In this document: positions 1 to 64,000 of the stretch, piece after piece
Layout of the letters: every line of letters starts with the position of its first letter
Numbering within the stretch: the stretch's first letter is position 1
DNA from: Candidatus Altimarinota bacterium
GTDB taxonomy: Bacteria; Patescibacteriota; Gracilibacteria; BD1-5; UBA6164
Assembly (NCBI GenBank): GCA_020629795.1
Contig: JAHDCR010000001.1
Location: forward strand, 88,443 to 152,442
Direction: 5' to 3'
Length of the DNA: 64,000 nt
Notes under the pieces: model-generated
Seen by the model: only the letters and a program-made list of their open reading frames with translations
Database searches by the model: none
Told to the model about the DNA's origin: nothing
Position numbers and translations under genes: made by a program

Positions 1-915
1 ATTTTTGAGAATATCTATTTGAGCTCCCATCATATAAATAACCTTGTCTGTGTATTCCTGTCCCTCCTGACAATTTTCTTGCCCAAGAAATTCTCTGGCT
101 GAAACAATATCTGAGCAAAACTTCTCATAATCTTTATTTTTTACAGAACTGTGAAAATTATTAGCCGTATCAAGAAACTTTTCATGAACTCACAAAACTT
201 CATCATTATGCATTTGTATATCAGCATACAGTCACGGGTTTTGACCAAGATATCTCCCGACAGATGAGACCATAAGCTTATATATCGGAGAGATAAAGTC
301 CATAGAATCAGCAATATTAAATCCAAGCCGTTTCATCGTCTCTCCTACCACAAACATATTGAGATGCGTGAGTCACTGAACGACTGCCATCATCCTATCA
401 TGATACTCAGGAGTAGATTCTATAACTTTTGCTTTCTGATTTTTGAGAAATGTATGTAAAAATTTATATTCTTGCGTTTCTTTTATCTTCTTCTCGGAAG
501 TCAAAACAAATACCTGTCCTGCAATACTTGAAATATATGGTCAAAACATCGGATGAGTTGGAATGACGATAATATCATCTCGTTTTTGCATTGCTGTACT
601 CGGAAACTTTTTAATGCTCGTTACATCACTTACTACAGCTCCAGATTTAATACTCGCAAGAGTCTCTTCTATAATTTTTTGCGTCAAAGATATAGGTGTA
701 GAATAAATTATTACATCAGCATTTCTAACTGCTGAAATATTATCATCTGTAAAACTAGCTCCTAGTTCTCATGCTACTTTTTCTCACTTATCTCTATTTC
801 TACCCGTAATAGTAACTACTACATGTTCACGAAATTCACTCAAGATATACTGCGCAAGCCATTTCCCAAAACCATCTGTCCCTCACAAGATACTAACTTT
901 ATATATTTTTTTCAT
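1..915 (-). CDS. tyrA: Prephenate dehydrogenase (TyrA family); C-terminal end runs off the window
   Basis: Table-25 translation from ATG 913-915: MKKIYKVSILGGTDGFGKWL (Rossmann GxGxxG, one Gly written TGA), PTHPMFGP, HDRMMAVVQGLTH, GQNPGLYADIQMHN. Frame has no TAA/TAG down to position 1. Confidence 0.8.
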
Positions 916-1745
916 TATCTTTTATATGCTACTACTTTTAAAGGAAATACAATAAGTGCTTGAAATATTCTTCCCAGTCTCTGAAGCTTATTTGGACTGG
1001 TAAATATTCTATAGAGCCACTCAAATCCTAAGTCCCGAAATACTTTTGGAGCTCGCTTCTGAAAGCCAGTATGATAGTCAAAGCTAGAACCTATTCAGAG
1101 TCCGAGTCTAAGCTTTGGACAGAGTTCTAATCATTTGAGCACTGAAAGCTCTTGTTTTTTCATGCCCAGAGTTGAGAATAATATTTGAGCTCCTGACGTA
1201 TGTATTTTTTGAAATATTTCACCAGAATTTTCAGCACTATAGATATAAAAATCAAAATCTAAGTCAGGAAACTTAGCAGAAAGTTTTTCTCTAAAGGTTC
1301 TTTGAGATTCACATTTTTCAAGATCCTGTGGATATGATGGATCAATAATCGCAATTTTGATATTATGTTTCACCGCGACTTCAAGTAAGCTATTTGTCAG
1401 ATCACTACCACAGATTCTCTCACCATATTTTTTATACATAGATTCCTTACGAAATAATATATTAAAAATATATACCGGAAGCATGAGAAATTTTAAAAAC
1501 CTCGGAAGATTTGAGTCATTTATTTGATACCCTATATAGAGCCCAATACCATCACTTGTAAGATAATCAGCACTTTGAAGCACATTTAAAAATTCTTCAT
1601 CTTCAAGCGTTTTGAGGCAAATCTCGGGATTAGGAGTAAAGATAGCTTTTCATATTCACTGTGTATCTTGGATTATATAGTCAGTGATTTCAGCCAGAAA
1701 GGCTCTATATGTGTATTTGGATATTTCCAAGCGAAATATTTTCAT
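915..1745 (-). CDS. WecG/TagA/CpsF-family glycosyltransferase
   Basis: ATG 1743-1745. Track fragment 1131-1583 reads through TGA into GIGSSFDYHTGFQKRAPKVFRDLGFEWLYRI, the family C-terminal signature. TAA 915-917 overlaps the tyrA ATG by 1 nt. Confidence 0.8.
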
Positions 1746-1826
1746 AAATTGGCAAGTAATTATTTTTGACCCCTGAATCAGGGTATGATACTATTATTAT
1801 AGAAATTAATTATTAAAAACCAAGTT

Positions 1827-2078
1827 ATGACTCTCACTCCATGATTTACACCAAGTTCGAAAGCAGATATGAAGAATTCAGTATCTTCACTTGCTCTTGC
1901 TTCTGCCGAAGTACAGTCTTACACATTACAACTCTCTGCTCAAGTTAAGAGTATTCTTGAAACACCACAAGCAGCAAATGATAATAGAGCACCAAGGATG
2001 GAAGAGAGTGAAGGTGAAACTATGCCTAAAAATCCTAAACAAGGACCAGTTCAGCCATGAGAAAGATTAGCTGCTTAA
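1827..2078 (+). CDS. Small hypothetical protein (alternative start 1869)
   Basis: Track ORF 1869-2060 reads through TGA to TAA 2076-2078 (...PVQPGERLAA). TTGACC-N17-TACTAT lies upstream (1766-1794) and a hairpin terminator downstream. No family recognised. Confidence 0.35.
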
Positions 2079-2130
2079 ATATATCGGTTAAAACCTTAAC
2101 TTAGAGAATGCGCCCCTCTCAAGTTTAAGA

Positions 2131-2162
2131 AAAATCCCTCAAATATTTGAGGGATTTTTTTA
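2131..2162 (+). terminator. Rho-independent terminator
   Basis: aaaATCCCTCAAatatTTGAGGGATtttttt: 9-bp stem followed by a T-run. Confidence 0.7.
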
Positions 2163-2181
2163 TTTTCATATACTCTCAATT

Positions 2182-3300
2182 ATGAAAGATAAACTACAAA
2201 ACAAACGCGTTGCCATAGTCTGCGACTGGATAAAGGATTGGTGAGGAGCTGAGATTGTTCTCACGCAGCTACTTGAGATTTTCCCTGATGCCGATATTTT
2301 TACGAGCGTCTTTTATCAGCAATGAAATCCTCTCTTTGAGTGACGCAACATCACTACGAGTTTTATACAAAAGATTCCAGTATTAAATAAATCTCACAAA
2401 CTGGCTCTCACTCTCAGGCAAGATGCTTTTGAGAGTTTTGATCTCACTGCCTATGATATTGTAATATCCAGTACCAGCGCTGAGTCTAAATGAGTGATCA
2501 CAAAACCTGGCTGCTTACAAATATGTTATTGCCATACTCCAACTAGGTACTTTTGGAGCCATTATGATGAGTACTTAAATATGATGGAGTTTGGAATACT
2601 CAATCCAATATGAAAATGGATTATGCCAAAACTTATAAAAAAATTAAGACGCTGGGATTATGCAGCTGCTCAAAGGCCTGATTATTTCATAGCGAACAGC
2701 GAAAATACTCAGTGACGAATCACAAAATACTATAATAGAGAGAGTGAAGTTATATATCCATGTTTAGATATAGAAAATATTCCATTCTCACCAGAAAAAG
2801 AAGATTATTACTTCTATGCAGGAAGAGTCATCCCCTATAAAAAATTTGATTTACTTGTAGAAACATTTAATACAAATGGTCTTCCCCTAAAAATCGTTGC
2901 AAACACAAAAAATAAGCTTTCAGAAGACTTAAAGAAAATTTCAAAGTCTAATATTGAGTGGATCTATGAAACTGATAATAAAGTTATTAATCAGTATCAC
3001 GCTGAGGCAAAGGCATTTCTCTTTCCACCAGAAGAGGATTTCGGCCTAGTCCCTATAGCAGCCCAAGCCACTGGAACACCAGTAATAGCTTACGGGAAAT
3101 GATGAGCTCTCGAAACGGTTGTTTCTTGAGAAACTGGTATATTTTTTGAGGAGCAAACTCCTGAGAGTTTACAAAAAGCCATAGATCAGTTTGAGTCAAT
3201 GACCTTTGACGCTACTATTATTCGTAAACACGCTCAGCAGTTTGATAAAAATGTATTTAAAGAAAAATTATTAAGTTTTATTGAGGAGAAAATTAAATAA
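2182..3300 (+). CDS. Family-4 (group 1) glycosyltransferase
   Basis: 372 aa with TGA=Gly. C-terminal [39 protein letters not shown] matches the GT4 E-x7-E region. TAA 3298-3300. Confidence 0.85.
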
Positions 3301-3320
3301 AGACCTAAATTAGGTCTTTT
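3301..3320. terminator. Bidirectional hairpin between convergent genes
   Basis: AGACCTAaatTAGGTCTttt. The TAG stop of the minus-strand gene (3305-3307) lies inside the 5' arm. Confidence 0.5.
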
Positions 3321-3919
3321 CTTCTGAGGTGATTGTCATATCCAAACTGTTCACAGCGAGCTATACGCGTAATTTCATCAATTTTATAATGTGTTATACT
3401 CGCGTTTGGGACAAACAGACGAGGAACTTCTCTGGTAAGCTCATTGAGCGCTGCGACAAATGCTCGCGTCACTCCTGCATGACAAGACACAAGTATTTTT
3501 TTACCTTTTTGATTATATATATTTTCTCATAAAAATGCTCTAATCCTCTCTGTTACCTGCTCATAGGTTTCTATATTTCCATTATCAGAAAAATAATACG
3601 AGTCTTCCAAATATTCTTCGCTCTTAAGCTCAGAGATAAGTTTATTTTCTCTCGGTCATAAATTGAGCTCTTTGAGTCTATCGTCAGTGATTATAGTATA
3701 GTTTTTATCAGCGCAGTAATCTGAAATTGTATGATATGATCTTTGTAGTGGGCTCGAAAAAACTATATCAAAATTATAATCCTGCTCATGTAAATATTCT
3801 CTGAGAGCCTGAGCTTGCTTTTTTCATTTTTCAGATAATGCAACATCTGTAAATCCAGCAATTCTTCCCTCATCATTCGCTACTGATTCTCCGTGTCGCA
3901 CTATGTATAAATCTATCAT
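3305..3919 (-). CDS. Histidine phosphatase (phosphoglycerate mutase family)
   Basis: MIDLYIVRHGESVANDEGRIAGFTD (RHGE catalytic motif) ... VSCHAGVTRAF. 204 aa, two TGA-Gly codons. Confidence 0.8.
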
Positions 3920-3920
3920 A

Positions 3921-4616
3921 TTATTTTTTAAGTTTCATTATATATTTATCTGCTATGTATTTCCCCTGCAGGTTATTTTTTAGGATACCGTTAATATCTT
4001 CGTGTAATTCATCTAATAAATCTATATGTACTTTATTTCTAGAAATATATTCTATAAGAGACTTTAAAAACTCTACATATTCTAGCTTTTCCAGCTTTGC
4101 TGAAAACATATATCTCACCAGTTCATCAGATTGCATTTGAGAATAAGATTGAATCATATCATAATAAAACTCACTTCCACTCGATAATATACCTTTATTG
4201 AGTGATATAGTTTGTACCCGTGAAAGAATCGTTTCCAAAATTCCTGATTGTGAACTATTGGTAAGTAGTATGATATTTCCCTCTCATGGCTCTTCAAAAA
4301 ACTTTAGACAGCTATTTTGAGCCTGCACGGTCATGCGAGAAATATTCTCGATAAGAAATACTTGAAACTGAAATCTCGGTTTTATTTCACCATTCGTTAT
4401 TATTTTTTTTATTTCTTCAATTTTTATAGCTTCCGTTGAATCTGAAATATGAAAGAGACTTTGTAAATCGATATTATACTCACTCAAAAGTCATACCACA
4501 AAACTCATAAGTTCCGAGTGAAGTATCTCTAAATTTGGAGACAGAAATAAAAAAGGAGAAATTTCTCCACCTTTTTCTATTTGTTGTTGTAATACATTAA
4601 ATTTATTCACCTGCAT
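3921..4616 (-). CDS. holB: DNA polymerase III delta-prime subunit (short form)
   Basis: FLIENISRMTVQAQNSCLKFFEEPGEGNIILLTNSSQSGILETILSRVQ matches the clamp-loader sensor region. Track fragments 4284-4487 and 3921-4238 are joined by TGA. ATG 4614-4616. Confidence 0.75.
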
Positions 4617-4983
4617 CTATCTCACCAAGAATATCTTTAAACAATTCTTCTAAGTCTTCTTCGTAGGATTCTAATTCTTGAGTTTCTATACTCCCACTTG
4701 CGGAAGTTTCAGATTCTATATTTGCAGATGTTTCATCTTCATTTCACTGAGTATTTTGTTGAGTATTGTCTGTATCTAAATCTGTATTTTCTTCTATATC
4801 TTCGTTTTCAGATTCAATCTCGTCTTGATCTGTATCTTCTTGTGATTCTTCTTCTAGCATTTCTTGCTCAACTTCTAACTGAGTTCCTGTACTCGTAACT
4901 TCAAGCTCACCTCTACTAAAACATCCACCCAAAGCTAATGTAACAGCCAAAAAAACTAACAAAGATATATATTTCATAATCAT
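4603..4983 (-). CDS. Acidic lipoprotein, hypothetical
   Basis: MIMKYISLLVFLAVTLALGGC has a signal peptide plus lipobox. The remainder is Asp/Glu-rich. Reads through TGA 4744-4746 to TAA 4603-4605, overlapping the holB start. Confidence 0.6.
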
Positions 4984-5052
4984 TTTTTAAATGCTAAGTC
5001 TTCCCATAAATACTAGCAAAAAAGCTTTCTTTTGCAAATTTTTTCATATAAT

Positions 5053-7767
5053 ATGAACACTTTAAAAGAAAGAAAATTATCCACTAAATCAAGAAAATAC
5101 GTGATAGAATCAATCATCAATAGCATATTTGGAGATGCTGACAGCAAAAAAATAAAAAAATACGAAAAAGACCTCGAAAAAATCAGAGATCTAGAACAAA
5201 AATTTTCATCTATGACTCTCGAAGATATACAAGCTAGAAATATGGAAATTATTTCTAGTTTTAAAGATTTAGATCTAGATACTCAGGATTGAAGCAAGGC
5301 AATCAAAGAGTGACTTGAAAGTATAAAACACGAAGCTGGGGCTCTCTGGCTCAGAGCATGTAGCCTCATATCAGGCATAGATCATGAGTTAGAAAATGGA
5401 AAAACTCTTCACTGGAATATGCTGCCGTATGATGTACAAATTATTGGTGGTCTCGCACTTCACGATAGTAATATAGCTGAAATGAAAACCTGAGAATGAA
5501 AAACTCTCGTGGCTACATTTGCAGCCTATCTTAACGCGCTTTCATGATTTTCTGTACATATCGTAACAGTAAATGATTATCTTGCTCAGCGTGACGCAAT
5601 GGAAATGTGAGTACTCTATAATGCTCTTGGTCTCTCTGTTTGAGTCGTTTCTCATAATCAAGATAGAACGGTAAAAAAAGAAGCTTACAACAAAAATATA
5701 GTTTACGCAACCAATAACGAGCTCTGATTTGACTACCTGAGAGACAATATGGCTGTTGAGGCTAAAAATATGGTTATGGGAAAAAGATTTTTTGCTATTA
5801 TTGATGAAGTTGACTCTATTCTCATCGATGAAGCAAGAACTCCTCTTATCATCTCAATGCCTGATAACGAACCAACTCAAAAATACATTACATTTGCCTC
5901 TTACGCTCAAAAACTCCAATCAGGAACCCACTATAAAATTGATGAAAAGGCAAAAACATCTACCCTCACAGATGCAGGTATTAAAAAGATTGAAGAAATG
6001 CTATGAGTCGAAAATATCTATGCATCTGACAGATATAATGATATTCATCATATAGAAAATGCGCTGAGAGCACAAAGTGTATATATTCGGGACAAGGACT
6101 ACATCGTAAATGGTGAGGAAGTTATGATCGTAGATGAGCATACAGGGAGAGCTCTCGCAGGAAGACGTTACTCTGATGGACTTCATCAAGCTCTTGAAGC
6201 AAAGGAAGGAGTGAAAATCCAACAAGAGTCTAAAACTCTTGCGAGTATTACCTTTCAAAATTATTTCAGGATGTACTGGAAACTCGCTGGTATGACAGGT
6301 ACTGCAAAAACAGAAGAAGAAGAGTTTTACAAAGTATACAGTCTTGAAACTCTTGTTATTCCAACTAATAGACCAATAGCGAGAGAAGATAAAGCTGATC
6401 TCCTGTTTAAAAATGAAAAAGGAAAATTTGAATATGTCGTTGAATATATTAAGGATTTGCATAAGTCAGGGCAACCTATTCTTGTAGGGACAGTATCAGT
6501 TGAAAAATCTGAGTATTTATCTCAAAGACTTACTCAGGCAAATATCCCTCACAATGTACTTAATGCAAAACAACATGAGCGAGAAGCTGAAATTGTAGGG
6601 GCAGCTGGGCAGAAATGAGCTGTTACAATCGCAACTAATATGGCCGGTCGTGGTACTGATATTAAACTTGGTGAATGAGTGAAAGACTTAGGTGGTCTTA
6701 TTATCCTTGGAACAGAAAAACACGAAACTCGTCGTATAGATAACCAGCTTCGTGGTCGTGCTGGTCGTCAAGGTGATCCAGGTATGACACAATTCCTCAT
6801 TTCTCCAAATGATGATATTATGCGAATATTTGGTGGTGATAAACTCTTTGGAGTATTTAATTCTCCGATGTTTGCAGCGCTACCTGATAATGAGCCTTTG
6901 ACACAGAGCTCTATGCTCACCCGAAAAGTTACTGGTGTTCAAAAACAAGTAGAATGACATCATTTTGATAGCCGAAAGCATGTCCTAGAATATGATGACG
7001 TTATCAATAAACACAGAGAAATTATATATGCTCGCAGAAATACTCTCCTGACTCAAAGTGATGATTGGGAAGTACTTGAAAAACGCATCAAGGATACGGT
7101 CTATAATAAAATTAGATCATTGGTTATGACTCTCGAAGCAAAATGAGGAAAAGACGCTCAAAAATCTAATATAGTGGAAAGTGTCCATAACTATCTATGA
7201 AGAAACATTATAGATGATTTACTCGAAAAAGAAGACATATCTGGAATTATAGGAAGCAGTGTATTAGCTGATTATATAGCGGATAGAGCTGTAGCTGAGA
7301 TAGATATATTAAAATCTGAAGCTCCAAGTGAGAATGCATTTCATGAACTGGTAAAACGAATTATGCTTCAAGCAATTGATAGACTTTGGATGAATCATAT
7401 CGACGGTATGAGCAAACTCAGAGAACAAGTAGCATTTGTATGATACGCGCAAAAACAACCACTTATGGTCTATAAGGAAAAAGCATTTGATAAATTTCAT
7501 GATTTGCTTTCTGAAATAGAGCTTAAAACGGTAAAGGCTGTTTTTTCTATCAACCCAAATACGCAGATTAAAATTCAAAGAATTGATGATTCAAAATTAG
7601 AAGTACAATCTACTGATATTGAAAATATGAAATCCGCTCCAAACACTACACAAACACCATCCCCAGCTAACTTAAATCAACCTAGCCCAAAGGTAAACCC
7701 TCTATTCAATCAACCTCAAAAAGGCTTTCGACAAGCTCCAAGTAAAAAAAAGAAAATTAGAGTTTAA
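5053..7767 (+). CDS. secA: Preprotein translocase ATPase SecA
   Basis: Five track fragments in one frame joined by TGA. Motifs: MKTGEGKTLVA (both Gly are TGA, 5491-5499), [52 protein letters not shown] 5053. Confidence 0.95.
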
Positions 7768-7773
7768 AAAATA

Positions 7774-7807
7774 AAAAGTTCGACCTTATGTCGAACTTTT
7801 TATTTTT
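7774..7807. terminator. Bidirectional rho-independent terminator
   Basis: AAAAGTTCGACcttatGTCGAACTTTT flanked by an A-run and a T-run, between convergent secA and 7806-8201. Confidence 0.75.
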
Positions 7808-8201
7808 AAAATGTCATATTATTCGGATCTAATTCTTCTATACCCTCGTCTTCTTCATTGGTATTTAGTTCTTGGTACACCAATACTGATAATTCAGCTA
7901 AAGTATTAGCAAAATCAATTCAAATTCATAATCTTTCAGATAAAAAATCCTGAAATGTTCATTCACTTAATGCATGATAATCTTCAAGCAATGAATTAAT
8001 TCATCATGCATTTTTAGTTATTCTTTTACCATGAGCAGACGCTTCATCATAAAACGATTCCTCATCTATTTTATCTGGTATAATAAGTAATTTATCAGCT
8101 GTTCCTCTCGTATCCCTTAAAAGTTTTGGTGTAGTACTCTTAACATCAAATTCCTCTGGAAGTTCGTCTCAAATTGGAAAAAAAAATTTGCTTCGACTCA
8201 T
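7806..8201 (-). CDS. Hypothetical protein (131 aa)
   Basis: ATG 8199-8201 to TAA 7806-7808 with no TAA/TAG. Seven in-frame TGA codons. No motif recognised. Confidence 0.5.
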
Positions 8202-8360
8202 ATTTTTGCTATTAAATAATATCTAACACAAGTTATTATTACATAAATAATTAAAAGTCAATATTATTGACTCACTTTTACGATTAACGTCAAGCTATTT
8301 TCTATGATATTTTTAAAACATATGCTATTATAAAAGAGATTATTACTCAAACAAAAATAC

Positions 8361-11252
8361 ATGTCAGCACCATTTGACCCAACAAAATTCAATCTTGATC
8401 CAGATTCTGAGGAAACACCAAAACAACAAGCATCTAAAATTAGCTCTTCTGATGATATTTTATGAAGTATACAAGTTCCAAAAACTCCTGTAGACTCTTC
8501 AACTGTCAAAAAGACTTGAACAGAAGTACCCCCTGCACCTAAAACTGGAGATATACTTGATACCATTAATACTCCAAAACAGCCAGAAACAATAGATATC
8601 AAGGCAAGTAACGAAAAAAAACAGGTAAATAGCTTGCCATTAGAAGAAAAGCAACTATCGGAAAAGGAAATCAAAACAGAAGCAAAGATTCCTGAGAGTA
8701 CACAAAAAGTAATAGATATAAATATTGCTTCTCTAGAAGACATTGTAACTCTCGTATCAGAAAAAGAATATGAATATGTTCTTATAGAGCCTCAAGATAC
8801 GCAGGTAAAAATCACATTTCGACAAGATAATATTGATAAAGACATTCGTTATGTGAAATTCCCAGTTTATACGAGCATATTATTTAAAATCAAACAGCTT
8901 ACTGGTTTGACTGTAGAAGATACGGTAAGTAGCCAAGAATGAAAAGGAACTCTTAAAATTTGAAGCAAGACTTTCAAGATAGCAAGTAAAACTGCCTCAG
9001 GAGAAAACGGAGAAAAAATTTGGCTCAAATCTACACAAGAACAAGCTGAAAAATGAAAAAAACAAGTAAAAAAGACTCCTCTTTCTACAATATTTGGATT
9101 CCTGTGAGCAATACTTTTTGTTTCACTGGTACTATGAAGCGCTTTTATTACATTCATAGTAATGAACGCGAGTGATGTCCAAGATGTACAGTTTTTTATA
9201 GACTTGTGAATCAATATAAATGATGTGAATACTTTTATTCGAAAGGTAGTAAATATCATATTTTCGATATTACTTTTTATAACAAGTGTAGCTCTCTCGT
9301 TTGCACTGTTTAAGTTTTTTATTACAAAAAAAACGCTTAAAAGAAAAAAGGTAACATACTGACTTCTCTCTACCTTCTTACTTATTATAACTTTTGCAAT
9401 TGGTATTTCATGGATGGCTATTGATCAAAAAATTAAAGCTCTTCCAAACTGGCAAGAAAAAATATACGGAAACCTTAAAATTTTCGATAATGATCTCCTT
9501 ATTAGTGAAGATTTTCAAGAAGGTCAAGCTATCTTAACTCAAACCCAAGACCTTGTTTGACCAGTAACACTTAAGTTTGACTTAGAAAACTATCAAAATA
9601 GCCAAGCAAAAAAATGAATTGAGATAAATAAGTACATATGGAGTTTCTGAAATGAAGAAATTGAAACATTTACACCGACCATAACAAAATTATTTTCAGA
9701 CAAGTGAAACTATGAAATATTTGTTACTACTCTTGGAACTGATATTAACGGTGAAGAAATAGAGCAAGAAATCTCAAACATCCCTGCTGTATCGGTATCA
9801 CATATTGTAGAAATTACAGAAGAAACGACTACAAATGGGAGAAAGAGATTAGAGCTGGACGCAAGTGATTTAGAAAATCTTTGAAAAATTAAGTGGTATT
9901 TTAAAACACCTGCCACATCAGAAAACTATGAAGTACCATATCCTGAGTGGACTCATGAGGATGGAGCTGAATGATATACATTTTTCCCAAGGAGATTATT
10001 CGAAAGTGATGTATTTGTATGAGTTTCCATTATAAACGGATCAACAGTAGATGAAACTATAAATAAGGTATTTGTTATAGCTGCAGATAAAGCATCAGAA
10101 ATATCTGGAGAGATACAATTTACGCAATCTCTCGAGAATGAACTTAGTTTTAATTTTAGCGTTGCAGATCCTAGTACATGATTCGCAAATGGTTTTATTG
10201 ATAGTTTTGAATGGACCATAGAAAATAAAACCTATTCTAGTCAGGCTGAGATTTGAGAAAGTGAAACTTCCCCTATTATAAAACATGTATTTAAAAACTA
10301 CTGAGAGCAAGAAGTTTCAGTGAAACTGACTGATTCGACTGGAAAATCAGAAACAATAACAAAGACTATAACTATCCAGAAAAAAGTTGAACTCATAGCA
10401 TGACTCTTTATTACAGATATGCAATGAGATGAGTTAGAAGGTATTATTTATGATGATAAAACAAATGAATACTTTATAGATGACATCGGTATACCAATTG
10501 AGCTAAAGCTCGATACAAAGTATGTAAAACCAGTAAATAGACTCTACTCACTCAAAAGCGTGACTTGGGATGCTAAAAATGATGGAAATATAGATGGAAA
10601 TGAAAAAACATATTCATGGGATATACCAACAGAATGAACTCATAATCTCGTGGTTGAATATACTTTTCAACATATTAAAAATACTGAGGATCAAATTACA
10701 TTAAAGGAATTTATCAGTGTTTTATGAGTCAAAAAAGAAGCTATACTAGACTTACAATTAGAGTATGCATCAAACTATGCTCCTGTGGTAGTAAGATTTG
10801 ATGCATCGAAAAGTTTTATTAAAAACGATGATATTATTAAATTTATTTATGACTATGGAAATGGTGTAGTAGAAGAAAGAGATGCCATCAATCCATGACA
10901 TAGATATAGAGAGGCTTGAGATTATACTATTAAACTCACGGTCGTTGGAGAAAGCTGAAAAAGATACTCTATGGAGAAAGATCTTATACTCCTCCCACCT
11001 GCTCAAGAGATTAGTATCAGTCCGAGTCTGAAAAGAGCTCCTATTGGACAATGAATAGATTTTTCATCTGCTGAAAGTGCCGGTCAAATAGTAGAGTATT
11101 TCTGGGATTTTGGAGATGGAAATATTTCAACTGCTGCAAATCCAACTCATAGCTTTAAAAAAGCTGGTACCTACACCGTCAAACTTCAAGCTGACTTTGC
11201 CAACAGTAATATTAAAGAAGATGTAGTTGAAATAGAAATCTACGAAGAATAA
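8361..11252 (+). CDS. Membrane protein: PilB/GspE-like N-domain, TM segments and PKD-like repeats
   Basis: 963 aa. EYVLIEPQDTQVKITFRQDN...ILFKIKQLTGL...SSQEGKGTLKIG...GENGEKIWLK resembles the N-half of T2SS/T4P ATPases, but no Walker A is present. Three hydrophobic helices follow. C-terminus has FWDFGDGNISTAANPTHSFKKAGTYTVKLQA (PKD signature). Confidence 0.7.
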
Positions 11253-11257
11253 ATTTT

Positions 11258-11285
11258 AAAAGCTCTCAGTATCCTGAGAGCTTTT
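11258..11285. terminator. Bidirectional rho-independent terminator
   Basis: AAAAGCTCTCAGtatcCTGAGAGCTTTT between convergent genes. Confidence 0.75.
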
Positions 11286-11292
11286 AAAATTA

Positions 11293-12570
11293 TTATTTTT
11301 TTATAATTCTATAGTTTTTCTTTCCCTTACGTATAAGCAGAAATCTATCATCAATGAAATCACCAGAAAAATCATAATGCCCATCTTCGATTTTTACTTC
11401 ATTTATAAACATTCCTCCTCAAAGGAGTGTTTGTCTTGCTGATGAACCAGATTTTTCTAAATCTGTATCAATAAATAATCCAAATAAGTTTTGACCTGCA
11501 TACTGCATTCATCAAATTTCTGTAAAAAACATATCAAACTCACTATCACTAAGTGACTTTAGGAGCTCTAGTTTATCTTCACTACCAAACAAGAATTCTG
11601 TAACATTTGCAGAAAATTTCGCATCTTGCTCTCCGTGAATGATATTCACAACTTCAAAAGCTAATCGTTTCTGACCTATTCTCTTTTCTGGTGACTCATT
11701 ATGTTCTTTAATTATATCTGCTATTTCTTCTAATTCTAAGAGAGTGAGAAGCTTAAGATATCTTTCAATATCTGCATCTTCACTGTTCATAAAATATTGA
11801 AAAATAGCATAAGGTGTTGTCTTATTTCTATCTAAGAAAAGAGCATTTCCCTCTGATTTTCAGAATTTTTTTCCACTTGCATCTGTGATGAGTGGCCAAG
11901 TAAAACAATAGGTTTCATCCTCTGTTTTTTTTCGAATAAGCTCTATTCCTGTAACGAGATTCCCCCATTGATCTTGACCTCCCATTTGGAGATTTACTCC
12001 CATATTTTTATGAAGATAGTAGTAATCAAAGCCTTGCAAGAGCATATACGAGAACTCTGTATATGATATCGATTTACTAGGATCCTCAATACGAGTTTTT
12101 ACGGTATCTTTAGACATCATCTGATTAACCGTATGAAATTTTCATACCTCTCTAAGAAAATCAAGATACGAAACTCCCTGATAAAAATCCAGATTATTTA
12201 CGATTTCAAAATCTAGCTTTTTACCAGTATTCTCCGAAAGCCGTTTTAAAATAGAGTTAAACTGATTTCAGATTGCAGCAACATTATTTGAAAGAGTCTC
12301 CTCATCAAGAAATGTTCTCTCAGAATCCTTTCATCCAGGATCTCATACCATTCACGTTGCTCCTCCTACTAGTGCATAATACTTATTCCCTGCAAGCATG
12401 AGCTGAACTGCTGTCATAAAACCAATAAAGTTCCCCATATGAAGTGAATCTGCTGTAGGATCAAATCCCACATAAAATTTTTCTGTTCCCTGTTCTAATT
12501 TTTCAAAAATATCATCATTAGAACATTGGTATAAATATCCTCTCTCTTGTAAATATTGCTGTAATTGCAT
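11293..12570 (-). CDS. tyrS: Tyrosyl-tRNA synthetase
   Basis: FYVGFDPTADSLHMGN (HIGH-type), GGQDQWGN, GKKF-G-KSEGNA (KFGKS with the Gly written TGA at 11860-11862), and a C-terminal S4-like domain. Three track fragments share one frame. Confidence 0.95.
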
Positions 12571-12649
12571 AAAAAAATTTTCAAATAATAACTTGTCTCT
12601 ATAATAGAAAAAAAGCGAAGTAGCGCAATAATTTTTAAGAGATATAGCA

Positions 12650-13075
12650 ATGAAACTTTTTGCGAGAGATATATGGGAAAGTACGCAACCAGAGGATTTA
12701 TGAAAAGAGAAATGTAAGTTTTGCGATGAGTTTATAGATCTCAGCTATCAAATACATGAGACGCAATATTGGAGGGTCTTACACAATAAATTTCCAGTAT
12801 TATGAAACCCGAAACATCTCATGGCAATTCCAAAATCCCACTATACTATGGCTCACGAAATTCCGGGAACAGTCATGGCAGACTATCCGAAGGTAGAAAA
12901 ATTCATATATGAGTTTTACGGAACTGATTCATATTTTACCTTTATGAGAGAATCTTTAAAAAACCGTAGTATGGAACATATCCATTATCATTTTTTACCC
13001 GGAAAAATTAATTATAAACATTTAGAGTATATTTTAAAAGATCAATGATTTATACAGGAAGAAGTAGAATCTTAA
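12650..13075 (+). CDS. HIT-family (histidine triad) protein
   Basis: ...NRSMEHIHYHFLPG carries the HxHxHxx triad. ATG 12650. Three TGA-Gly codons. Confidence 0.7.
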
Positions 13076-13142
13076 TTTTTTCTTGCAGATAGTTATTTTT
13101 GCCGTATATTATTTTTATACACCCTAAACGCTCTATTTCAAG

Positions 13143-13745
13143 ATGAAAATGGATCTTTCAAAAATATTCTGATCAAAATCCAGAGCAAAACTTCTCGAAA
13201 AGTTTTTTCTTGATTACTATGCTGGAAAAAATGAAGGTTTTCATATGAGAGGTTTAGCTAGAGATTTAGATGAGCAAATTAACTCAATTAAGAGAGAGCT
13301 TGATAACTTGGAGGACCTATGAATCCTGAAATCAAAAACTCAGCTGAGAAAAAAAATATTTAATATTAATACAAAATTTTATCTCTTAAAAGAATTTCAA
13401 GATATATTTCTGAAGAGTTATGACCCTCTAGATGCTGTAAAATGATATTTTAAAACCCAACATCTCCTTGAAGTAGTTATAGTCAACCAAAGTATAAAAA
13501 ATAAACTTTTTGAAGAAGGAAAAGCAATTCTTGATATCTTTATGATTTGAGAAATAGACCGAGAAGAGTTTTCAGATTTCCTGCAAGGAATATTCTTTGA
13601 TAAAAAAATTAAATTCGCAATTATATCCACAGAAGATTTCTTTAACCGACTTTCATACTGAGATAAACTTATTCATAATATTCTCAGAGAGAAATGAAAT
13701 ATTTTCATGAAAGATACTCTCAAAGTAAAAGAAAAACTCGATTAA
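13143..13745 (+). CDS. Winged-helix transcriptional regulator-like protein
   Basis: N-terminus KSRAKLLEKFFLDYYAGKNEGFHMRGLARDLDEQINSIKRELDNLEDLGILKSK fits a wHTH pattern. 200 aa. Confidence 0.5.
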
Positions 13746-13776
13746 AAAAGAAACTATTCATAGTTTCTTTTTTTTT
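13746..13776. terminator. Bidirectional hairpin terminator
   Basis: AAAGAAACTAttcaTAGTTTCTTT plus a T-run. Overlaps the tsaD stop codon. Confidence 0.6.
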
Positions 13777-14839
13777 ACCAACTTCCAACCTTGACTCAGC
13801 CAATTTGATGTTCAAACTGATTGTACTTAATTCTATAGTAAGCAAGAATTCCTATCATTGCTGCATTGTCCATACAATAAAGTTTTTTTACAGGAGCAAA
13901 ATATGTGAATCACTGTTTTTGTGATTCTTTTTTAATTCTTTCATTAAGATTATCATTCGCAGATACTCATCCAGCGAGCAATACCGTTTGTACATCTTTT
14001 TCCTGGGCTGCTCGCAAGAGCTTATAACACAGTACTTCATTTACAGCATTTTGAAACTCAAATGAGAGCTCTTTTTGATCATCAAGAGTAAGTTCTCAAC
14101 GTACATCTATTTCTCGTTTTACGGCACTTTTTAAGCCCGAAAAACTGAAACCAAACTCTGATTTTTCTAAAAATACTCTTGGAAATAATGGTTTAGTTCT
14201 TAGGATATGCTCCCCCTGCTCACTAGGGTTCGCTTCCCCCTCATTTGAGGGGGATTGAGGGGGAGTATATTCATCAGCGAGTTTTGAGATGATAGGTCAT
14301 CCCGGATATCATAGTCACATCATCTTTGCTACTTTATCAAATGCCTCACCCGCAGCATCATCTTGAGTTTGTCAGAGTTTATCACGCGTCCACATGTCTG
14401 GCATATGATACACCTCATTATGTCATCACGAAACCGTCAGACATACAAGAGGAAATTTTATATCTGATTCTTTTCTCTCTAAAAAATTAGAAAAAATATG
14501 GGCCTGTATATGATCTATTTCAAGTACAGGGATTTTTAGAGTTTGAGAAAGTGTTGAGGCAACAGTGATTCCTGTTAAAAGTGACGGAATCAGTCCAGGA
14601 AAGGTCGTAACTGCGATATAATCTATTTCCTGCAGGTCAGTTTTAGCTTCTTGCAATACTTTATCAAGCACTTCAAAAATCACGTTCGCATGCTCACGAC
14701 TCGCAACTTCAGGCACTACTCCACCTGTTTCATTATGTATCTTTATCTGACTTGCTGTATGCATGCTCACGAGAACATCGTTCTCAAAAAGAGCGATACT
14801 TGTATCGTCACAGGATGTTTCAAAGGCTAGGATTTTCAT
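13775..14839 (-). CDS. tsaD: tRNA N6-adenosine threonylcarbamoyltransferase TsaD
   Basis: MKILAFETSCDDTS, VVPEVASREH, GLGYPGGP, FSFSGLKSAV, LLAGGVSAN, CMDNAAMIG. Contains an extra segment of about 22 aa (see repeat 14210-14265). Confidence 0.9.
14210..14265. repeat. Nested C/G-rich hairpin element inside tsaD
   Basis: Outer arms CTCCCCC (14210-16) and GGGGGAG (14259-65). Inner arms CCCCCTC (14236-42) and GAGGGGG (14247-53). Encodes PPQSPSNEGEANPSEQGE on the minus strand. Confidence 0.6.
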
Positions 14840-14843
14840 GGTA

Positions 14844-15185
14844 CTATTTATTTTTAATCTCAACATGCTGAATAATTCCATCCAGTATAACCAAATACTC
14901 TATTGCTGAAAATTCTATTTTTCATCAATCTTTTATTCCGTTAAATTCAAAATCAATCTTAACAATTCATGGTTTTTCTTCTTTAATGTTTATTATATTC
15001 CAATTTAAATACTCATAGCTTCCATGAAACCTCTTTTGCATCTCAATAATAGAGACAACTCATAAATATAATCATGTATTTTGTGAACTATATGTTGAAG
15101 TCTCTGAAAATAATTCAGTAATCTTATTAAAGTCACTCATATTTGAATACTCAAAATACTTTTGTGCTATTTCTATATTTTTCAT
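14844..15185 (-). CDS. Hypothetical protein (possible NTF2/SnoaL-like fold)
   Basis: 113 aa, ATG 15183-15185 to TAG 14844-14846. Tightly coupled to flanking genes. The fold guess is based only on size and pattern. Confidence 0.4.
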
Positions 15186-15186
15186 A

Positions 15187-15903
15187 TTATCTCTCTATAA
15201 ATTCTAAAGTTTTATCAAAAAGTTCTTCATATTTTCATTCTTGTGTAAATCAGTGATTAGCTCACTCTATAACATAAGATTCTATTCACATAGCATCTGT
15301 TTGGGGTTTGTTATATTTATGCTTATCTCAATCTGCAAAAATAATATATAAATTGCTTTTAAAATATTTTAAATTTCATAAATTTTGTAAATGTTTATTT
15401 TCTAAAAATTCTTCATACATTCAGGAAAATATTTCTACATCTTTCCCACTTCAAGAACGAATCAACCTATCTCAGTCTTCTCTACACTTTAAAGCGCTAA
15501 TACTAGTATCAAAAGCTGGATCCCAAAATACTATTTTTTCTAGGTTTTTCGGAAAGTTTTTTACTTTCACAATACTAGGTCAAGCAAGACTGTGTCACAC
15601 AAGATATATTTCAGGGAAATTTTGGGAAAAATATGCTAAAACTATTTCTGTATCTTCTCAGTGATTGGCTATAGTAGTATTTTTAAGTTTACGAGTTTTT
15701 TCTCCATCTGTGTAGAGATTGAAACGAAATACATTATATCATTTCTTTATAAAATATTCTTTTGCACAGTAATAGTGGGCTTCATTCATACTTCATGTCA
15801 GACCATGAACAAATATAATAAGTTTATTTGATTCCTCTTTCCAATTTAAAACTCCATTAATTTCAAATCAATCTGATGTAGGTATTTTTATGTATTTTTC
15901 CAT
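15187..15903 (-). CDS. Alpha/beta hydrolase
   Basis: LIIFVHGLTGS ... IYLVGHSLAG (GxSxG elbow, both Gly written TGA) ... VFWDPAFD ... IEGANHGF. Confidence 0.75.
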
Positions 15904-15907
15904 AATT

Positions 15908-16912
15908 TTATCTCTTTAAAATATTTATAAAGCGCTCCATATCTCGTTTAAGTTTTGATGTAACTTTCATTCTTTGCTTTTTTGCTGGGTGAAAAAAATC
16001 TATTTTCCACGCGTGGAGCATCTGTCTGGTAATATTGTAGTGATTTGCAAAATAACTATTGAGCTGCTTATCTCCATAACTCTTGTCTCAAAGAATCGGG
16101 TTTCAAAGCGTGGCCATATGCACCCTGATTTGGTGCATTCTCCCGGTTTCGATAGTGACCTCCATCGCAGTTAAAATCTGAGATCCTTGTGGGAGTTTTA
16201 TATTGTATTCTTCTAGCACTTTATAGTGCGTTATGGCTTCGAGTCACTTTTCATTTACTTGCACTTTATTTTCAGACTTTGCGTTTTCTATACGCTGCAA
16301 TTTTTTTGTAACAGTTCCCGATCTTCGAGATACTTTTCATAAGACTATACAAAAATATGTTTTTTTAAGCTTGTCATGTTTTTTAAAATCATCAGAGAGT
16401 TTTGTGAGTGCATGCTTTGACTTTGCAATCATAATGATTCATGAAGTATCTCTGTCTATACGATGAATAAGAGAAGGTTTAAATGTAAGACTATCAAGCT
16501 TTCAACTGTAATAATCATGTACTTGTTCTATGAGAGAGACCTCATCGGATTTATGATCCCCTGGATGAACATTGAGTCATGGACTTTTATTTACGATAAG
16601 CAGATTTTCATCCTCGAAAGCAATATCAGATTTTAAGAGTTTTTGTTCCCCAGAAATGATATTTTGCTGTTTTTCTGTTTTTTGAAGCTCTGTTATATCT
16701 GTATCTGAAAGAAATATTTGAACCTGCTCTCCAGCTATGAGTTTATAATCCTTATCTTGCTTTGTCTTTTTATTTTCCAGTGTTATGACTTTAATATTTC
16801 CCTTTCTCACGAGTTTATAAATGTAGCTTAAACTCGCATTTGGTAAAAGCTTTTTAAGAAACTTATCTAAACGTTGGTCAGAATCATTTGATGTAATAGA
16901 ATATGATTTCAT
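15908..16912 (-). CDS. RluA-family (RluC/RluD-type) rRNA pseudouridine synthase
   Basis: N-terminal S4 domain (RLDKFLKKLL), catalytic HRIDRDTSG, RMHQIRVHM. TAAATG junction with the upstream pilin-like gene. Confidence 0.85.
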
Positions 16913-17794
16913 TTATTGTAGTACGGTAAAGTCAAAGGCAGAGCTTGTAGCTTGTTGAGGAATAAACACTTCAAGTGTTTTAGAAAATTGGTAAGATTTT
17001 CATTTAGATATTACTAATGGATTTGGATATGGAACTGATTTTGAAGTCTCAAATCTATATTCTAAATATGGAATAATTGCATCTCCTGAATCACTTTTAA
17101 GAGGCCTTATAATTGCAGCTTTCAAAACACACTGGGTTGTAGTATTTTGACATCATAATTCTTCGAAGTAATTCCTAAAACGTAGAGGAATTCAAGGAGA
17201 TAATTCGTCTCTTCAAGTTAAATCTACTCACACTTGGTTAAAAATATCTATCACCCCAGCTCTCACATCTGACTCTGTAATTAATGCCCCAGAAGCTGAA
17301 CTCAATGATCATCCATCACCAGAAAGTTGTAATAAAATTATTTCATCATTATATGGGTTATCAAAATCAACACCATTTGGAACCTGCAAAAATAAATCAA
17401 TAGTCTCCCCTGAAATATCAAATTTACCATTTCATATTTCTAAACTGATTGGCTCACTTTGAGAAAATCTAGAATAATTTGCATCATTTGGAGCATTTCA
17501 TTGTCACGGTGCAGGAATATAAGTTCAACTACCTGTAAAATTATACTCATAGTCTTGAACATCTCAAAATGACTTACTGTAATCACTTCACAGTGCTCCG
17601 TCATACACCTTCAGAACACTTTCCTCTACTCAAGCATAACTTTCATAAAATGCTTGCGAAGCGTTTTCTATTCATTTCACACTTCTAGAAAAAGGCACCA
17701 TATATTCCATAAGGTAGAGTCAAATCATACTTAAAAGTAAGACTATTCCCATAGCTAAAATAATAGAAAATCCTGCATTTGTAGTGTGTTTCAT
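16913..17794 (-). CDS. Pilin-like protein (minor pseudopilin, lacks Glu5)
   Basis: MKHTTNAGFSIILAMGIVLLLSMIGLYLMEY has a prepilin-like hydrophobic N-terminus without E at +5. Checked codon by codon over 293 aa with no TAA/TAG. Confidence 0.5.
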
Positions 17795-17798
17795 ACTC

Positions 17799-18932
17799 TT
17801 ACTTAATATCTAAATTTGATAAACTTATTGTAGTTGCAATCTTAACACTTGGAGCTGTCCCTTTAATTTTTGCTTTTACAGATAAACTTGGCTCTATAGT
17901 GTACTTCACTTGTAAATAAGGAGCAACTAATATATTGGGATTAGGATCCTTCCATGATAGATTTAAATCTTTTTGCGGATAGGCATATATTTCAAAATCT
18001 TTAATATTTATACTCGATGGGAATATTGGCTGCCAATAGTTATTCGAGTTTGATCACGCAACTATTGTGTCATCTCATGAGGCATAATCAGGATGTATGA
18101 ACCAGGTGTCGATGAGTCAATCTCATTGACTCCCATCTGTATCAACTGTTCATAGAACATGATCTAGTCCATAATCTACTCAAACTAATTTTAGCATTTC
18201 AATGGTTCCATTACATCCTATACCAGTAGGATTATCAGTATTTAATCATATACAACTCGCTCCTGCCGGTGCAAAGTTTGAAGCAGAAACATCACTCACA
18301 TTCCATCTGAAATAGGTTCTCTCTTTTCCGTCATTGCTTATTAGATATAGTTCTCAAACCTTATTAGGATCTGCATCTCATGAAAAAGCATTCGGACCAA
18401 TTCATAAGAATAAATCATCATCATCTCATATAATTCCATTAACCCCATCTTCATCTCACCCATCAGCGTCTCCATCACTATTTCTATCAATAAATTGTAA
18501 CTCGTACTGACCAAATCTTTGATGTGTATCTGTAAAATTAGTGCTGAGATCGTTCATATATCCGGGAGAATTATTCAGACAACCTCATGTTCACATCTCT
18601 TGTCATAATCAAACTCAGCTTATACAGTTATATATAGTTCATTGATTTCAAAATCAACTAATACTGGAAAAATGTCCATCGATAAATCCAGTACCATAAC
18701 TATATCTATTCCAATATTCTTCGTAATCTAAAGTTCCTCATTTTTTGATGAGTTCAAAAAATCTTTCAGATGAAAAATATGCTTGCTTCTCTATTTCTGA
18801 TTGTTCAATAAGTTTTACTTTTGCTATTCATACAGAACTTAGAGATTGAAAAGCAGCAATCATAATAATTGAAACAATTAAGATTCATACCAGTATTTCG
18901 ATAAGAGAAAATCATGTATTTGAAGTTTTCAT
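17799..18932 (-). CDS. Type IV pilin-like protein with prepilin cleavage/methylation motif
   Basis: MKTSNTG/FSLIEILVGILIVSIIM, with the cleavage-site Gly written TGA at 18912-18914. Asp-rich DRNSDGDADGGDEDGVNGIIGDDDD. 377 aa; all in-frame codons checked for stops. Confidence 0.8.
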
Positions 18933-18933
18933 T

Positions 18934-19206
18934 TTATTTTCTTAAGAATATATGGTGTAAAAAGTCCCCAAAGTATTTTGTAATCTTATAACCAGTTGGA
19001 CGAGACATAAAATATTTTGGCCACTGCAAAAACATAAAGTCAAAAACAACATACACCATTGGCTTAGCCTGTCTCTTCACACTACTGCCCGAGATGAAGT
19101 AATACAATGAAATACAAATACTATACATAAAACTTCATAGTAAACATAAAGCCTGTAAAAACACATTGTGAATTTGTTTTTGTCCTTGCGTATTTTTCAC
19201 TCTCAT
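18934..19206 (-). CDS. Small ORF or 5' leader of the pilin operon
   Basis: 90-codon frame ATG 19204-19206 to TAA 18934-18936, joined as TAAAATG to the pilin gene. A good promoter lies directly upstream. No family recognised. Confidence 0.3.
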
Positions 19207-19229
19207 ATATTATTTTACTAACAATATTT

Positions 19230-19258
19230 AGTATAGCCAAAACAGCAGCCCTTGTAAA
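19230..19258 (-). promoter_or_regulatory. Sigma-70-like promoter of the pilin operon
   Basis: Minus strand TTTACA-N17-TATACT (-35 at 19253-58, -10 at 19230-35). Confidence 0.5.
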
Positions 19259-19324
19259 AGAAATATATTGTTTTTTAGGCGATTGAATCAGATTTTTATA
19301 TTATAGTAAATCTTATAATTCATA

Positions 19325-19933
19325 ATGAATACCAACACACTACGTTTTATACAAAAAAGAGTTGTAAAAATTAAAGAAAAAATAATTTTCAAGACATCTC
19401 ATATATCTACATGATGAAAACTAGCTCTGTTTTGAATAGTTATATGTTTTTTTTCTTTATTTATCTCTTGGGGATGAGCATTTTGAAATATTGTAGATTC
19501 TGACAATATTGAAAACTTTAGTTTCAATAGTTTTTCACCAGTTATAGGAATGATTTGATATTTCATTCTCTTAGGACTCTCGCTCGTTAGTTTTGCTATT
19601 TGTTCTATAAAAAAGAAACAAAAATTAAAGTATTTTTCTCTCATTGAAATGAGAGATTATAGTTGTAGCATAATTACAGCTATAGTTATTTTTCTTGCTA
19701 CATTTCACAGTTTTTTTATCACAAAATGACTCCAGTTATTTTCAAGTAATATAACTCACGGAAAATGAATTATATTATGTATGACTGGTGCAATTATTAT
19801 TTTTATATGAGGTATTGTCATTCGCTCCGAATATCGTATGAATATAAAATGAAGCTACATCAGCGATACTAGTCGATCTCCTCAGGAACCTCAAAACAAA
19901 GAGCAAAAAGACAACATGAAACTTCCTTTTTAA
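19325..19933 (+). CDS. Hypothetical membrane protein (about 4 TM)
   Basis: 202 aa with hydrophobic stretches LALFGIVICFFSLFISWGGAF, VIGMIGYFILLGLSLVSFAI, IITAIVIFLATF, IILCMTGAIIIFIGGIV. Eleven TGA-Gly codons. Confidence 0.55.
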
Positions 19934-19972
19934 AGAGTAGTACATAGTTTTTGACTTTTGTATAAAAAAACT

Positions 19973-20000
19973 TTGACTTTTACCTTGGGAGTATTATATT
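19973..20000 (+). promoter_or_regulatory. Candidate promoter
   Basis: TTGACT-N16-TATATT ending 16 nt before ATG 20016. Confidence 0.4.
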
Positions 20001-20015
20001 TTAACTTAATATTTA

Positions 20016-21089
20016 ATGATTACACAAATTCAAATGCAAGCAACTCTCACAAGTTCAAATATAGAAAAAATGTTTTCATGAGTCCTCGAATCCCTTTCAG
20101 AAAAAGAAAGAATTGTAATCGAGAGACGTATCGGTCTTAACGGTGAAAAAGAAACTCTTCAAAATATCTGAAATTCTTTTAAACCCTCAATAACAAGAGA
20201 AAGAGTTCGACAAATAGAAGATGCAGGAATTAAAAAAGTTGGAAGAATCATTAAAGCAACAGAGCTTTCTGCTATCCAAGAAATGGCTAGAGAAATTATT
20301 TCTCATCACGGTTGAGTTCTTACAAGAGAAAAACTTATTGGTGCAATTGTTTCAAACATGAGTCTCTCAAAAGAAATAAACTCTCACATACTTGAAGTAA
20401 TAGTACAATCAGATTTTGAAATCATTAAATCTAAACCAAGACTCGGTACTCAAACCTATTTCACACTTCCAGATATTTCACGTAAATCAATTGATGCAGT
20501 GCATAAAGACGCTCTCAAAATCCTCAAAAGAAAAAAAGATGTAATGGAAAGAGATGAGCTCTACGAACAAATAGCTGAAAATATTCAGTCAGAAGTAGGA
20601 ACTCTAGAAAATGTATTTATTGATAGCTCTCTCGATATTTTTGATGATATTGTTAAGTGAGAAGACGTACTTATCGGGCTTACAAGATGGAAAATTCTCA
20701 ATCCTAAAACTCTCAAAGACAAAGCTATCTATGTTATGAAAAAAGATAAAGTTCCAATGCACTTTATCGACATATCAAATAAGATTTCAGATTACCTAGG
20801 TGAAAGTGTAAAAATAAACACTATACACAATGAACTTATTAGAAACGAAGAATTTATTCTTATCTGAAGAGGAATATATGCATTAAAAGAATGGGGTTTC
20901 AAACCAGGAACTGTTCTCGATGTTATTCTCGATATACTTGGAAAAAATGGAGGTCCTATGACTACAGAAGAAATTATCAAAAAAGTTCTTAAAGTAAGAA
21001 ATGTAAAAAAGACAACTATTTACATGAATCTTCAAAATAAAAAAGCAATTGAAAGAGTAGGTAGAAATTTCTATGCTGCAAAAGCTTAA
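20016..21089 (+). CDS. Sigma-70 region-4-like HTH protein with HARE-HTH-like repeats
   Basis: LSEKERIVIERRIGLNGEKETLQNIGNSFKPSITRERVRQIEDAGIKKV resembles region 4. It is followed by modules ending ...IGLTRWKIL and ...IHNELIRNEEFILIGRGIYALKEWGF (HARE-HTH pattern). Confidence 0.6.
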
Positions 21090-21100
21090 TGAAAACTACA

Positions 21101-21131
21101 AAAAACACAGAGTATAACTCTGTGTTTTTTT
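21101..21131 (+). terminator. Rho-independent terminator
   Basis: AAAAACACAGAGtataaCTCTGTGTTTTTTT. Confidence 0.8.
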
Positions 21132-21200
21132 ATTATAGGTTCTTGTAATTAGGAATATTTTCCCTACACTAACTACATATTATTACATAGAAATTTATAC

Positions 21201-21809
21201 GTGAAGATACTTGTATTTGATACTGAAACAACTGGTTTTATAAATAAAAAAGATCCAAGCCTAGAAGCTCAACCACATATAATACAATTTGCAGGAATAC
21301 TCTGAGAACTCTCTGAATGAGTATATACTGAAATAGAAAGAAAAAATATACTCATAAAACCACCTATATCAATTCCCTATTGAGCATCACAGGTACACCA
21401 TATCTATGATATAGATGTTCAAAATGCTCCAATTATGGCTGATACTATAGATGAAATTATGGATTTTCTCGGAAAAGCTGATGCAATTATAGGACACAAT
21501 ATCGAGTATGATGAAGATATGATCAAAGTAGAGCTTCGTAGGCTAGAAAAACTTCATCTCTACGCACCAGATCAAGTTATATGTACTATGAAAACAACTG
21601 TAGATTTCTGCGCGATACAATGAAATGGTCTCAGGTTTAAATATCCAAAACTTGGAGAGCTTCATAAAAAACTCTTCGGAGAGTATTTTGTATGAGCTCA
21701 TGATGCGATGGTCGATGTGGAAGCAACCCAAAAGTGTTTTCTAGAATTAGAAAAAAAATGAGTTCTCTCAGTTACCTGAGGCACACAGGAAGTTATGAGT
21801 TTATTTTAA
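21201..21809 (+). CDS. DnaQ-like 3'-5' exonuclease (Pol III epsilon family)
   Basis: GTG start. ExoI VFDTETTG, ExoII IIGHNIEYD, ExoIII GAHDAMVDVEAT. Confidence 0.85.
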
Positions 21810-21821
21810 ATAGAAATTAAT

Positions 21822-22055
21822 ATGGCTGATTTTTGAGATTTAGTTAACATTGAAGAATTTGGTGAAAAGAGAAACTATTTTGAGCAAGAACGCTGAGATA
21901 TATCTTTTTATTGCAAAGATTGCGAAGAGCTTGTAAAAACTTCAAGAGAAAAACCAAAACAGTATATATTTACCTGTAACACATGCAATGGGACAAATAT
22001 AGCAATATGAACGCACGCATGACTCAGAGAAAACTATTTTCGAAAGAAATTTTAA
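21822..22055 (+). CDS. Small zinc-ribbon protein
   Basis: 77 aa with CKDCEE...CNTCNG (CxxC-N17-CxxC). Confidence 0.5.
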
Positions 22056-22070
22056 AAAAGATTTGCAATA

Positions 22071-22100
22071 ATATACTCATTTTATATACTCATTTTATAT
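22071..22100. repeat. Tandem 13-mer upstream of recA
   Basis: ATATACTCATTTT repeated at 22071-22083 and 22084-22096, followed by a partial copy. Confidence 0.7.
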
Positions 22101-22156
22101 CCACTATATACATAGTTTTGAGATATAACATTTTTAATAGATAAATATACATACAT

Positions 22157-23143
22157 ATGGATAAAAAAGCAGCATTACAAAATGCGCTCGATATGATCGA
22201 GAAACAATATGGAGCAGGTTCTATCATGAAACTTGGAGATGAAGATAGAGCTAAAAAGGTAGCAACTAGTTCTTCAGGATCACTTTCACTCGACCTTGCT
22301 CTCGGTGGTTGATATGCAAAAGGACGTATAGTAGAAATCTACGGTCCAGAATCATCAGGTAAGACAACTCTTACCCTTCACGCAATTGCAGAAGTTCAAA
22401 AAGCAGGAGGAACAGCCGCATTCATAGATGCGGAGCATGCTCTGGATCCTAGTTACGCAGAAAAAATAGGGGTGAATACTTCAGAGCTCATTATCTCTCA
22501 ACCAGACTACGGTGAACAAGCATTAGAAATATGTGAAAAGCTTGTAAACTCATGAGCTGTTGATCTTATCATTGTCGATTCTGTTGCTGCCCTTACACCA
22601 AAGGCAGAAATAGAAGGTGATATGGGTGATTCTCATATGGGTCTTCAAGCGAGACTAATGAGTCAAGCACTCAGAAAGATAACGTGAGCAATTAACAGAA
22701 GTGGTTGTACCGTAATATTTATCAACCAAATTCGTATGAAGATTGGAGTTATGTTTGGTTCACCTGAAACAACGACAGGTGGTAATGCTCTCAAGTTCTA
22801 CGCATCACAAAGACTTGATATCAGAAGAAAGGAAAAAATTGAATCAGGAACTGGTATGGATAAAGAAATAAATGGGAATAAAACCAGAGTTAAAGTTATT
22901 AAAAACAAAATTGCTCCTCCATTTAGAGAAGCAGAATTTGATGTAATGTACAATGTTGGTATCTCAAAAGTAGGTGAGCTCGTAGATATCGGAGCTACTA
23001 CTGGTGTTATCAAAAAATCAGGAGCATTCTATAGCTACGGGGAAACTCGACTTGGGCAAGGAAGAGAAAACGCAAAAAACTTCCTACTTGAAAATCCAGA
23101 AATGGCTGCTGAAATTGAAGAAGTAATCAAAAATAGTATTTAA
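22157..23143 (+). CDS. recA: Recombinase RecA
   Basis: [24 protein letters not shown] (third Gly of GGG is TGA 22310-22312), [48 protein letters not shown]. Confidence 0.97.
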
Positions 23144-23157
23144 TAACATAGATACTC

Positions 23158-23186
23158 AAAAAACTCTCGCAATGCGAGAGTTTTTT
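23158..23186 (+). terminator. Rho-independent terminator
   Basis: AAAAACTCTCGCaatGCGAGAGTTTTTT. Confidence 0.8.
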
Positions 23187-23261
23187 AATTCCCTTCGTCT
23201 TGCAATTATACTCCCCTTGCTTATCATTAGCAGCAATCTTTAAAAATTAAAATCATTGACC

Positions 23262-25631
23262 GTGAAAGTATCCTACAAAGTATTAAAAAAATATATTCCA
23301 GATATTAAAACTCCACAGGAAGTAGCTCAAGACCTTATAATGCATACTGCTGAAGTAGAAGATATTCATAGTGAATCAGATAGCTTTGAAAATATTGTGT
23401 ATGGAGTGATTAAAAGCGTAGAAAATCACCCTGACGCAGATGCGCTCAAACTTTGTATGGTTGATGGAGGTGAATCGGATCTCACTCAAATAGTTTGTGG
23501 TGGCTCAAATTTGGCAATGTGACAAGCTATTGCGCTTGCTAAAGTTGGTGCAAGTGTACTTTGGCATGGTCAAGGAGAACCGGTAGTCATGAAAAAAACA
23601 GCTATTAGAGGAGTAGACAGTTATGGGATGATCTGCGCTTCAGAAGAAATTGGATTGAAAGATGAATACCCAGCAGCATCAGAAACTGAGATTTTAGATC
23701 TCTCTCATATAGAGGCAAAACCAGGGACAAATCTCGCAGAAGTACTTGGGAAGGACGATGTTATTTTAGAAATAGATAACAAAGCAATTAATCATAGACC
23801 TGATTTGTTTTCTCATATAGGTATAGCGAGAGAAATAGCTACAATAGCAGGAAAAAAACTCGGATATAGCATGACTCGAACTGATTTTTCTACACTTCCT
23901 GATCTTGGGATTACAAACGATATCCCTCAAGTAGTGAAAAGATATATGGGGCTTAAAGTGAGTAATGTACAAAATATACCTTCTCCAGATTATGTCCTCG
24001 ATGTGATTAAGTCTCACGATATAGATTCAAAAGGTCTTCTGGTTGATATCACAAATTATTCGCTCTATCTCTACGGACAACCAACTCACTGTTTTGATGC
24101 AGATAAACTTACTGGAAATATCCATATCAGATATGCCAAGGATGGTGAGACCTTTACAGCTCTTAACGATAAACAGTACACACTGACTCCAAGTGATATA
24201 GTGATAGCGGATGAAGTATCAGTTCTAGCTCTCTGATGAATTATCTGAGGAAAAGATTCTGCAGTATCTGACACAACTACAAATATTATTATTGAATCAG
24301 CTTGGTTTGATCAAGCTGTTGTAAGACAATCTGGGAAACGTCTCGGACTTCGTACTGACGCACTCAATGTATTTGAAAAAGACCTTGTAGTAGAGATCAG
24401 AGACACTGGGACTTCCCTGATTATGCAAGAGATTCAAAAACAAATCCCAAACGCAAAACTTGAAGCATTTACTGATGTCTATCCAGAAAAGCAATACGCA
24501 GCAGAAATAGAGTTTGATCTAGAACATATTTGTCGTCTTATCTGAAAAGATTATAGTAAGGATGAAGTTTTAGATATACTTGATAGACTCTTTATCACAG
24601 AAAAAAATGGAGTTTTAGAAATTCCCCTTTGGAGAAAAGATCTCACGAATATAGCAGATATCGCAGAAGAAGTAGCAAGAATAGATGGATATGATAAAAT
24701 TGAAACTACGGTTCCAAGAATAAACCTCTGAGCTATATCACAATCTCCACTGTACAGAGCAAAGAGAGAGTCTCGAAACTACCTAGTTTCTGCAGGATAC
24801 TTTGAGATGTATACTTACTCATTTCTAGATGATACACTTATGTCGAAAGCTCTCGGTAATACCAATAGCTTAGTCCCTATGAAAAATGCTCTGAGTGAAG
24901 AACTCACGCATCTTCGTGGTTCACTTATCCCAAATCTGCTTAAAGCGCTCGAAGAAAACAAGAGAGAGTTTACAAATATGAAACTCTTTGAATGTGAAAA
25001 AGTATTTCTCAGAGAAAACACAGATACTGTATCAGAGCACTACGAACTCTCGTGAGTAGAGCATATATCTTGAGAAAGTGCATACTATCAGATACAAACT
25101 ACACTTTCAGACCTACTCAAGAAACTCGGAGTTTTAAAATATGAATTTAAAGCGACTTCTACAAGTCCAAGTTATGCTCACTCTACTCGAACAGCAGATA
25201 TCATTGTGAGAGGAAAATCAGTAGGATACATATGAGAAATACACCCTAAAGCACTGAAAAACTTTTCACTCACTGGAAGAGTATGATTTTACTCTCTTAA
25301 TATGCAGCTCCTAGAACCAGCTCTCTATGGACTTGTAAAAGCTAGCGAGGTATCAAGCTTTCAAGCAAATAGCTTTGATATCAATTTTGTTGTAGACCTA
25401 ACTACTGCTTGAAGCACAATTGCTGCTGCTATTGAAAAATCAGACACATTAATCACAAGTGTAGAGCTTTTTGACATATATGAGGATGAAGAAAGACTCC
25501 CAGGAAAACGCTCGCTAAGTTTCAAAGTCACAACGCAGTCACTCGAAAAAACGCTCGATGATAGCTTTAAAAATGAGCTCATAAAAACTATTGTGAAAAA
25601 TGTTGAGAAAAAAGGTGGAAGCTTAAGATAA
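23262..25631 (+). CDS. pheT: Phenylalanyl-tRNA synthetase beta subunit
   Basis: (M)KVSYKVLKKYIP, tRNA-binding domain VENHPDADALKLCMVDGG...QIVCGGSN, B3/4 and B5 regions. Track fragments share one frame. GTG 23262 is the likely start (TTG 23256 is the alternative). No pheS is adjacent. Confidence 0.9.
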
Positions 25632-25645
25632 TTTAAAATAAAAAT

Positions 25646-26767
25646 ATGAAGAAAATAATCTATATTTGAATATTGATATTACTGAATATTTTGATAATCA
25701 CGTCTAACGCAAATGCGCAAGTTACTAGTGAATTAACAGATCGAATTGATCCATTTATTTGTAATGCTTCTAGTAGTGAAAAAGAGCTTATTCGGAAAAA
25801 TGCTTGGAAAAATTACATTACCCTACTCAAGAAACCTGGTAACTCTCAAAGAGAAAAACTTTCAAAAGATATATTATATTATGTGATGAAAAAAATTGAT
25901 AGTTCTGAAAATGAACTTAGCTGAGCAAGTGAGAGATATACATTTTCATCATACTATACATCACTTGTGGATCATAAGCTCTTATGAACTTTCCTAATTA
26001 ACAAGGATACAAAGGAAATTGATGTATCAGTCAAAATCCCTGGTGCTAATAAATCAACCTTCTCAGGACCTCTGATTATATTTGAAGATGGTAAGCCTTT
26101 TTCGAAGTGAGAAGTACTAAATAACGTATGAGTATTTAAAAAAATACAATTTAAAAGATGATCAGTATATGAATTTGTGTGAGATTTTTCTGCTCCATTT
26201 TCAACATGACCAATTCGATTAAACATCCAAGTATGATGTAAAGAATATGGCCTCAATACCTTTGACAGATCTCTCACTCAATACTATACAGATGAAATTG
26301 AAGTAATGAGATATGATGATTATGATAAATATTTTCAAGAAATTTATGTTTACCAGAGCAAGGAAAATCTGGAAAACTGAAAAAAACATCAAAATCTTGA
26401 AATATGAAAATTCATGGCAATGTATGAAAAAAATATTGAGTCATTTAAGGTTCAATTGAATTATAATACAACTCAGTTTTTTTGAGATATTATAATCTAT
26501 GAGGACTGAAGAAAGATACAAACAGGTAAAATAAATACCAGAAATACTTGATATCCAAGTAAATTAGCAGCCAGCGAGGTTGTCTTCAAAAACATATCAT
26601 TAAAGCCTTTTTCAACCTACACAATAAGCTGAAATATTGATGTAGACTTTTCCTGAGGAATTTGGGAAGATTCTTCTTACTGAATAACTTGAGCTACATT
26701 TATTCCATACCTTTATATCGATCAGAAGGAATATAAACTTAATATGTTTAGTGTATCTTATAAATAA
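25646..26767 (+). CDS. Secreted hypothetical protein
   Basis: MKKIIYIGILILLNILIITSNANA is a signal peptide. 373 aa, many TGA-Gly codons, no family recognised. Confidence 0.5.
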
Positions 26768-26885
26768 TGCCAAAATTCTTTTGACTAAACTCTAGTTTTT
26801 TATATAATCCCGAGGCTTAGTAATAGGTTCTGCGGAATCTATGGCCCCAAACCACACTAATTTATACATATTAATTTACTCAAGC

Positions 26886-27188
26886 ATGCCTATCATAGCA
26901 TCTGCAAAGAAAGCACTCAGACAAAACAAAACAAAGAATGCGAGAAACACTCACTTCAAAAAAATGTATACTGAGTCAAGAGTTGCTTTTGAAAAAGCAA
27001 TCAAAGCTGGAGACCTTAAAGCTGCAAAAGCACTTTACGTGAACCAAACAGAAGGTGGATCTACATCAAAATCAGGTTTACAATCTGTTATTGATAAACT
27101 TGTAAAAAAGAATATAATCCATCCTAACAACGGTTCTAGAAAAAAATCAAAATTCGTAAGAATGATGAAAAACCTAGAACAAGCTTAA
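26886..27188 (+). CDS. rpsT: 30S ribosomal protein S20
   Basis: MPIIASAKKALRQNKTKNARNTHFKKMY... Confidence 0.85.
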   Translation: MPIIASAKKALRQNKTKNARNTHFKKMYTESRVAFEKAIKAGDLKAAKALYVNQTEGGSTSKSGLQSVIDKLVKKNIIHPNNGSRKKSKFVRMMKNLEQA

Positions 27189-27203
27189 TTTCTACCTATC
27201 TGA

Positions 27204-27716
27204 ATGAAAGAGAAAAGAAAACGACTAAACTGAGACATACGTGCTGATAGAGTACAGGTTATACACGACGAGGAGGGAAACCTCTGAGAAATGTCTCTTT
27301 CTGAGGCTCTTACAAGAGCAAGAGAAGAAGAGCTTGATCTCATGGAAATGAGTCATAAAGATGGTATAACTATGGTAAAGATTCTCGATTACGGGAAATA
27401 TCTCTACAGACAAAAGAAACAACAACAGAAACAACAGCAAAAGTGAAAAACTCCTGATATGAAAACGATTCGTATCACCTATAAGATTGGAGAACACGAC
27501 ATTGAGGTTAAGAAAAAACAAGTTGCAAAGTTTGCAGCAGACGGACATCCACTTAAAGTGAGTCTGATGCTCAGATGAAGAGAAAATCATTACGGTGAAC
27601 TGGCAGCAAAAAAAATAGACGCATTTATAACGGATATTGCAGAGTGGTATACTCCTCACGCACCAGTAAAACGGTCAGGAAATACTTTCAATGTATTACT
27701 CAAAGTAAAAAAATAA
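27204..27716 (+). CDS. infC: Translation initiation factor IF-3
   Basis: RLNGDIRADRVQVIHDEEGNLGEMSLSEALTRAREEELDLMEM...KILDYGKYLY...KTIRITYKIGEHDIEVK...FAADGHPLKVSLMLRGRE. Confidence 0.9.
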
Positions 27717-27732
27717 TTCTAATTATACACCT

Positions 27733-27933
27733 ATGTTAAAAACAAGAAGTGGAGTTAAAAAAAGACTCAAAGTAACAGGTACTGGGAAAATCAAACTCGG
27801 AAAAGCTTGTAAAAGACATTTACTTTCAAACAAGTCTAGCAAAGCAAAAGGACGAAATAAATACGGACTTATTGTTGCAGATGCTGAAGTGAAGAAAATC
27901 AAAAGACAAATCCCTCACTCACTAAGAGGATAA
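27733..27933 (+). CDS. rpmI: 50S ribosomal protein L35
   Basis: MLKTRSGVKKRLKVTGTGKIKLGKACKRHLL. Intact in the ORF track, with no TGA. Confidence 0.95.
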   Translation: MLKTRSGVKKRLKVTGTGKIKLGKACKRHLLSNKSSKAKGRNKYGLIVADAEVKKIKRQIPHSLRG

Positions 27934-27961
27934 TTTATTACAACTATAACACTACCCTACT

Positions 27962-28306
27962 ATGGTAAGAGTAAAAAGAGCACTTATGACAAAAAAACGT
28001 CATAAAAAAATCCTTAAGGCAACAAAAGGTTTCAGACAACTAAACTCTCGAGTATTCTCAAGAGCTAAAAATGCTTGGATGAAAGCTGGTACAAATGCTT
28101 ATATCGGGAGAAGACTAAAGAAAAGAAATTTCAGAAGACTTTGGACAGTACGTATTAATAACGCTGTAAGAGCTGAAGGATCTACGTATTCTAAGTTTAT
28201 TAATCTTCTATACAAGAAAAAAGTAACACTCAACAGAAAAGTACTTTCAAATATGGCTATTAGCCACCCTGAAGTATTCAAAAAAGTTGTAGCATTCGTT
28301 AAATAA
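27962..28306 (+). CDS. rplT: 50S ribosomal protein L20
   Basis: MVRVKRALMTKKRHKKILKATKGFRQ...AYIGRRLKKRNFRRLW. Intact in the ORF track. Confidence 0.95.
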   Translation: MVRVKRALMTKKRHKKILKATKGFRQLNSRVFSRAKNAWMKAGTNAYIGRRLKKRNFRRLWTVRINNAVRAEGSTYSKFINLLYKKKVTLNRKVLSNMAISHPEVFKKVVAFVK

Positions 28307-28335
28307 GAATTCCATTTCGGAGTTCTTTTTTTTGA
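28307..28335 (+). terminator. Rho-independent terminator
   Basis: AGAATTCCatttcGGAGTTCT (8 bp including one G-U pair) followed by a T-run. Confidence 0.6.
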
Positions 28336-28363
28336 GAAAAATTTTAAACCTAATTTTATTACT

Positions 28364-28630
28364 ATGACAGCATATAATAGTGAAATAGCTCGAGAAATAT
28401 ATCAAGAACTAATGCAAGATGATTCTAAAGAATACCCTATAACTGCACTCGTTGTAAACGGAATATTAGATAATTTTGTATATTGAACTCATGAGTCATA
28501 CCCAAATTGAATTGGTGAAACCATGCATGTAGAAGTAAAATGAAAAGATTTACTCAAAGATTCTTGGCAGAAAGTAAAAGCATCAGTTCAAAAAGCTTTA
28601 GATAAACAAACAGAGCAAATAGCTGCTTAA
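28364..28630 (+). CDS. Hypothetical protein (88 aa)
   Basis: ATG 28364 to TAA 28628-28630, three TGA-Gly codons. No family recognised. Confidence 0.45.
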
Positions 28631-28780
28631 ATATATACTATTTTCTTACAAAATTTTTCTATACTTCTGCGAGCAATATTTCTTAATACTGTACTATGAA
28701 ACAACAAAAAAAATTTGATATAACTATCTTTACACTCGTTCGAAAAAACATTCATAATGTACTTATCGGTTGAAACACAG

Positions 28781-28805
28781 AAAAAGCAGCTTAAGCTGCT
28801 TTTTT
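28781..28805. terminator. Palindromic bidirectional terminator with TTAA loop
   Basis: aaaaAGCAGCttaaGCTGCTtttt. The TAA of the minus-strand gene (28791-28793) is in the loop. Confidence 0.65.
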
Positions 28806-29075
28806 ATTTGTATTGACTGATGCATGAAGTGGGATAACATTTTTGTTCTCTACTACTGGAGGTATATTTATATTCGCTATTTCCAATCTTTTTGTGTTTA
28901 CATGATTCCAAAGTTGATCTGGTGACATAAACTGTTCATCTAACCATCACATAATTCAATAACGAACCTTTGAGCTTTCTTCTACTACTTCTAAAGCTAC
29001 CTCATCAGCTCACTCAAAGTGATCTCTTAGTTTAATGACGTTATCAGCTGAAATATTTTCTGCTTCTCAGGACAT
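28791..29075 (-). CDS. Hypothetical protein (94 aa)
   Basis: ATG 29073-29075 to TAA 28791-28793, four TGA-Gly codons. No family recognised. Confidence 0.45.
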
Positions 29076-29175
29076 ATGAGTATGGGATAAATAATATACT
29101 ACTATATTATCATATCTTTTTTTACACTGCAAATATGTGTTTTTTACCCAGTAAATAGATAAATACTTTTATAAA

Positions 29176-29202
29176 TTGGCACTCAAAGTTAAAAAGTGCT
29201 AA
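29176..29202. promoter_or_regulatory. CIRCE-like inverted repeat (HrcA operator type)
   Basis: TTGGCACTC-N9-AAGTGCTAA compared with consensus TTAGCACTC-N9-GAGTGCTAA (2 mismatches). Lies 125 nt upstream of the dnaK ATG. Confidence 0.55.
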
Positions 29203-29209
29203 AAAAGTT

Positions 29210-29237
29210 TTGACGAGGATTATTTTTTTAATAAAAT
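29210..29237 (+). promoter_or_regulatory. Candidate dnaK promoter
   Basis: TTGACG-N16-TAAAAT. Confidence 0.4.
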
Positions 29238-29326
29238 ACTCATAATTCCTCAGAACTTCTTTTGATATATCTAAAGACTGCCAGATGAGGAATGCTTAAA
29301 AATATTAAAACTTAAATTTATATACT

Positions 29327-31219
29327 ATGTGAAAAATTATTGGTATCGATCTTGGTACGACTAATTCAGCTGTTGCCTTTATGGAAGGTGGTGAAGCAAA
29401 AATCATCCCAAATGCTGAAGGAAATAGAACAACTCCAAGTATCGTAGCAAACAAAGATGGAAGTATTATTGTGGGGACTCCAGCAAAAAGACAGGCTATC
29501 ACTAACCCTGCAGGAACAATATTTTCTGCAAAAAGATTCATTGGTAGAAAATATGATGAAGTAGCTGATGAAATAAAAAACGTTCCATATGAAGTAGTAA
29601 AAGGAAAAGATGGAGCAGCTCTTATCAAATTTGACGGAAAAGAAGTGAGACCAGAAGAAATTGGAGCGCATGTACTTATGAAGCTCAAAGAAGATGCTGA
29701 AAAATTTCTTGGTTCTACTGTAACTGAGGCTGTTATTACCGTTCCTGCTTACTTTAATGATGATCAAAGACAAGCTACTATCAACGCTGGTAAAATCGCT
29801 GGTCTTGAAGTAAAAAGAATCGTAAACGAACCTACAGCTGCTGCCCTCGCGTACGGAGCTGGAAAAGGAAAAAATGAAAAAATTGCAGTATACGACTTTG
29901 GTGGTGGTACATTTGATATTTCTATCCTAGAGCTTTCTGACGAAGGAACATTTGAAGTACTCTCTACAAACGGTGATACGCACCTTGGTGGTGATGACTT
30001 TGATAAAATAATTACAGAGTGGATTATTGATGAATTTAAAAAGGATCAAGCAATAGACCTCGCTAATGACCCAATGGCACTCCAAAGAGTACGTGATGAA
30101 GCTGAAAAAGCGAAAAAAGAACTCTCTACTACTCAAGATTATGATATCAATCTACCATATATCACGGTTGACTCATCAGGACCTAAAAACCTCATGATGA
30201 CACTGACTCGAACAAAGTTTGAAGAACTCATTTCAGACCTTGTGGAAAGAAGTTTAAAACCTTGTAAAGAAGTACTGAAAGACGCTGGTCTCAAAGCATC
30301 TGATCTCAATCAGGTACTTATGGTTGGTGGTTCTACAAGAGTACCACTTGTTATGCAAAAAGTTGAAGCATTCTTTGGTCGTAAACCTAATACAGGTATC
30401 AACCCAGATGAATCAGTAGCGATGGGTGCTGCTATCCAGGCAGGTATCATCGGTGGAGACGTTACAGATGTACTTCTCCTCGACGTTACTCCTCTCACGC
30501 TCGGTATAGAAACTATGGGTGGAGTACGAACTCCTATGATCGCAAGAAATACAACGATTCCAGCGAACAAATCAGAAACATTCTCAACGGCTGTTGATAA
30601 CCAACCTAGTGTTGAAATCCATGTACTCCAAGGAGAACGAGAAATGGCTGCAGACAATAAATCTCTCGGTAGATTTATGCTTGACGGTATTGCTCCAGCT
30701 CCAAGAGGAGTACCACAAATCGAAGTATCGTTTGATATCGATGCAAACGGGGTTCTCCACGTAACAGCAAAAGATAAAGGAACTGGGAAAGAACAAAAAA
30801 TTACTATCCAAGGATCAACTGGTATGGACGAAGCAGAAGTTGATAAACTCGTAAAAGAAGCAGAAGCAAAAAAAGAAGAAGATAAAGCGAAAAAAGACAT
30901 GGTAGATGCTCGAAACGGTGCTGACTCGGCAGTAGCTCAAGCTGAAAAGCTCATGGCTGATAATGCTGATAAAGTAAGTGAAGAAGATAAAACACTCCTC
31001 GAAGATAAGATTAAAGATGTTAAAGAAGTTCTTGCAAAATCAGACGCAACGAAAGAAGATTTTGAAGCTCCAAGTAAAGCACTTCAAGACGCACTTATGC
31101 AAGTAGGACAAAAAATCTACTCTCAAGCTGACGCGTCTGAAGCTCCTCAAGATGGAGCAGCAGAATCTCAAAAAGCTGATGGTGAAGATGATGTTCAAGA
31201 TGGTGAAGTAGAAAAATAG
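29327..31219 (+). CDS. dnaK: Chaperone DnaK (Hsp70)
   Basis: True start is ATG 29327 followed by TGA, giving [27 protein letters not shown] and other Hsp70 motifs are present. The track ORF 29381-31219 is the in-frame remainder. Confidence 0.98.
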
Positions 31220-31221
31220 TC

Positions 31222-31246
31222 AAAAAGACCCGCAAGGGTCTTTTTT
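31222..31246 (+). terminator. Rho-independent terminator
   Basis: AAAAGACCCgcaaGGGTCTTTTTT. Confidence 0.85.
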
Positions 31247-31272
31247 GAAATTAAAACTTAAAGGAAAGTTAG

Positions 31273-31842
31273 ATGAACACTATTGATGATTACTTAAACT
31301 TCTTGCATAGAGAAATATCACTCGCATTTAAAAATTATGAAATAATAAAATACTGTTTTATTAATGAATCTCAAATTGATTGAATTAACCAAAATCTATT
31401 AGAAAATAGACATTTCTGGGGAGTAATTAAAATTTCATGTCTTTCAACATGTATATTAAGTTTACATAGGATAATTGATGAAGATAATAATTATTTAAAT
31501 AAACTAAATAAAATATTATTTGATACAAAAAAATTTAACCCAAATGAATTAAAAACTATATTAGATATTATTAAAAAGAATCAAAATATATGGAAAAGCC
31601 AAAATTTCAAAAATTTAAGGGATAAGATAATTGCTCATTATGATGAAAACAATGGCATTTATGATTTAAACCTAACTCAAAAAAATATTGAAACTCTTAT
31701 ACATGATATATATTTTATCTTTTGGGCAATATTTGAAAAAATACATAATAACCGAGTTATCTCCTATGAAGATTTTAATCTCAATAATTTTTTAAAAAAT
31801 TCAACTAGTATGGAGGATGAATTAAATAAACTCCTAAATTAA
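31273..31842 (+). CDS. Hypothetical protein with HEPN-like R-x5-H motif
   Basis: 189 aa in a very AT-rich gene, with a single TGA. ...NFKNLRDKIIAHYDENN fits the HEPN Rx4-6H signature seen in Abi-type proteins. Confidence 0.4.
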
Positions 31843-31849
31843 AAAAAAT

Positions 31850-31876
31850 AAAACAGCCTCAGGCTGTTTTTATTTT
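31850..31876 (+). terminator. Rho-independent terminator
   Basis: AAAACAGCCtcaGGCTGTTTTTATTTT. Confidence 0.8.
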
Positions 31877-31888
31877 GATTTAAATATT

Positions 31889-31916
31889 TTGACTTTAATT
31901 TAAATATAATTATAAA
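31889..31916 (+). promoter_or_regulatory. Candidate promoter of a small RNA
   Basis: TTGACT-N16-TATAAA at the AT-rich/GC-rich boundary. Confidence 0.45.
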
Positions 31917-31922
31917 TATCTA

Positions 31923-32084
31923 ACTAGAGCATTTACCCTATCTCAGCCAAGATAGATAGGTCTAACCTCGTGGCCTCGTGTTTTTGCTCAGTAGAGAGCT
32001 CCGAGATTGTCCCTGCACTCGGTAAGCTCATCACTTGTTCCCTTCTCATGCGACCTTTGGGTTGTATGAAAAGGGAACTTTTTT
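31923..32084 (+). ncRNA. Candidate small structured RNA of about 160 nt, class unknown
   Basis: Promoter-like element upstream, no ORF, and GC-richer than its surroundings. Helices 31938-43/31950-55 and 31996-32005/32018-29. Extended terminator hairpin 32037-32078 (GTTCCCTT...AAGGGAAC with inner CATGCGACC/GGTTGTATG) plus a T-run of six. Confidence 0.35.
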
Positions 32085-32108
32085 ATTATTATATTATTTA
32101 AAATAAAC

Positions 32109-32140
32109 AAAAGCCCCGACCTACAGGCCGGAGCTTTAAA
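32109..32140 (-). terminator. Terminator hairpin downstream of the transporter gene (copy 1 of a hairpin pair)
   Basis: GCCCCGACCtacaGGCCGGAGC (32113-32134) flanked by A- and T-runs. Confidence 0.6.
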
Positions 32141-32183
32141 ATTTTCAAGTTTCAAACGAGCACTTTTATTGTGCCGGGAGAAA

Positions 32184-33398
32184 TTAGTGACTGTAAGATA
32201 CGATATCCATAGTTACACCAAGCATCTCTGCAAAGTGAACAATGGCACCAGACTCCATCATAATCCAGGAGCTACATGCAAGCATCAATACCAATGGAAT
32301 CATGAGAAGCGTATATAGGACAGCCTCTTGAGTATGTCCGCGAGACTTGAATCCGGGAATCCAGCCAAAAGTTGACTGTGCCCAACTTGGGAGATCATTG
32401 TAGTCAAGTCGTCCCTTGAAAACCATGATAGCAACCAACGATGAAAAGACGAACATTGGTGCACCAAGAGCTAAAAAAATAAGCCCCCAATAGAAACCGT
32501 CAAGTGAGTCAACTGCTGGAGCCATTGCTCCGGCAAACGGTGAAGATACCATTGCACCTAAAAACATCATCGGCCCCTCCAGATAAGGTTGGATATAAAC
32601 AGCCGATCCCTGTAGGGTCAAGATAAGAGCCAAGAAAATAAGCCCAAGCGCTACAGCTGCTCCATCTTTAAGTTCATGAAGTGTTTTATCCACAAGTTCT
32701 ATCGTGCGGCCACGAATAGAGGTATACACAAGCAATACACCTATAGCAAAGACGGCTTCATGACTAAAGATAATAATCATTAGTCCTATCACAAACTCAC
32801 TCATAGCCAACTTTTGAGACGAATCAAAGTCCGTTGCTTCCATCTTCACTGGCACCCATTTTGCAGCCATATAGGCAGTAATCAGACAGACCGGTGTTGC
32901 AGCAAGCAAGAACGGAAGTCCTGCAACAAGATTAGACTGGCCATTTGTAATAAACCAAGGAAGTCCCCAGAGTTCACCCAAATAAAAGCCTCCCCCAACT
33001 GTCAGAGCGTTGAACGCTGCCACAGCTTTGACAACGAACTGATTAAATCGACTTCCATCTCCCAAGTCGATAAAGATAACTCCTGTTGCCAAAAGTAACA
33101 CTACTGCAAAACTATCAAAGAGCAACGATATATGCCCCGCGAAGACAATCAAGCAAAAGGTTGACCATCTGGCTGACTGAGGAAAAAAGACCGGAATCTT
33201 CAGACCACAATAACTCACAAGCATGGTTAGGTAAATTGCCACCCCCAATGTCTGAGCAACAGCCGACTTAAGAATTGGCTCATGAGCCAGGTATGCCTCA
33301 GCTCCCCATATCACCATTCCCAGTCCACATAAAGCTCCGAGAACTATCCCTTCCATAGACAAAAAGCTAGACTCTGTTTTATTTTGATTTTCAGACAT
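32184..33398 (-). CDS. Multi-pass membrane transporter-like protein, family unresolved
   Basis: Intact 404-aa ORF in the track, with 11-12 hydrophobic segments and no TGA codon. Clearly higher GC and G/C-ending codons (CTG, GCG, GGG, CCG) than neighbouring genes. AGAGAGG lies 10 nt before the ATG. Confidence 0.8.
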   Translation of the reverse strand: MSENQNKTESSFLSMEGIVLGALCGLGMVIWGAEAYLAHEPILKSAVAQTLGVAIYLTMLVSYCGLKIPVFFPQSARWSTFCLIVFAGHISLLFDSFAVVLLLATGVIFIDLGDGSRFNQFVVKAVAAFNALTVGGGFYLGELWGLPWFITNGQSNLVAGLPFLLAATPVCLITAYMAAKWVPVKMEATDFDSSQKLAMSEFVIGLMIIIFSHEAVFAIGVLLVYTSIRGRTIELVDKTLHELKDGAAVALGLIFLALILTLQGSAVYIQPYLEGPMMFLGAMVSSPFAGAMAPAVDSLDGFYWGLIFLALGAPMFVFSSLVAIMVFKGRLDYNDLPSWAQSTFGWIPGFKSRGHTQEAVLYTLLMIPLVLMLACSSWIMMESGAIVHFAEMLGVTMDIVSYSH

Positions 33399-33497
33399 TT
33401 CGATATTACCTCTCTATATTTCGAAAAAACGTCGGAAAAGATTATTAATATTTAATAAAGAAAGTCAATTTCTATTGAATATGAAAAATATAAATGT

Positions 33498-33528
33498 AAA
33501 AATCCCCAACCTACAGGCTGGGGATTTT
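33498..33528 (-). terminator. Terminator-like hairpin upstream of the transporter gene (copy 2 of the hairpin pair)
   Basis: TCCCCAACCtacaGGCTGGGGA (33503-33524). On the minus strand it is followed by TTTTT. Confidence 0.55.
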
Positions 33529-33847
33529 AGTATTCATCCAAAAAAGTATAACAACAGCTATCTTTCTTGGAGAGATGTGTGAATTGGACTTTTGTTGAGA
33601 AGTCCAGTATCGTGAGTGATGGCAATCACACATCGGATGTTTCGACCAAGTGCTTGGCAGAGCACCTGGTGAAGCCTCATATCATACCTCCCAATAGATA
33701 TGAGACATTCGGTTCAGCGAACAATGGAAAGAAATCCATGTGCAATCAACGAAATTCAATTTTTACTTAAGCAAGTTAGGGACATGCGACTGGGTGGGGG
33801 CTTAACACACCTCCCTAACTCACTTAAGCCATCAATCAGTGATGGAC
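33498..33847 (-). ncRNA. Candidate structured RNA or leader of about 350 nt, class unknown
   Basis: GC-richer than its surroundings. Minus-strand TTGACA-N14-TATACT at 33854-33879, and the terminator hairpin at 33503-33524. Many helices: 33574-82/33626-34, 33586-91/33600-05, 33650-54/33661-65, 33676-82/33698-704, 33766-82/33812-28, 33829-34/33840-45. Confidence 0.3.
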
Positions 33848-33941
33848 CGAGATAGTATAGAAAAAAATCTATATGTCAAAATATTTTTTTGACTTTCAAT
33901 ATTCATACGTATAATTTACATTTGAACAGTATAATACTTGC

Positions 33942-34415
33942 ATGTTAAAATCAATTTCTATATTCCTGTGACTTTTCATGCTCATACTTCTATGAGTATA
34001 CATTTTTTGAGGCACGCAAGATGATTCTGAGTTAAATACTAAATATTCTCAGTATCTTTCGGGTGCTTTAACAAAATACACTCGTACCTATAGTGTAGAA
34101 TTTCAAACAGAAGATTTCTTAGCTCAAAATACTACCAGTAATCAAGAATTTATAGAGCAGCTCAATCAAAAAGAATCTGAATCTCAAACACATACAGATC
34201 TGTTATCATATAATAAGGCAAATGATAAAGACAATATGGGTTCACAGTGAAATTTTTGAACTCCAAATCTATCTAGCACAACAGACTCAGAGACTATAAA
34301 CTGGTGAAATGAAACAAGCTGTAACTGATGACTTATTTATGATCCGTGTTTAGTATTATGAAAACCTATCAAGGCCAGTGGATGAATGAACTTTGGGAGT
34401 CAAAAATATAATTAG
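33942..34415 (+). CDS. Small secreted or membrane-anchored hypothetical protein
   Basis: MLKSISIFLGLFMLILLGVYIFGG is a hydrophobic N-terminus. 157 aa, TAG stop, eleven TGA-Gly codons. Confidence 0.45.
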
Positions 34416-34495
34416 CTCAAACCGGTATAATATTTTGCTTTTCTTATAGTCTTTTTTCCCTATACTCTCATATAATTAATATCTAGAGAATTTTT

Positions 34496-35068
34496 ATGCA
34501 AGGACATCTTTATTTTATCATGGGAGTTTCAGGAAGTGGAAAATGAACCATCCGAACAAATTTACAAAATCAGGAAATTTGAAACCTGGATTTTCTCAAA
34601 TCATATGTGACACGAGAAATGCGACCTGGTGAAGAAAATGGAGATCAATACTGGTTTATATCAAAACAGGAGTTTGAATCTGGTATTGAAAATAACGAAT
34701 TTTTAGAGTATGAAATAAATCATAAAGTTGCCTATTATGGAACCAAGAAATCTGACGTAGATACTGGTCTCAAAAATGGTCGAATCATGCTCAAAGAAAT
34801 AGACACAAAAGGCCTCAAGCAGCTGAGTGAAAATCATCCAGAATTCAAACAGCATTATACTTCATTTTTTCTTAATGTTTCAAATCAGGAAATGACTCGT
34901 AGGTACCTAGAACGTCATCCAGAAGGATGTGAAAATGATATCAAAAATCGACTTGAAAGTGCGAGTTTGGAGAGACAACAAGCAGAAAAATACTGTGACT
35001 ATATCATAGATGCAAGTCAGTCACCTGAGCAGGTTTTAAAAGAGGTTTTAGAAATCATTAAACACTAA
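34496..35068 (+). CDS. gmk: Guanylate kinase
   Basis: P-loop GVSGSGKGT (last Gly is TGA 34544-34546), TREMRPGEENGDQYWFIS, YYGT. Confidence 0.9.
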
Positions 35069-35716
35069 ATGAAGGTTCATATCATAACTATATTTCCCTG
35101 AGCATTTACGAGTTTTTTAGAAACCAGTATTATTTGAAAAGCGAGAGAAAAATGACTTTTGCAGGTAGAGCTGTATAAGCTCAATGAGTTTGCAAAAGAT
35201 ACTTCCGGACACGTTGATGATAAAGCATTTTGAATGCATGGACAAGTCCTCTCTCCGATTCCTCTTTCTCGAGCTATCAACTCTATTTTTGAGACTACAG
35301 GAAAAATACCAGTCATATATATGTCACCGACTGGACAAAAACTCCATCAAGAGCTTTGCGAATCTCTGAGTCGTTGATTAGATGAGTTCATTATCATATG
35401 TGGACACTATGAGTGAATTGATCAGAGAATTATAGAAATGTATGTCGACTATGAAATCTCTATTTGAGACTATGTACTTACTGGTTGAGAAATAGCATCC
35501 CAAGTACTTATAGATTCACTTTTGAGACTCAAACCATGAGTCTTAGGAAGCTCTATCTCTCATGAGGAAGAAAGTTTTACAGAAAAACTCGGTAGACAAA
35601 AAGAGTATCCCGTATATACTCGTCCTGCTAGCTTTGAGTGACATGATGTTCCTCCAGTACTCATATCAGGAAACCATAAACTCATTGAAATTTGGAAACA
35701 TGACAACCTAAGATAA
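35069..35716 (+). CDS. trmD: tRNA (guanine37-N1)-methyltransferase
   Basis: MKVHIITIFPGAF, DDKAFGMHGQVL, IIICGHYEGIDQRI, ISIGDYVLTGGE, VLISGNH. TAAATG junction with gmk. Confidence 0.92.
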
Positions 35717-35717
35717 T

Positions 35718-36248
35718 ATGCAAAATCCTCAAACCGTAAATACAATAATATCTCCTTTTTGGAATACAGTAACGCTTGAATCAATGATAAAGTTCTGCGT
35801 TATATATTTTTTTGTGGTTTGGATTGGACTGATTATCTGGGTTGCCAGAGATATTAGTTTTCGAAGTAATAGTAGGTTTTTTCAGGTCTTTTGTATTCTC
35901 ATAATGATATTTCTCACTCCACTGTGAGTATTTATATATCTGCTTATTAGGCCAAGAAAAAGTATATATGAAAAGTGTAGCACTGAGATAGAATGAAATT
36001 TAGAAATACTCGCTGAAATAGTCCAAGAAAGAATCGAAAGTGATGTAGATGAGCAGGAAAATACTGAGCTCTCTTGCCCGAAATGTGAAGAGGAAATACA
36101 AAATGATTTCATCATATGTCCAAAATGTAAAACTTCACTCAAAGATACCTGTCACGAGTGTCATAAGATAATAAGAGAAAGTTGGAAAGTGTGTCCCTAC
36201 TGTGAAACAAAGCAAAAAAAGAAGAAACATAAAAAAAACAGCGATTAA
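35718..36248 (+). CDS. Membrane protein with PLDc_N-type N-terminal domain and double zinc ribbon
   Basis: FVVWIGLIIWVARDI...IFLTPLGVFIYLLIRPRK, followed by CPKCEEE...CPKCK...CHECH...CPYCE. Confidence 0.55.
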
Positions 36249-36262
36249 TTCGCTGTTTTTTT
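36233..36262. terminator. Palindromic bidirectional terminator with TTAA loop
   Basis: aaaaACAGCGAttaatTCGCTGTtttttt. The stops of both convergent genes (36246-48 plus strand, 36245-47 minus strand) sit in the loop. Confidence 0.7.
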
Positions 36263-36763
36263 GTTGATATAATGTCTATAATATCAAACTAAGTTACTCC
36301 CTAAAAAGATACTTTCAAGTAATACTCACACTGGTGAAAATATAAGAAAGTTATATAAGATTATACAACTTGTCCCACACATCATAAATTTCCTTAATGA
36401 TTTATCGTCTTTCTGAAATACTCAAAAAGTTACGAAGGTTATTCAAATAAAAATAATTAAATCATAAATATCTTTATAAAAAAGATATGTAACTCAAGCA
36501 AAAATAATTGTAAATAAGTATATGAGATATGTGTTAGTTTTATGATATGAGACAAAAAATCTTATTATTCACACTGCTATTATAACAGCTGCTGCATATC
36601 TCTCCAGAAGTAAGTAATGTAATCAAATACAGCTCGCAGCTACCATAAAGAATATGATGATCTTCTTTCGATCTTTAAATTGAAACGAAAATACATCAGC
36701 TACAATTGCAATTCAAGCAAGTATCTGTGAAGCGAGAAATGGTAGAGTGAGTCAGAAAAGCAT
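36245..36763 (-). CDS. YgjV-like inner membrane protein (tentative)
   Basis: 172 aa and about 5 hydrophobic helices. Assignment is by size and pattern only. Confidence 0.45.
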
Positions 36764-36767
36764 AATT

Positions 36768-37328
36768 CTATATTAATCAAATAATAGCTTCTAAGTATTT
36801 TTTATGAGCAATATCATGTCATACTCATAACACTCTAGCATTATGATTTATTTTTAAATTCTTAATCATTTTTTCTGCTCTCTGCTGCAACCTTTCAGGT
36901 TCATCAAGTCCATATATTGAGACAAGTGTATTACTCTTTCTATTCTGTATATCTGACTCGTGATAATTATCTCGAAAATCATTCCATCTCCGTACTCCAA
37001 GTCTCAGTTTATAATACTTAGGAAATAGATGTAAATCTTCGGAAAAATATGGTGAAAGAGAACAAAGAAATACTCTGTGAAGCACATGTTTTTCGGAAAG
37101 TTTTAAAGCTATCATAGCACCAAATGAAAATCCTAAGATTTCAGTATTTTCACTTTCTTGTATCTGTAATTCAGCCTGCTGAATATAGTCAGACATTACC
37201 CTAAACTTCCATGAAATTTCAACAAAACATACCTCATATCATAGATTCTCTAGTTTTTTGATAAGCTCCATATATCATGGAGTCTTTATATCATGCTTAT
37301 ATCAAGGTATTAGGTATATTTTTTTCAT
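36768..37328 (-). CDS. Alpha/beta-fold serine hydrolase
   Basis: MKKIYLIPGY..., EILGFSFGAMIAL (GxSxG), C-terminal GVGHDIAH. The track fragment 36825-37196 extends at both ends through TGA. Confidence 0.6.
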
Positions 37329-37331
37329 AGT

Positions 37332-40300
37332 CTACTTAACCACTAAATTCACAATCTTCCCTGGAACGTAAATTTCTTTTACAAGTGTTTTCCCTTCGAG
37401 CCATTTAGCAACTGATTCATTAGCTTTTGCTTTTTCTAGCACTGAGTCTTTATCCTCTCCTACTGCTATAGTAATTTCTCCTCTGAGTTTTCCAAGTACT
37501 TGTACTCAGATAGTAATCTCATTGTCTACCGTCATAGTGTCATCATATTCTGGCCAAGATGTAAAGAATATAGAATTTCCTTGATATCCAAAAAGCTCTG
37601 CAAATGCTTCTAATTGTCATCCAAACTCTACAAAATAATCTTCTTCAGTTGCTTCATGATGTCTTTTTCCTGTATATTTAGACACGTAAAGACTATTCAT
37701 TGGGAAATATGGATTTAATTCACCTTTTTTAATATCTGTAAGAGTATATTCTCGTCTATATTCAAGAGTTTTCACTTCTCCATTTGGATAGAGAATAGCC
37801 CATGAATCTATATAATGATAATCTAATTTTCCTCCAGCCTGGGATGCTTTTTCCTGGTAGTATGTTATCATGAGTTCAGCTATTTCTTCCTGAGTACACT
37901 CTGATTCTTTTTTTCCTGCAAGTTCAAGTGCTGTTCTTTTGACCTTTGTAGGTTCAAAATCAAAATCTGCATCTCCAAAGTGAATAGATGTATCTGTTGC
38001 TACAATTGGAGCATCAATATCTTTTCATTTATAGACTTCAATCTTTTGAAGCACACATTCAAGTGAAGTTTTCCCTGTTTCTTCTACATCTATAATATCT
38101 GAATATTTTTCTATAATTGCATCTGGATTTAGTCTAGTAAATATTTTTTGAGCCCTCTCTAATTTTGCAGCATTTCCTGTAGCAAAATATACTTTGTCAT
38201 AAGTCTCTCAACTCCCTCACCTCTGAATCTCTTCTCCCTTGGAGGAGAGGGTAGCTTCATTCACCATTTCCCAGCACTCTTCTGCCATATGTGGAGCAAA
38301 TGGATGAAGCAGCTGAATAAATGTTCGTTTCCACTCAATATTTTTCTGTTCATCAACTGGTTCTCCAGTATTGAGAAGAATCATCATTTGAGCAATTGCT
38401 GTATTAAACTTGTAGTTTTCTATATCTTCCTGTATTTTTTTAATCGTTTTGTGAAGTGTCTTCATTGCCTGCTCATCAGATTTTGCTGGTCTCGGATTTT
38501 CTCAGCTCATCATTGCGTAGAACTTATCTAGAAATCTCTTCACCCCAACAATACTACTCGTATCCCACGGTGCTGCATCCTTGAAATCAGCCATATACAT
38601 CTCGTACATTCTGAGCGTATCAGCTCCGTACTGCTCTACTATATCATCTGGATTTATAACGTTTTTCAGTGATTTAGACATCTTTGCTGGAATTTTTTCC
38701 AGCTCTTCACCCGTTTCTATATCAAAGTATTTCCCATCTTTTTCTTCCATCATATCATTCGCAATGAGTCTGCCTGCTGAGTTTCTATAACTCATACCAA
38801 GAATCATCCCTTGATTTCTGAGTCTATAAAATGGTTCTGAAGTAGAAACTACTCCAATGTCATAGAGGAATTTATGCCAGAAACGTGCATACAGTAGGTG
38901 AAGCACTGCGTGTTCTGCACCACCAACATAGCTATCAACCTGTCACCAATATTTTTCCACTTCACTTCATACCAGTGAGTCAGAATTGTTATTATCCATA
39001 AATCTGAGATAGTACCAACATGACCCACCCCACTGTGGCATCGTGTTTGTTTCTCTCTTTCATGCTAGATTGACAGCAAGCTGCACGTTTACAAACTCGT
39101 CCACTTTTGTAAGTGGTGAAGTTCCGTCTCAAGCTGGCTCGTAGGCATCTACTTCTGGAAGTTTCAGTGGTAGCTCGTAATCACATACTATCTTCCCATA
39201 AATACCGTCATAGATTTTAGAAAATTCTTTCTCCCCAATCATCAGCATATCACCATCTCGAACCCAGGCATCATCGCTTGGACTCGTAGGGAGTTGCGCT
39301 ATATCTGCTGCGTCTAAATGTATGAGTGGTATTGGTTCTCCCCAGTATCTTTGTCTACTAAAGAGCCAATCTCTGAGCTTATAATTCGTTGTCTTGTGAC
39401 CAAATCATTTTTCTTCTGCTAAATCTGTAAACTTCTCTTTTGCCTCCTGTGAAGTAAGTCCGTTAAATTCTCCTGAGTTAACAAGTTTTCCATATTCTGT
39501 TGTGGCTCTTTGTCATTCTTGAAATACACTCCAAGCACTTAAATGCGCTTGCCAAGTAATTAAATTAGATACCTCCTCTTTTTCAACCCAGACTCCTGAA
39601 TGATGTCATTCATCTATTTCAGATTGAATTCTTGAATCACTTTTTAACTTAGCGTAAAAAAATCTTCACCACGTTCTCTGATTTTTTTGTTTTGTATGTC
39701 TGAAGCCTTGAGAATAGAAATATGTTCACTCAATATCTCAAATAATTTCTATATCATCATATCATGATTCTTCTACCACCTCTTTTAATACAGTCTCTAG
39801 TTCAGAATCTCATTCCTCTATACCTCATCAAATGAAATGGTAATCTTTCGGCTCATTTTCTTCAATAACAAATATTTCTCCTGCATCATTTTCTAAAATC
39901 ACATCAATCACTTGTCTATTTAGAGTTTCAACTCACTCTCTTTCAGCAGAAACTCAAGTATGAATGTTATTTTTTGCTATACTCTGCTTCACTTTTAAAT
40001 CATACTTTTTTGCAAATTCAAAGTCTCGCTCGTCGTGGGCAGGGACAGCCATAACAGCTCCTGTACCGTAAGAACCAAGGACATAGTCAGCTATCCAGAG
40101 AGGAACTTGTTCCCCGTTGTATGGATTGATGACATAACTCCCGGTAAAAACTCCGGTTTTTTCTTTGTCATCTGCAGTTCTATCTTGGTCAGATTGTTTT
40201 CCAGCTTTTGAAATATATGCTTCACATGCCTGTTTTTCACTCTCAGCAATAAAGTCTGCAACATCTGGATGATCTGGAGCAATTACTGCGTAAGTCATAC

Positions 40301-41060
40301 CAAAAACAGTGTCTACTCTCGTAGTGTACACTCTGATAGATTTCGTGTCATCATCTGATTTTTTGAGTTCAAACTCACATCCCTGAGATTTACCTATCCA
40401 GTTTCGTTGCATATCTTTAATACCCTCTGGCCAATCAAGGTCATCAACATCGTTTAAAAGTCTCTCAGCGTATTTTGTAATTGCGAGAACCCATTGTCTT
40501 ATTTTCTTCTTTTCTACCTGTGTTCCACATCTCTCACAGCTAAAGTCACCGAGTACTTCTTCATTTGCAAGACCTGTTTTACATGATGGACAATAGTTAA
40601 TTGGGAGATCTTGCTCATAAGCTAGCCCCTTTTCAAAGAGTTTCAAAAATATCCACTGTGTCCATTTGAAATACTCAGGATCTGTTGTGTCTATTTCTCT
40701 CTCCCAGTCATAAGAAAATCCAAGAGACTGGATTTGCCTCTTAAATGTAGCAATATTTTCATCTGTCGTGATGCGAGGATGAGTCCCTGTTTTGATCGCA
40801 TAGTTTTCAGCAGGAAGACCAAAAGCATCCCAGCCCATAGGATGAAGTACATTATATCATTTTGCGTGTTTATAACGAGCTACAATATCATTGGCTGTCA
40901 TTCCTTCAGGATGTCCAACATGGAGTCCAGCTCCCGATGGATACGGAAACATATCCAGACAGTAGTATTTAGGCTTAAGAGAAGTATTACTCGTCTTAAA
41001 AGTATTATTTCGCATCCAATAGTCTTGCCATTTTTTTTCTATTTCTTGGTGATTGTACAT
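37332..41060 (-). CDS. leuS: Leucyl-tRNA synthetase with two large in-frame domain insertions (1242 aa)
   Basis: Five track fragments share one frame and are joined by [15 protein letters not shown] (HIGH), CP1 editing domain, [45 protein letters not shown] (KMSKS), C-terminal [14 protein letters not shown]...[13 protein letters not shown] stop 37332-37334. Confidence 0.9.
37578..38261 (-). other. Ham1/ITPase-like domain inserted in the LeuRS C-terminal region
   Basis: About 228 extra aa between [15 protein letters not shown] and [54 protein letters not shown] follow the RdgB/Ham1 pattern (ATGNxxK, EETG, DDSGL). Confidence 0.6.
38214..38255. repeat. CT/GA-rich hairpin element inside leuS (copy A)
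   Basis: CCCTCACCTCTGAATCTCTTCTCCCTTGGAGGAGAGGGTAGC, with stem CTCTTCTCC/GGAGGAGAG. Shares CCCTC..CTCTGAATCTC with the intergenic copy at 46476-46520. Confidence 0.55.
39498..39953 (-). other. Nudix-hydrolase-like domain inserted after the LeuRS CP1 editing domain
   Basis: About 150 extra aa between ...[14 protein letters not shown] and [14 protein letters not shown]. Nudix-box-like [23 protein letters not shown] (39759-39830; the consensus E and R are replaced by D and K). Confidence 0.65.
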
Positions 41061-41187
41061 AAATTTTTGTATAAATATCTAATTATTGGCTATATTACTG
41101 ACTAAACAGGCAAAGTAAAGATGAAAAATTTGGAAAAAGCACTATGAGTTCTATAATGGAAATATAGCTACTTTTTATCTAAAAAAT

Positions 41188-41418
41188 ATGAAAAACACAA
41201 ATACGGTAATGATACTTGTCTGAATACTCATGTCAGTTGTTCTCATAATTGAAAACATGATTGTACCACTCAACGCATATGTTCTTATTTGGATATCAAA
41301 AGCCTGGATGCTTGCTATTGTCTGTATTGGAACATGAATGCTCTTATGATATGGACTCAGAGGCAAAATGAATGAAGGTAACTCTGGAAACGATGATGAT
41401 GACAACTATGGATTCTAA
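41188..41418 (+). CDS. Small membrane protein, hypothetical
   Basis: 76 aa with two hydrophobic helices and an acidic tail NDDDDNYGF. Confidence 0.4.
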
Positions 41419-41430
41419 AAATCAGTATTA

Positions 41431-41462
41431 AAAAAAACTTCGAAATATTCGAAGCTTTTTTT
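41431..41462. terminator. Bidirectional terminator
   Basis: aaaaaaaCTTCGAaatatTCGAAGctttttt. Confidence 0.65.
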
Positions 41463-41478
41463 AATAATAGACTAGAGA

Positions 41479-41832
41479 CTATGAAGTACCAAGAATTGAA
41501 CCAACAATCCATTGTACGATTGAAGAAGCTAGGAATATTACAACAAGACCGATTGCAGCTTGTATAAGAATTGTTTTCCCTTTTTTCACTTTTTCTTCAT
41601 CACCACCAGCAGTAAGGATATTAAATCCACCCCAGAGAGCAAATACTACAGCGATTAAGTATAAAAAAGTAATTGCGTTCGCGATAAGTACTTGGATAGC
41701 ACTATCAGCTCCCTCGTTTGAACCTTTTAATTCATCATCAACTCTTACTGACCCTACATTCATTACTGCACCTGCAAAATTTGCATGGAGAGCAACACTA
41801 GTAGCAGCACCAGCTTTTAGTATATTTTTCAT
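41479..41832 (-). CDS. TrbC/VirB2-like (T4SS-type) pilin-family small membrane protein
   Basis: Signal-like N-terminus, then LYLIAVVFALWGGFNILTAGGDEEKVKKGKTILIQAAIGLVVIFLASSIV. This is a two-TM pattern common in CPR pilin-like proteins. Confidence 0.5.
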   Translation of the reverse strand: MKNILKAGAATSVALHANFAGAVMNVGSVRVDDELKGSNEGADSAIQVLIANAITFLYLIAVVFALWGGFNILTAGGDEEKVKKGKTILIQAAIGLVVIFLASSIVQWIVGSILGTS

Positions 41833-41957
41833 ATTGTAATATAATAAATAATAAAATTACAGATTCATTATAGACTTATGGCTAAAAAAAGGCAAATTTT
41901 TTTGATATTTTTACTTTCTAAGTAAAAATATACTGTTCCCCTAAATACTTATTACGA

Positions 41958-42521
41958 ATGAATATAGACAGAGAAAGATTTTTAGAAAAATTAAAACTAC
42001 ACTGAGAAGCAAATGATATCCCAAATATCAGTAAAGAAAATGCAAAATACCTACGAAATATGCTGGCTACAAATGAAGTAAAACAGCTCTTAGAAATAGG
42101 AAGTGCAAATGGATATTCTACTATAAATTTTGCAATAGAGCTTGAAAAAACTTGATGAAACATAACTTCTATAGAATTTTCACAGCTAGCCTATGAAGAA
42201 GCGCAAGATAATTTTAGAGAAGCTGGAGTATCTGATATTATTCGTCATTATTTTTGAGATGCGAGGGAGATTCTCCCTCTCTTAGAGGAAAAATATGATT
42301 TTATTTTTATAGACGGTCTCAAAAAAGAATCCCTTAATTTCTTACAAATAGTTTGGGACATGGCTCTACCATGAGCTACAATTGTGATTGATGATGTTAT
42401 AAAGTTTCGATATAAAATGGAGTCACTCTATAAATATGTTGTAGCAGAAAAAATAGATCATGAAGTTATTCAGATAGACAGTGATGATGGAATTATGATT
42501 ATAAAAAAGCCCTGTAATTAA
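41958..42521 (+). CDS. Class I SAM-dependent O-methyltransferase
   Basis: LLEIGSANGYSTINFA (motif I), YDFIFIDGLK, TIVIDDV. 187 aa. Confidence 0.8.
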
Positions 42522-42542
42522 ATGCCACCCTATCTAAATTCT

Positions 42543-42612
42543 TTCCCTAAACTAGGGAAAGAGGCTACAAAAAAACGCTCCCCTAAAATTAGGGGAGCTG
42601 TCACAAAGTGAC
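42543..42612. repeat. Cluster of three short hairpins in an intergenic spacer
   Basis: TTCCCTAaacTAGGGAA (42543-59), GCTCCCCTaaaattAGGGGAGC (42577-98), GTCACaaaGTGAC (42600-12). GAGGCTACAAAA resembles the 3' end of the element at 46476-46520. Confidence 0.5.
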
Positions 42613-42637
42613 TGAGGGGTGAATATTTGAATTCTTA

Positions 42638-43942
42638 CTATTTTGCTTCTGCAAAAAACGTATCTATAAGTCTTCTATATGCCACTCTTCTTCTCAGTTC
42701 TTCAAAGTATTTCGTTCCTGGAACATAGAGTTCTTTTAGTCTTTTTAATACATCTTCTGAACCGTAGTTTTTCATGATTTTAGCTACTTCTGATTCCATA
42801 TCCTTATCACTTACTTCGATTTTTTCTTTTTTCATAAGTTCGTTCAGGATAAGTTCTCCTTGGAGTCTCTTAATAGCTGTTGCCTCTACATGTTGTTTTT
42901 TGTATTCAGCTGTAGAGAGTCCAAGACTCGCAAGGTAATCCTCAACTTTTACTCCATCTTTTGTAATATTTTGTTTAATTTCTTCAAATACAGTATCTGT
43001 TTGTTGGGCTATGATTTTATCACCTAACTCAAGAGTAGTATGTTTTAGAAGTTCTTCAATAAGTTTCATTTCTCTTTCCATACCATCATTAGCCTCCTTA
43101 GTTTCCATAAGTTCAGCCTTAATAAGCTTTTTAAATTCTGGAAGTTCCATTTTTTGTCCTCTGAGTCCTTCGATAAATTCTGGAGTAAATTCTGGTTTAT
43201 GTGCTTTTTCAAGTTTCTTTGCTGTAACTTTGAATTGAGTTTTCTTACCTGCAAAATCAGCATTATGATAATCTTTAGGAAAAGTTACATCAATATCTTT
43301 CGTTTCCCCAACTTTCATTCCTACCATATCTTCCTCAAAACCTGGAACAAGAATGTTTGATCCAAGTACGAGTGGATAATCCCTCATAGATGTAGCTTCA
43401 AGCATTTCATCGTTTTCATATCCATCAGTATCTATAGTGAGTTTATCACCCATAGCTGCTTTGATTTTTGGATCTGTAACATCATGAAAATGAGTAAATC
43501 TCGTTTCAATATCTTCGAGAGCTGCTTTTACTTCTGCAGCTGATACGCTCAGTTTATCTTTTGTAAGTTTTACTTTTTTGTATGTATCCTTTACCTCAAC
43601 ACTTGGAAATACTTCTACTTGTATTTTTACTTTGAGTGGGTCTTGAGAAATAACTTCTTGTATTTCAGCCTGTGAAACTGGCATAAGATTCTCTTTTCTG
43701 AGTGTATCTCTATACACTCCTTCTATAGCTTTTTCTATAGTCATTTGCAGAATAACATCTTCTCCGAATTGACGTACTATAACATCTTCTGGTATAGTAG
43801 CTCCTTTTCTAAAACCTTTAATATCAGCATTTTTTGCAGCTGATTTTAAAACTTCTTTTCTAAACTTTGCTACATTCTCTGCTGATTCCTCAATTATGAG
43901 TTCAACAATAGATTTTGGAAGCATTTTTTTCTCTACTTTCAT
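42638..43942 (-). CDS. tig: Trigger factor
   Basis: Intact 434-aa track ORF. N-terminal ribosome-binding GFRKG, FKBP-type middle domain, no TGA codon. Confidence 0.93.
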   Translation of the reverse strand: MKVEKKMLPKSIVELIIEESAENVAKFRKEVLKSAAKNADIKGFRKGATIPEDVIVRQFGEDVILQMTIEKAIEGVYRDTLRKENLMPVSQAEIQEVISQDPLKVKIQVEVFPSVEVKDTYKKVKLTKDKLSVSAAEVKAALEDIETRFTHFHDVTDPKIKAAMGDKLTIDTDGYENDEMLEATSMRDYPLVLGSNILVPGFEEDMVGMKVGETKDIDVTFPKDYHNADFAGKKTQFKVTAKKLEKAHKPEFTPEFIEGLRGQKMELPEFKKLIKAELMETKEANDGMEREMKLIEELLKHTTLELGDKIIAQQTDTVFEEIKQNITKDGVKVEDYLASLGLSTAEYKKQHVEATAIKRLQGELILNELMKKEKIEVSDKDMESEVAKIMKNYGSEDVLKRLKELYVPGTKYFEELRRRVAYRRLIDTFFAEAK

Positions 43943-44085
43943 AAAATTTTTACATAAAAAATAACGCGAGGATTATAGGTATAAAAATATACATTTCAAA
44001 TAATTCTCACCCGAAGCTATGTATTTATTTTAAATATTTATAAAATATATATTCAATAACTCAAGTCTTTTATAGTGCTCCGAGC

Positions 44086-44112
44086 TTGTATTTATCACTT
44101 CGGTGCTATAAT
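44086..44112 (+). promoter_or_regulatory. Candidate promoter of the major pilin gene
   Basis: TTGTAT-N15-TATAAT with TGC (extended -10) immediately upstream of the -10. Confidence 0.45.
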
Positions 44113-44148
44113 AAACGGGTATTTAATTTATATATTTACATTACTATT

Positions 44149-44724
44149 ATGATGACAAGTCTTAAAAAAGGGTTTACCCTCATAGAGCTCCTCGTAGTTA
44201 TTACTATTATTGGTATACTTGCTACTGGTGCTGTTCAAACATTTACATCTCAAATCCAAAAAGCACGAGATACTACTAGAGTTTCAGATATTACAGCGCT
44301 GAGAGGTGGATTAGAACAGTTTTACCAAGATGGTGGTGAATACCCAGATAAAGGAACTGCATTCTCAGGAGTTACACTCTACGTTCCAAAACTTCCTACA
44401 GATCCAAAATCTGAACAATCTAGTGGAACTTCAACATTTGAATATGCATATAATGTATCAGCTGATAGCAACTCTATAGATAACCAAGAGTTTGAAATAT
44501 CTGCTCACTTTGAGAATGGAGCAAATACAACAGCCAAAGCTGGAACTGATGGTGGAGATGATCCAGTTAGACTCGAGTTTTGAATTGATGTAAATGATAC
44601 TACTGAGAAACCTACGGTAATAGCATGAGAAGATACTACAGCTGACCTATACGAATGTGTTACTCCATCTGGTTGAGCATGAGCAGATTGTGATGAAGAG
44701 GACAATCCTATGATTATTAAGTAA
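44149..44724 (+). CDS. Type IV major pilin
   Basis: MMTSLKKG/FTLIELLVVITIIGILA (class III signal, Glu5). C-terminal Cys pair CVTPSGGAGADC. Reads through three TGA codons to TAA 44722-44724. Confidence 0.85.
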
Positions 44725-44736
44725 TTCATAAAATAT

Positions 44737-44768
44737 AAAACTCAAGAATTTAATTCTTGAGTTTTTTT
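44737..44768. terminator. Bidirectional terminator
   Basis: aaaaCTCAAGAATttaATTCTTGAGttttttt. The loop tta is the TAA stop of the minus-strand gene (44750-52). Confidence 0.75.
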
Positions 44769-45790
44769 ATGACTTCATCTGTCTTCTGAGAATAACTAAG
44801 CACTATTTGATCTATTCAATATACATAACTCAGTATAATACTATGGAGTCTCATAGATATAACTATATCAAGCATCCTATGATTATACGCTGTATACACT
44901 TCTGCTAAACTCGCGTATATCTCTCTGTCATAGTTCAGAAATTGCTTCATAAACTCATAATCATTTGCGCGAAAATCAGTGTTGTGGAGACTATGTGGGA
45001 GAAAAATAATTTTTCCTCATTTTTTTTCTATTGCCTGACACAGCTCCTCTACTAATAATTTTTCTATTCTCGAGTCTCACGATGTACCTATATATCCACT
45101 GCGGAGCGCAAGTCATATTTTTTTTCACTGAAAATCATAACTTTCAAGATCTTTGGGTTTAATGGTTTTTGAAGAATATGTTCAGAGGATAGTACCTCTC
45201 TCTATTCTCTCCTTTCTCAAGGAGAGATGAGGCTGCATATTTTCACTCATAACTGGGTCATCTACTATTTCACTTTTAACTCAGACTTTTAATAATTGGT
45301 CTTGTGACTTTTTATCTCTTACAGTTACTTTCCATGCATTTTTAAAAATTTTTCCTAGTATTTTAAAATTATCTGGATTTTTAATATCTATTCACACTCC
45401 GTAAAAATAGATTTTTTTCCTAAAGAACCTTGCAACTCTGACTCGAAATAACCACTGTTTTAAAGGATTTCATACTGACTGAATTTCGCTATCATAGATT
45501 ATCCCTCATCATCAGATAACAACTCTATCTGACCAAATAATTACACTTAAAAATTTGAAAAAATTTCTGATATTTCGAAAAATATTTTTTATCTGTTTTA
45601 TACCAAGTGGAAAATACTCAAAATAGGAAGTGTTTTGTATTTGAAAAATTGGATTATGAGCGTCATAAGATGCTACTTTAAATACTGAATCTTCTCAAAA
45701 CTCTTGCCTTAAAAGCTGTATTTCATTTTTTAAAATGAGTTCGTCTCATAGATTTTGTGCTCCAATCGAAGCAAATATTGATATATTCAT
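44750..45790 (-). CDS. Polysaccharide pyruvyl transferase (CsaB-like)
   Basis: MNISIFASIGAQNLGDELIL, VVIGGGGIIYD, YFYGVGID, VRDKKSQ, ISMRLHSIILS...LSYSQK. Confidence 0.7.
45195..45232. repeat. CT/GA-rich hairpin element inside the pyruvyl transferase gene (copy C)
   Basis: CCTCTCTCTATTCTCTCCTTTCTCAAGGAGAGATGAGG, with stem CTCTCC/GGAGAG and outer CCTC/GAGG. Encodes HLSLRKERIERG on the minus strand. Confidence 0.5.
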
Positions 45791-45791
45791 A

Positions 45792-46397
45792 TTAACTCAG
45801 CTCTCGAATTACAAATGGGAGAATTTCCTCAACGCTAGAATATTCAGCTGGCACTTGCAATAGTACTCTCTCTATATCTCTGTTTTGATATCACATATTT
45901 TGCAATGTCCCCGTAATATTTTCTATCAATGTAGCTGGGAGCATAATTTGCTCTGGAGTTGCAGAATTATCTGCTGTTGATGTTCAAATATGAGATTTCA
46001 CAAAGTCCTTATCTTTCAATTCTAAGACTATTTTTTCAGCCATCTTTTTTCCTATTCATTTTATCGATTCTATTGTTTTTTTATCGTCAGACTGAACAGC
46101 TTCGATGAGTCTATGTTTTCAAAGTGACATAATCTGAAGTGCTACTTTTCAACCGACTCCAGATATTTTTATCAGCTCAGTAAATAATTTTTTCTCTTCT
46201 ATCGTCTCAAAACCAAAAAGAGATTGCCCTCACTCAATTATATGATGATAGAGATATAGATCTGTTTCCTGCCTAGTGGCTAAGCTCGCAAATGTGATTT
46301 CATTAATCCCTATTTCGTATCATACACCTGACTCTGGCAGTATAAGAACTGATGTATCTGAAACTTCTAAAATCTTTCCTGATATGTATGCAATCAC
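45792..46397 (-). CDS. ruvA: Holliday junction helicase subunit RuvA
   Basis: GTG start. (M)IAYISGKILEV, GVGYEI, LFGFETIEEKKLFTELIKISGVGGKVALQIMS, IKGIGKKMAEKIVLELKDK. Confidence 0.85.
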
Positions 46398-46475
46398 TGT
46401 ATTTTTTCTAAAAAAATATTATACTTCCAAGTGTAGCGATTTTAGTTTAAGTCGCAAGAAAACTCTCTAATTTAT

Positions 46476-46520
46476 CCCTCCTCTGAATCTCCTCCCTTCT
46501 CTTGAAGAGAGGAGGGCTAC
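46476..46520. repeat. CT/GA-rich hairpin element, intergenic (copy B)
   Basis: CCCTCCTCTGAATCTCCTCCCTTCTCTTGAAGAGAGGAGGGCTAC, with outer stem CCCTCCTCT/AGAGGAGGG. Confidence 0.6.
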
Positions 46521-46593
46521 AAAATAATCAATCTATTACAGCCCCTTTCTCCTAGACTTAAGAAAAAGGATTCAGGATAGAGATAATTATTTC

Positions 46594-46839
46594 ATGAACA
46601 TCCTCCAAAAGTCTCTCACATCACTTGTAAAACTCTACCAAAAGATACTCTCTCCCGATCACTCTTTTTGGGCTAAAAATAATCCTCCTTATTGTAAGCA
46701 CTACCCGACATGCTCAGACTATATGATAGAATCTATAGAAAAAAAATGAGCCTTTTTTGGGCTCATGAAATGACTCTGACGAATACTCAGGTGTAATCCC
46801 TGGAGTAAGGGCTGAGTTGATTTAGTAGAAACAGACTAA
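46594..46839 (+). CDS. yidD: Membrane protein insertion efficiency factor YidD
   Basis: LYQKILSPDHS...[43 protein letters not shown]. Confidence 0.8.
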
Positions 46840-47291
46840 ATTTCTAAATTATTAAAAACTCAAGAATAATAAAATCTTATAAAGGAAACAAGATTATCAT
46901 ATGAACTAAAATCTCAAGTTATATTTAATGCATTATCAATCTTAAACACTATAGGATGAGCTATAAAATCATCGTCAAAAGTATACATTTCATATATATC
47001 TCATCTTCTAATTCAATATCATGATATTATTCAATTCCCATTTCATATTGGATACAGTTCATCAAATAGTGGACTGTCTCCAAAATACACAACACCTACT
47101 CCTCAAACAAGCAATAACTCTTTTCCACTTTTATGCTTGCATCAAACCAAAGCATACTCATCATAATCGTCATGAATTGGGAAAAAATTCATTTTTCATA
47201 AAATTCGTACCTGTTCGGCTCTTCCCTCACCTTGTAACATATGAAAATCATTTTTATCAAAGGGTATATCTAGATTTAATACATTCAACAT
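46836..47291 (-). CDS. Hypothetical protein visible only under table 25
   Basis: 151 codons from ATG 47289-47291 to TAG 46836-46838 with no TAA/TAG, and about ten in-frame TGA codons. An open frame of this length is unlikely by chance at this AT content. Confidence 0.45.
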
Positions 47292-47338
47292 AAAATACTT
47301 ATAACATATTTAATATAATGTCAATTATAGATAAAGTC

Positions 47339-47365
47339 TTGATTTTGCAAATATTTTCATATAAT
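47339..47365 (+). promoter_or_regulatory. Candidate rplA promoter
   Basis: TTGATT-N15-TATAAT, 100 nt upstream of the ATG. Confidence 0.4.
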
Positions 47366-47464
47366 AACGAAGCCTTGTAAAGGAAGCTAAGACCTAAATT
47401 ATAGCTAAATAGCTATTTTAAGAGAATATAGCGCAATTACCTTTTATTTTTATTATTACACATT

Positions 47465-48163
47465 ATGGCTGGAAAAAAGTATAAAAAAGCTATGGAATTC
47501 CTCAAAGAAGGAATGTCATACTCTGTTGATGAAGCTGTTGAGCTTCTAGAACAAACAAACACTGTTAAGTTTGATCCTACAGTTGAAATTCACTTCAACC
47601 TCAACCTTGATCCGAAACACGTTGATCAAATGATCAGAACTACCGGTAAACTCCCTCACGGAACTGGTAAAACTCTAAGAATCTGCGCGTTCACTGATAG
47701 TGTTCCTGCTGCTGATCTTAAAAAAGCTGGAGCTGTAGAAGCTGGTGGTGAAGAACTTCTTGCTGATATCGCTGATGGAAAAGTTGCATTAGATTTTGAT
47801 GTTTGTGTGGCTACTCCATCTATGATGAGACACCTTGGTAAAGTCGCTAGAGTACTTGGACCAAAAGGACTTATGCCAAATCCAAAAACTGGAACAGTTG
47901 GTGAAGATCTTGTTGCTGTTGTTACTGATATTGCTGGTGGTAAGTTTGAATTCAAAACTGACAAACACGGTAATGTTCACTCTATTTTTGGAAAACTCTC
48001 TTTCGGAAAAGAAAAACTTACTGAAAACCTCAATGCATTCTTACAAATTATTCAAGATGTAAAACCTACAGGTGCAAAAGGAAAATATATCAACTCAGTA
48101 GTTGTTTGTAACGCTATGGGTCCTGGTATTAAACTCAATATGAATACTGACGAAAAAAAGTAG
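47465..48163 (+). CDS. rplA: 50S ribosomal protein L1
   Basis: Intact 232-aa track ORF. KFDPTVEIHFNLNLDPK, LPHGTGK, ATPSMM...LGPKGLMPNPKTGTV. No rplK upstream. Confidence 0.97.
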   Translation: MAGKKYKKAMEFLKEGMSYSVDEAVELLEQTNTVKFDPTVEIHFNLNLDPKHVDQMIRTTGKLPHGTGKTLRICAFTDSVPAADLKKAGAVEAGGEELLADIADGKVALDFDVCVATPSMMRHLGKVARVLGPKGLMPNPKTGTVGEDLVAVVTDIAGGKFEFKTDKHGNVHSIFGKLSFGKEKLTENLNAFLQIIQDVKPTGAKGKYINSVVVCNAMGPGIKLNMNTDEKK

Positions 48164-48181
48164 TCATATAAAAATATATAA

Positions 48182-48213
48182 AAAAAGTATAGAACTGGTT
48201 CTATACTTTTTTT
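48182..48213. terminator. Bidirectional terminator
   Basis: AAAAGTATAGAACtgGTTCTATACTTTTTTT. Confidence 0.8.
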
Positions 48214-48607
48214 ATTTCTTAACCACTTTATCAAGTGTTTGCATCTTGAGAAGACTATTGAATCCTCTTTGAAGATTTCATAGAACATCAGTTGTATAGC
48301 AGTCATCTTTCCTCTCACAATATATATCTTTTGTACAATCTGTCAGCCCTAACTCCTCTCATACTGCGAGAAGTATATCATACACCGAAATTTGATTCGC
48401 ATTCATACCAAGCATAACTCCACCTCCTCGTCATTGCTTTGCAATGAGAATACCAGCTTTATGTAAATCTGGTATAATACGTCGAAGACAGGTTTCACTC
48501 ATTCACTCATGAGCTACAATATCCTTAATATGCACCAACTCTCCTCTATCAGCAATATAACAAACTGCTTTCAGTGCATCATCTCATGTTTGGGATAATT
48601 TTATCAT
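48212..48607 (-). CDS. Rrf2-family (IscR-like) transcriptional regulator
   Basis: MIKLSQTGDDALKAVCYIA..., HTH region, and three Cys in DCTKDIYCERKDDC (C-x5-C-x5-C, as in IscR cluster ligands). Last gene of the suf operon. Confidence 0.8.
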
Positions 48608-48608
48608 T

Positions 48609-49010
48609 TTAAATTGTTAAAACATCATCAAAAACATCATGCTCTCCATCATCTAGATATGTATGCAGAGCATTTCTTGTTGTAAGGAGTCATAGAACTG
48701 ATGCATTTTTTCTTCTCTCAGATATAGGCATCCCAATAAGTTCCTCAATATAACTATATCATAGCTCAAATATTTCCTGAGCATTCATCCCGATAATACT
48801 TTCACCGAAAACACTTGCGCATGCAGTAGTAATAATCGCTGTATCTCACTCAAACGACCATTTTTTTATTACATTATTTTCAAGAATAATGTAAACTTTG
48901 AGATCATCTCAACAGGTTCTATTTTCCTCCCAAAATGATACATCTGGATTCTCCATTTTTCCCTTGTTTGGGGGAGTTTTACTATAGTATGTAATCGTTT
49001 CGTTATACAT
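48609..49010 (-). CDS. sufU: SufU/IscU-type Fe-S scaffold-like protein
   Basis: NRTCGDD and ITTACASV are present. The third ligand region reads RRKNASVLGLL (Asn where Cys is expected). Confidence 0.75.
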
Positions 49011-49014
49011 TTTT

Positions 49015-50241
49015 TTATTTTAACTCAGTAATTGCATTTTTTAATACTTCAAAGAACCTATCAATATCCTGTTTTGTATTATAAATATGAAGACTCATCC
49101 TACAAGTATGCATTTGTCATACATATTCCATAAATGGTTCAGCGCAGTGTTGTCCAGCTCTCACGCAAATATTGTTATCAGCCAAATAGTCAGAAATATC
49201 AAAACTATGTACTCATGGAACTACAAATGTAAACACTCATACTCTATTTCTCCCATCATGTGACCCAATAAGTTTTAAGTCTGATATTTTTGAAAAACTC
49301 TTTAGAGCATATTCAACGAGTTCTTGTTCTATTTCTTCTAATTTCTGATATCCTCAGATACTCTCAATATACTCAAAAGCACGCAGAATACTTACTGCTC
49401 AAGAGAGATTTGGAGTTCCTGGTTCAAATTTATCAGGAAGTTTCGTGCTATGTGTAAAACTCTTTTGCTTTACCTCTCAAATGGCTCCACCTCCTGAGAA
49501 AATAGGTTTTAAATCAGTGAGTAATTCTTCCTTTGCCCAAAGTACTCAGATTCATGAGTCCGCAAATACTTTATGGCCAGTAAAAAATAGAGCGTCACAG
49601 CCTAAATTTTGAACATTTACCTCAAAGTGAGGCACACTCTGTGATGCATCTACTACCAAAAATGGCTTTTGTTTTCTCCCATATCGTGCAAGCAGGAGTG
49701 AGTTCACGTTTGCAATATCAAATATTTGACCTGTTGTATTACTGACATGTGCAAGAGAAACAAGTTTTACTTTGTCAGTAAGTTTATCTCTAAAATCATT
49801 ATAATCTAAGTCGAAATTATCATCCACACCTATAAATTCAACATTTATCCCATAATCCTCTTTTAAAATAAGCCATGGTACAACATTTGCATGGTGCTCA
49901 ACCACACTCACCAAAACAGTATCTCACTTTTTAAGTAAACCTGTTCTCCAAATACTTTGAGAAAGCAGATTTAGTGCGTAAGTTGAGTTTCACGTATAAA
50001 TCACTTCTCTCCAAGACTCTGCTCCAATATGCTTAGCTACTATCTTTTTAGAGTCCTCATAGAGTTTTTCAGATACTTCTGAGATATCATAGCTTCATCT
50101 ATGAATATTCGCGTAGCTACTTCTGAGATAATCAGCAACTCCATCAATCACTATCGCTGGTTTTTGACTCGTCGCAGTACTATCCAAATATATCAAATCT
50201 GGATGAGTCGTGAATATCGGGAAATCTTGTTTTATAGACAT
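49015..50241 (-). CDS. sufS: Cysteine desulfurase SufS
   Basis: YLDSTATSQKP, VSVVEHHANVVPW, VSLAHVSNTTGQ, DASQSVPH, FFTGHKVF. Confidence 0.92.
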
Positions 50242-50242
50242 G

Positions 50243-50923
50243 TTATTTTGATTTTATTCTCTCTAAAATTCTTGTCTTAACATCTGTGAATAGCTCTTCA
50301 TGATCTTCTTCAAGTTCTCCAAATACCTTTGAGATATAGCTCTCAAGCATTAGCACGGTTGCATCCTCTTTTGGAAGTCCTCTTGCTCGCAGATAAAAGA
50401 GTTTATCATCAGATATTCGCTCCATATTACAAGCATGCGCAGCTTTTACATCATCACTTTGCACGAGAAGCGTTGGGAGTCCTCGCACTTTTCCTGTAGC
50501 TCCTAAAAATATGTTTTCTTCACTCAGATATCCCTCAACTTTTTGTATTCCTTCTGTGATATGAACTATTCCATCAAGATCAATAAATCACCCATCAGAT
50601 ACAAAACTCACTATATGCATATCGAGAAATGCACCATTTGCAGCAAGCTCTCCATTAAGTTTTGCTGTTATTTTTTCTCCTCTTGAACTCAATAGACTGT
50701 ATATTTCACATTTACTATCTTCTCCATTTATAAGAAAATGTTTATCAAAAGAATTTTCTGTTTCAAAATATCCAAAATACTTCAAAGATGCTCAAGCACC
50801 AAAAGTTACTTTTGTAAGGATATTTTCTTCATCATAAATGATTGCTGAAACTCCGTCAGCGATATGCATCTGTGACTCTATTTCTTGCCCGCTATAGAGC
50901 TTATTTTCAGTAAGGTTTTTCAT
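50243..50923 (-). CDS. sufD: SufD-like Fe-S assembly protein (short)
   Basis: 226 aa. C-terminus GKVRGLPTLLVQSDDVKAAHACNMERISDDKLFYLRARGLPKEDA matches the SufB/D family. Confidence 0.75.
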
Positions 50924-50929
50924 ATATTT

Positions 50930-51325
50930 TTAAATATTCTTATTTTTAAAATTTTCTCTCAGGAGCTTTAGTTTTTCGAGATCTATTTTTGGAACTGGTT
51001 TTTCAAATGCAAAGCTCGTTCCGCATCAACACCTATCTTCCACCTCATCACTTGCAAATATATACCGTGCTTTCGCTTCTCCAGTATGATCAGCTACAAC
51101 CACTCTCGTTATTTTTGCATTTTCTAAATACTGCCTATCTGTTTTTGGAACATAGAGATCAAACTTATATTCACTTTCAAGTTTATCTATTTCATCACTT
51201 ATTTCAAAATCTGTCTCCATATCTATCTTTGTCCCAGAGCATCCAGCCTCATAAAAAAACACTTTGAGTTTTTTAACTCAAGAACCTTGAAATTCAGATA
51301 CTGTTTTTTTATCGAGTGTGAGCAT
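50930..51325 (-). CDS. HesB/IscA/SufA-family Fe-S carrier
   Basis: FFYEAGCSGTKI ... C-G-CGTSFAF (CGCGxSF, middle Gly is TGA 51026-51028). Confidence 0.8.
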
Positions 51326-51336
51326 TATTTTTCTGA

Positions 51337-52734
51337 TTATCCTATACTTCCCTCCATTTCCATAGAAATTAGCACGTTCATTTCTGATGCGTATTCAAGT
51401 GGGAGCTCCTTAACTATTGGAGAAATAAATCCGTTTACTATCATCGCTGCAGCTTGTTCTTCATCTATTCCTCTCGATTGGAGATAAAATAAATCATCTT
51501 CATTGATTTTCCCAGCGCTCGCTTCGTGAGCAACAATTGAGTCTGAGTTGTAACACTTAATTTCCGGAATGGTATCAGCGACAGAAAGACTATCTAAAAG
51601 AAGAGCATCACACTCAATTTTAGTAACAGATCACGTTGCTGATTCTTTGATATCAATCAGTCCTCTATAGGTAGAGTTTCATCCTCACTTAGAAATAGAT
51701 TTAGACACAACAGAGCTCGTAGTATTTTTTCAAATATGAATTACTTTTGCCCCAGTATCCTGGTGTTGTCCAGCATTCGCAAAAGCAATACCAAGATGGT
51801 CAGCACGTGAGTTGTCACCAATAAGTACCGAGCAAGGATAGAGCATAGTTGTGTTCGAACCCATATTTCAACCAACCCATTCCATATATCCTGATTCTTG
51901 CACCAGAGCTCTTTTGGTATTGAGGTTATAAGTATCTAAACTCCAGTTTTCTACTGATGAATATCGCATCGTAGCATTTTTTCCTACAAAGATTTCTACT
52001 CATCCTGCATGCAGTGAGTTTTCATCGTACTTAGGAGCGCTACACCCCTCTATATAATGAGCCTCTGCGTCGTCTTCGACAATAATCATGGTATGTTCAA
52101 ACTGTCCACCTTTCTTCACGTTCATACGGAAATATGATTGAAGAGGTTCGTCAACTTTTACTCCTTTTGGGACGTAGAGAAATGTTCCACCAGACCATAC
52201 TGCGTAGTGAAGCGCAGAAAACTTGTGATCATTAAGAGGAATAGATTTTGCAAAGTGTTTTTTGATAAGCTCCTGATATTCAGGATTTTTCAGAGCATTT
52301 GAGAGGTCATCAAATATTACTCACTTATCTGCAATTTCTTGTTTCAGTGAGTGATATACTGTTTCACTGTCATACTGAGCCCCTACACCAGCGAGAGCTT
52401 TTTTCTCTGCTTCAGGAATACCGAGCTTATCAAAAGTGTTTTTGATATTTTCAGGTACATCGTCCCAAGACTTATTATCTCCAGCTCCTTCTGGACGTCT
52501 GAAATAATAAATAGACTGCAGGTCTAAATCGGAAATATCAGGACCCCATTTTGGCATCGCTCGAGCTTCAAAGAGTTTTAGAGCCTCAAGACGCTTCTCG
52601 AGCATCCACTCTGGTTCCTCATTTTCTGCCGAAATTTCTCTCACGACAGCTTCGTTTATCCCTTGGATTGCATCACCCTTATAGGCAACGTCATCAGAGA
52701 AATCCCAGGTTCATGATGTTGTTACTGTTGACAT
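51337..52734 (-). CDS. sufB: Fe-S cluster assembly protein SufB
   Basis: MSTVTTSGTWDF..., [78 protein letters not shown]. Confidence 0.95.
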
Positions 52735-53033
52735 AATTTGTAAATTATTTGTAAAGTTTTTAATTTTGATTAGTATTTTTTCACCTTCATCTGGTGTAAA
52801 AACTATGTTGTGGAGGTAGAAAGGAGAGAAACTGGAATTCTTAAGTATCTTAAATTTCATCAGTGCTGTTTTTTTGGGTACTCTTTGTCCTGTAACAGCT
52901 GTGATTTTCATCCTATTAGTATTGGATGAATTATGGAACATGTTTTCGTCAATGCTTACAAAGCTAAAAACAGAATAACATTTCCTAGAAACTAACGCTC
53001 TCTCCCATAACTTGGGTGAGAGCACTTTTTTTC

Positions 53034-53773
53034 TTACATATCCCCAAATCCATTCTCTTTAATTTCTTCTACCAGTTCTTTTCCACCTTCTTTTACAACT
53101 TTCCCAGCCTTCATAACAAATACCTTGTCTACATCTATGTAGTCAAGAATCGTAAAGTAGTGAGTGATGATAATTATAGAGTTTTTATCTGAGCTGAGAG
53201 ATTGGAGCATAGTCGCTACGGTCTTAAATGCATCAAGATCAAGTCCACTATCAATCTCATCGAGGATAATATATTTCGGTCCTATAAGCTTCATTTGGAG
53301 TATTTCTATTTTTCTCTTTTCTCCACCTGAAAATCCTACATTGAGATCTCGCTCTAAAAACGCTTCTTCAATTTGAAGCTCCTGCAAATGAGGTTTGATA
53401 AATCTTTTAAACATGAATGGTGAGAGTTCCGTAAACTCTTCATTATCATTTTTAGCTGAAATATTAAATATAGTTCTGAGGTACTCAGAAAGTTTTACTC
53501 ATTTTATTTCAGGAATATTTTGAAAAGATAAAAATACTCATGCCTGACTTCTCTCATTTGGTTCCATATCTATAAGATCTTCTCCATCTATAGTTATTTC
53601 TCCAGAAGTAACTTCATATTTAGGGTGTCACATAAGTACACTTGAAAGAGTCGATTTTCCAGAACCATTTTTTCCAAGAAGACAATAGTTTTTACCTGGT
53701 TCAAATTCTAATGAAACTCATTTAATGATTTCAACATCACCAGCAGAAACTTCTATATTATTAATAGTAATCA
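53034..53773 (-). CDS. sufC: Fe-S assembly ATPase SufC (5' end needs a 1-nt frame correction)
   Basis: NIEVSAGDVEIIKGVSLEFEPGKNYCLLGKNGSGKSTL, LSGG-type FSGGEKRK, ILDEIDSGLD, ITH. The only ATG (53771-73) is in a different frame from the body. Confidence 0.85.
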
Positions 53774-53934
53774 TTTTTCTCAATACATTTAATTTTAAAA
53801 CATTAGTATTTTATTCATGTTTTATAATTTACAAGCATATATATGACTTTTTTATATATACACGAATTATACACTTTTGCTCTGTCTTGCCAATTGTAAA
53901 CAAATTGTGAAAAACTTTGTTTTTTTATTGCAAA

Positions 53935-53964
53935 ATAGACAAAAAATATTTACTAATTTTGTCT
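53935..53964. promoter_or_regulatory. 9-bp inverted repeat in the suf/rsmH divergent control region
   Basis: TAGACAAAA-N12-TTTTGTCTA. A second palindrome, TTGACAtggtTGTCAA, follows at about 53985-54000. Confidence 0.3.
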
Positions 53965-54084
53965 AGTCTAATATATATGTGATGTTTGACATGGTTGTCA
54001 AAAAGGATACAACTTATATAGAAGTTCTCTACTTTAGGGCAAAAAAAGTTAGAATTTCACAATTTGTTAACAAATCCACTTGAG

Positions 54085-55026
54085 ATGAAGGTCAAAACTG
54101 ATGCAAATATCCATACTTCTGTCCTACTTGAGGAATTAGTATCAGCAATGAATATATCTCCTGATAAAAAAAATATTATTGTAGACTGTACACTTGGTCT
54201 TGCATGACATGCTAGCCAAGTAATACAAAAGATGAACCCAGATGATATATTTATTGGATTTGATGCAGATGAGAGAAATCTAAAGTTAGCAGCTGAAAAG
54301 TTAGAATCGCTACAAACAAAAACACAAATTATACTGATACACAGCAACTTCAGTAAGCTTACTGAAAAACTTGCAGAGCATAATATAGATGCTATTACCG
54401 GTATATACTATGACCTATGAGTCTCCTCAATGCATTTTGATCAGGCCCAGAGAGGATTCTCTCTCAGACTCGAAGGTCCATTAGATATGAGATTTGATAC
54501 CAGAAGCTGAAAAACTGCAGCAGATGTACTCAACTACTATGAAGAAAAAGATTTATTTAAAATCTTGAAAGAATATGGAGAAGAGCCACATGCAAGAAAA
54601 ATAGCTGCAAGAGTAATAACAGCAAGAAAAGCGAAGAAATTTATTACAACAATGGATTTAAACGACTTTCTAGACAAGGAAATAAATTCTCATATCAAAA
54701 CGAAAACAAGAGTATTTCAAGCTCTAAGAATAGAGGTAAATGGAGAACTTGATACTTTAAGCTTAAGCCTAGAGCAAGCAATAAAGCTCCTAACTCCAGA
54801 TTGAGATATATTCGTAATAAGTTTTCACTCTCTCGAAGACAGAATAGTAAAGCAGCTTTTTAAAAAAGAAACCAGAGACTGTATTTGCAAAGATATAATC
54901 TGCAGCTGTCATCATACAAAATCACTTAAACTCACACATAAAAAACCTATTTTACCAAGTGAGCAAGAACAAAAAATAAACTCTCGAAGTCGGAGCGCAA
55001 AAGCTCGACACGCAATAAAAATATAA
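54085..55026 (+). CDS. rsmH: 16S rRNA (cytosine1402-N4)-methyltransferase RsmH
   Basis: [42 protein letters not shown]...[29 protein letters not shown]. Confidence 0.9.
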
Positions 55027-55063
55027 TCTAACCCCCTTTGTCACCGTGAATCCAAGACTTGTC

Positions 55064-55414
55064 ATGAACCGTCAAAGTGAAAGTTTTCTCGCAGAGCGTA
55101 AACGCAATAAGGAAAAACTTCAATTTGGGTACCAATCTACATACATGATTCTTCTCGGACTTATTTGATTCCTGCTTATATACTATGTATGGATTCTCAA
55201 CGCTAATGCCACGCAATGATTTGCAATAAGAGATTTAGAAAATACACAAAAACAATTGAAAGTTGAGCTCGATAGACTCGATGTAAAAATCGCTGAAATA
55301 GAAAGTTCAAGAGCTATAGAATCAGATGAAACACTTCAGTGAATTATGGAAGAATACGAAGATCCTAACTATCTTGTAATAAAAGAAAACGTTCAATACG
55401 TATATAATAATTAA
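55064..55414 (+). CDS. FtsL-like cell-division protein
   Basis: 116 aa with a single TM helix (YMILLGLIGFLLIYYVWIL) followed by a coiled-coil. Position directly after rsmH matches dcw clusters. Confidence 0.5.
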
Positions 55415-55443
55415 AAAATATCTCCTACTTGGAGATATTTTTT
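55415..55443 (+). terminator. Rho-independent terminator
   Basis: AAAATATCTCCtacttGGAGATATTTTTT. Confidence 0.8.
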
Positions 55444-55473
55444 AATTGTATTCATGTATAAAATACCTATTAT

Positions 55474-56112
55474 ATGGCATATATTATTTTTACAGATAGT
55501 CCCTTGCCTGAAGCACTCAAACAACTTATCCATAATATTTCTCTCCTCCCTTGAATTTGAGAAAATAGAGCGACAAAACTTGCGTTTTTTATGTTGAATG
55601 CAAATGAAAACTACCTCAAGCAGCTCAGAGAAAACATCATGAGCATAAAAGAAAAAACTAGCTTTTGTGAAACATGCTGAGCCATCACAGATGCTGGAAA
55701 AGAGTCTTGTAATATTTGTAAAAATTCATCAAGAGATCATACTCAAATTTGTATTGTAGAAGAATATCTAGACCTATTAACGCTTGAACAATCAGGCTGA
55801 TATCAAGGTGTCTACCATGTTTTATGATGAGCTATATCACCTATGAACTGAATATTTGTGTGAGATTTAAATTTCTCAAAGCTATTTCAAAGAATCGATG
55901 ATGCTGATAATAAATTAGAAATTATAATTGCCACAAATCCTAATCTTGAAGGAGAAGCAACCTCTACTTTTTTTATTGAAGAAATAGAAAAGAGAAAATT
56001 AAAACATAAAGTAAAAATTACTCGTCTCTCGAGAGGTCTCTCATCAGGGTATATAGAGTACGCAGATACTATGAGTCTTGTCAGCGCGCTGCGAGAACGT
56101 AAAGAAGTGTAA
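55474..56112 (+). CDS. recR: Recombination protein RecR
   Basis: LPGIGENRATKLAFF (HhH), CETCG...CNICK (C4 zinc finger), Toprim VEEYLDLLTLEQSGGYQGVYHVLGGAISP. Confidence 0.9.
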
Positions 56113-56114
56113 TT

Positions 56115-57026
56115 ATGAATAAGAAACTCGTAGTATACTTTGCAAAAGAAGGCTGAATCTTAATAAAACATCCATATGAAGGGCTTAGTGAAAATGTTGA
56201 AACAAAACAAGAAGCTCTCTTAGATGTGTTCCCCTCTAATGTAGAGATTTACATAGTAAGAGATACTATTTCACATATATCAAAAAATACATTTCAACCT
56301 CAGTTCGTGAGAAATAATTGAGTTTGGTCTCTGTACACATGACTCCCCATAAAAGCAGATCTTGTAATTGGTTTTGGTATACCAAATGATGTTACAAAAA
56401 TTTTTAATACTATCAGAGAAATAACACAAGATAAAACTGTTTTAGAACGCATATTTCCAAAGTATGTCATACAATCAATTATCTGTAATAATTATGAGGA
56501 TATAAAACAGAATTTCGATAGTATTTCAACAGATTTAAAAGTTTTAAAGCCTATCAAATGAACGAGAAGTAAGTGAATATTCATACAAGATTTCCTTCCA
56601 AGTAAAAATGAAATAGCTTCTGATTTTTACCCATACTTACTTCAAGAATTTCTTGATACTTCCAGAGGTTTTTATGGTTATCCTTGAATTCATGACTTTA
56701 GAGTCATACTGCTATGATGAAAAATTATATGAAAATTCCTCAGGCAACCTGAAGCATGAAAATATACAGCAAATAGCTTTAGAAGATGATGACTGATTGA
56801 CCTAAATAACTGGGAAATTCCATGAGAAATACAAAACATCATAGATGAAATAGAAGTCTATTGTGCAACTGAATATAAACACAGGTACTACTCTATAGAC
56901 TTTTGAATCTGAAAAAGTTGAGAAATTAAAATATTTGAGATGAACTCAGCTCCTTGATTAACAAATGATACTATAGCAAGGAATTTATGAGAATATATGT
57001 ATGAAAACTTCTTGAAAGTCACATAA
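56115..57026 (+). CDS. ATP-grasp fold protein (RimK-like)
   Basis: HDFRVILLGGKIIGKFLRQPEAGKYTANSFRRGG and IDFGIGKSGEIKIFEMNSAPGL fit ATP-grasp core motifs. Confidence 0.55.
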
Positions 57027-57064
57027 TTTTTTTTAAAATACTATCATAAACTTAATATAAATAT

Positions 57065-57250
57065 ATGACTGAATTTGCTCCATGAGGATCAACTCCTCGC
57101 ATGACAAAAGCTCAAATGCGAAAATATCTCGCTGATGCAAAAGCAGTCAGAGAAGCCGCGAAACAAAAACTTCCAGATGAAACAGAGCTTGCAAAAGAGC
57201 AAGAAAAAGAAATCAAAAAAATAGAGGAAAAACTAGATGACGTGTTTTAA
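57065..57250 (+). CDS. Small hypothetical protein (61 aa)
   Basis: ATG 57065 to TAA 57248-57250. Charged and helical-looking. Followed by a terminator. Confidence 0.4.
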
Positions 57251-57255
57251 ATAAT

Positions 57256-57282
57256 AAAAGAGTATGAAATTCATACTCTTTT
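57256..57282. terminator. Bidirectional terminator
   Basis: AAAAGAGTATGAaatTCATACTCTTTT. Confidence 0.8.
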
Positions 57283-57283
57283 A

Positions 57284-58303
57284 TTATTTAATCCAATTTC
57301 TACATATATCCATAAGTACCGCAGCGAGTTTGAGTGGATCATGCCTCACGACATCTGACTCGTTTATAAAATCTCTTTCAATAATCTTGTAAGACTTGTC
57401 CCCAAAATCCATATCTGACTTGAGTTTTACAGGTTTTTTTCATTCTTCTCTTTTATATTTCTCTACCAAATCGTCAGAAATATTTCATGAATTGACGAGC
57501 ACATAATCTATAACCTCACCTGAATATCTCTCTACATTATTGATAAAATCTGGGAGCTCATAATGTGTTGTTTCTCATTTTTTTGTCATGATATTTGCAA
57601 CGTAGACTATTTTAGCATTTGAATCTCTAAAGGCTTTTCTAAATCACTTCGAAAGCAGCGCTGGAACAACGCTCGTATAAAAATCACCAGGACCGATTAC
57701 TATAAGGTCAGAATGCACGATTGCATCCCTTGCTCTTGGATTGAGATTTCATTCTCACCCAACAAGAAAAGCATCTTTGACGTTTTGATCTAAATTATGA
57801 ATCGCAAAATCATTTTTATCAGAGACATCAATATTTTTTTCTCCTATTACCTCTGTCCCATCCTCCATTCGTACACCTAAATGTACATCTTCAAGTGTAA
57901 CAGGAATAACTTTACCTTTTACATCAAACATCTTACAAGCTTCATCAAGTCCAGCTTCAAATCATCATTTAATATCACTCAGCGCTGTAAGGAGAATGTT
58001 CCCAATTTTATTTCCTCAAATAACTCACTCTTCTCTATCAAATTTATACTCAAAAAGCTGACGAACTAGCCCTGTATCTCTCGCAAGCGCAGCTATACCT
58101 CGACGAATATCTCCTGGAGGCAGAACTCAGTACTTGTCTCGAATCTCTCAGGTTGTTCCACCAGAGTCAGTCATGGCAATAATAGCTGCTAAATTTTTCT
58201 TTTCATGCTCCGTATCATCATGATAGGTTTTGAGTCCATACAGAACGTTAAAAGTCCCTGATCCTCCTCAAATTACGGTGATGTTATATGTAGTTTCTGA
58301 CAT
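57284..58303 (-). CDS. YvcK/CofD-family (UPF0052) protein
   Basis: VIGGGSGTFNVL, AIIAMTDSGGTTGEIR, PPGDIRR, IGPGDFYTSVVPALL. No fragment appears in the ORF track because TGA is frequent. Confidence 0.85.
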
Positions 58304-58387
58304 AGATTTTTTAGTTTTTAGTCAATTGATTGTATTTATTTTTAAACTAATGTAAAATAGAGTAAATAGTATTATAAACATTTACTA

Positions 58388-58999
58388 ATGGCTATACATA
58401 ATATGGGGCTTTCTTGATCAATACTTACGTGAAAACCAATTGAAAATCCTAAACAAATATCAACGTGAGAACTTTCTCGAGTTATATCTCAATTATGATT
58501 CAAAAGTCACTATATAGAATCTCCTCAACAAGCTTTAGATCTAATAGATCAAAATAAAGCATTAATATCAAGAAGAAATGATATAGATTTTTGCCTTTGA
58601 ATAATCTATATATTATGAGAATACTTAAATTGAAATGAGGATTACCAAGAAAATGCAGATAATACATACCATCAGCAATGAAATTGGGTAAATGCCGTAA
58701 GAAATAGAAAATGAATTATAAGTGAACAAATTTTCCAAATATTATTAGATACTCAAGAAACTGAAAACAGTAGAGAAACAACTAAAATATCTAATATGGA
58801 CGTATTATGACTCTCACAAAAAATAACTGAATTCGTAGTTTCTAATGCAGACGCTAAAGAAAGAAGAAAAGTTCAAACTTTAAAAAACATATTACTTAGA
58901 AATATGTGATTAGATAAACATTCTGATTGGACTGTACTACTTGAAGAAATAAATAAAAAAGTAGTTAAATCAGCTTCAACAAATAAAAAAACAGCCTAA
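58388..58999 (+). CDS. Hypothetical protein (203 aa)
   Basis: ATG 58388 to TAA 58997-58999 with no TAA/TAG. Eleven TGA-Gly codons. No family recognised. Confidence 0.45.
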
Positions 59000-59019
59000 G
59001 CTGCTTTTTTTTATTCTTA

Positions 59020-60834
59020 TTAATCCTTTATAAGTACTGCCTTAATTCTTCTCACTCCTCGACTCGAAGCTTCTTCTTTTTTGATTTTGAACCTCCCCAT
59101 ACCTTCAGACTTTTCTACATGAGGACCTCCACATAGTTCTACTGAAAATACTTCACTGTCAGATTTCATCGTATACACCTTTACTATGTCTGGATATTTT
59201 TCCCAGAAACTCCCAACAACTCCTCTATCAATAGCTGTTTGTTTTGGAACTTCTTCCATAGACACACTCATGCCTGCCTGTATAGCATGATTTACAAACT
59301 CTTCCACTTTATCGAGATCTTCTCGAGATACTTTTTCATCATGTGAGAAATCAAAACGTAGCCTCTCAGCTGTGATATTTGAACCCTTTTGAAATACGTG
59401 GTCTCCTAGTACTTGTCTGAGTCATGCAAGTAATAAGTGCGTTGCTGTATGTAGCTCTGTCGTTGCCTGCGATGCATCTGCTAGACCTCCTTTAAATTTT
59501 TGTTCTGCTCATTTTCGAGAAAGCTCTTGATGCTTTTTTTCTGCTTGCTTAAACCCCTCTACATCTACTTGTAACCCTCTTTCCTCAGCGAGTTCAACAG
59601 TCATTTCTAAAGGAAAACCAAAAGTATCATAGAGTTTAAACGCTTTATTTCCTGCGATAGTATCTACTTTTTTTCCTGTTCTTTCAAAAGCTATTTCAAA
59701 TCATTTTACCAGTTTATCAAACTCTTTGAGTCATTTCTCGAGGGTTTCCACAAACTGAGTTTCTTCTCGAGTAATCTCTGAAAGAATCTCTATTTTTTGC
59801 TCTATCATATGAGGGTAAGCAGCTCAAAGTTTTTCGATAATAACGTTAGCTACTTCAGAGAGAAATAAGCCTTTAAATCCAAGTTTATGAGCTTGCCTAA
59901 TAGCTATTCTCATCAGTTTTCTTAGTACATATCCCTGATCAACATTACTTGGAGCAACTCCATCTGATATCATCACGGTTGCTGTTCTTGCGTGATCAGC
60001 AATTATTCTAATACATGTTTCATTACCTTCGTAATTCACTCCTAAAACCTCCTCTATTTTTGTAATAATATAATCAAAAATATCAGTATTATAAACGGTT
60101 TTTTCACCATTGAGTGTTGCTACAATTCTCTCAAGCCCCATACCTGTATCTACATTTTGATTCGGAAGTTTTTCTAAACTACCATCTTCTAATCTATTGT
60201 ATTCCATAAAGACATTATTCCAGATTTCCATCCAGTTATCCTCATCGTTTTCAACATTACTTCCTGCAGGTGGAAACTCAGATTCTCCTACCCAATAAAA
60301 TATTTCACTATCTGGTCCACAAGGCCCAGTTGGACCTGCGGCCCACCAGTTTTCTGATGCTGGGAGATAAGAAATTCTCTCTTTTGGCATTCAAATTTCT
60401 TCCCAAATTTTTGCTGACTCTTCATCCCTTGGAGCATCTTCGTCCCCCTCAAATACAGTAACAGCTATTTTTTTAGGGTCGAGGTTTAAATTATCTTTTC
60501 CAGTTAAAAATTCATAGCTATACGCAAGAGATTCGTGCTTGAAATAATCTCAAAGAGACCAGTTTCCAAGCATTTCAAAAAATGTAAGATGCGAATTATC
60601 ACCAACTTCCTCAATATCTCATGTTCTTATACACTTCTGAGAATCAGCAAGTCGTGTCCCACTTGGGTGTTTTTCACCTAATAAATATGGCACTAGAGGC
60701 TGCATTCCTGCAGTATTAAAAAGTACCGTTGGATCATTTTCTGGTACTACTGGAGCAGATGGAATAATTGCATGATTTTTAGAAGCAAAAAAGTCTAAAT
60801 ATTTTTGTCGTATCTCTGTACTAGTATATTGCAT
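59020..60834 (-). CDS. alaS: Alanyl-tRNA synthetase, short form without C-Ala domain
   Basis: [54 protein letters not shown], editing-domain HTATHLL and CGGPH. 604 aa; three track fragments share one frame. Confidence 0.92.
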
Positions 60835-61025
60835 AAAAATAAGGTTTGTATATAGATTTGTTAGATTGTAATTATAAAGATATTTTCTGTATTTCAAGCA
60901 GATATTAGTATAAATATGTATTTAAAGACAAAAACAATATTCTGTCAATATATTTATATAGTCAATAGAAAAAGAATATGTTATTTTTAATGTATATATT
61001 TTATTTTGCAAGAGCATGCTTTTCA

Positions 61026-64000
61026 ATGAACCCTCAAGGCAATCCCACATGAGCTGAACAAAACAACTGAGCTGATAAAACTCAGGACACTATAGTATTA
61101 TATGAAAAGGCAGAAAAAATTGCAGATCTAATTGGAACAGAAGAAGCGAAGCAACATTTGAAAGAGTTGAAACAAGTGACAATATCTAAGCTCCATGACC
61201 TCCAACTAGAAACAAGTAATAATCTTCATGATTTACAATGAGATATTGATTTTTCAATAGGAACAATAAATGAGACTGAATTTACAGATATAGAAGATGA
61301 GTATGCTGATGTAGAGGAATTACTTGAGAACCTACCAACTCCTGATGTTCCTGAAGAATTATCATGAATATCTAACACTGATTTTTCTAATCTTAGTACA
61401 GACGAAGCACAAAGAATCTTAAGCTTTCTGACTGATTGATATCTCTCATATCCTGAAAGTTCATGGTGACCTGCATCTTACACTAATACTCTTAGCGAAG
61501 CTAACTCTCAAGAAGATATTCGTGTAGCTCAACAAATACTTATAGATAAAATTCATGGTGAAGGTACTTTTCAGCGATGATATACCAATGATGGAATGGT
61601 TCTCTGATATTCATGAGTTGAATGAGGTAATTTTTTAAAATCACAAGAAGACTTTGAAAATCAATTAATATCTGGAGAAGTATTTAATGCATTAATGTTT
61701 GCTAATTATATAAGCTATTTAAAATCTCAAAATGGTGGAGATATTACTTCTGCATTTGAATATGTCATTGAAAACTCTGGTGATAGAATGGATAGAATTG
61801 AAGCCTTTATTTGAGAAAGTAATAACGAAAATGTTTCTCTTATAAAAAATGAGCTCATAGCAGCAGAGCTATTTTCTCCTGAAGAATGATTTATCGGAGC
61901 ATGATTTGAAAGTATTAAACGAAAATGATTTGAGCTACTTACTTCTGGAATTCTATGATTCAATGAATTAGTTGTTGATAGTGGTGAAAACATAGCTAGT
62001 GTTTTAGTAGGGATTCAAGAAACATTAGACTGAAGTATACTATGATTTAGTATTTCCAGTATCATTTGAGAAAATACTGTGAGACAGATCAAAGATATGT
62101 TGGATAGTGCTAGAGAGAAGTGTAGTGCTGAGAACATAAATACTTGATGTTTCATCATGTCAGATTTCATCCATGATATATGAGAAAACCTAGTTCCAGA
62201 TGCGTTTAGATGAAATATATTTGAACAGGCTCATAATGAATGAGTAAAAGTGCTCATTAAAAAAATGATTGAAACAAAAGAGGTAGCTGTCTCTTACAAT
62301 TCTAATAAATGATACGAGGTTAAAAGTCTTTCAGAATTTGAATCGATAGTTAGAAATGATCCAAAATATATACAACAAGAAACACATAAGACAGAGGTAT
62401 GAACCTACCTCTGCGGGCTCTATAGAAGATGAGAAAAATTTACACCAGAATATTTAACATCTGTTTTTTGAGAAACAAATCTCTTCTCTATACTCTCTGA
62501 TTTTAAAAACTGAGATTTTGAGTGAGAATCATTTGATGGTGTTAGTTGGGATGAATTCTATTCCCCATACTTAGCAGGTTTTGATGTGGCAATGCAATGA
62601 AATATTAGAGACACTATTGAGCAATCAAATCCAACTCAAATTAATGCTGTTATCCAAGGTGGAGAATGAAAAGAAGATACAATATCTACTCTAGCATCAT
62701 GTCCATTATGTAAAAGAATAGATGAATACGATAATCTTACTGATATTACCATAGCACTTCAATCTCCTGAACTTCAAGAGGCTCAGCCAGATTTTTATGC
62801 CGGACTTGAAAATAAAAAAGAAGTACTAGAACTTGAACATGCAGATATAACTTTGGAATTAACGCAGTGGGTACAAACTGAACTTTGAGAAGATATACCC
62901 GAAGGATTACAATTAAAGATATCTGAAACTTCAACAGCAACCTTAGAGCACTTAAGAGATTATTTATCTCGAAATCCAAATGAAGTTTGTAGTATTGATT
63001 TAAAAACTTTTCTTGCGACATCACCAGAATCTCCATTTTTAGAACTGACATCGTACATAGTGAATAACTATCGTACTCAAGTAGATATGGAAGGTTTATA
63101 TGAGACAATAGATAACACTGTAAATATTTGATTTACATCTCAAATACAATGAATCAATAACAATATATCTTTAGCTGAAAATAGAGTTGAAACACTTAGA
63201 TTAATACCTGAAAACGAAAGAACAGAAAGTATTCTCAATGAAATAAATACTCTTGAAAACTCAATTATTGAATGGCAGGAGGATGAACAAGTGTTACAGA
63301 CAGTACAACAAAGAGCTAGTGAAATAGAAACCTCTGACATTGCCAATCTTAACCAAGAGCAACTACTGAGAGTAAAGGAACTAATGTTAGATTGAAATAT
63401 TTCTTGGCCCGAAGCATACAACGCTACTATTTGAAGACAAGAAGATTTCTCAATTGATGAAGTTTTTAATTACTATGAAAAGAACAGATCAGATATTCGA
63501 TTCATCAAAGACACTGATATACTTACTAGTTTTTTACGAAGAATAAACGAAGAAAATAACTCTAGGAGGCCAGACGATGAGAAGATAGATAAGATTGATA
63601 TATCCGATATACATCCGAGTATGCGTTCTGACCCTATAATACTAAAAGAATTACAGAATCTTACTCTTTCAGATATAAATCTTATACCTGAAAGTTACTT
63701 TAGTGCTTCTTGAAATCATGATTTATATATAAACTTAATGGTTTTATTTAAAGCAACAAAAAATTATGCTGGAAATAATATCGAAAAACTTATACTCACA
63801 AAAGTAAACCGGATAAATATATCTTCTACTGACAAATTAGGAGCTATAACCATAATTTCTGATTTATTAAAAAGTTGAAGTGAATTAGTTGATAAAGATA
63901 AAATAATTCAATCACTTCCAACTGATATATTTGAATATGATCACAGCTGAATACTCGATGCATATAAAGATCAAATTCAAGTTCCTGTATTTACGGCAGA
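61026..64000 (+). CDS. Giant hypothetical protein, N-terminal 991 codons (runs off the window)
   Basis: Frame from ATG 61026 has no TAA/TAG to the window end but has frequent TGA, so no plus-strand fragment appears in the track. No signal peptide and no domain recognised. Confidence 0.6.

Follow-up and report, generated by a model that had tools for sequence, protein, structure and literature searches.

A PilB/GspE-type N2 domain joined to three transmembrane helices and a PKD-ended outer stalk in a protein family of the Gracilibacteria

The window (the whole stretch of DNA that was analysed, 64,000 nt) carries a gene of 963 codons that lies outside any pilus operon, its neighbours being secA upstream and the convergent tyrS downstream. 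The stretch between secA and the gene holds a small ORF on the minus strand as well as a hairpin at about 7773-7805. The features of the locus, with residue numbers referring to the 963-aa product, are:

5032..7767, plus strand, secA, the upstream neighbour (Pfam SecA domains)
8361..11252, plus strand, whole gene, 963 codons and a TAA stop, code 25, 27 TGA codons read as Gly
8361..8399, plus strand, conserved N-terminal peptide MSAPFDPTKFNLD, a short linear motif (consensus of relatives)
8361..8708, plus strand, cytoplasmic tail, residues 1-116, predicted disordered (pLDDT about 30, composition)
8709..9044, plus strand, N2-like domain, residues 117-228, alpha-beta3-alpha-beta3 (profile, Foldseek, VIA)
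9045..9074, plus strand, Lys-rich linker before the first transmembrane (TM) helix, residues 229-238 (pLDDT below 50)
9075..9173, plus strand, TM helix 1, in to out, 239-271 by hydropathy, model helix 241-269
9174..9230, plus strand, conserved outer loop with a short helix (model helix 273-281), consensus NAxxVxDVxFFxxLGINLNDINxF
9231..9329, plus strand, TM helix 2, out to in, 291-323 by hydropathy, model helix 286-321
9330..9347, plus strand, basic cytoplasmic turn within FITKKTLKRKKVTY, K323 and K324 invariant
9348..9428, plus strand, TM helix 3, in to out, 330-356 by hydropathy, model helix 327-359
9429..10754, plus strand, outer region of four beta-rich domains, residues 357-798 (DSSP, pLDDT 70-90)
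10755..10994, plus strand, PKD domain, residues 799-878 (PKD_4, E=1.4e-9 for this piece)
10995..11249, plus strand, C-terminal PKD domain, residues 879-963 (PKD_4, E=9.9e-15)
11252..11291, no strand, bidirectional terminator-like hairpin of 18 pairs, common to the gene and the convergent tyrS

When translated with table 11, the frame 8361-11252 (+) was interrupted by many in-frame stops, whereas with table 25 all 27 of these were TGA codons read as glycine, giving the 963-aa ORF. Long ORFs tile the entire window under code 25 only, and TGA is the most frequent glycine codon of the gene (27 of 56). In the 45-member alignment, conserved TGA positions aligned to G or, for database proteins, to W, the latter probably stemming from code-4 gene calls. 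In-frame TGA at conserved glycine positions is the mark of a code-25 organism (SR1/Gracilibacteria), and the database titles of the relatives read Candidatus Gracilibacteria. No tRNA genes were found in the 64,000-nt window, and promoter-like sites were not in excess of shuffled sequences (23 against 18.0 +/- 4.6). An earlier reading, made from the sequence only, had proposed a 963-aa ORF, which was borne out under code 25, a dependence that it had left unmentioned; the peptides it quoted were all located in the code-25 translation, namely the N-domain string at residues 122-224, the hydrophobic stretches at residues 241-267, 299-317 and 335-354, and the PKD strings at residues 853-866 and 914-944.

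The same reading had considered whether the ORF is really two genes. It was found to be one, of full length in relatives and with the complete layout in all 20 sampled genomes of the GTDB family of the window. The full-length ORF was also present in many metagenome proteins (35-97% identical), a metagenome scan adding only 8 loci, and contigs from another sample covered 26 of 30 bins with zero differences and zero indels. Database copies of the protein are often shortened, and many short fragments stop at profile position 84, which is a TGA codon, hence code-11 gene calling would explain these fragments.

The protein begins with a conserved FDPSKLNLD peptide, which was matched in 27 of 45 relatives by the strict regular expression FDP[ST]K[LF][NDS]L, and in about 38 of 45 when the looser FDP..L.[LI]D variants were included (by manual count of N-termini). 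The tail to which it belongs (residues 1-116) is rich in K, S, P, T and E and varies in length, with a mean pairwise identity of 0.25 and a gap fraction of 0.26 in the 45-member alignment.

Residues 117-228 are homologous to the N2 domain of the PilB/GspE/PilF/BfpD assembly ATPases. To our knowledge, N2 domains are known only within hexameric PilT-like ATPases, the motors behind pili, archaeal flagella and type II secretion. Similarity to the N-terminal half of such ATPases had already been suspected from the sequence pattern, and it exceeded chance once the relatives were pooled. The window protein alone matched GspE at E=2e-5 and PF00437 at E=0.029 (13.5 bits, under the Pfam gathering cut-off of 24.9 bits), whilst PF00437 was matched at E<=0.01 by 23 of 45 relatives (best 3.4e-6). 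A 31-sequence profile retrieved GspE, PilB and PilF as the top 12 of 15 matches in the PDB (best E=4.1e-6), and matched genuine T2SSE ATPases among 1.84 billion proteins at E values down to 6e-20. The AF2 model of the region (pLDDT 85.6) bore out the expected likeness to the N2 domain of PilB and GspE: the best Foldseek match had E=1.8e-7, rows at E<=1e-3 (the best 16 of 26) were all PilF, PilB, EpsE, GspE or BfpD, and VIA superposed model residues 119-232 with Z scores of 12.5-16.4 and an rmsd of 1.8-3.0 Å over 100-110 residues.

The fold and sequence homology spans the N2 domain of PilB, PilF, GspE, EpsE and BfpD, corresponding to the first approximately 116 positions of PF00437, and the motifs EP, F-R/K-x-D, K178, Q-x-G and P-x3-G-E-K are common to the family domain and the PilB-type N2. 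When an N2 sub-profile was run on the genome's own ATPases, the three PilB-like proteins scored 34-40 bits and the three of PilT type no more than 1.1 bits, and the domain is thus of the assembly-ATPase type, nearer to PilB-type than to PilT-type proteins. Unlike in PilB and GspE, it is preceded by a disordered tail rather than by N1/MshEN domains, and is fused to a membrane part of three TM helices with the outer stalk beyond it. Its mean pairwise identity was 0.44, without gaps, relative to 0.40-0.44 for the outer domains; judged from this alignment and from its presence in 20 of 20 family genomes, the N2 domain appears to be under selection. The low PF00437 score of the window protein and the shortened database copies could be taken to indicate that N2 is an inert remnant left by an ancient gene fusion, or that the ORF is an artefact joining two genes. 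This explanation is highly improbable and already contradicted by the recurrence of the full-length ORF, the gap-free conservation of N2 at the level of the outer domains, the confident structure model, the agreement of the other sample's contigs and the ending of fragments at a TGA codon.

PilB and GspE continue after N2 into an ATPase core that bears Walker A, the Asp box and the His box, whereas the family protein is without these. No [AG]x4GK[ST] string, diagnostic of Walker A, occurs anywhere in the 963-aa protein, and matches to PF00437 never passed profile position 116-117 of 370, the TM helices following directly after the N2 domain; the absence of a Walker core noticed earlier was thereby confirmed, and the C-terminal core that defines T2SSE (Walker A, atypical Walker B, Asp box and His box) is lacking. 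A split ATPase, in which an orphan core would use the family N2, was also considered and rejected, as each of the three shorter PF00437 matches in the genome turned out to be a normal PilT-like protein that has an N-terminal domain of its own.

The N2 domain of Geobacter metallireducens PilB has two conserved arginine fingers, R271 and R286, which sense the gamma-phosphate (PMC5424180). All 29 PilB-like proteins taken from the family's genomes carried Arg at two columns 15 residues apart, and from this spacing and the VIA ranges these columns probably correspond to R271 and R286. In the three-helix, PKD-ended (3TM-PKD) family to which the window protein belongs, the same columns held L, A or I (Arg in 0 of 31) and Lys (29 of 31), so that the pair of arginine fingers typical of T2SSE and PilB-GspE is not retained; the S-D-x-H of PilB is likewise replaced by D-[FY]-x-x. 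Because one of two universal fingers is lost in 31 of 31 relatives, the N2 domain is probably non-catalytic, and with S-D-x-H also lost and the ATPase core absent, it is predicted from its sequence to be unable to hydrolyse ATP and to serve as a putative binding module.

The lost finger admits a reading in which the tethered N2 is a decoy or brake: it would replace the N2 of a true subunit on the PilB core, giving a dead interface, and PilB would be kept inactive at the membrane until some signal, such as contact with a host perceived by the outer stalk, set it free. The PilB-type character of the domain and the retention of the GEK, QxG and K178 core alongside a finger column of L, A or I are in keeping with this, given the role of the fingers. 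We consider it unlikely, however, as the conservation of Lys in the second finger column makes a dead interface uncertain, and it shares the objections to docking on a pilus motor set out below, such as the lack of linkage to pilus genes.

Three hydrophobic helices had been proposed to follow the N2 region, and the topology prediction placed them N-in/C-out by the positive-inside rule. Residues 225-240 contain five K+R and two D+E, the outer loop two K+R and four D+E, and residues 320-333 six K+R and no D+E. The TM region with its outer loop is the best-conserved part of the protein (identity 0.55), the loop being rich in invariant residues (A270, D275, V276, F279 and N290). Against known families, the TM region gave only weak, sub-threshold matches (BrkB, DUF6768 and MSC_0882), and T2SSF, PilM, PilN, PilO and GspL were absent from the Pfam/NCBIfam matches at E<=10. 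The sole pilin-type matches, with E=8.5 for T4SS_pilin and E=2.9 for a conjugal pilin-like NCBIfam, were weak and, together with that to PamR of the CPR Pam pilus, fell either on the TM helices or on a beta-sandwich stretch. The PamR match covered 29 beta-sandwich residues at E=0.0017, its 17 bits falling far below the cut-off of 300, and was rejected as unrelated; the Pam system has been described as chaperone-usher-like (PMC13278184).

Beyond the membrane, four beta-rich domains were delimited at about residues 365-462, 466-560, 569-672 and 678-791, the third giving a weak PKD match (E=1.8e-4 for the piece 611-710). Residues 482-675 and 579-962 matched tandem Ig/FnIII-like arrays by VIA (Z about 9-10). 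The long external region ending in PKD repeats that had been anticipated was recovered, with the last two of six beta-rich domains being clear PKD domains. The whole protein matched PKD_4 at E=1.5e-33, the PKD families PF18911 and PF00801 scored above their curated cut-offs (115.1 bits against 27 and 97.7 against 23.5, respectively), and a PKD match was present in 45 of 45 relatives. The last domain superposed on the PKD domains of ColG with Z scores of 14.7-15.0, an rmsd of 1.3-1.6 Å and 34-36% identity, and more widely on those of ColG/ColH, archaeal S-layer proteins and PrtV (Z 12.4-15, rmsd 1.2-1.7 Å, up to 37% identity). Those are secreted or S-layer proteins, whereas members of the present family are polytopic membrane proteins with a motor-derived cytoplasmic domain.

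The 3TM-PKD family of the Gracilibacteria, annotated merely as 'PKD domain-containing protein', is recognised by the loop NAxxVxDVxFF..LGINLNDIN, an LPNWQE exit motif and a PKD-ended stalk, all of which the window protein has. In a sister family, 16 of 16 sampled genomes encoded the 3TM region without the N2 domain. These orthologues are of about 700-790 aa (loci L118-L126 and L013; P0198 and P0235). Their TM region is homologous to that of the window family (E of 1e-20 to 1e-27 in nine sister-family ORFs examined, and 2.6e-9 in the more distant L013), the outer PKD part was present in each of the nine, whose first outer domain has the same motif, and PKD domains stand at the end throughout, including in L013. 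With filters off, the best N2 match in these orthologues had E=0.58. They do not adjoin secA; in the five loci read, the place upstream is taken by a gene for a single-pass membrane protein in which PDWLK motifs recur. All 20 sampled genomes of one family have the domain and all 16 of the other lack it, which makes it a lineage-specific difference, whether gain or loss, and as the sister-family orthologues work without it, N2 would be accessory to the core role of the protein. A stand-alone N2 match in a third family (G089) proved to be a normal 418-aa PilB inside a pilus operon, and matches of roughly 1000 aa with two N2 stretches were tandem double ATPases of a different layout. The sequence-only reading knew no such architecture from type II secretion or type IV pilus systems, and neither was the layout described in the papers covered by our literature search.

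Genes for pilins and for three PilB-like and three PilT-like ATPases are present in the genome, with pilB, pilC and pilT located elsewhere in it. The nearest pilin-like genes are 5.6 kb from the gene on the opposite strand, with six unrelated genes and tyrS intervening, and pilB, pilC and pilM never adjoined the gene in the loci examined. Where 1 kb or more of upstream sequence was available (29 related loci), secA came directly upstream on the same strand in 20, usually at 74-164 nt. This neighbourhood, conserved and free of pilus genes, suggests that the N2 fold may have been taken over for general binding or oligomerisation in the cytoplasm, independently of pili. In that case the protein would belong to the envelope or to a surface array, such as a host-adhesion or wall-spanning anchor, with the N-terminal peptide, tail motifs and N2 binding some other factor, and its cytoplasmic end possibly tied to Sec-dependent export. 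We regard this as possible, albeit doubtful. It would accommodate the replacement of surface residues invariant in PilB (S-D-x-H, R152, D206 and R208), the new family-specific invariants (the DIN strand, Y137, Y170 and K210), the conservation peak in the TM region and outer loop rather than in N2, and the existence of orthologues without N2. Nonetheless, in this window a separate hairpin belongs to secA and a separate upstream region to the gene, so that co-transcription is not required; the related loci are all of one family, and their gene order may reflect inheritance rather than function. The sister-family orthologues are not beside secA. Moreover, N2 domains are known to bind only two partners, namely the ATPase core and the pilus platform.

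We tentatively propose, at somewhat below an even chance, that the protein acts at the surface as an adhesin-like anchor and, inside the cell, docks on a pilus motor through N2. Within a motor ring, one subunit's N2 domain packs rigidly on the ATPase domain of its neighbour and forms the membrane-facing side; the N2/CTD packing unit has been reported to bury about 1,600 Å2 (PMC5424180; PMC6145873). The tethered N2 may dock on a PilB-type ATPase, or on the platform engaged by the ATPase, and could so place or regulate the motor beside a surface adhesion array, coupling host contact outside to pilus activity inside, whilst the outer PKD stalk would most likely bind a host-cell or envelope ligand. 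The ATPase core is the natural partner of N2, and both assembly and PilT-like ATPases are at hand in the genome. A closed PilB hexamer fills all of its N2-binding surfaces itself, hence docking needs a monomer, an open ring or displacement. The conserved neighbours secA and tyrS, in place of pilB, pilC or pilM, count against docking, and PKD domains are generic and no proof of adhesion. No extra PilB paralogue accompanied the fusion, full-length matches numbering 2-4 in 13 genomes of the family with N2 and 2-5 in five of the sister family, a likeness that also speaks against docking.

Membrane proteins that link a cytoplasmic ATPase to parts beyond the membrane are known in GspL and PilM-PilN, GspL having one TM helix and binding the ATPase through an actin-like domain. 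The GspE-GspL complex (4pht) was among the search matches. The analogy with the proposed docking protein is one of working only, as no relation in sequence or fold to GspL or PilM-PilN was found, and unlike in GspL, the cytoplasmic module of the family is a piece of the ATPase itself. In a stronger and improbable form of the docking proposal, the tethered, finger-less N2 would act as a pseudo-subunit that inserts into or caps the PilB ring, with force or ligand on the stalk switching the motor via the three-helix bundle; if true, an episymbiotic bacterium would possess a direct outside-in clutch from host contact to pilus extension or retraction.

Pili are thought to be central to the lifestyle of the Gracilibacteria (PMC8080830, PMC11452946), and the protein would offer a concrete candidate for linking a surface contact apparatus to pili in these ultra-small, host-dependent organisms. 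A stand-alone, conserved N2 domain, held at the membrane and linked to a surface stalk, would mark the first instance in which this motor piece serves as a separate adaptor, and the lineages with and without N2 provide a natural comparison. Should N2 be unrelated to pili, the family would still represent a clean exaptation of a motor domain.

The focal gene (8361-11252, forward strand) contained many in-frame stops under table 11; under table 25 all 27 of these stops, each a TGA codon, were read as glycine and a 963-residue protein resulted. TGA was the glycine codon used most often in the gene (27 of 56), long open frames tiled the whole window solely under table 25, and the frames so read encoded housekeeping proteins, including SecA, TyrRS, RecA, PheT, DnaK, LeuRS and Suf proteins. 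All peptides quoted in the sequence-only reading were recovered from the table 25 translation (residues 122-224, 241-267, 299-317, 335-354, 853-866 and 914-944). Sequencing runs from two studies contained every 31-mer of the gene, with no RNA run among the listed runs containing them, whilst small contigs of another sample covered 26 of 30 bins of the gene with zero differences, and a third study yielded a variant with substitutions alone and no indels. Elsewhere in the window, the 1242-aa LeuRS (37332-41060, reverse strand) was found to harbour a NUDIX domain (residues 382-506) and a Ham1-like domain (residues 957-1028), and an open frame exceeding 1007 aa (60978-63998, forward strand), running off the window, contained 38 TGA codons and matched no Pfam family at E<=0.001.

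Hydropathy placed three hydrophobic segments at residues 239-271, 291-323 and 330-356, with flanking charges of +5/-2 ahead of the first segment, +2/-4 in loop 1 and +6/0 in loop 2. Applied to these charges, the positive-inside rule puts the N-terminal 238 residues in the cytoplasm and residues 357-963 on the outside. Neither a signal peptide nor a cysteine was present in the protein. A full-length AlphaFold2 model built on a 45-row alignment (mean pLDDT 78.2) comprised a disordered tail (residues 1-115), a compact alpha-beta3-alpha-beta3 domain (residues 117-228), three long helices, a short further helix lying in the outer loop that joins the first two, and an outside portion of six domains built wholly of beta structure. 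Pfam identified two clear PKD domains (about 799-878 and about 879-963) together with a third, weaker match (about 622-669), and the last domain superposed on collagenase PKD domains with a VIA Z of about 15 and an rmsd of 1.3-1.6 A, so that both the three membrane helices and the PKD repeats originally proposed from the sequence were upheld. The extreme N-terminus (window 8361-8399) carries a peptide conserved in relatives, M-S-x-P-F-D-P-S-K-L-N-L-D, the strict motif being present in 27 of 45 members and in about 38 of 45 when looser variants were counted by hand, and [DE][IL]L motifs recur in the otherwise variable tail; this suggests that both may be short linear binding motifs.

Taken as a single sequence, the cytoplasmic domain gave only weak matches, both to PF00437 (E=0.029, residues 125-229 aligning with positions 12-116 of the 370-position profile) and to the GspE NCBIfam (E=2e-5), with five PDB matches, all GspE/PilB, at E 0.5-1.1. 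Pooling of relatives made the similarity clear. PF00437 was matched at E<=0.01 by 23 of 45 relatives (best 3.4e-6), and an 8-row profile retrieved PilB/GspE chains in eight of nine PDB matches (best E=0.0071). With a 31-row profile, every row of which was translated from DNA with code 25, the top 12 of 15 PDB matches were GspE/PilB/PilF (best E=4.1e-6), all aligned to the N2 domain of these pilus and secretion assembly ATPases; genuine T2SSE ATPases were matched at E down to 6e-20 among 1.84 billion representative proteins, and, in 301 genomes of the class, frames the size of PilB with per-genome E values of 1e-6 to 1e-10. A structure model of residues 110-375 (pLDDT 85.6) gave concordant results: the Foldseek matches listed with E<=1e-3 (16 of 26) were all PilF, PilB, EpsE/GspE or BfpD, with PilT ranked below these, and VIA-align superposed residues 119-232 on the N2 domains of such chains with Z 12.5-16.4 and rmsd 1.8-3.0 A over 100-110 residues. 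The N2 sub-profile scored 34-40 bits on the three PilB-like proteins of the genome and at most 1.1 bits on the three PilT-like ones. Residues 117-228 are therefore an N2 domain of the assembly-ATPase type. The protein has no part of the ATPase core: a Walker A string is absent, and the membrane helices begin after a ten-residue linker that follows the domain. The homology to the N-terminal half of the ATPases, and the missing Walker core, were thus both as the sequence-only reading had held. The database searches also returned five tandem double assembly ATPases (P0216, P0241, P0248, P0257 and P0268; 994-1018 aa) with two PF00437 stretches per chain, four of which carry an MshEN domain, none being listed for P0257.

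Alignment of 31 N2 domains of the family with the N2 domains of 29 PilB-like proteins encoded in genomes of this family revealed common residues, namely E-P, F-(R/K)-x-D, I173, K178, L183, Q-x-G, P213, G-E-K and a basic residue at 223. Other positions invariant in the PilB set were replaced: S-D-x-H by D-[FY]-x-x, R152 by T/S/N, D206 by variable residues, R208 by L/A/I (Arg in 0 of 31) and R223 by K (29 of 31). Residues 208 and 223, 15 positions apart, are probably the counterparts of R271 and R286 in G. metallireducens PilB, given this spacing and the VIA alignment ranges. McCallum et al. (PMC5424180) describe the latter two as arginine fingers, universally conserved, which reach across the subunit interface to bind the phosphates of the nucleotide and the glutamate of the Asp box. 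The family also has invariants of its own (a D-I-N strand preceding helix 1, together with Y137, Y170 and K210); with this combination of retained, replaced and new invariant residues, the domain is a conserved, non-catalytic derivative. A sharper form of the proposed link to the pilus motor, in which a finger-less N2 decoy would brake PilB, we regard as unlikely. As the ATPase core and one arginine finger are missing and the match falls short of the Pfam cut-off, the protein falls outside the T2SSE ATPase family, and instead contains a homologue of one of its domains; it is a PKD-repeat protein and a member of an unnamed Gracilibacteria family with three membrane helices and PKD domains.

The nearest 120 database relatives were 600-1050 aa in length, most covering 86-100% of the query, and those with a name were called 'PKD domain-containing protein' or 'PKD repeat protein' apart from one 'hypothetical protein'; named relatives were titled Candidatus Gracilibacteria. 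Across the whole representative library 50 proteins matched the 31-row profile at E<=1e-30, and full matches to the N2 and membrane regions were all proteins of 847-1034 aa or their fragments. Conserved TGA positions in the 45-member alignment aligned with G, or with W in database proteins, the latter probably a product of code-4 gene calls. Many database fragments ended at profile position 84, the site of the TGA of G194, which code-11 gene calling would explain. Such substitutions and fragments hide the architecture from routine annotation.

Mean pairwise identity was 0.25 in the tail, 0.44 in the N2 domain (gap-free in the alignment), 0.55 in the membrane region, 0.44 and 0.40 in the first outer domains and 0.60 in the terminal PKD pair. 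This conservation contradicts an artefact or an inert relic, which we consider highly improbable; the feature is genuine as well as conserved, and combines known domains in a new way. In the 301 genomes sampled, the N2 and membrane regions were matched together in 20/20 other genomes of the window's GTDB family and the membrane region alone in 16/16 genomes of a sister family of the same order; matches outside both families fell within the N2 part of the profile and were almost all PilB-sized open frames. Sub-profiles detected the membrane region in the sister-family frames at E 1e-20 to 1e-27 and did not find the N2 domain (best E 0.58, filters off), and these proteins share both the first outer domain and the PKD domains at the terminus. 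An older protein with three membrane helices and PKD domains thus differs between lineages in its N2 domain, which one family has gained or the other has lost. In the sister family, the gene immediately upstream of the orthologue without N2 is a 406-453-aa frame without a Pfam domain match; the translations from loci L126, L121 and L124 are single-pass membrane proteins with a long acidic tail and repeated [IL]PDWLK-type motifs.

Frames directly upstream of the N2-less orthologue at sister-family loci
2-1219, forward strand: upstream frame, locus L126
2110-3357, reverse strand: upstream frame, locus L121
2045-3388, reverse strand: upstream frame, locus L124
1-1359, forward strand: upstream frame, locus L123
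2110-3384, reverse strand: upstream frame, locus L118

The surroundings of the focal gene were also compared among related loci.

Features around the focal gene and pilin-like genes of the window
ending at 7767: secA, followed by a hairpin with a T-run
7806-8201, reverse strand: acidic frame of 131 codons, 6 of them TGA, lying between secA and the focal gene and matching no Pfam family
11252-11291: bidirectional hairpin of 18 pairs, between the focal gene and convergent tyrS
16913-17794, reverse strand: pilin-like gene with 15 TGA-encoded Gly codons
17799-18932, reverse strand: pilin-like gene with 24 TGA-encoded Gly codons
44086-44724, forward strand: pilin-like gene

Where 1 kb or more of sequence precedes the gene, secA was directly upstream on the same strand in 20 of 29 related loci, and convergent tyrS was downstream in 7 of 11 loci with downstream sequence, counts that exclude L097-L099 as duplicates, include the near-identical L093 and L094, and are non-independent since all loci come from one family. 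As a gap of only about 74-164 nt separates secA from the gene in most relatives, the intervening reverse-strand frame looks like an insertion specific to this lineage. Two of the pilin-like genes encode an N-terminal methylation motif (E=1.7e-5 and 7.3e-9) and the third a similar hydrophobic N-terminus without a Pfam match. No pilus gene adjoins the focal gene, the pilB, pilC and pilT genes of the genome being located at other places. This absent linkage, the adjacency to secA, the changed surface residues and the existence of orthologues without N2 all favour the main rival explanation, in which the N2 fold was co-opted for an unrelated cytoplasmic partner, a plausible reading that we nonetheless somewhat doubt.

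Neither the full-text literature searched, supplements aside, nor passages from work on Vampirococcus, on Gracilibacteria of groundwater, on the CPR Pam pilus and on the structure of PilB/PilF contained a description of the architecture. What is established here is how the protein is laid out and that its N2 copy is non-catalytic; for its function we tentatively favour a link to the pilus motor. In the motor, according to two structural studies (PMC5424180; PMC6145873), each N2 domain and the ATPase domain of the neighbouring chain pack together as a rigid unit that buries about 1,600 A2. The N2 side is turned towards the membrane, and it is there that PilC is proposed to enter the pore; a membrane-tethered N2 domain would hence be best placed to bind a PilB-type core or platform. 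Docking of this kind may position or regulate the pilus motor beside the surface stalk, which itself probably binds a host or envelope ligand.

What the first reader, a model, noticed from the sequence alone, without database searches (positions are those of the whole stretch)
37578..38261. Ham1/ITPase-like NTP pyrophosphatase domain inserted into the C-terminal part of LeuRS
Bacterial LeuRS normally has about ten residues between the anticodon-binding-domain motif (here [17 protein letters not shown]) and the conserved C-terminal WP...VQVNGK block (here SWPEYDD...[10 protein letters not shown]). This ORF has about 228 residues there. The segment contains [36 protein letters not shown] and [13 protein letters not shown]. 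These track the RdgB/Ham1 motifs (V.ATGN.GK..E, EETG.TF.ENA, .ADDSGL) in order and spacing. The reading frame is continuous: all five ORF-track fragments share one frame and are joined only by TGA. Together with the Nudix-like insertion at 39498-39953, this synthetase would carry two different nucleotide house-cleaning folds. I am not aware of a described LeuRS with either. Possible roles include hydrolysis of non-cognate aminoacyl-adenylates, of ApnA by-products, or of non-canonical NTPs at the active site.
Basis: partly seen in the sequence, partly recalled or inferred. Interest (0 to 1): 0.8.

Follow-up and report, generated by a model that had tools for sequence, protein, structure and literature searches.

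The report
Ham1-type NTPase domain inside LeuRS
A leucyl-tRNA synthetase of a Gracilibacteria-like bacterium (TGA read as glycine) carries a complete nucleotide-cleaning (Ham1/ITPase-type) enzyme domain in its tail, and this enzyme family turns out to be linked to the LeuRS gene, by insertion or by adjacency, across many ultra-small bacteria and archaea, which no paper I could find describes.

Summary
On the minus strand, 41060..37335 is one 1242-codon leuS ORF with 23 in-frame TGA and no TAA/TAG. TGA reads as Gly (code 25).

Residues 934-1161 (nt 38261-37578) are a 228-residue insertion between the anticodon-binding domain and the C-terminal tRNA-binding domain. It is a full-length, divergent Ham1/RdgB domain:
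- It passes the Pfam PF01725 gathering score.
- Profile-profile comparison with canonical RdgB gives 99.8%, E 7e-30.
- The AlphaFold model (insert about 92 pLDDT) matches only Ham1/ITPase structures at the top, with TM up to 0.80.

The phosphate/Mg residues (N963, K966, E994, K1006, D1023, R1042) are invariant. The canonical SHR base-recognition motif is missing, so the domain is probably an active NTP pyrophosphatase with a different substrate.

All 7 Gracilibacteria orthologues I recovered (6 MAG loci and one JGI protein) carry the insert at the same site. Other CPR LeuRS carry the same subfamily at two other sites, often with a Nudix or serine-hydrolase insert. Free-standing copies often lie directly upstream of bacterial- or archaeal-type leuS. 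This looks like a LeuRS-partnered hydrolase module, present in databases but not found in the literature I searched. Function is untested.

The parts
37332..41060 (-). leuS coding sequence: 1242 codons plus stop, genetic code 25, 23 TGA = Gly
   Evidence: Translation. Pfam tRNA-synt_1, tRNA-synt_1_2 (editing) and Anticodon_1. TGA aligns with conserved Gly.
40911..40922 (-). HIGH signature (HVGH, residues 47-50) of the class I catalytic core
   Evidence: Read directly from the translation.
39957..40406 (-). First part of the CP1 editing domain (residues 219-368). Keeps the TTRVDT and AVPAHD editing motifs.
   Evidence: Pfam PF13603 matches residues 219-368 to profile positions 1-147 of 185. Motif positions.
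39498..39953 (-). Nudix domain inserted into a CP1 loop (residues 370-521). Nudix box is G-x5-D-x7-K-E-V-x-E-E-x-G-Y at residues 412-434.
   Evidence: Pfam NUDIX 54.8 bits. Found in 3 of 8 Gracilibacteria proteins compared: the window, L001 and L003. The same loop carries Nudix in other CPR LeuRS.
38670..38684 (-). KMSKS signature (residues 793-797)
   Evidence: Read directly from the translation.
38247..38474 (-). Anticodon-binding domain, C-terminal part (residues 863-938)
   Evidence: Pfam Anticodon_1 matches residues 863-938.
38202..38261 (-). Variable N-terminal linker of the insertion (residues 934-953). Contains 2 TGA.
   Evidence: Length and sequence vary among orthologues. The corresponding N-terminal stretch of the P0004 model has low pLDDT.
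37584..38201 (-). Ham1/RdgB-like NTP pyrophosphatase domain (residues 954-1159)
   Evidence: Pfam PF01725 passes its gathering score. hhalign to canonical RdgB gives 99.8%. The AF2 model is about 92 pLDDT over the domain and the Foldseek top 28 hits are all Ham1/ITPase.
37992..37994 (-). Codon of D1023 (family position D70), which aligns with the second Asp of the RdgB ADDSGL motif. Other invariant residues: N963, K966, E994, K1006, R1042, R1103, K1132.
   Evidence: Invariant in 35 of 35 family members and in all 6 Gracilibacteria MAG loci L001-L006. Alignment to RdgB. Coordinates.
37335..37577 (-). LeuRS C-terminal (tRNA-binding) domain (residues 1162-1242)
   Evidence: The profile stretch aligns to T. 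thermophilus LeuRS 795-876 and E. coli LeuRS 801-879, E 1e-10 to 3e-8. Foldseek also hits LeuRS-tRNA complexes.
36768..37328 (-). 186-residue alpha/beta-hydrolase-like ORF starting 4 nt after leuS. Possibly belongs to the same leuS-linked hydrolase set.
   Evidence: Only weak Pfam abhydrolase hits. Best window match (26 bits) to an HMM of the Ser_hydrolase inserts of other CPR LeuRS. Absent at the syntenic position in relatives.

Best explanation
Shown. The segment is a complete domain of a divergent Ham1/RdgB subfamily found in CPR bacteria and, in some loci, archaeal contexts that are probably DPANN. It is inserted through flexible linkers between the anticodon-binding domain and the C-terminal tRNA-binding domain. 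The host LeuRS otherwise looks intact and editing-competent, and belongs to a code-25 Gracilibacteria-like organism.

Inferred. The domain is a catalytically active nucleoside-triphosphate pyrophosphatase (NTP to NMP plus PPi, Mg-dependent). Its nucleobase pocket differs from that of ITP/XTP-specific enzymes. It works as a dedicated partner of LeuRS, not as a random passenger. In related lineages the same subfamily is built into LeuRS at other surface sites or encoded directly upstream of leuS, and it often travels with Nudix and serine-hydrolase modules. Its most likely job is to remove aberrant nucleotides or nucleotide-like compounds close to the synthetase. The exact substrate is unknown.
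For: Identity and fold:
- Pfam PF01725 scores 27.7 bits against a gathering score of 22.5.
- The family profile hits solved Ham1/RdgB chains at E 3.4e-13 (3tqu) to 1.5e-8 (2pyu).
- hhalign against 15 canonical RdgB gives 99.8%, E 7e-30, 176 columns.
- The AF2 model has pLDDT 83.6 overall and about 92 in the domain, with low-confidence linkers on both sides.
- The Foldseek top 28 are all Ham1/ITPase/RdgB, E 4.5e-10, TM up to 0.80.

Activity:
- N10, K13, E41, K53, D70, P167 and K179 are invariant, and R89 and R150 nearly so, in 35 free-standing and embedded copies.
- All are kept in the 6 Gracilibacteria MAG loci L001-L006.
- These positions align with the invariant N, K, E, K, second D and R of canonical RdgB.

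Selection: the insert is 51-75% identical among orthologues, similar to the CP1 editing domain at 51-81%.

Intact host: HIGH, KMSKS and the editing motifs are present. The C-terminal domain aligns to solved LeuRS.

Partnership with LeuRS:
- All 7 Gracilibacteria orthologues carry the insert at the same site.
- At least 12 clusters of other CPR LeuRS carry the subfamily at the start of CP1, and one carries it after RQRYWGEP.
- A host-agnostic metagenome scan gave 34 loci. In 21 the domain is embedded in LeuRS, in 13 it is free-standing, and no other host appeared.
- Seven of the 13 free-standing genes lie immediately upstream of an insert-less leuS on the same strand. This includes bacterial-type leuS (TIGR00396, 948 bits) and archaeal-type leuS (TIGR00395, 965 bits).
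- Eight of the 21 embedded loci also carry a Nudix insert.
Against: - No biochemical data exist for any member of this subfamily.
- Two canonical Ham1 features are missing: the acidic residue before the catalytic Asp (T1022 here) and the C-terminal SHR motif. Activity could be weak or altered.
- The NCBIfam RdgB equivalog cut-off is far from met (22.6 against 145 bits).
- One LeuRS (P0091) keeps a degenerate copy with K13S, E41K, D70N and R150S. The insert can therefore persist without catalysis.
- The subfamily also sits in topoisomerase IA and Cbf5 and occurs free-standing away from leuS. The link to LeuRS is strong but not exclusive.
- The census pattern was derived from a subset rich in LeuRS-embedded copies. 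The profile included LeuRS C-terminal columns. Both favour LeuRS hosts.
- Canonical Ham1 enzymes are dimers. Whether the embedded domain can dimerise is unknown.
Confidence: 0.5

Rival explanations
1. Passive passenger. The domain is an ordinary, independent house-cleaning NTP pyrophosphatase. In tiny CPR genomes it has been parked inside an essential, insertion-tolerant gene purely for co-expression or retention. It has no role specific to LeuRS.
For: - Both linkers are flexible, giving a beads-on-a-string layout.
- The same subfamily is inserted in unrelated proteins, topoisomerase IA and Cbf5, and is fused to Nudix or Ser_hydrolase alone.
- Free-standing copies occur away from leuS.
- CPR LeuRS also accepts unrelated inserts such as HAD_2, a nucleotidyltransferase and Ser_hydrolase. 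LeuRS may simply be a permissive scaffold.
Against: - Independent placement occurs at three or more LeuRS sites.
- Gene adjacency upstream of both bacterial- and archaeal-type leuS is conserved. This is hard to explain by tolerance alone.
- No other host appeared in the 34-locus census.
Confidence: 0.3
2. Non-catalytic module. The Ham1 fold is used as a nucleotide-binding sensor or a structural element, for example to regulate LeuRS in response to a nucleotide, to help bind tRNA, or to dimerise the enzyme. It would not act as a hydrolase.
For: - Ham1-like KomB of the Kongming defence system appears among the structural matches, in entries titled resting KomBC complex and dITP-KomBC complex (8zsg, 9xvc).
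- The canonical SHR motif and the first acidic residue are lost.
- P0091 carries a degenerate copy that is still retained.
- The insertion lies next to the tRNA-binding C-terminal domain.
Against: - Seven invariant positions, including the Mg/phosphate set, are conserved across free-standing and embedded copies at 26-70% overall identity. This is the pattern of an enzyme.
- Free-standing 200-residue copies are common.
Confidence: 0.15
3. Artefact. The feature results from an assembly chimera, a pseudogene interrupted by stops, or a mis-chosen genetic code.
For: Under table 11 the gene is split into many short ORFs.
Against: - A 1242-codon frame without TAA/TAG exists in a 33-37% GC sequence.
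- TGA falls at invariant Gly positions.
- The identical junction is seen in 6 MAGs from different projects plus JGI, ENA and Logan assemblies.
- The insert is under purifying selection.
Confidence: 0.01

Closest known systems
RdgB / ITPA / Ham1 / Mj0226 non-canonical purine NTP pyrophosphatases (Pfam PF01725; PDB 1k7k, 2q16, 2j4e, 1b78, 1v7r)
   Same: Same fold (TM up to 0.80). Homology extends over about 176 columns. The same N, K, E, K, second D and R phosphate/Mg residues are kept.
   Different: - The C-terminal SHR motif and the acidic residue before the catalytic Asp are missing.
- Subfamily-specific motifs appear instead: DPxxVKRNAL, LSQEEI..Y, YFPxRSLY, TGK.
- It scores far below the RdgB equivalog cut-off.
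- It is embedded in another protein, not a free ~200-residue homodimer.
- Substrate is unknown.
Bacterial leucyl-tRNA synthetase (TIGR00396; E. coli 4aq7/4arc, T. thermophilus 1h3n/2byt)
   Same: Class I core with HIGH and KMSKS. CP1 editing domain with its conserved motifs. Anticodon-binding domain and C-terminal tRNA-binding domain are present.
   Different: Two extra enzyme domains: Nudix in a CP1 loop and Ham1-like in the linker between the anticodon-binding and C-terminal domains. The protein is 1242 residues, against 878-880 for the solved T. thermophilus and E. coli chains. TGA encodes Gly.
Other CPR (Patescibacteria) LeuRS with embedded hydrolase domains, e.g. Candidatus Portnoybacteria OGZ35000.1 / UniRef100_A0A1G2FBJ3 (P0033)
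   Same: Same Ham1 subfamily and, in many, a Nudix at the same CP1 loop.
   Different: There the Ham1-like domain sits at the start of CP1 (after NWIGKSEG) or after RQRYWGEP, not in the C-terminal linker. Several also carry Ser_hydrolase, HAD_2 or nucleotidyltransferase inserts. They use the standard code. They carry only automatic annotation.
Aminoacyl-tRNA synthetases with an extra catalytic domain, e.g. NCBIfam NF040702 'isoleucine--tRNA ligase, N-acetyltransferase domain-containing' (listed)
   Same: A bacterial class I synthetase that carries an unrelated enzyme domain.
   Different: Different synthetase and different added fold. I did not examine that family beyond its name.
KomB, the HAM-like subunit of the Kongming anti-phage system (PDB 8zsg, 9xvc)
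   Same: A Ham1 fold recruited into a larger machine. It is a structural match and a weak sequence match (E 0.027).
   Different: It is a separate subunit in a defence complex, one entry of which is solved with dITP (9xvc). There is no evidence that the LeuRS insert is a sensor or related to defence.
Ham1-like domains inside potyvirid polyproteins such as cassava brown streak virus (from my own knowledge, not tested here)
   Same: A Ham1-type pyrophosphatase embedded in a larger polypeptide.
   Different: That is a viral polyprotein cleaved by proteases. It is not a stable insertion in a cellular enzyme.

Membership tests
Ham1 / RdgB / ITPA family (Pfam PF01725) | Score above the Pfam gathering threshold | tested here: met
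   27.7 bits for the isolated insert and 24.2 bits in the full protein, against 22.5. Only profile positions 1-71 of 186 are matched. Free-standing subfamily member P0032 matches positions 2-172 of 186 at 42.9 bits.
Ham1 / RdgB / ITPA family (Pfam PF01725) | Homology to canonical members over the whole domain | tested here: met
   hhalign of the 35-sequence subfamily against 15 canonical RdgB: 99.8%, E 7e-30, 176 aligned columns. The profile hits PDB Ham1 chains at E 3e-13 to 1e-8.
Ham1 / RdgB / ITPA family (Pfam PF01725) | Ham1/ITPase three-dimensional fold | tested here: met
   AF2 model with about 92 pLDDT in the domain. The Foldseek top 28 are all Ham1/ITPase/RdgB, E 4.5e-10 to 1e-7, target-normalised TM 0.58-0.80. 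This is a prediction, not an experimental structure.
Ham1 / RdgB / ITPA family (Pfam PF01725) | Conserved phosphate/Mg-binding residues (N10, K13, E of EETG, K of ENAxxKA, second D of DDSG, R of PGxxSxR) | tested here: met
   N963, K966, E994, K1006, D1023 and R1042 are present. They are invariant or nearly so in 35 family members and in all six Gracilibacteria MAG loci L001-L006. They align with the canonical invariants.
Ham1 / RdgB / ITPA family (Pfam PF01725) | Acidic residue preceding the catalytic Asp (DD in RdgB, ED in ITPA/Mj0226) | tested here: not met
   The window has T1022. The subfamily is variable at this column, while canonical sequences have an invariant D.
Ham1 / RdgB / ITPA family (Pfam PF01725) | C-terminal K/N-x-x-S-H-R motif. 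That it binds the base is from my knowledge of ITPA/RdgB structures. | tested here: not met
   H and R are invariant in the 15 canonical sequences. The subfamily has no equivalent, and the hhalign alignment stops just before this motif.
RdgB equivalog (NCBIfam TIGR00042, XTP/dITP diphosphatase) | Score above the curated equivalog cut-off | tested here: not met
   22.6 bits against a cut-off of 145.35. It should not be named an XTP/dITP diphosphatase.
Ham1 / RdgB / ITPA family (Pfam PF01725) | Mg-dependent NTP to NMP + PPi activity; homodimer | not testable with these tools
   Needs enzyme assays and a solution or structural study.
Bacterial leucyl-tRNA synthetase | Class I core with HIGH/KMSKS, LeuRS-type CP1 editing domain, anticodon-binding domain, C-terminal domain | tested here: met
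   Pfam tRNA-synt_1 144.6 bits, tRNA-synt_1_2 210.4 bits, Anticodon_1 63.1 bits. HVGH, KMSKS, TTRVDT and AVPAHD are present. The C-terminal domain aligns to solved LeuRS.
Nudix hydrolases (Pfam PF00293), for the companion insert | Pfam gathering score and the Nudix box GX5EX7REUXEEXGU | tested here: met
   54.8 bits against 21.1. The box is present with two conservative changes (E to D, R to K) and keeps the EE pair. Orthologue L003 has the perfect box. Activity not testable.
Inteins or other self-splicing insertions (considered) | Hint/splicing domain and conserved junction residues | tested here: not met
   No intein family hit in the LeuRS. A genuine intein in P0025 was readily detected by the same search.

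The most novel reading that the evidence does not exclude
The Ham1-like domain may be part of a hydrolase suite dedicated to LeuRS in CPR bacteria and DPANN archaea. The other members would be the Nudix domain and the serine hydrolases that recur in or next to leuS (PF06821, S66/MccF-family, the small ORF after leuS). The suite would act on the synthetase's own chemistry. It could destroy aberrant ATP analogues, mis-made or toxic aminoacyl-adenylate-like compounds, or dinucleoside polyphosphates at the active site. Alternatively it could switch LeuRS in response to a nucleotide signal. Either way this would be a new layer of quality control or protection built into an aminoacyl-tRNA synthetase.
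Probability: 0.2. Interest if true: 0.85.

Novelty: new variant of a known kind. Interest (0 to 1): 0.68.

Why it matters
Extra domains on aminoacyl-tRNA synthetases are a classic route to new functions. They are known mainly from eukaryotes and are mostly non-catalytic. Here a bacterial LeuRS carries two complete hydrolase domains.

One of them belongs to an undescribed Ham1 subfamily. Its association with leuS has been re-created several times: at three insertion sites, and as an upstream neighbour of both bacterial- and archaeal-type leuS.

If the coupling is functional, it points to an unrecognised need of LeuRS in organisms that live on scavenged nucleotides. That need could be nucleotide sanitation, adenylate proofreading or inhibitor defence.

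If the coupling is only structural, it is still a clear natural map of the surface sites of LeuRS that tolerate whole-domain insertions. It also warns that these genes are fragmented or mis-annotated when code 25 is ignored.

Tried and rejected
- Representative search. The profile unintentionally kept the LeuRS C-terminal columns (304 positions). Most of the 2743 hits are plain LeuRS C-termini and LeuRS hosts are favoured. I used it only as a source of sequences and cross-checked with a domain-only HMM and a host-agnostic scan.
- The search for related loci with A2 and A4 failed for lack of conserved stretches. Narrower alignments A3 and A8 worked.
- The third homologous-protein search, with the C-terminal half (A5), returned only 8 hits and added nothing.
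- The first residue-mapping script on an hmmalign output was mis-registered and is discarded. One search replaces it.
- jackhmmer on the hydrolase insert pulled in any alpha/beta hydrolase. I rely on the single-pass HMM and treat the link as weak.
- The NJ tree interleaves free and embedded copies but has no support values. I do not use it to count insertion events.
- Intein or mobile-element reading: no splicing domain.
- Assembly chimera or pseudogene: rejected.
- Another Ham1 gene in the window: none found.
- Literature: eight searches and one paper check found nothing on LeuRS with Ham1 or Nudix domains.
Full report
**1. The observation**

Under the standard bacterial code, the minus strand between about 37.3 and 41.1 kb is a string of short ORFs. 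Reading TGA as sense joins them into one frame, 41060..37335, of 1242 codons. The frame has 23 TGA and no TAA or TAG. The sequence is about 31-41% GC in 2-kb windows. TGA codon 68 aligns with an invariant glycine in 11 of 11 standard-code CPR LeuRS, and the TGAs of the Nudix box align with glycines. The code is therefore 25 (TGA = Gly).

The nearest relatives are all labelled Candidatus Gracilibacteria. The product is a LeuRS: Pfam tRNA-synt_1, LeuRS editing domain and Anticodon_1 all match. HVGH, KMSKS and the editing motifs TTRVDT and AVPAHD are in place. The last 81 residues align with the C-terminal tRNA-binding domain of solved T. thermophilus and E. coli LeuRS.

The finding's coordinates (38261-37578) correspond to residues 934-1161. 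All quoted motifs are there. Where other LeuRS have about 10-15 residues (P0018), this protein has 228.

**2. What the insert is**

- The isolated segment passes the Pfam Ham1p_like gathering score (27.7 against 22.5 bits), but only over the first 71 profile positions. It is far below the NCBIfam RdgB equivalog cut-off.
- A search of 1.84 billion cluster representatives showed that the segment belongs to a distinct family of about 200-residue domains.
- A 35-member alignment of this family (A4, 26-70% identity to the window copy) hits solved Ham1/RdgB chains at E 3.4e-13 to 1.5e-8.
- The same alignment matches 15 canonical RdgB sequences profile-to-profile at 99.8% probability, E 7e-30, over 176 columns.
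- An AlphaFold model of orthologue P0004 (insert plus C-terminal domain) was built from an alignment of 42 sequences, mostly subfamily members with no clearly canonical RdgB.
  - It has pLDDT 83.6 overall and about 92 across the insert. Low-confidence linkers flank the insert on both sides.
  - Its best 28 Foldseek matches in the PDB are all Ham1/ITPase/RdgB structures (E 4.5e-10 to 1e-7, TM up to 0.80, about 205 aligned columns). The LeuRS C-terminal domain follows for the rest of the model.
  - A first, shallower model gave the same answer.

**3. Is it likely to be active?**

Seven columns are invariant in the 35-member family: N10, K13, E41, K53, D70, P167 and K179. A7, R16, E48, P65, R89, Y115, R150 and T177 are nearly so. 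In LeuRS numbering the key residues are N963, K966, E994, K1006, D1023, R1042, R1103 and K1132.

The first six align with the invariant N, K, E (of EETG), K (of ENAxxKA), second D (of ADDSGL) and R (of PGxYSAR) of canonical RdgB. From my knowledge of RdgB/ITPA structures these form the triphosphate/Mg site. All six Gracilibacteria MAG loci (L001-L006) keep them.

Two canonical features are missing. The acidic residue before the catalytic Asp is absent (T1022 here). So is the C-terminal SHR motif, which is invariant in canonical sequences; that it recognises the base is from my knowledge. The subfamily has its own conserved motifs instead: DPxxVKRNAL, LSQEEI...Y, YFPxRSLY, TGK.

My inference is a working NTP pyrophosphatase with a different base specificity. 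One LeuRS from another lineage (P0091) carries a decayed copy with K13S, E41K, D70N and R150S. Catalysis is therefore not indispensable for keeping the insert.

**4. Conservation and history in this lineage**

- All seven Gracilibacteria orthologues I could assemble have the Ham1-like insert at exactly this junction. They come from six GTDB species representatives of different projects and one JGI protein.
- Identity to the window copy is 51-75%. That compares with 51-81% for the CP1 editing domain and 71-96% for the catalytic core. The insert is under purifying selection.
- The Nudix insert is younger or less stable. It occurs only in the window, L001 (51% identity) and L003 (17%).
- Both inserts have lower GC3 (0.17-0.18) than the core (0.30-0.34).
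- The Nudix insert uses TGA for 11 of its 15 glycines, against 12 of 77 in the rest of the gene (Fisher p 2e-5). This argues for long residence under code 25 and against a recent import from a standard-code donor.
- No other Ham1 gene lies in the 64-kb window.

**5. The wider pattern**

*Other LeuRS hosts.* The same subfamily is embedded in many other CPR LeuRS at a different place, right after NWIGKSEG at the start of CP1. Examples are P0018, P0019, P0020, P0026, P0029, P0030, P0033, P0044 and P0067 (Pfam). In P0051 it lies after RQRYWGEP, together with a HAD_2 domain.

Several of these LeuRS also carry a Nudix domain at the same CP1 loop as in the window (P0026, P0029, P0033). Others carry a PF06821 serine hydrolase (P0018, P0030, P0033, P0044, P0084, P0091) or a nucleotidyltransferase (P0019). 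One host is from Candidatus Portnoybacteria and is in UniRef as 'Leucine--tRNA ligase'. Another is from a 'Patescibacteria group bacterium'.

*Other hosts.* The subfamily also occurs in three other contexts:
- fused to Nudix or Ser_hydrolase alone (P0090, P0122, P0031);
- inside a topoisomerase IA (P0025, with Nudix and a LAGLIDADG intein; P0039);
- inside an archaeal Cbf5 (P0028, with a family-B polymerase next door).

*Census.* To reduce host bias I scanned the metagenome collection with the single domain-internal pattern [DN]P[VA]xVKRNAL, confirmed against a free-standing member. Of the 34 loci found:
- 21 have the domain embedded in LeuRS at the CP1 site.
- 13 are free-standing ORFs of 201-223 residues.
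- None is in another host.
- Eight of the 21 embedded loci also have the Nudix insert and two have the serine hydrolase.

*Adjacency.* Seven of the 13 free-standing genes lie immediately upstream, on the same strand, of a full-length insert-less leuS.
- L014, L016 and L042 have gaps of about 10-40 nt.
- L015 has a gap of about 520 nt, and its leuS scores TIGR00396 at 948 bits.
- L036, L037 and L039 have a 14-nt gap before an archaeal-type leuS (TIGR00395, 965 bits against a cut-off of 648.5), with aIF-1A upstream.

*Further upstream genes.* In L014 and L015 the gene further upstream is an S66 (LD-carboxypeptidase/MccF-family) peptidase. In L042 it is a PF06821 serine hydrolase.

*Window neighbour.* In the window, a 186-residue alpha/beta-hydrolase-like ORF starts 4 nt after leuS. 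It is the best window match to the LeuRS-embedded hydrolase profile. It is absent from the syntenic position in relatives.

*Other free copies.* Other free-standing copies sit next to GlyRS, near TrpRS, next to Sua5, or in unrelated contexts.

**6. Interpretation**

Shown:
- the identity of the insert;
- its integrity and conservation;
- the intactness of the host LeuRS;
- the recurrent physical and genomic linkage between this Ham1 subfamily and leuS.

Inferred:
- that the domain is an active NTP pyrophosphatase;
- that the linkage reflects a functional partnership.

The partnership reading rests on the fusion and neighbourhood logic. The association was re-created at several LeuRS sites and appears as an upstream gene of two evolutionarily distinct LeuRS types.

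Against it stand four points:
- The domain also occurs in topoisomerase IA and Cbf5.
- CPR LeuRS accepts other unrelated inserts.
- The linkers are flexible.
- Both of my censuses lean towards LeuRS-type members.

I therefore give the partnership model 0.5, the pure passenger model 0.3, a non-catalytic sensor or structural role 0.15, and artefact about 0.01.

The co-occurring Nudix, PF06821 and S66/MccF-family hydrolases make an 'adenylate or nucleotide-analogue clean-up' suite an attractive hypothesis, but it is entirely untested.

**7. Novelty**

The component families are well known. Proteins with this architecture are already deposited under automatic names: 'class I tRNA ligase family protein, partial', 'Leucine--tRNA ligase', 'non-canonical purine NTP pyrophosphatase'.

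Eight full-text searches and a check of a 2026 survey of domain insertions found no description of a LeuRS carrying Ham1 or Nudix domains, nor of a Ham1-leuS linkage. The library lacks most subscription journals, so absence is not proof.

I class it as a new variant of a known kind. The insert is a new Ham1 subfamily in a new, conserved, multi-site association with LeuRS.

Noticed in passing
window 39498-39953 (-), LeuRS residues 370-521: A second inserted enzyme domain, Nudix (Pfam 54.8 bits), sits in a CP1 loop. Its Nudix box has E to D and R to K changes. Eleven of its 15 Gly codons are TGA, against 12 of 77 in the rest of the gene (p 2e-5). It occurs in only 3 of the 8 Gracilibacteria proteins compared (the window plus L001 and L003). 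The same loop carries Nudix or Ser_hydrolase in other CPR LeuRS.
   Followed up: partly
window 36768-37328 (-): A 186-residue alpha/beta-hydrolase-like ORF (GFSFG nucleophile elbow) starts 4 nt after the leuS stop. It has only sub-threshold Pfam hits. It is the best window match to the profile of serine-hydrolase inserts of other CPR LeuRS. It is missing at the syntenic spot in relatives, where a YgjV-like membrane protein follows leuS directly.
   Followed up: partly
whole window: TGA is a sense (Gly) codon throughout. About 35% of Gly codons in the window's ORFs are TGA. No tRNA gene was found in the 64 kb, so the tRNA-Gly(UCA) expected for code 25 is not visible here.
   Followed up: partly
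L014, L015, L016, L042, L036, L037, L039 (metagenome loci): Free-standing genes of the same Ham1 subfamily lie directly upstream of insert-less leuS of both bacterial and archaeal type. They are preceded by an S66/MccF-family peptidase (L014, L015), a PF06821 serine hydrolase (L042) or aIF-1A (L036, L039).
   Followed up: yes
P0025, P0039, P0028 / L011: The same Ham1 subfamily is inserted in a topoisomerase IA (once with a Nudix domain and a LAGLIDADG intein). It is also inserted in an archaeal Cbf5 pseudouridine synthase, between the TruB and PUA domains.
   Followed up: partly
P0018, P0019, P0030, P0033, P0044, P0051, P0084, P0091: CPR LeuRS is a hot spot for whole-domain insertions. Ser_hydrolase PF06821, HAD_2 and a nucleotidyltransferase occur at four recurrent sites: the start of CP1, a CP1 loop, after RQRYWGxPIP, and the linker between the anticodon-binding and C-terminal domains. 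P0091 carries a catalytically degenerate Ham1-like copy.
   Followed up: partly
L010, L012, L021, L024, L025, L046: Other free-standing copies sit next to translation-related or hydrolase genes. L010 is directly downstream of GlyRS. L012 is directly upstream of Sua5/YrdC. L021, L024 and L025 lie about 0.8 kb upstream of TrpRS, after a hibernation-factor-like gene. L046 is directly upstream of a Peptidase_S51 gene followed by an ASCH-domain gene. This may simply reflect the gene content of tiny genomes.
   Followed up: no
L002, L004, L005, L006 versus window LeuRS residues about 228-236 and 580-640: Gracilibacteria LeuRS orthologues differ by further short, partly low-complexity insertions at the start of CP1 and in the region after [10 protein letters not shown]. 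These are the same places where other CPR LeuRS hold whole domains.
   Followed up: no

Follow-up and report, generated by a model that had tools for sequence, protein, structure and literature searches.

Bacterial aminoacyl-tRNA synthetases (aaRSs) are known for a conserved, textbook architecture, and the leucyl-tRNA synthetases (LeuRSs) of Thermus thermophilus (PDB 1h3n) and Escherichia coli (4aq7), with 860 to 878 residues, are the closest described counterparts of the enzyme examined here. Some aaRSs carry add-on domains, such as the CP1 and C-terminal additions of eukaryotic LeuRSs and the WHEP, GST, and EMAPII domains, which mostly have binding or regulatory functions and are located at the termini of eukaryotic enzymes. 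Two groups of small hydrolases are also relevant for comparison, namely the free-standing Nudix enzymes of the MutT and Ap4A-hydrolase (NUDT2/RppH-like) types and the non-canonical purine NTP pyrophosphatases of the Ham1/RdgB/ITPA group. A full-text literature search revealed no paper that describes a Nudix or Ham1 domain in a LeuRS or in any other aaRS, and no mention of such aaRS domains was found in a review of the beta-grasp fold.

The leuS gene described below lies in a window (the whole stretch of DNA that was analysed) of 64,000 nucleotides from a Candidatus Altimarinota bacterium. Its product has all the core elements of 1h3n and 4aq7 in collinear order, including the HIGH-type and KMSKS motifs, the ZN1 region, the Thr-rich and Asp motifs of CP1, and the anticodon-binding and C-terminal domains. 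In contrast to these two enzymes, it has three extra segments, which are a Nudix domain of 154 residues, a segment of 34 residues, and an ITPase-fold domain of 230 residues, and it is 1242 residues long. As with the known add-on domains, an aaRS has served as a scaffold that gains domains while its canonical function is kept. Unlike them, the additions are apparently complete small-molecule hydrolases, which are nested in loops inside a bacterial enzyme and have been gained and lost among close relatives. The gene is organized as follows, with residue numbers referring to the LeuRS product.

37332..41060, minus strand: leuS gene in full, 1242 codons followed by a TAA/TAG stop, genetic code 25
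39975..41060, minus strand: LeuRS residues 1-362, with the Rossmann catalytic core (HVGH), the ZN1 region, and the larger part of the CP1 editing domain (TTRVDT, HDERD), from Pfam, the 1h3n alignment, and motifs
39513..39974, minus strand: insert 1, the Nudix domain, residues 363-516 in a CP1 surface loop, from Pfam and the 1h3n alignment
39543..39917, minus strand: Pfam match to NUDIX (PF00293), residues 382-506, model positions 3-129 of 134
39759..39827, minus strand: Nudix box, G412-x5-D418-x7-K426-E427-V-V-E430-E431-S-G433-Y434, from the sequence
39285..39512, minus strand: LeuRS residues 517-592, the C-terminal part of CP1 and the return to the catalytic core, aligning with T. thermophilus residues 374-449
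39183..39284, minus strand: extra segment of 34 residues, 593-626, from the 1h3n alignment
38268..39182, minus strand: LeuRS residues 627-931, the second half of the catalytic core (KMSKS) and the anticodon-binding domain, from Pfam, the 1h3n alignment, and motifs
37578..38267, minus strand: insert 2, a domain of Ham1/RdgB/ITPase fold, residues 932-1161, from Pfam, an AF2 proxy model, and Foldseek
37335..37577, minus strand: LeuRS C-terminal domain, residues 1162-1242, aligning with T. thermophilus residues 797-877

There are 23 in-frame TGA codons in leuS that are read as glycine under code 25. A reading with table 11 splits the gene into fragments, whereas code 25 yields a single open reading frame (ORF) of 1242 amino acids. 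Because such genes are fragmented or mistranslated without code 25, the architecture is easily missed by automated annotation. The translated product matches 1h3n in four collinear blocks (phmmer, E 3e-195), and its class I motifs, CP1, and anticodon-binding and C-terminal domains place it among the bacterial LeuRSs. The characteristic motifs are kept (HVGH at residue 47, TTRVDT at 246, HDERD at 342, and KMSKS at 793), and the LeuRS part is matched by the Pfam models PF13603, PF00133, and PF08264. Apart from its extra segments, the host LeuRS is complete and presumably functional. The segment of 34 residues differs in length between relatives, and at this location, the second zinc knuckle, the zinc-binding CxxC of the T. 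thermophilus enzyme (HCEACG) is replaced by HLDAAD, with loss of the cysteines. Directly downstream of leuS is a small alpha/beta-hydrolase-like ORF (36768-37328), which was considered as possible kin of the serine hydrolase domains nested in some related LeuRSs. It has no significant similarity to those domains, and its Pfam match is under threshold.

An initial sequence-only reading of this DNA had noted a Nudix-like insert of about 165 residues, where E. coli LeuRS has about 20, and had placed it after the CP1 editing domain at 39498-39953 (residues 370-521). The peptide quoted in that reading occurs exactly in the code-25 translation, and its size estimate is close to the measured one, in which 154 residues (363-516) stand in place of a loop of 10 residues in the T. 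thermophilus enzyme (364-373). The insert is located differently, however. On its two flanks, residues 2-362 align with T. thermophilus 4-363 and residues 517-592 with 374-449, LeuRS sequence borders the insert on either side without a change of frame, and the Pfam model of the editing domain is interrupted at about position 147 of 185. The editing domain of the T. thermophilus enzyme reportedly spans residues 224-417 (Cusack et al. 2000). Thus, both the split Pfam model and the alignment of the downstream residues put the insert inside CP1 rather than behind it.

The proposal that this segment is a Nudix-fold domain was borne out when the PF00293 comparison was run. The isolated insert matches the model over nearly its full length (positions 3-130 of 134; 54.8 bits against a cut-off of 21.1; E 1.3e-14), and the whole protein gives E 4.6e-13. 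The box is likewise as first described, with the glutamates of REUxEE and both glycines present. Its E-to-D (D418) and R-to-K (K426) changes had been called conservative, and they are indeed the state fixed in the subgroup to which the window sequence belongs, where K replaces R as a rule and D or E occupies the first acidic position, and not a sign of degeneration. Two details differ. The span given for the box, 39759-39830, also takes in G411, and four glycines rather than two are written TGA within these 24 codons (G411, G412, G417, and G433), including the two that define the box (G412 and G433).

Unusual base composition can raise the concern that a segment of this type is an artefact, such as a chimeric assembly, a separate gene with a frameshift that has been merged by reading TGA as a sense codon, or an intein. 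The GC content of insert 1 is 0.316, compared to approximately 0.40 for the rest of leuS, and TGA accounts for 11 of its 15 glycine codons but only 12 of 77 in the remainder of the gene. However, other genes in the window span a range that includes the composition of the insert. The LeuRS frame is continuous across the insert, neither half would be functional alone, and TGA codons are found at conserved glycine columns of the LeuRS core as well as at the invariant glycines of the Nudix box. The same architecture is present in many independent assemblies, including the complete genome of a cultivated organism (P0189) and a GTDB metagenome-assembled genome (L001). No Pfam match to an intein or Hint domain was found in the leuS product, direct repeats flanking the insert are only short and of chance size, and no inverted repeats were found there. 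These results, along with the junction sequences (...SIAKNN / IHTG... and ...QEGQR / ATTEYG...), indicate that insert 1 is neither an intein nor a mobile element. An artefactual origin is hardly credible, and the earlier description of an in-frame insert, as opposed to an intein or a separate gene, stands.

Database relatives were modelled as structural proxies. The LeuRS with its Nudix domain was represented by P0143, whose Nudix domain is 57% identical to that of the window. Its AF2 model has pLDDT values of 90-96 in the Nudix region and superposes on E. coli LeuRS with a TM score of 0.85. In this proxy, strands at 378-412 are followed by the box helix (419-431), more strands, and two C-terminal helices. 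The box is present in 54 of the 132 LeuRS sequences examined, in which the E of the (R/K)E pair and the EE pair are invariant. All 54 boxes found by pattern retain the glutamate triad and both glycines, even though overall identity between the Nudix domains is as low as 21-30%, and the same residues are present in every row of a family alignment of 16 sequences (A4). The REhxEE core is also found in free-standing members of the family, which have approximately 160-180 amino acids and match the family profile with E values of 1e-34 to 1e-45. On this pattern of conservation, residues 363-516 apparently form a complete, catalytically competent Nudix pyrophosphohydrolase domain.

It could be argued that the fold was recruited for a binding or structural task, such as contact with tRNA-Leu or with a partner protein or control of how CP1 moves between its aminoacylation and editing conformations, and that hydrolysis is irrelevant. 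Nudix-fold domains that are inactive exist elsewhere, such as the C-terminal domain of MutY and CFIm25. The box in the window is off the strict consensus at D418, K426, and Y434, and in one relative (P0148) Ala takes the place of R/K and Gln that of the first Glu. Furthermore, the domain evolves rapidly, with 50% identity between proteins whose LeuRS cores are 90% identical. A precedent for an inactive Nudix-fold domain is also indicated by the title of PMC2425470. However, a purely structural role would not be expected to preserve the glutamate triad in domains that have diverged to 21% identity, and close relatives of this LeuRS work without the domain. A noncatalytic function is improbable on these grounds.

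Judged from its sequence, the Nudix domain belongs to a distinct family of Patescibacteria/CPR. It shares the PF00293 match, the ExxEE helix, and a size of about 140 amino acids with free-standing MutT and Ap4A-hydrolase enzymes, but the relationship is remote, K stands in place of R in the subgroup of the window, the domain is nested, and family members have, in addition to the box, two motifs of their own, (F/Y)-x-x-x-K-x-x-N and H-x3-W. When a single sequence was used to search the PDB, the best matches were the Ap4A hydrolases 1f3y and NUDT2, which are weak (E 0.005-0.01). The family profile does not separate MutT-type proteins from Ap4A hydrolases, with E of approximately 1e-8 for both. 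Ap4A hydrolases are reportedly marked by an aromatic residue (Tyr) about 17 residues past the box (Dunn et al. 1999), and F or Y occurs approximately 13-19 residues past the box in the family alignment. The NCBIfam equivalog models compared with the domain (RppH, MutT, YfcD, and others) fall well short of their cut-offs in every case, and therefore assigning a substrate by homology is unreliable.

Neither the Nudix nor the Ham1 insert is unique to the window, and the Nudix insert is widespread in Patescibacteria. The family profile detects approximately 800 representative proteins at E <= 1e-10, and LeuRSs account for about 110 of the best 150. Approximately 45 of the 120 closest LeuRS clusters carry the domain, including that of Ca. 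Absconditicoccus praedator, and LeuRS fragments from Parcubacteria, Berkelbacteria, and Patescibacteria have it at the same site. Within LeuRSs, it is mostly nested in the loop that is used in the window, and sometimes in other loops or as tandem copies. Other hosts include a prolyl-tRNA synthetase (ProRS; P0360), in which the domain follows the anticodon-binding domain and precedes the C-terminal one, and an M17 aminopeptidase, in which it is flanked by GNAT domains. The closest LeuRS relatives, with 86-91% core identity, lack the Nudix domain, which is thus dispensable for LeuRS function. A scan of GTDB for related loci with the Nudix peptide of the window yielded no confirmed locus, and a scan with the Ham1 alignment was successful. 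One LeuRS (P0142), considered as a case in which Nudix had taken the place of the CP1 core, was rejected because it is only truncated at its N terminus.

Adjacency, together with nesting in LeuRS and ProRS, ties the Nudix family to aaRS genes. When 11 neighbourhoods of free-standing members were sampled, five had a directly adjacent aaRS gene, which was leuS (P0270 and P0305), thrS (P0387), argS/ileS (P0378), or a fragment of a class I aaRS (P0321). Approximately 4% would be expected by chance (binomial p ~5e-5), a value that derives from few neighbourhoods that are not phylogenetically independent, with P0270 and P0305 having synteny in common. At one of these five loci (L024), the Nudix gene is located just upstream of a leuS gene that has no insert, and this arrangement is the split state of the LeuRS-Nudix fusion. 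Some free-standing members instead have as neighbours fpg, UDG, dUTPase, or further Nudix genes, and not aaRS genes.

Overall, these observations point to an autonomous, Mg-dependent pyrophosphohydrolase that is nested in a CP1 loop, that belongs to an aaRS-linked CPR family, and that may clear a nucleotide by-product of aaRS activity. We assign this reading a probability of roughly 0.45. The module would act on its own, with no part in the chemistry of aminoacylation or editing. E427, E430, and E431 on the Nudix helix would bind Mg2+, and the pyrophosphate bond of a nucleoside-diphosphate-X substrate would be cleaved. The likeliest role would be the removal of a dinucleoside polyphosphate of the Ap4A type made by aaRS catalysis, for which the link between the Nudix family and aaRS genes provides indirect support, and a damaged NTP, as with MutT, would be a close second. 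Several facts count against this explanation. LeuRS is a weak producer of Ap4A, and ArgRS is not known to make any. The departures from the strict consensus at D418 and K426, the M17 host, the free-standing members that have neighbours other than aaRS genes, the equal scores of MutT-type proteins and Ap4A hydrolases, the lack of the domain in the closest LeuRS relatives, and the small, non-independent sample of neighbourhoods must also be taken into account.

The location of the domain might instead suggest integrated proofreading, in which a Nudix site near either the synthetic site or the editing site hydrolyses a non-cognate aminoacyl-adenylate or a related LeuRS intermediate and thereby adds a pre-transfer editing step. 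The sequence-only reading had pointed in this direction by suggesting an adenylate or dinucleotide species as the substrate, which is still an inference. The insert does reside in the editing domain, and the family is associated with aaRSs that edit (LeuRS, ThrRS, and IleRS). However, Nudix enzymes cleave a diphosphate bond, and aminoacyl-AMP is an acyl-phosphate that has no such bond, which makes it an unlikely substrate. The same domain also occurs in other LeuRS loops, in tandem, after the anticodon-binding domain of ProRS, and as a separate protein, and so placement near the active site is not conserved. In addition, CP1 retains its own editing motifs. Proofreading by this domain seems very improbable.

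The large segment near the C terminus bears on yet another possibility. Insert 2 occupies the linker that joins the anticodon-binding domain to the C-terminal domain, where its 230 residues replace T. thermophilus residues 793-796. The Pfam model Ham1p_like (PF01725) matches it with 24.2-27.7 bits (cut-off 22.5) over only the N-terminal 71 of 186 positions. A segment of P0121, which is 75% identical to insert 2, served as the proxy for modelling and gave an AF2 model with a pLDDT of 87.8. When this model was used in Foldseek, the top 30 matches were all Ham1/RdgB/ITPA proteins (E 3e-10 to 4.5e-7, TM up to 0.77). The profile match over threshold and the ITPase fold of this 75%-identical proxy thus place insert 2 in the Ham1/ITPase group, with which it has the fold and the N-terminal motifs in common. 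Invariant features of the embedded family are ATGNxxK, EETG, QK, and one Asp of the DD pair. In the numbering of the P0121 segment, N32, K35, E63, K75, and D92 are invariant in 23 embedded copies, and by motif resemblance we take these to correspond to RdgB N10, K13, E41, K53, and D69. Unlike the described Ham1/RdgB/ITPA enzymes, insert 2 is matched only in the N-terminal part of the Pfam model, its C-terminal base-binding motifs are not recognized, and its host is LeuRS, where the position is one of two depending on lineage. The sequence-only reading mentioned neither this second nested domain (residues 932-1161) nor the wide occurrence in Patescibacteria.

A classic nucleotide-pool sanitiser in the same LeuRS raises the prospect that the Nudix domain is a house-cleaning module of the same sort, similar to MutT, that is functionally unrelated to its host. 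Insertion into a tolerant loop of an essential, constitutive gene would ensure co-expression in a tiny, regulator-poor genome, and the linkage to aaRS genes would reflect nothing but housekeeping operons. LeuRSs of this clade also nest other unrelated domains. GNAT, Ser_hydrolase, and PD-(D/E)XK domains are found at a second hot spot in CP1, and Ham1 is found at two different sites. This variety indicates that LeuRS is a tolerant scaffold, which again counts against a dedicated aaRS function. The presence or absence of Nudix varies among LeuRSs with near-identical cores, the M17 peptidase has acquired the same family, fpg, UDG, and dUTPase genes adjoin some free-standing members, and MutT-type proteins are among the best PDB matches of the family profile. 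More difficult to reconcile with this proposal are the five of 11 free-standing members that lie beside aaRS genes of four or five specificities, as well as the nesting in both LeuRS and ProRS, whose aaRS classes are unrelated. Pure chance or a tolerant scaffold would not be expected to lead to this. A sanitiser without functional connection to LeuRS is a serious possibility, albeit one we doubt.

The preferred reading, an autonomous hydrolase that clears an aaRS by-product, can be extended to a broader and more speculative proposal. The CPR-specific Nudix family could be a dedicated partner of aaRSs (LeuRS, ProRS, ThrRS, and ArgRS/IleRS), with its genes adjacent to theirs or its domain nested in them, that destroys an Ap4A-type alarmone at its source. 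The LeuRS of Gracilibacteria could then be a platform on which enzyme cassettes (Nudix, ITPase, GNAT, serine hydrolase, and PD-(D/E)XK) are swapped at hot-spot loops by recombination between lineages. As a whole, this proposal is rather unlikely.

For enzymes with such a conserved architecture, extra nested enzymes, up to three in a single LeuRS, are unexpected. With their patchy presence and discordant similarity, and with codon usage that sets the insert apart, these domains offer a natural system for examining how domains are inserted and exchanged in essential genes. Moreover, the combination of fusion, nesting, and operon adjacency provides a testable lead to CPR housekeeping, in which the clearance of Ap4A or damaged nucleotides may be coupled to translation.

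The leuS gene of the window encodes an otherwise canonical leucyl-tRNA synthetase (LeuRS) that carries a complete Nudix domain, with its metal-binding glutamates intact, in a CP1 loop, and the Nudix family to which this domain belongs is associated with aminoacyl-tRNA synthetase (aaRS) genes. A PDB sequence search with the LeuRS protein returned bacterial LeuRS (E 3e-195), with four collinear blocks against the T. thermophilus enzyme (Tth; PDB 1h3n).

Layout of leuS and its product
37332-41060, minus strand: leuS ORF, 1242 residues in code 25 (TGA = glycine), 23 in-frame TGA codons
residues 2-362: block 1, equivalent to Tth 4-363
39513-39974, minus strand: Nudix insert, residues 363-516, replacing a 10-residue Tth loop
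residues 517-592: block 2, equivalent to Tth 374-449
39183-39284, minus strand: extra segment of 34 residues (593-626) at the site of the Tth CxxC zinc knuckle
residues 627-931: block 3, equivalent to Tth 449-792
37578-38267, minus strand: predicted Ham1/RdgB/ITPase-fold insert of 230 aa (932-1161), replacing a 4-residue linker
residues 1162-1242: block 4, equivalent to Tth 797-877

The full set of LeuRS signature motifs is present (HVGH, KMSKS, the Thr-rich TTRVDT of CP1, and HDERD). In the region of residues 593-626 the zinc-knuckle cysteines of Tth are replaced (HLDAAD), and the length of this segment varies among relatives from 0 to about 190 residues (e.g., the LeuRS proteins P0147 and P0133). 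Upstream of leuS lie genes for a small T4SS-pilin-like membrane protein (41479-41832, minus strand; PF18895, E 6e-11) and an O-methyltransferase (41958-42521, plus strand; PF01596, E 4e-17). An ORF of 186 aa (36768-37328, minus strand) ends 4 bp downstream of leuS and has a sub-threshold match to an alpha/beta-hydrolase model (Abhydrolase_5, E 0.007); no similarity was detectable between it and the Ser_hydrolase domains nested in the LeuRS proteins P0207, P0215, and P0240. It is followed by a gene for a YgjV-family inner membrane protein (36245-36763).

Read with the standard bacterial code, the leuS region breaks into short ORFs, and with code 25 it becomes a single one. TGA codons fall on columns that are Gly in properly translated relatives, both in the LeuRS core (residues 68, 552, 644, 667, 706, and 1185) and in the Nudix box (G412 and G433). 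The sequence-only reading had counted two TGA-encoded glycines in the box region, where four Gly codons are in fact TGA. Among long ORFs across the window, the TGA share of Gly codons ranges from 0 to 92% per gene (35% overall), being close to nil in 29327-31219, 42638-43942, 22157-23143, and the LeuRS core and high in many other ORFs. The source organism therefore reads the Gracilibacteria/Absconditabacteria code, and its nearest database relatives are labeled Candidatus Gracilibacteria. Database LeuRS sequences of this clade are mostly translated with code 4, which places Trp at TGA positions that encode Gly, and in some of them W stands at as many as about 70% of the conserved Gly positions. 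Such mistranslation weakens matches to profiles and impairs the automated annotation of this clade.

The proposal that a Nudix domain interrupts this LeuRS holds up, with collinear synthetase blocks on both sides of a domain that scores well above the Pfam cut-off. NUDIX (PF00293) matches residues 382-506 of the whole protein over model positions 3-129 of 134 (E 4.6e-13), and the isolated insert gives E 1.3e-14 and 54.8 bits against a cut-off of 21.1. The box reads as first described, G412-x5-D418-x7-K426-E427-V-V-E430-E431-S-G433-Y434 (39759-39827). The location requires revision, because the domain had been placed after CP1. In the Pfam match the editing-domain model is broken in two, its positions 1-147 (of 185) lying ahead of the insert, and the segment after the insert corresponds to Tth 374-449, which reaches into the Tth editing domain, taken here to be residues 224-417; these matches place the Nudix domain within CP1. 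The junctions were also correctly described as lacking intein hallmarks, since neither intein features (by Pfam) nor flanking repeats were found at the insert. Structural statements for both inserts come from proxies 57-75% identical to the window protein. A full-length model of P0143, a Nudix-bearing relative, has pLDDT 86.4 (90-96 in the Nudix region) and superposes on E. coli LeuRS with a TM of 0.85.

Every one of the 54 LeuRS-embedded boxes recovered by pattern search retains the EE pair together with the Glu that follows R/K and the flanking Gly, and E51, E54, E55, and G57 are invariant in every row of a 16-sequence family alignment, even as identity to the window's domain drops to 21-30%. 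P0148, which falls outside the pattern with Ala at the R/K position and Gln at the first acidic position, still has the box glutamates, and the free-standing members examined share the REhxEE core. Because K426 is the norm in the window's subgroup (about 20 members) and position 418 alternates between D and E, these departures from consensus are lineage traits instead of signs of decay. The conserved pattern points to purifying selection on the active site, and we infer that the domain is likely an active hydrolase.

Nudix domains of this kind are widespread in LeuRS of Patescibacteria. The 120 closest full-length LeuRS clusters range from 834 to 1429 aa (median about 1000); a Nudix box is found in 45 of them, a Ham1-like motif in 25, and both together in 4. 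One Nudix-bearing example, P0189, comes from the cultivated Ca. Absconditicoccus praedator. When the insert with short flanks was used as query, LeuRS fragments of Parcubacteria, Berkelbacteria, and other Patescibacteria were recovered that carry a canonical Nudix box at the same position. A profile built from the embedded domains was run over 1.84 billion representative proteins. At a threshold of E <= 1e-3 it yielded 19,075 hits, of which 800 also passed 1e-10 and 101 passed 1e-30. Of the top-scoring 150, about 110 are LeuRS or LeuRS fragments, most with the domain in the CP1 loop and some with it around core residues 210-240 or 675, or directly after 592. Some LeuRS among these 150 carry two or three copies in tandem, and P0215 has two Nudix domains.

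The Nudix domain is not the only nested domain in this protein. Residues 932-1161, in the linker between the anticodon-binding and C-terminal domains, match Pfam Ham1p_like barely over threshold and only across the first 71 model positions. The corresponding segment of P0121, 75% identical to the window's and modeled from a 23-sequence alignment, reached pLDDT 87.8, and its best 30 Foldseek matches in the PDB were all Ham1/RdgB/ITPA proteins (E 3e-10 to 4.5e-7; target-normalized TM up to 0.77). Together, these matches indicate a second nested domain of predicted pyrophosphatase fold, which the sequence-only reading overlooked. Ham1-like domains also occur at another site, near the CP1 start, in P0138, P0141, P0145, P0155, and locus L014. 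The CP1 start (editing-domain model positions ~17-22) is a second hot spot for insertion in LeuRS of the clade, where a GNAT acetyltransferase (P0169), Ser_hydrolase (P0207 and P0215), a PD-(D/E)XK nuclease domain (P0137), or Ham1 (P0141) can be found; P0137 holds three nested domains in one LeuRS.

The inserts differ in distribution even between close relatives. The cores nearest the window's (P0121-P0136 and locus L002; 86-91% N-terminal core identity) carry a Ham1-like domain where the window's LeuRS does but lack the Nudix domain, and P0127 resembles the window LeuRS with the Nudix segment cleanly excised, the two having the ...ATTEYG junction in common. A GTDB metagenome-assembled genome (L001) has both inserts as in the window, with identities of 90% for the core, 74% for Ham1, and 50% for Nudix. 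The closest Nudix domains (P0177, 63%; P0144, 60%) reside in more distant cores (77-80%), and the HDERD-KLRDW loop varies from 75 to 227 residues in close relatives. We infer that the module has been repeatedly gained, lost, or exchanged at this hot-spot loop. Codon usage also sets the insert apart.

TGA use and base composition within leuS
Nudix insert: TGA at 11/15 Gly codons (73%), GC 0.316
Rest of leuS: TGA at 12/77 Gly codons (16%), GC ~0.40 in the core
Ham1 insert: TGA at 4/18 Gly codons, GC 0.341

The gap in TGA usage between the Nudix insert and the rest of the gene (Fisher p 1.9e-5) would fit recombination with TGA-rich lineages, a plausible route for the module. Alternatively, drift might account for it, the insert being a less constrained segment that changes faster.

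The family also extends beyond LeuRS. P0360 (L015:2906-4837) is a ProRS with a Nudix domain of the same family between its anticodon-binding and C-terminal domains, and P0354 is an M17 leucyl aminopeptidase in which a Nudix domain is nested along with a GNAT domain on either side. Among the profile hits were also about 25 free-standing proteins (143-199 aa) with a Met start and the family motifs. Gene neighborhoods were inspected for 11 of these, all of them hits of the family profile search at E <= 1e-27; the 10 with readable locus DNA scored E 1e-34 to 1e-45 against that profile, and P0270 had 8.3e-39 in the search itself.

Gene contexts of sampled free-standing Nudix proteins
P0270: ends 2 bp ahead of a leuS that itself encodes an embedded Nudix
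P0305 (L024:3001-4853): TAA 3 bp ahead of the start codon (ATG) of a leuS whose loop is short and insert-free, in a standard-code genome
P0387: upstream neighbor of thrS
P0378: 13 bp 3' of argS and upstream of ileS
P0321: ahead of a class I aaRS fragment
P0308: between metS and leuS, within a cluster on one strand
P0272: follows fpg
P0362: near UDG and a second Nudix
P0315: adjoins another Nudix
P0392 and P0366: unrelated contexts

An aaRS gene directly adjoins 5/11 members, where about 4% would be expected by chance in a genome of ~1000 genes (binomial p ~5e-5, for a small sample of n=11 members that are not fully phylogenetically independent). The P0305-leuS pair seems to represent the nested arrangement in unfused form. 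Nesting and operon adjacency are classic signs of a functional or co-expression link. At locus L027 (4094-6498), an IleRS-like gene of 1184 aa adjoins a free-standing family member, and its product has a histidine-phosphatase (PF00300) between two tRNA-synt_1 matches, a putative further case of an enzyme nested in a class I aaRS.

The Nudix module would act independently, as a Mg2+-dependent pyrophosphohydrolase on compounds of the nucleoside-diphosphate-X type. Homology does not fix its substrate among MutT-type and Ap4A-type candidates. A single-sequence search of solved structures favored Ap4A hydrolases (1f3y, E 0.005; NUDT2, 0.012), the family profile matched MutT-type proteins and 1f3y alike (~1e-8), and all NCBIfam equivalog models scored well under their cut-offs. 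Synthetases make Ap4A from aminoacyl-adenylate and ATP, and because the family is linked to aaRS genes, the tentatively favored reading (probability about 0.45) is that the nested domain would remove an aaRS by-product such as Ap4A. A role as a sanitiser of damaged nucleotides, only somewhat less probable, would suit the ITPase-fold domain predicted in the same LeuRS and the fpg, UDG, and dUTPase genes that neighbor free-standing members. Direct hydrolysis of the aminoacyl-adenylate is unlikely because this compound has no diphosphate bond and the position of the domain varies between hosts.

Both component families are well known. Literature searched in full text did not yield any account of a nested Nudix or Ham1 domain in LeuRS or in another bacterial aaRS, and the Nudix-bearing proteins are publicly annotated as leucine--tRNA ligase or "NUDIX domain-containing protein, partial". 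What is surprising is that whole enzymes are nested within internal loops of a bacterial synthetase, that these nested enzymes turn over between close relatives, and that the tie to aaRS genes runs family-wide for this Nudix group.
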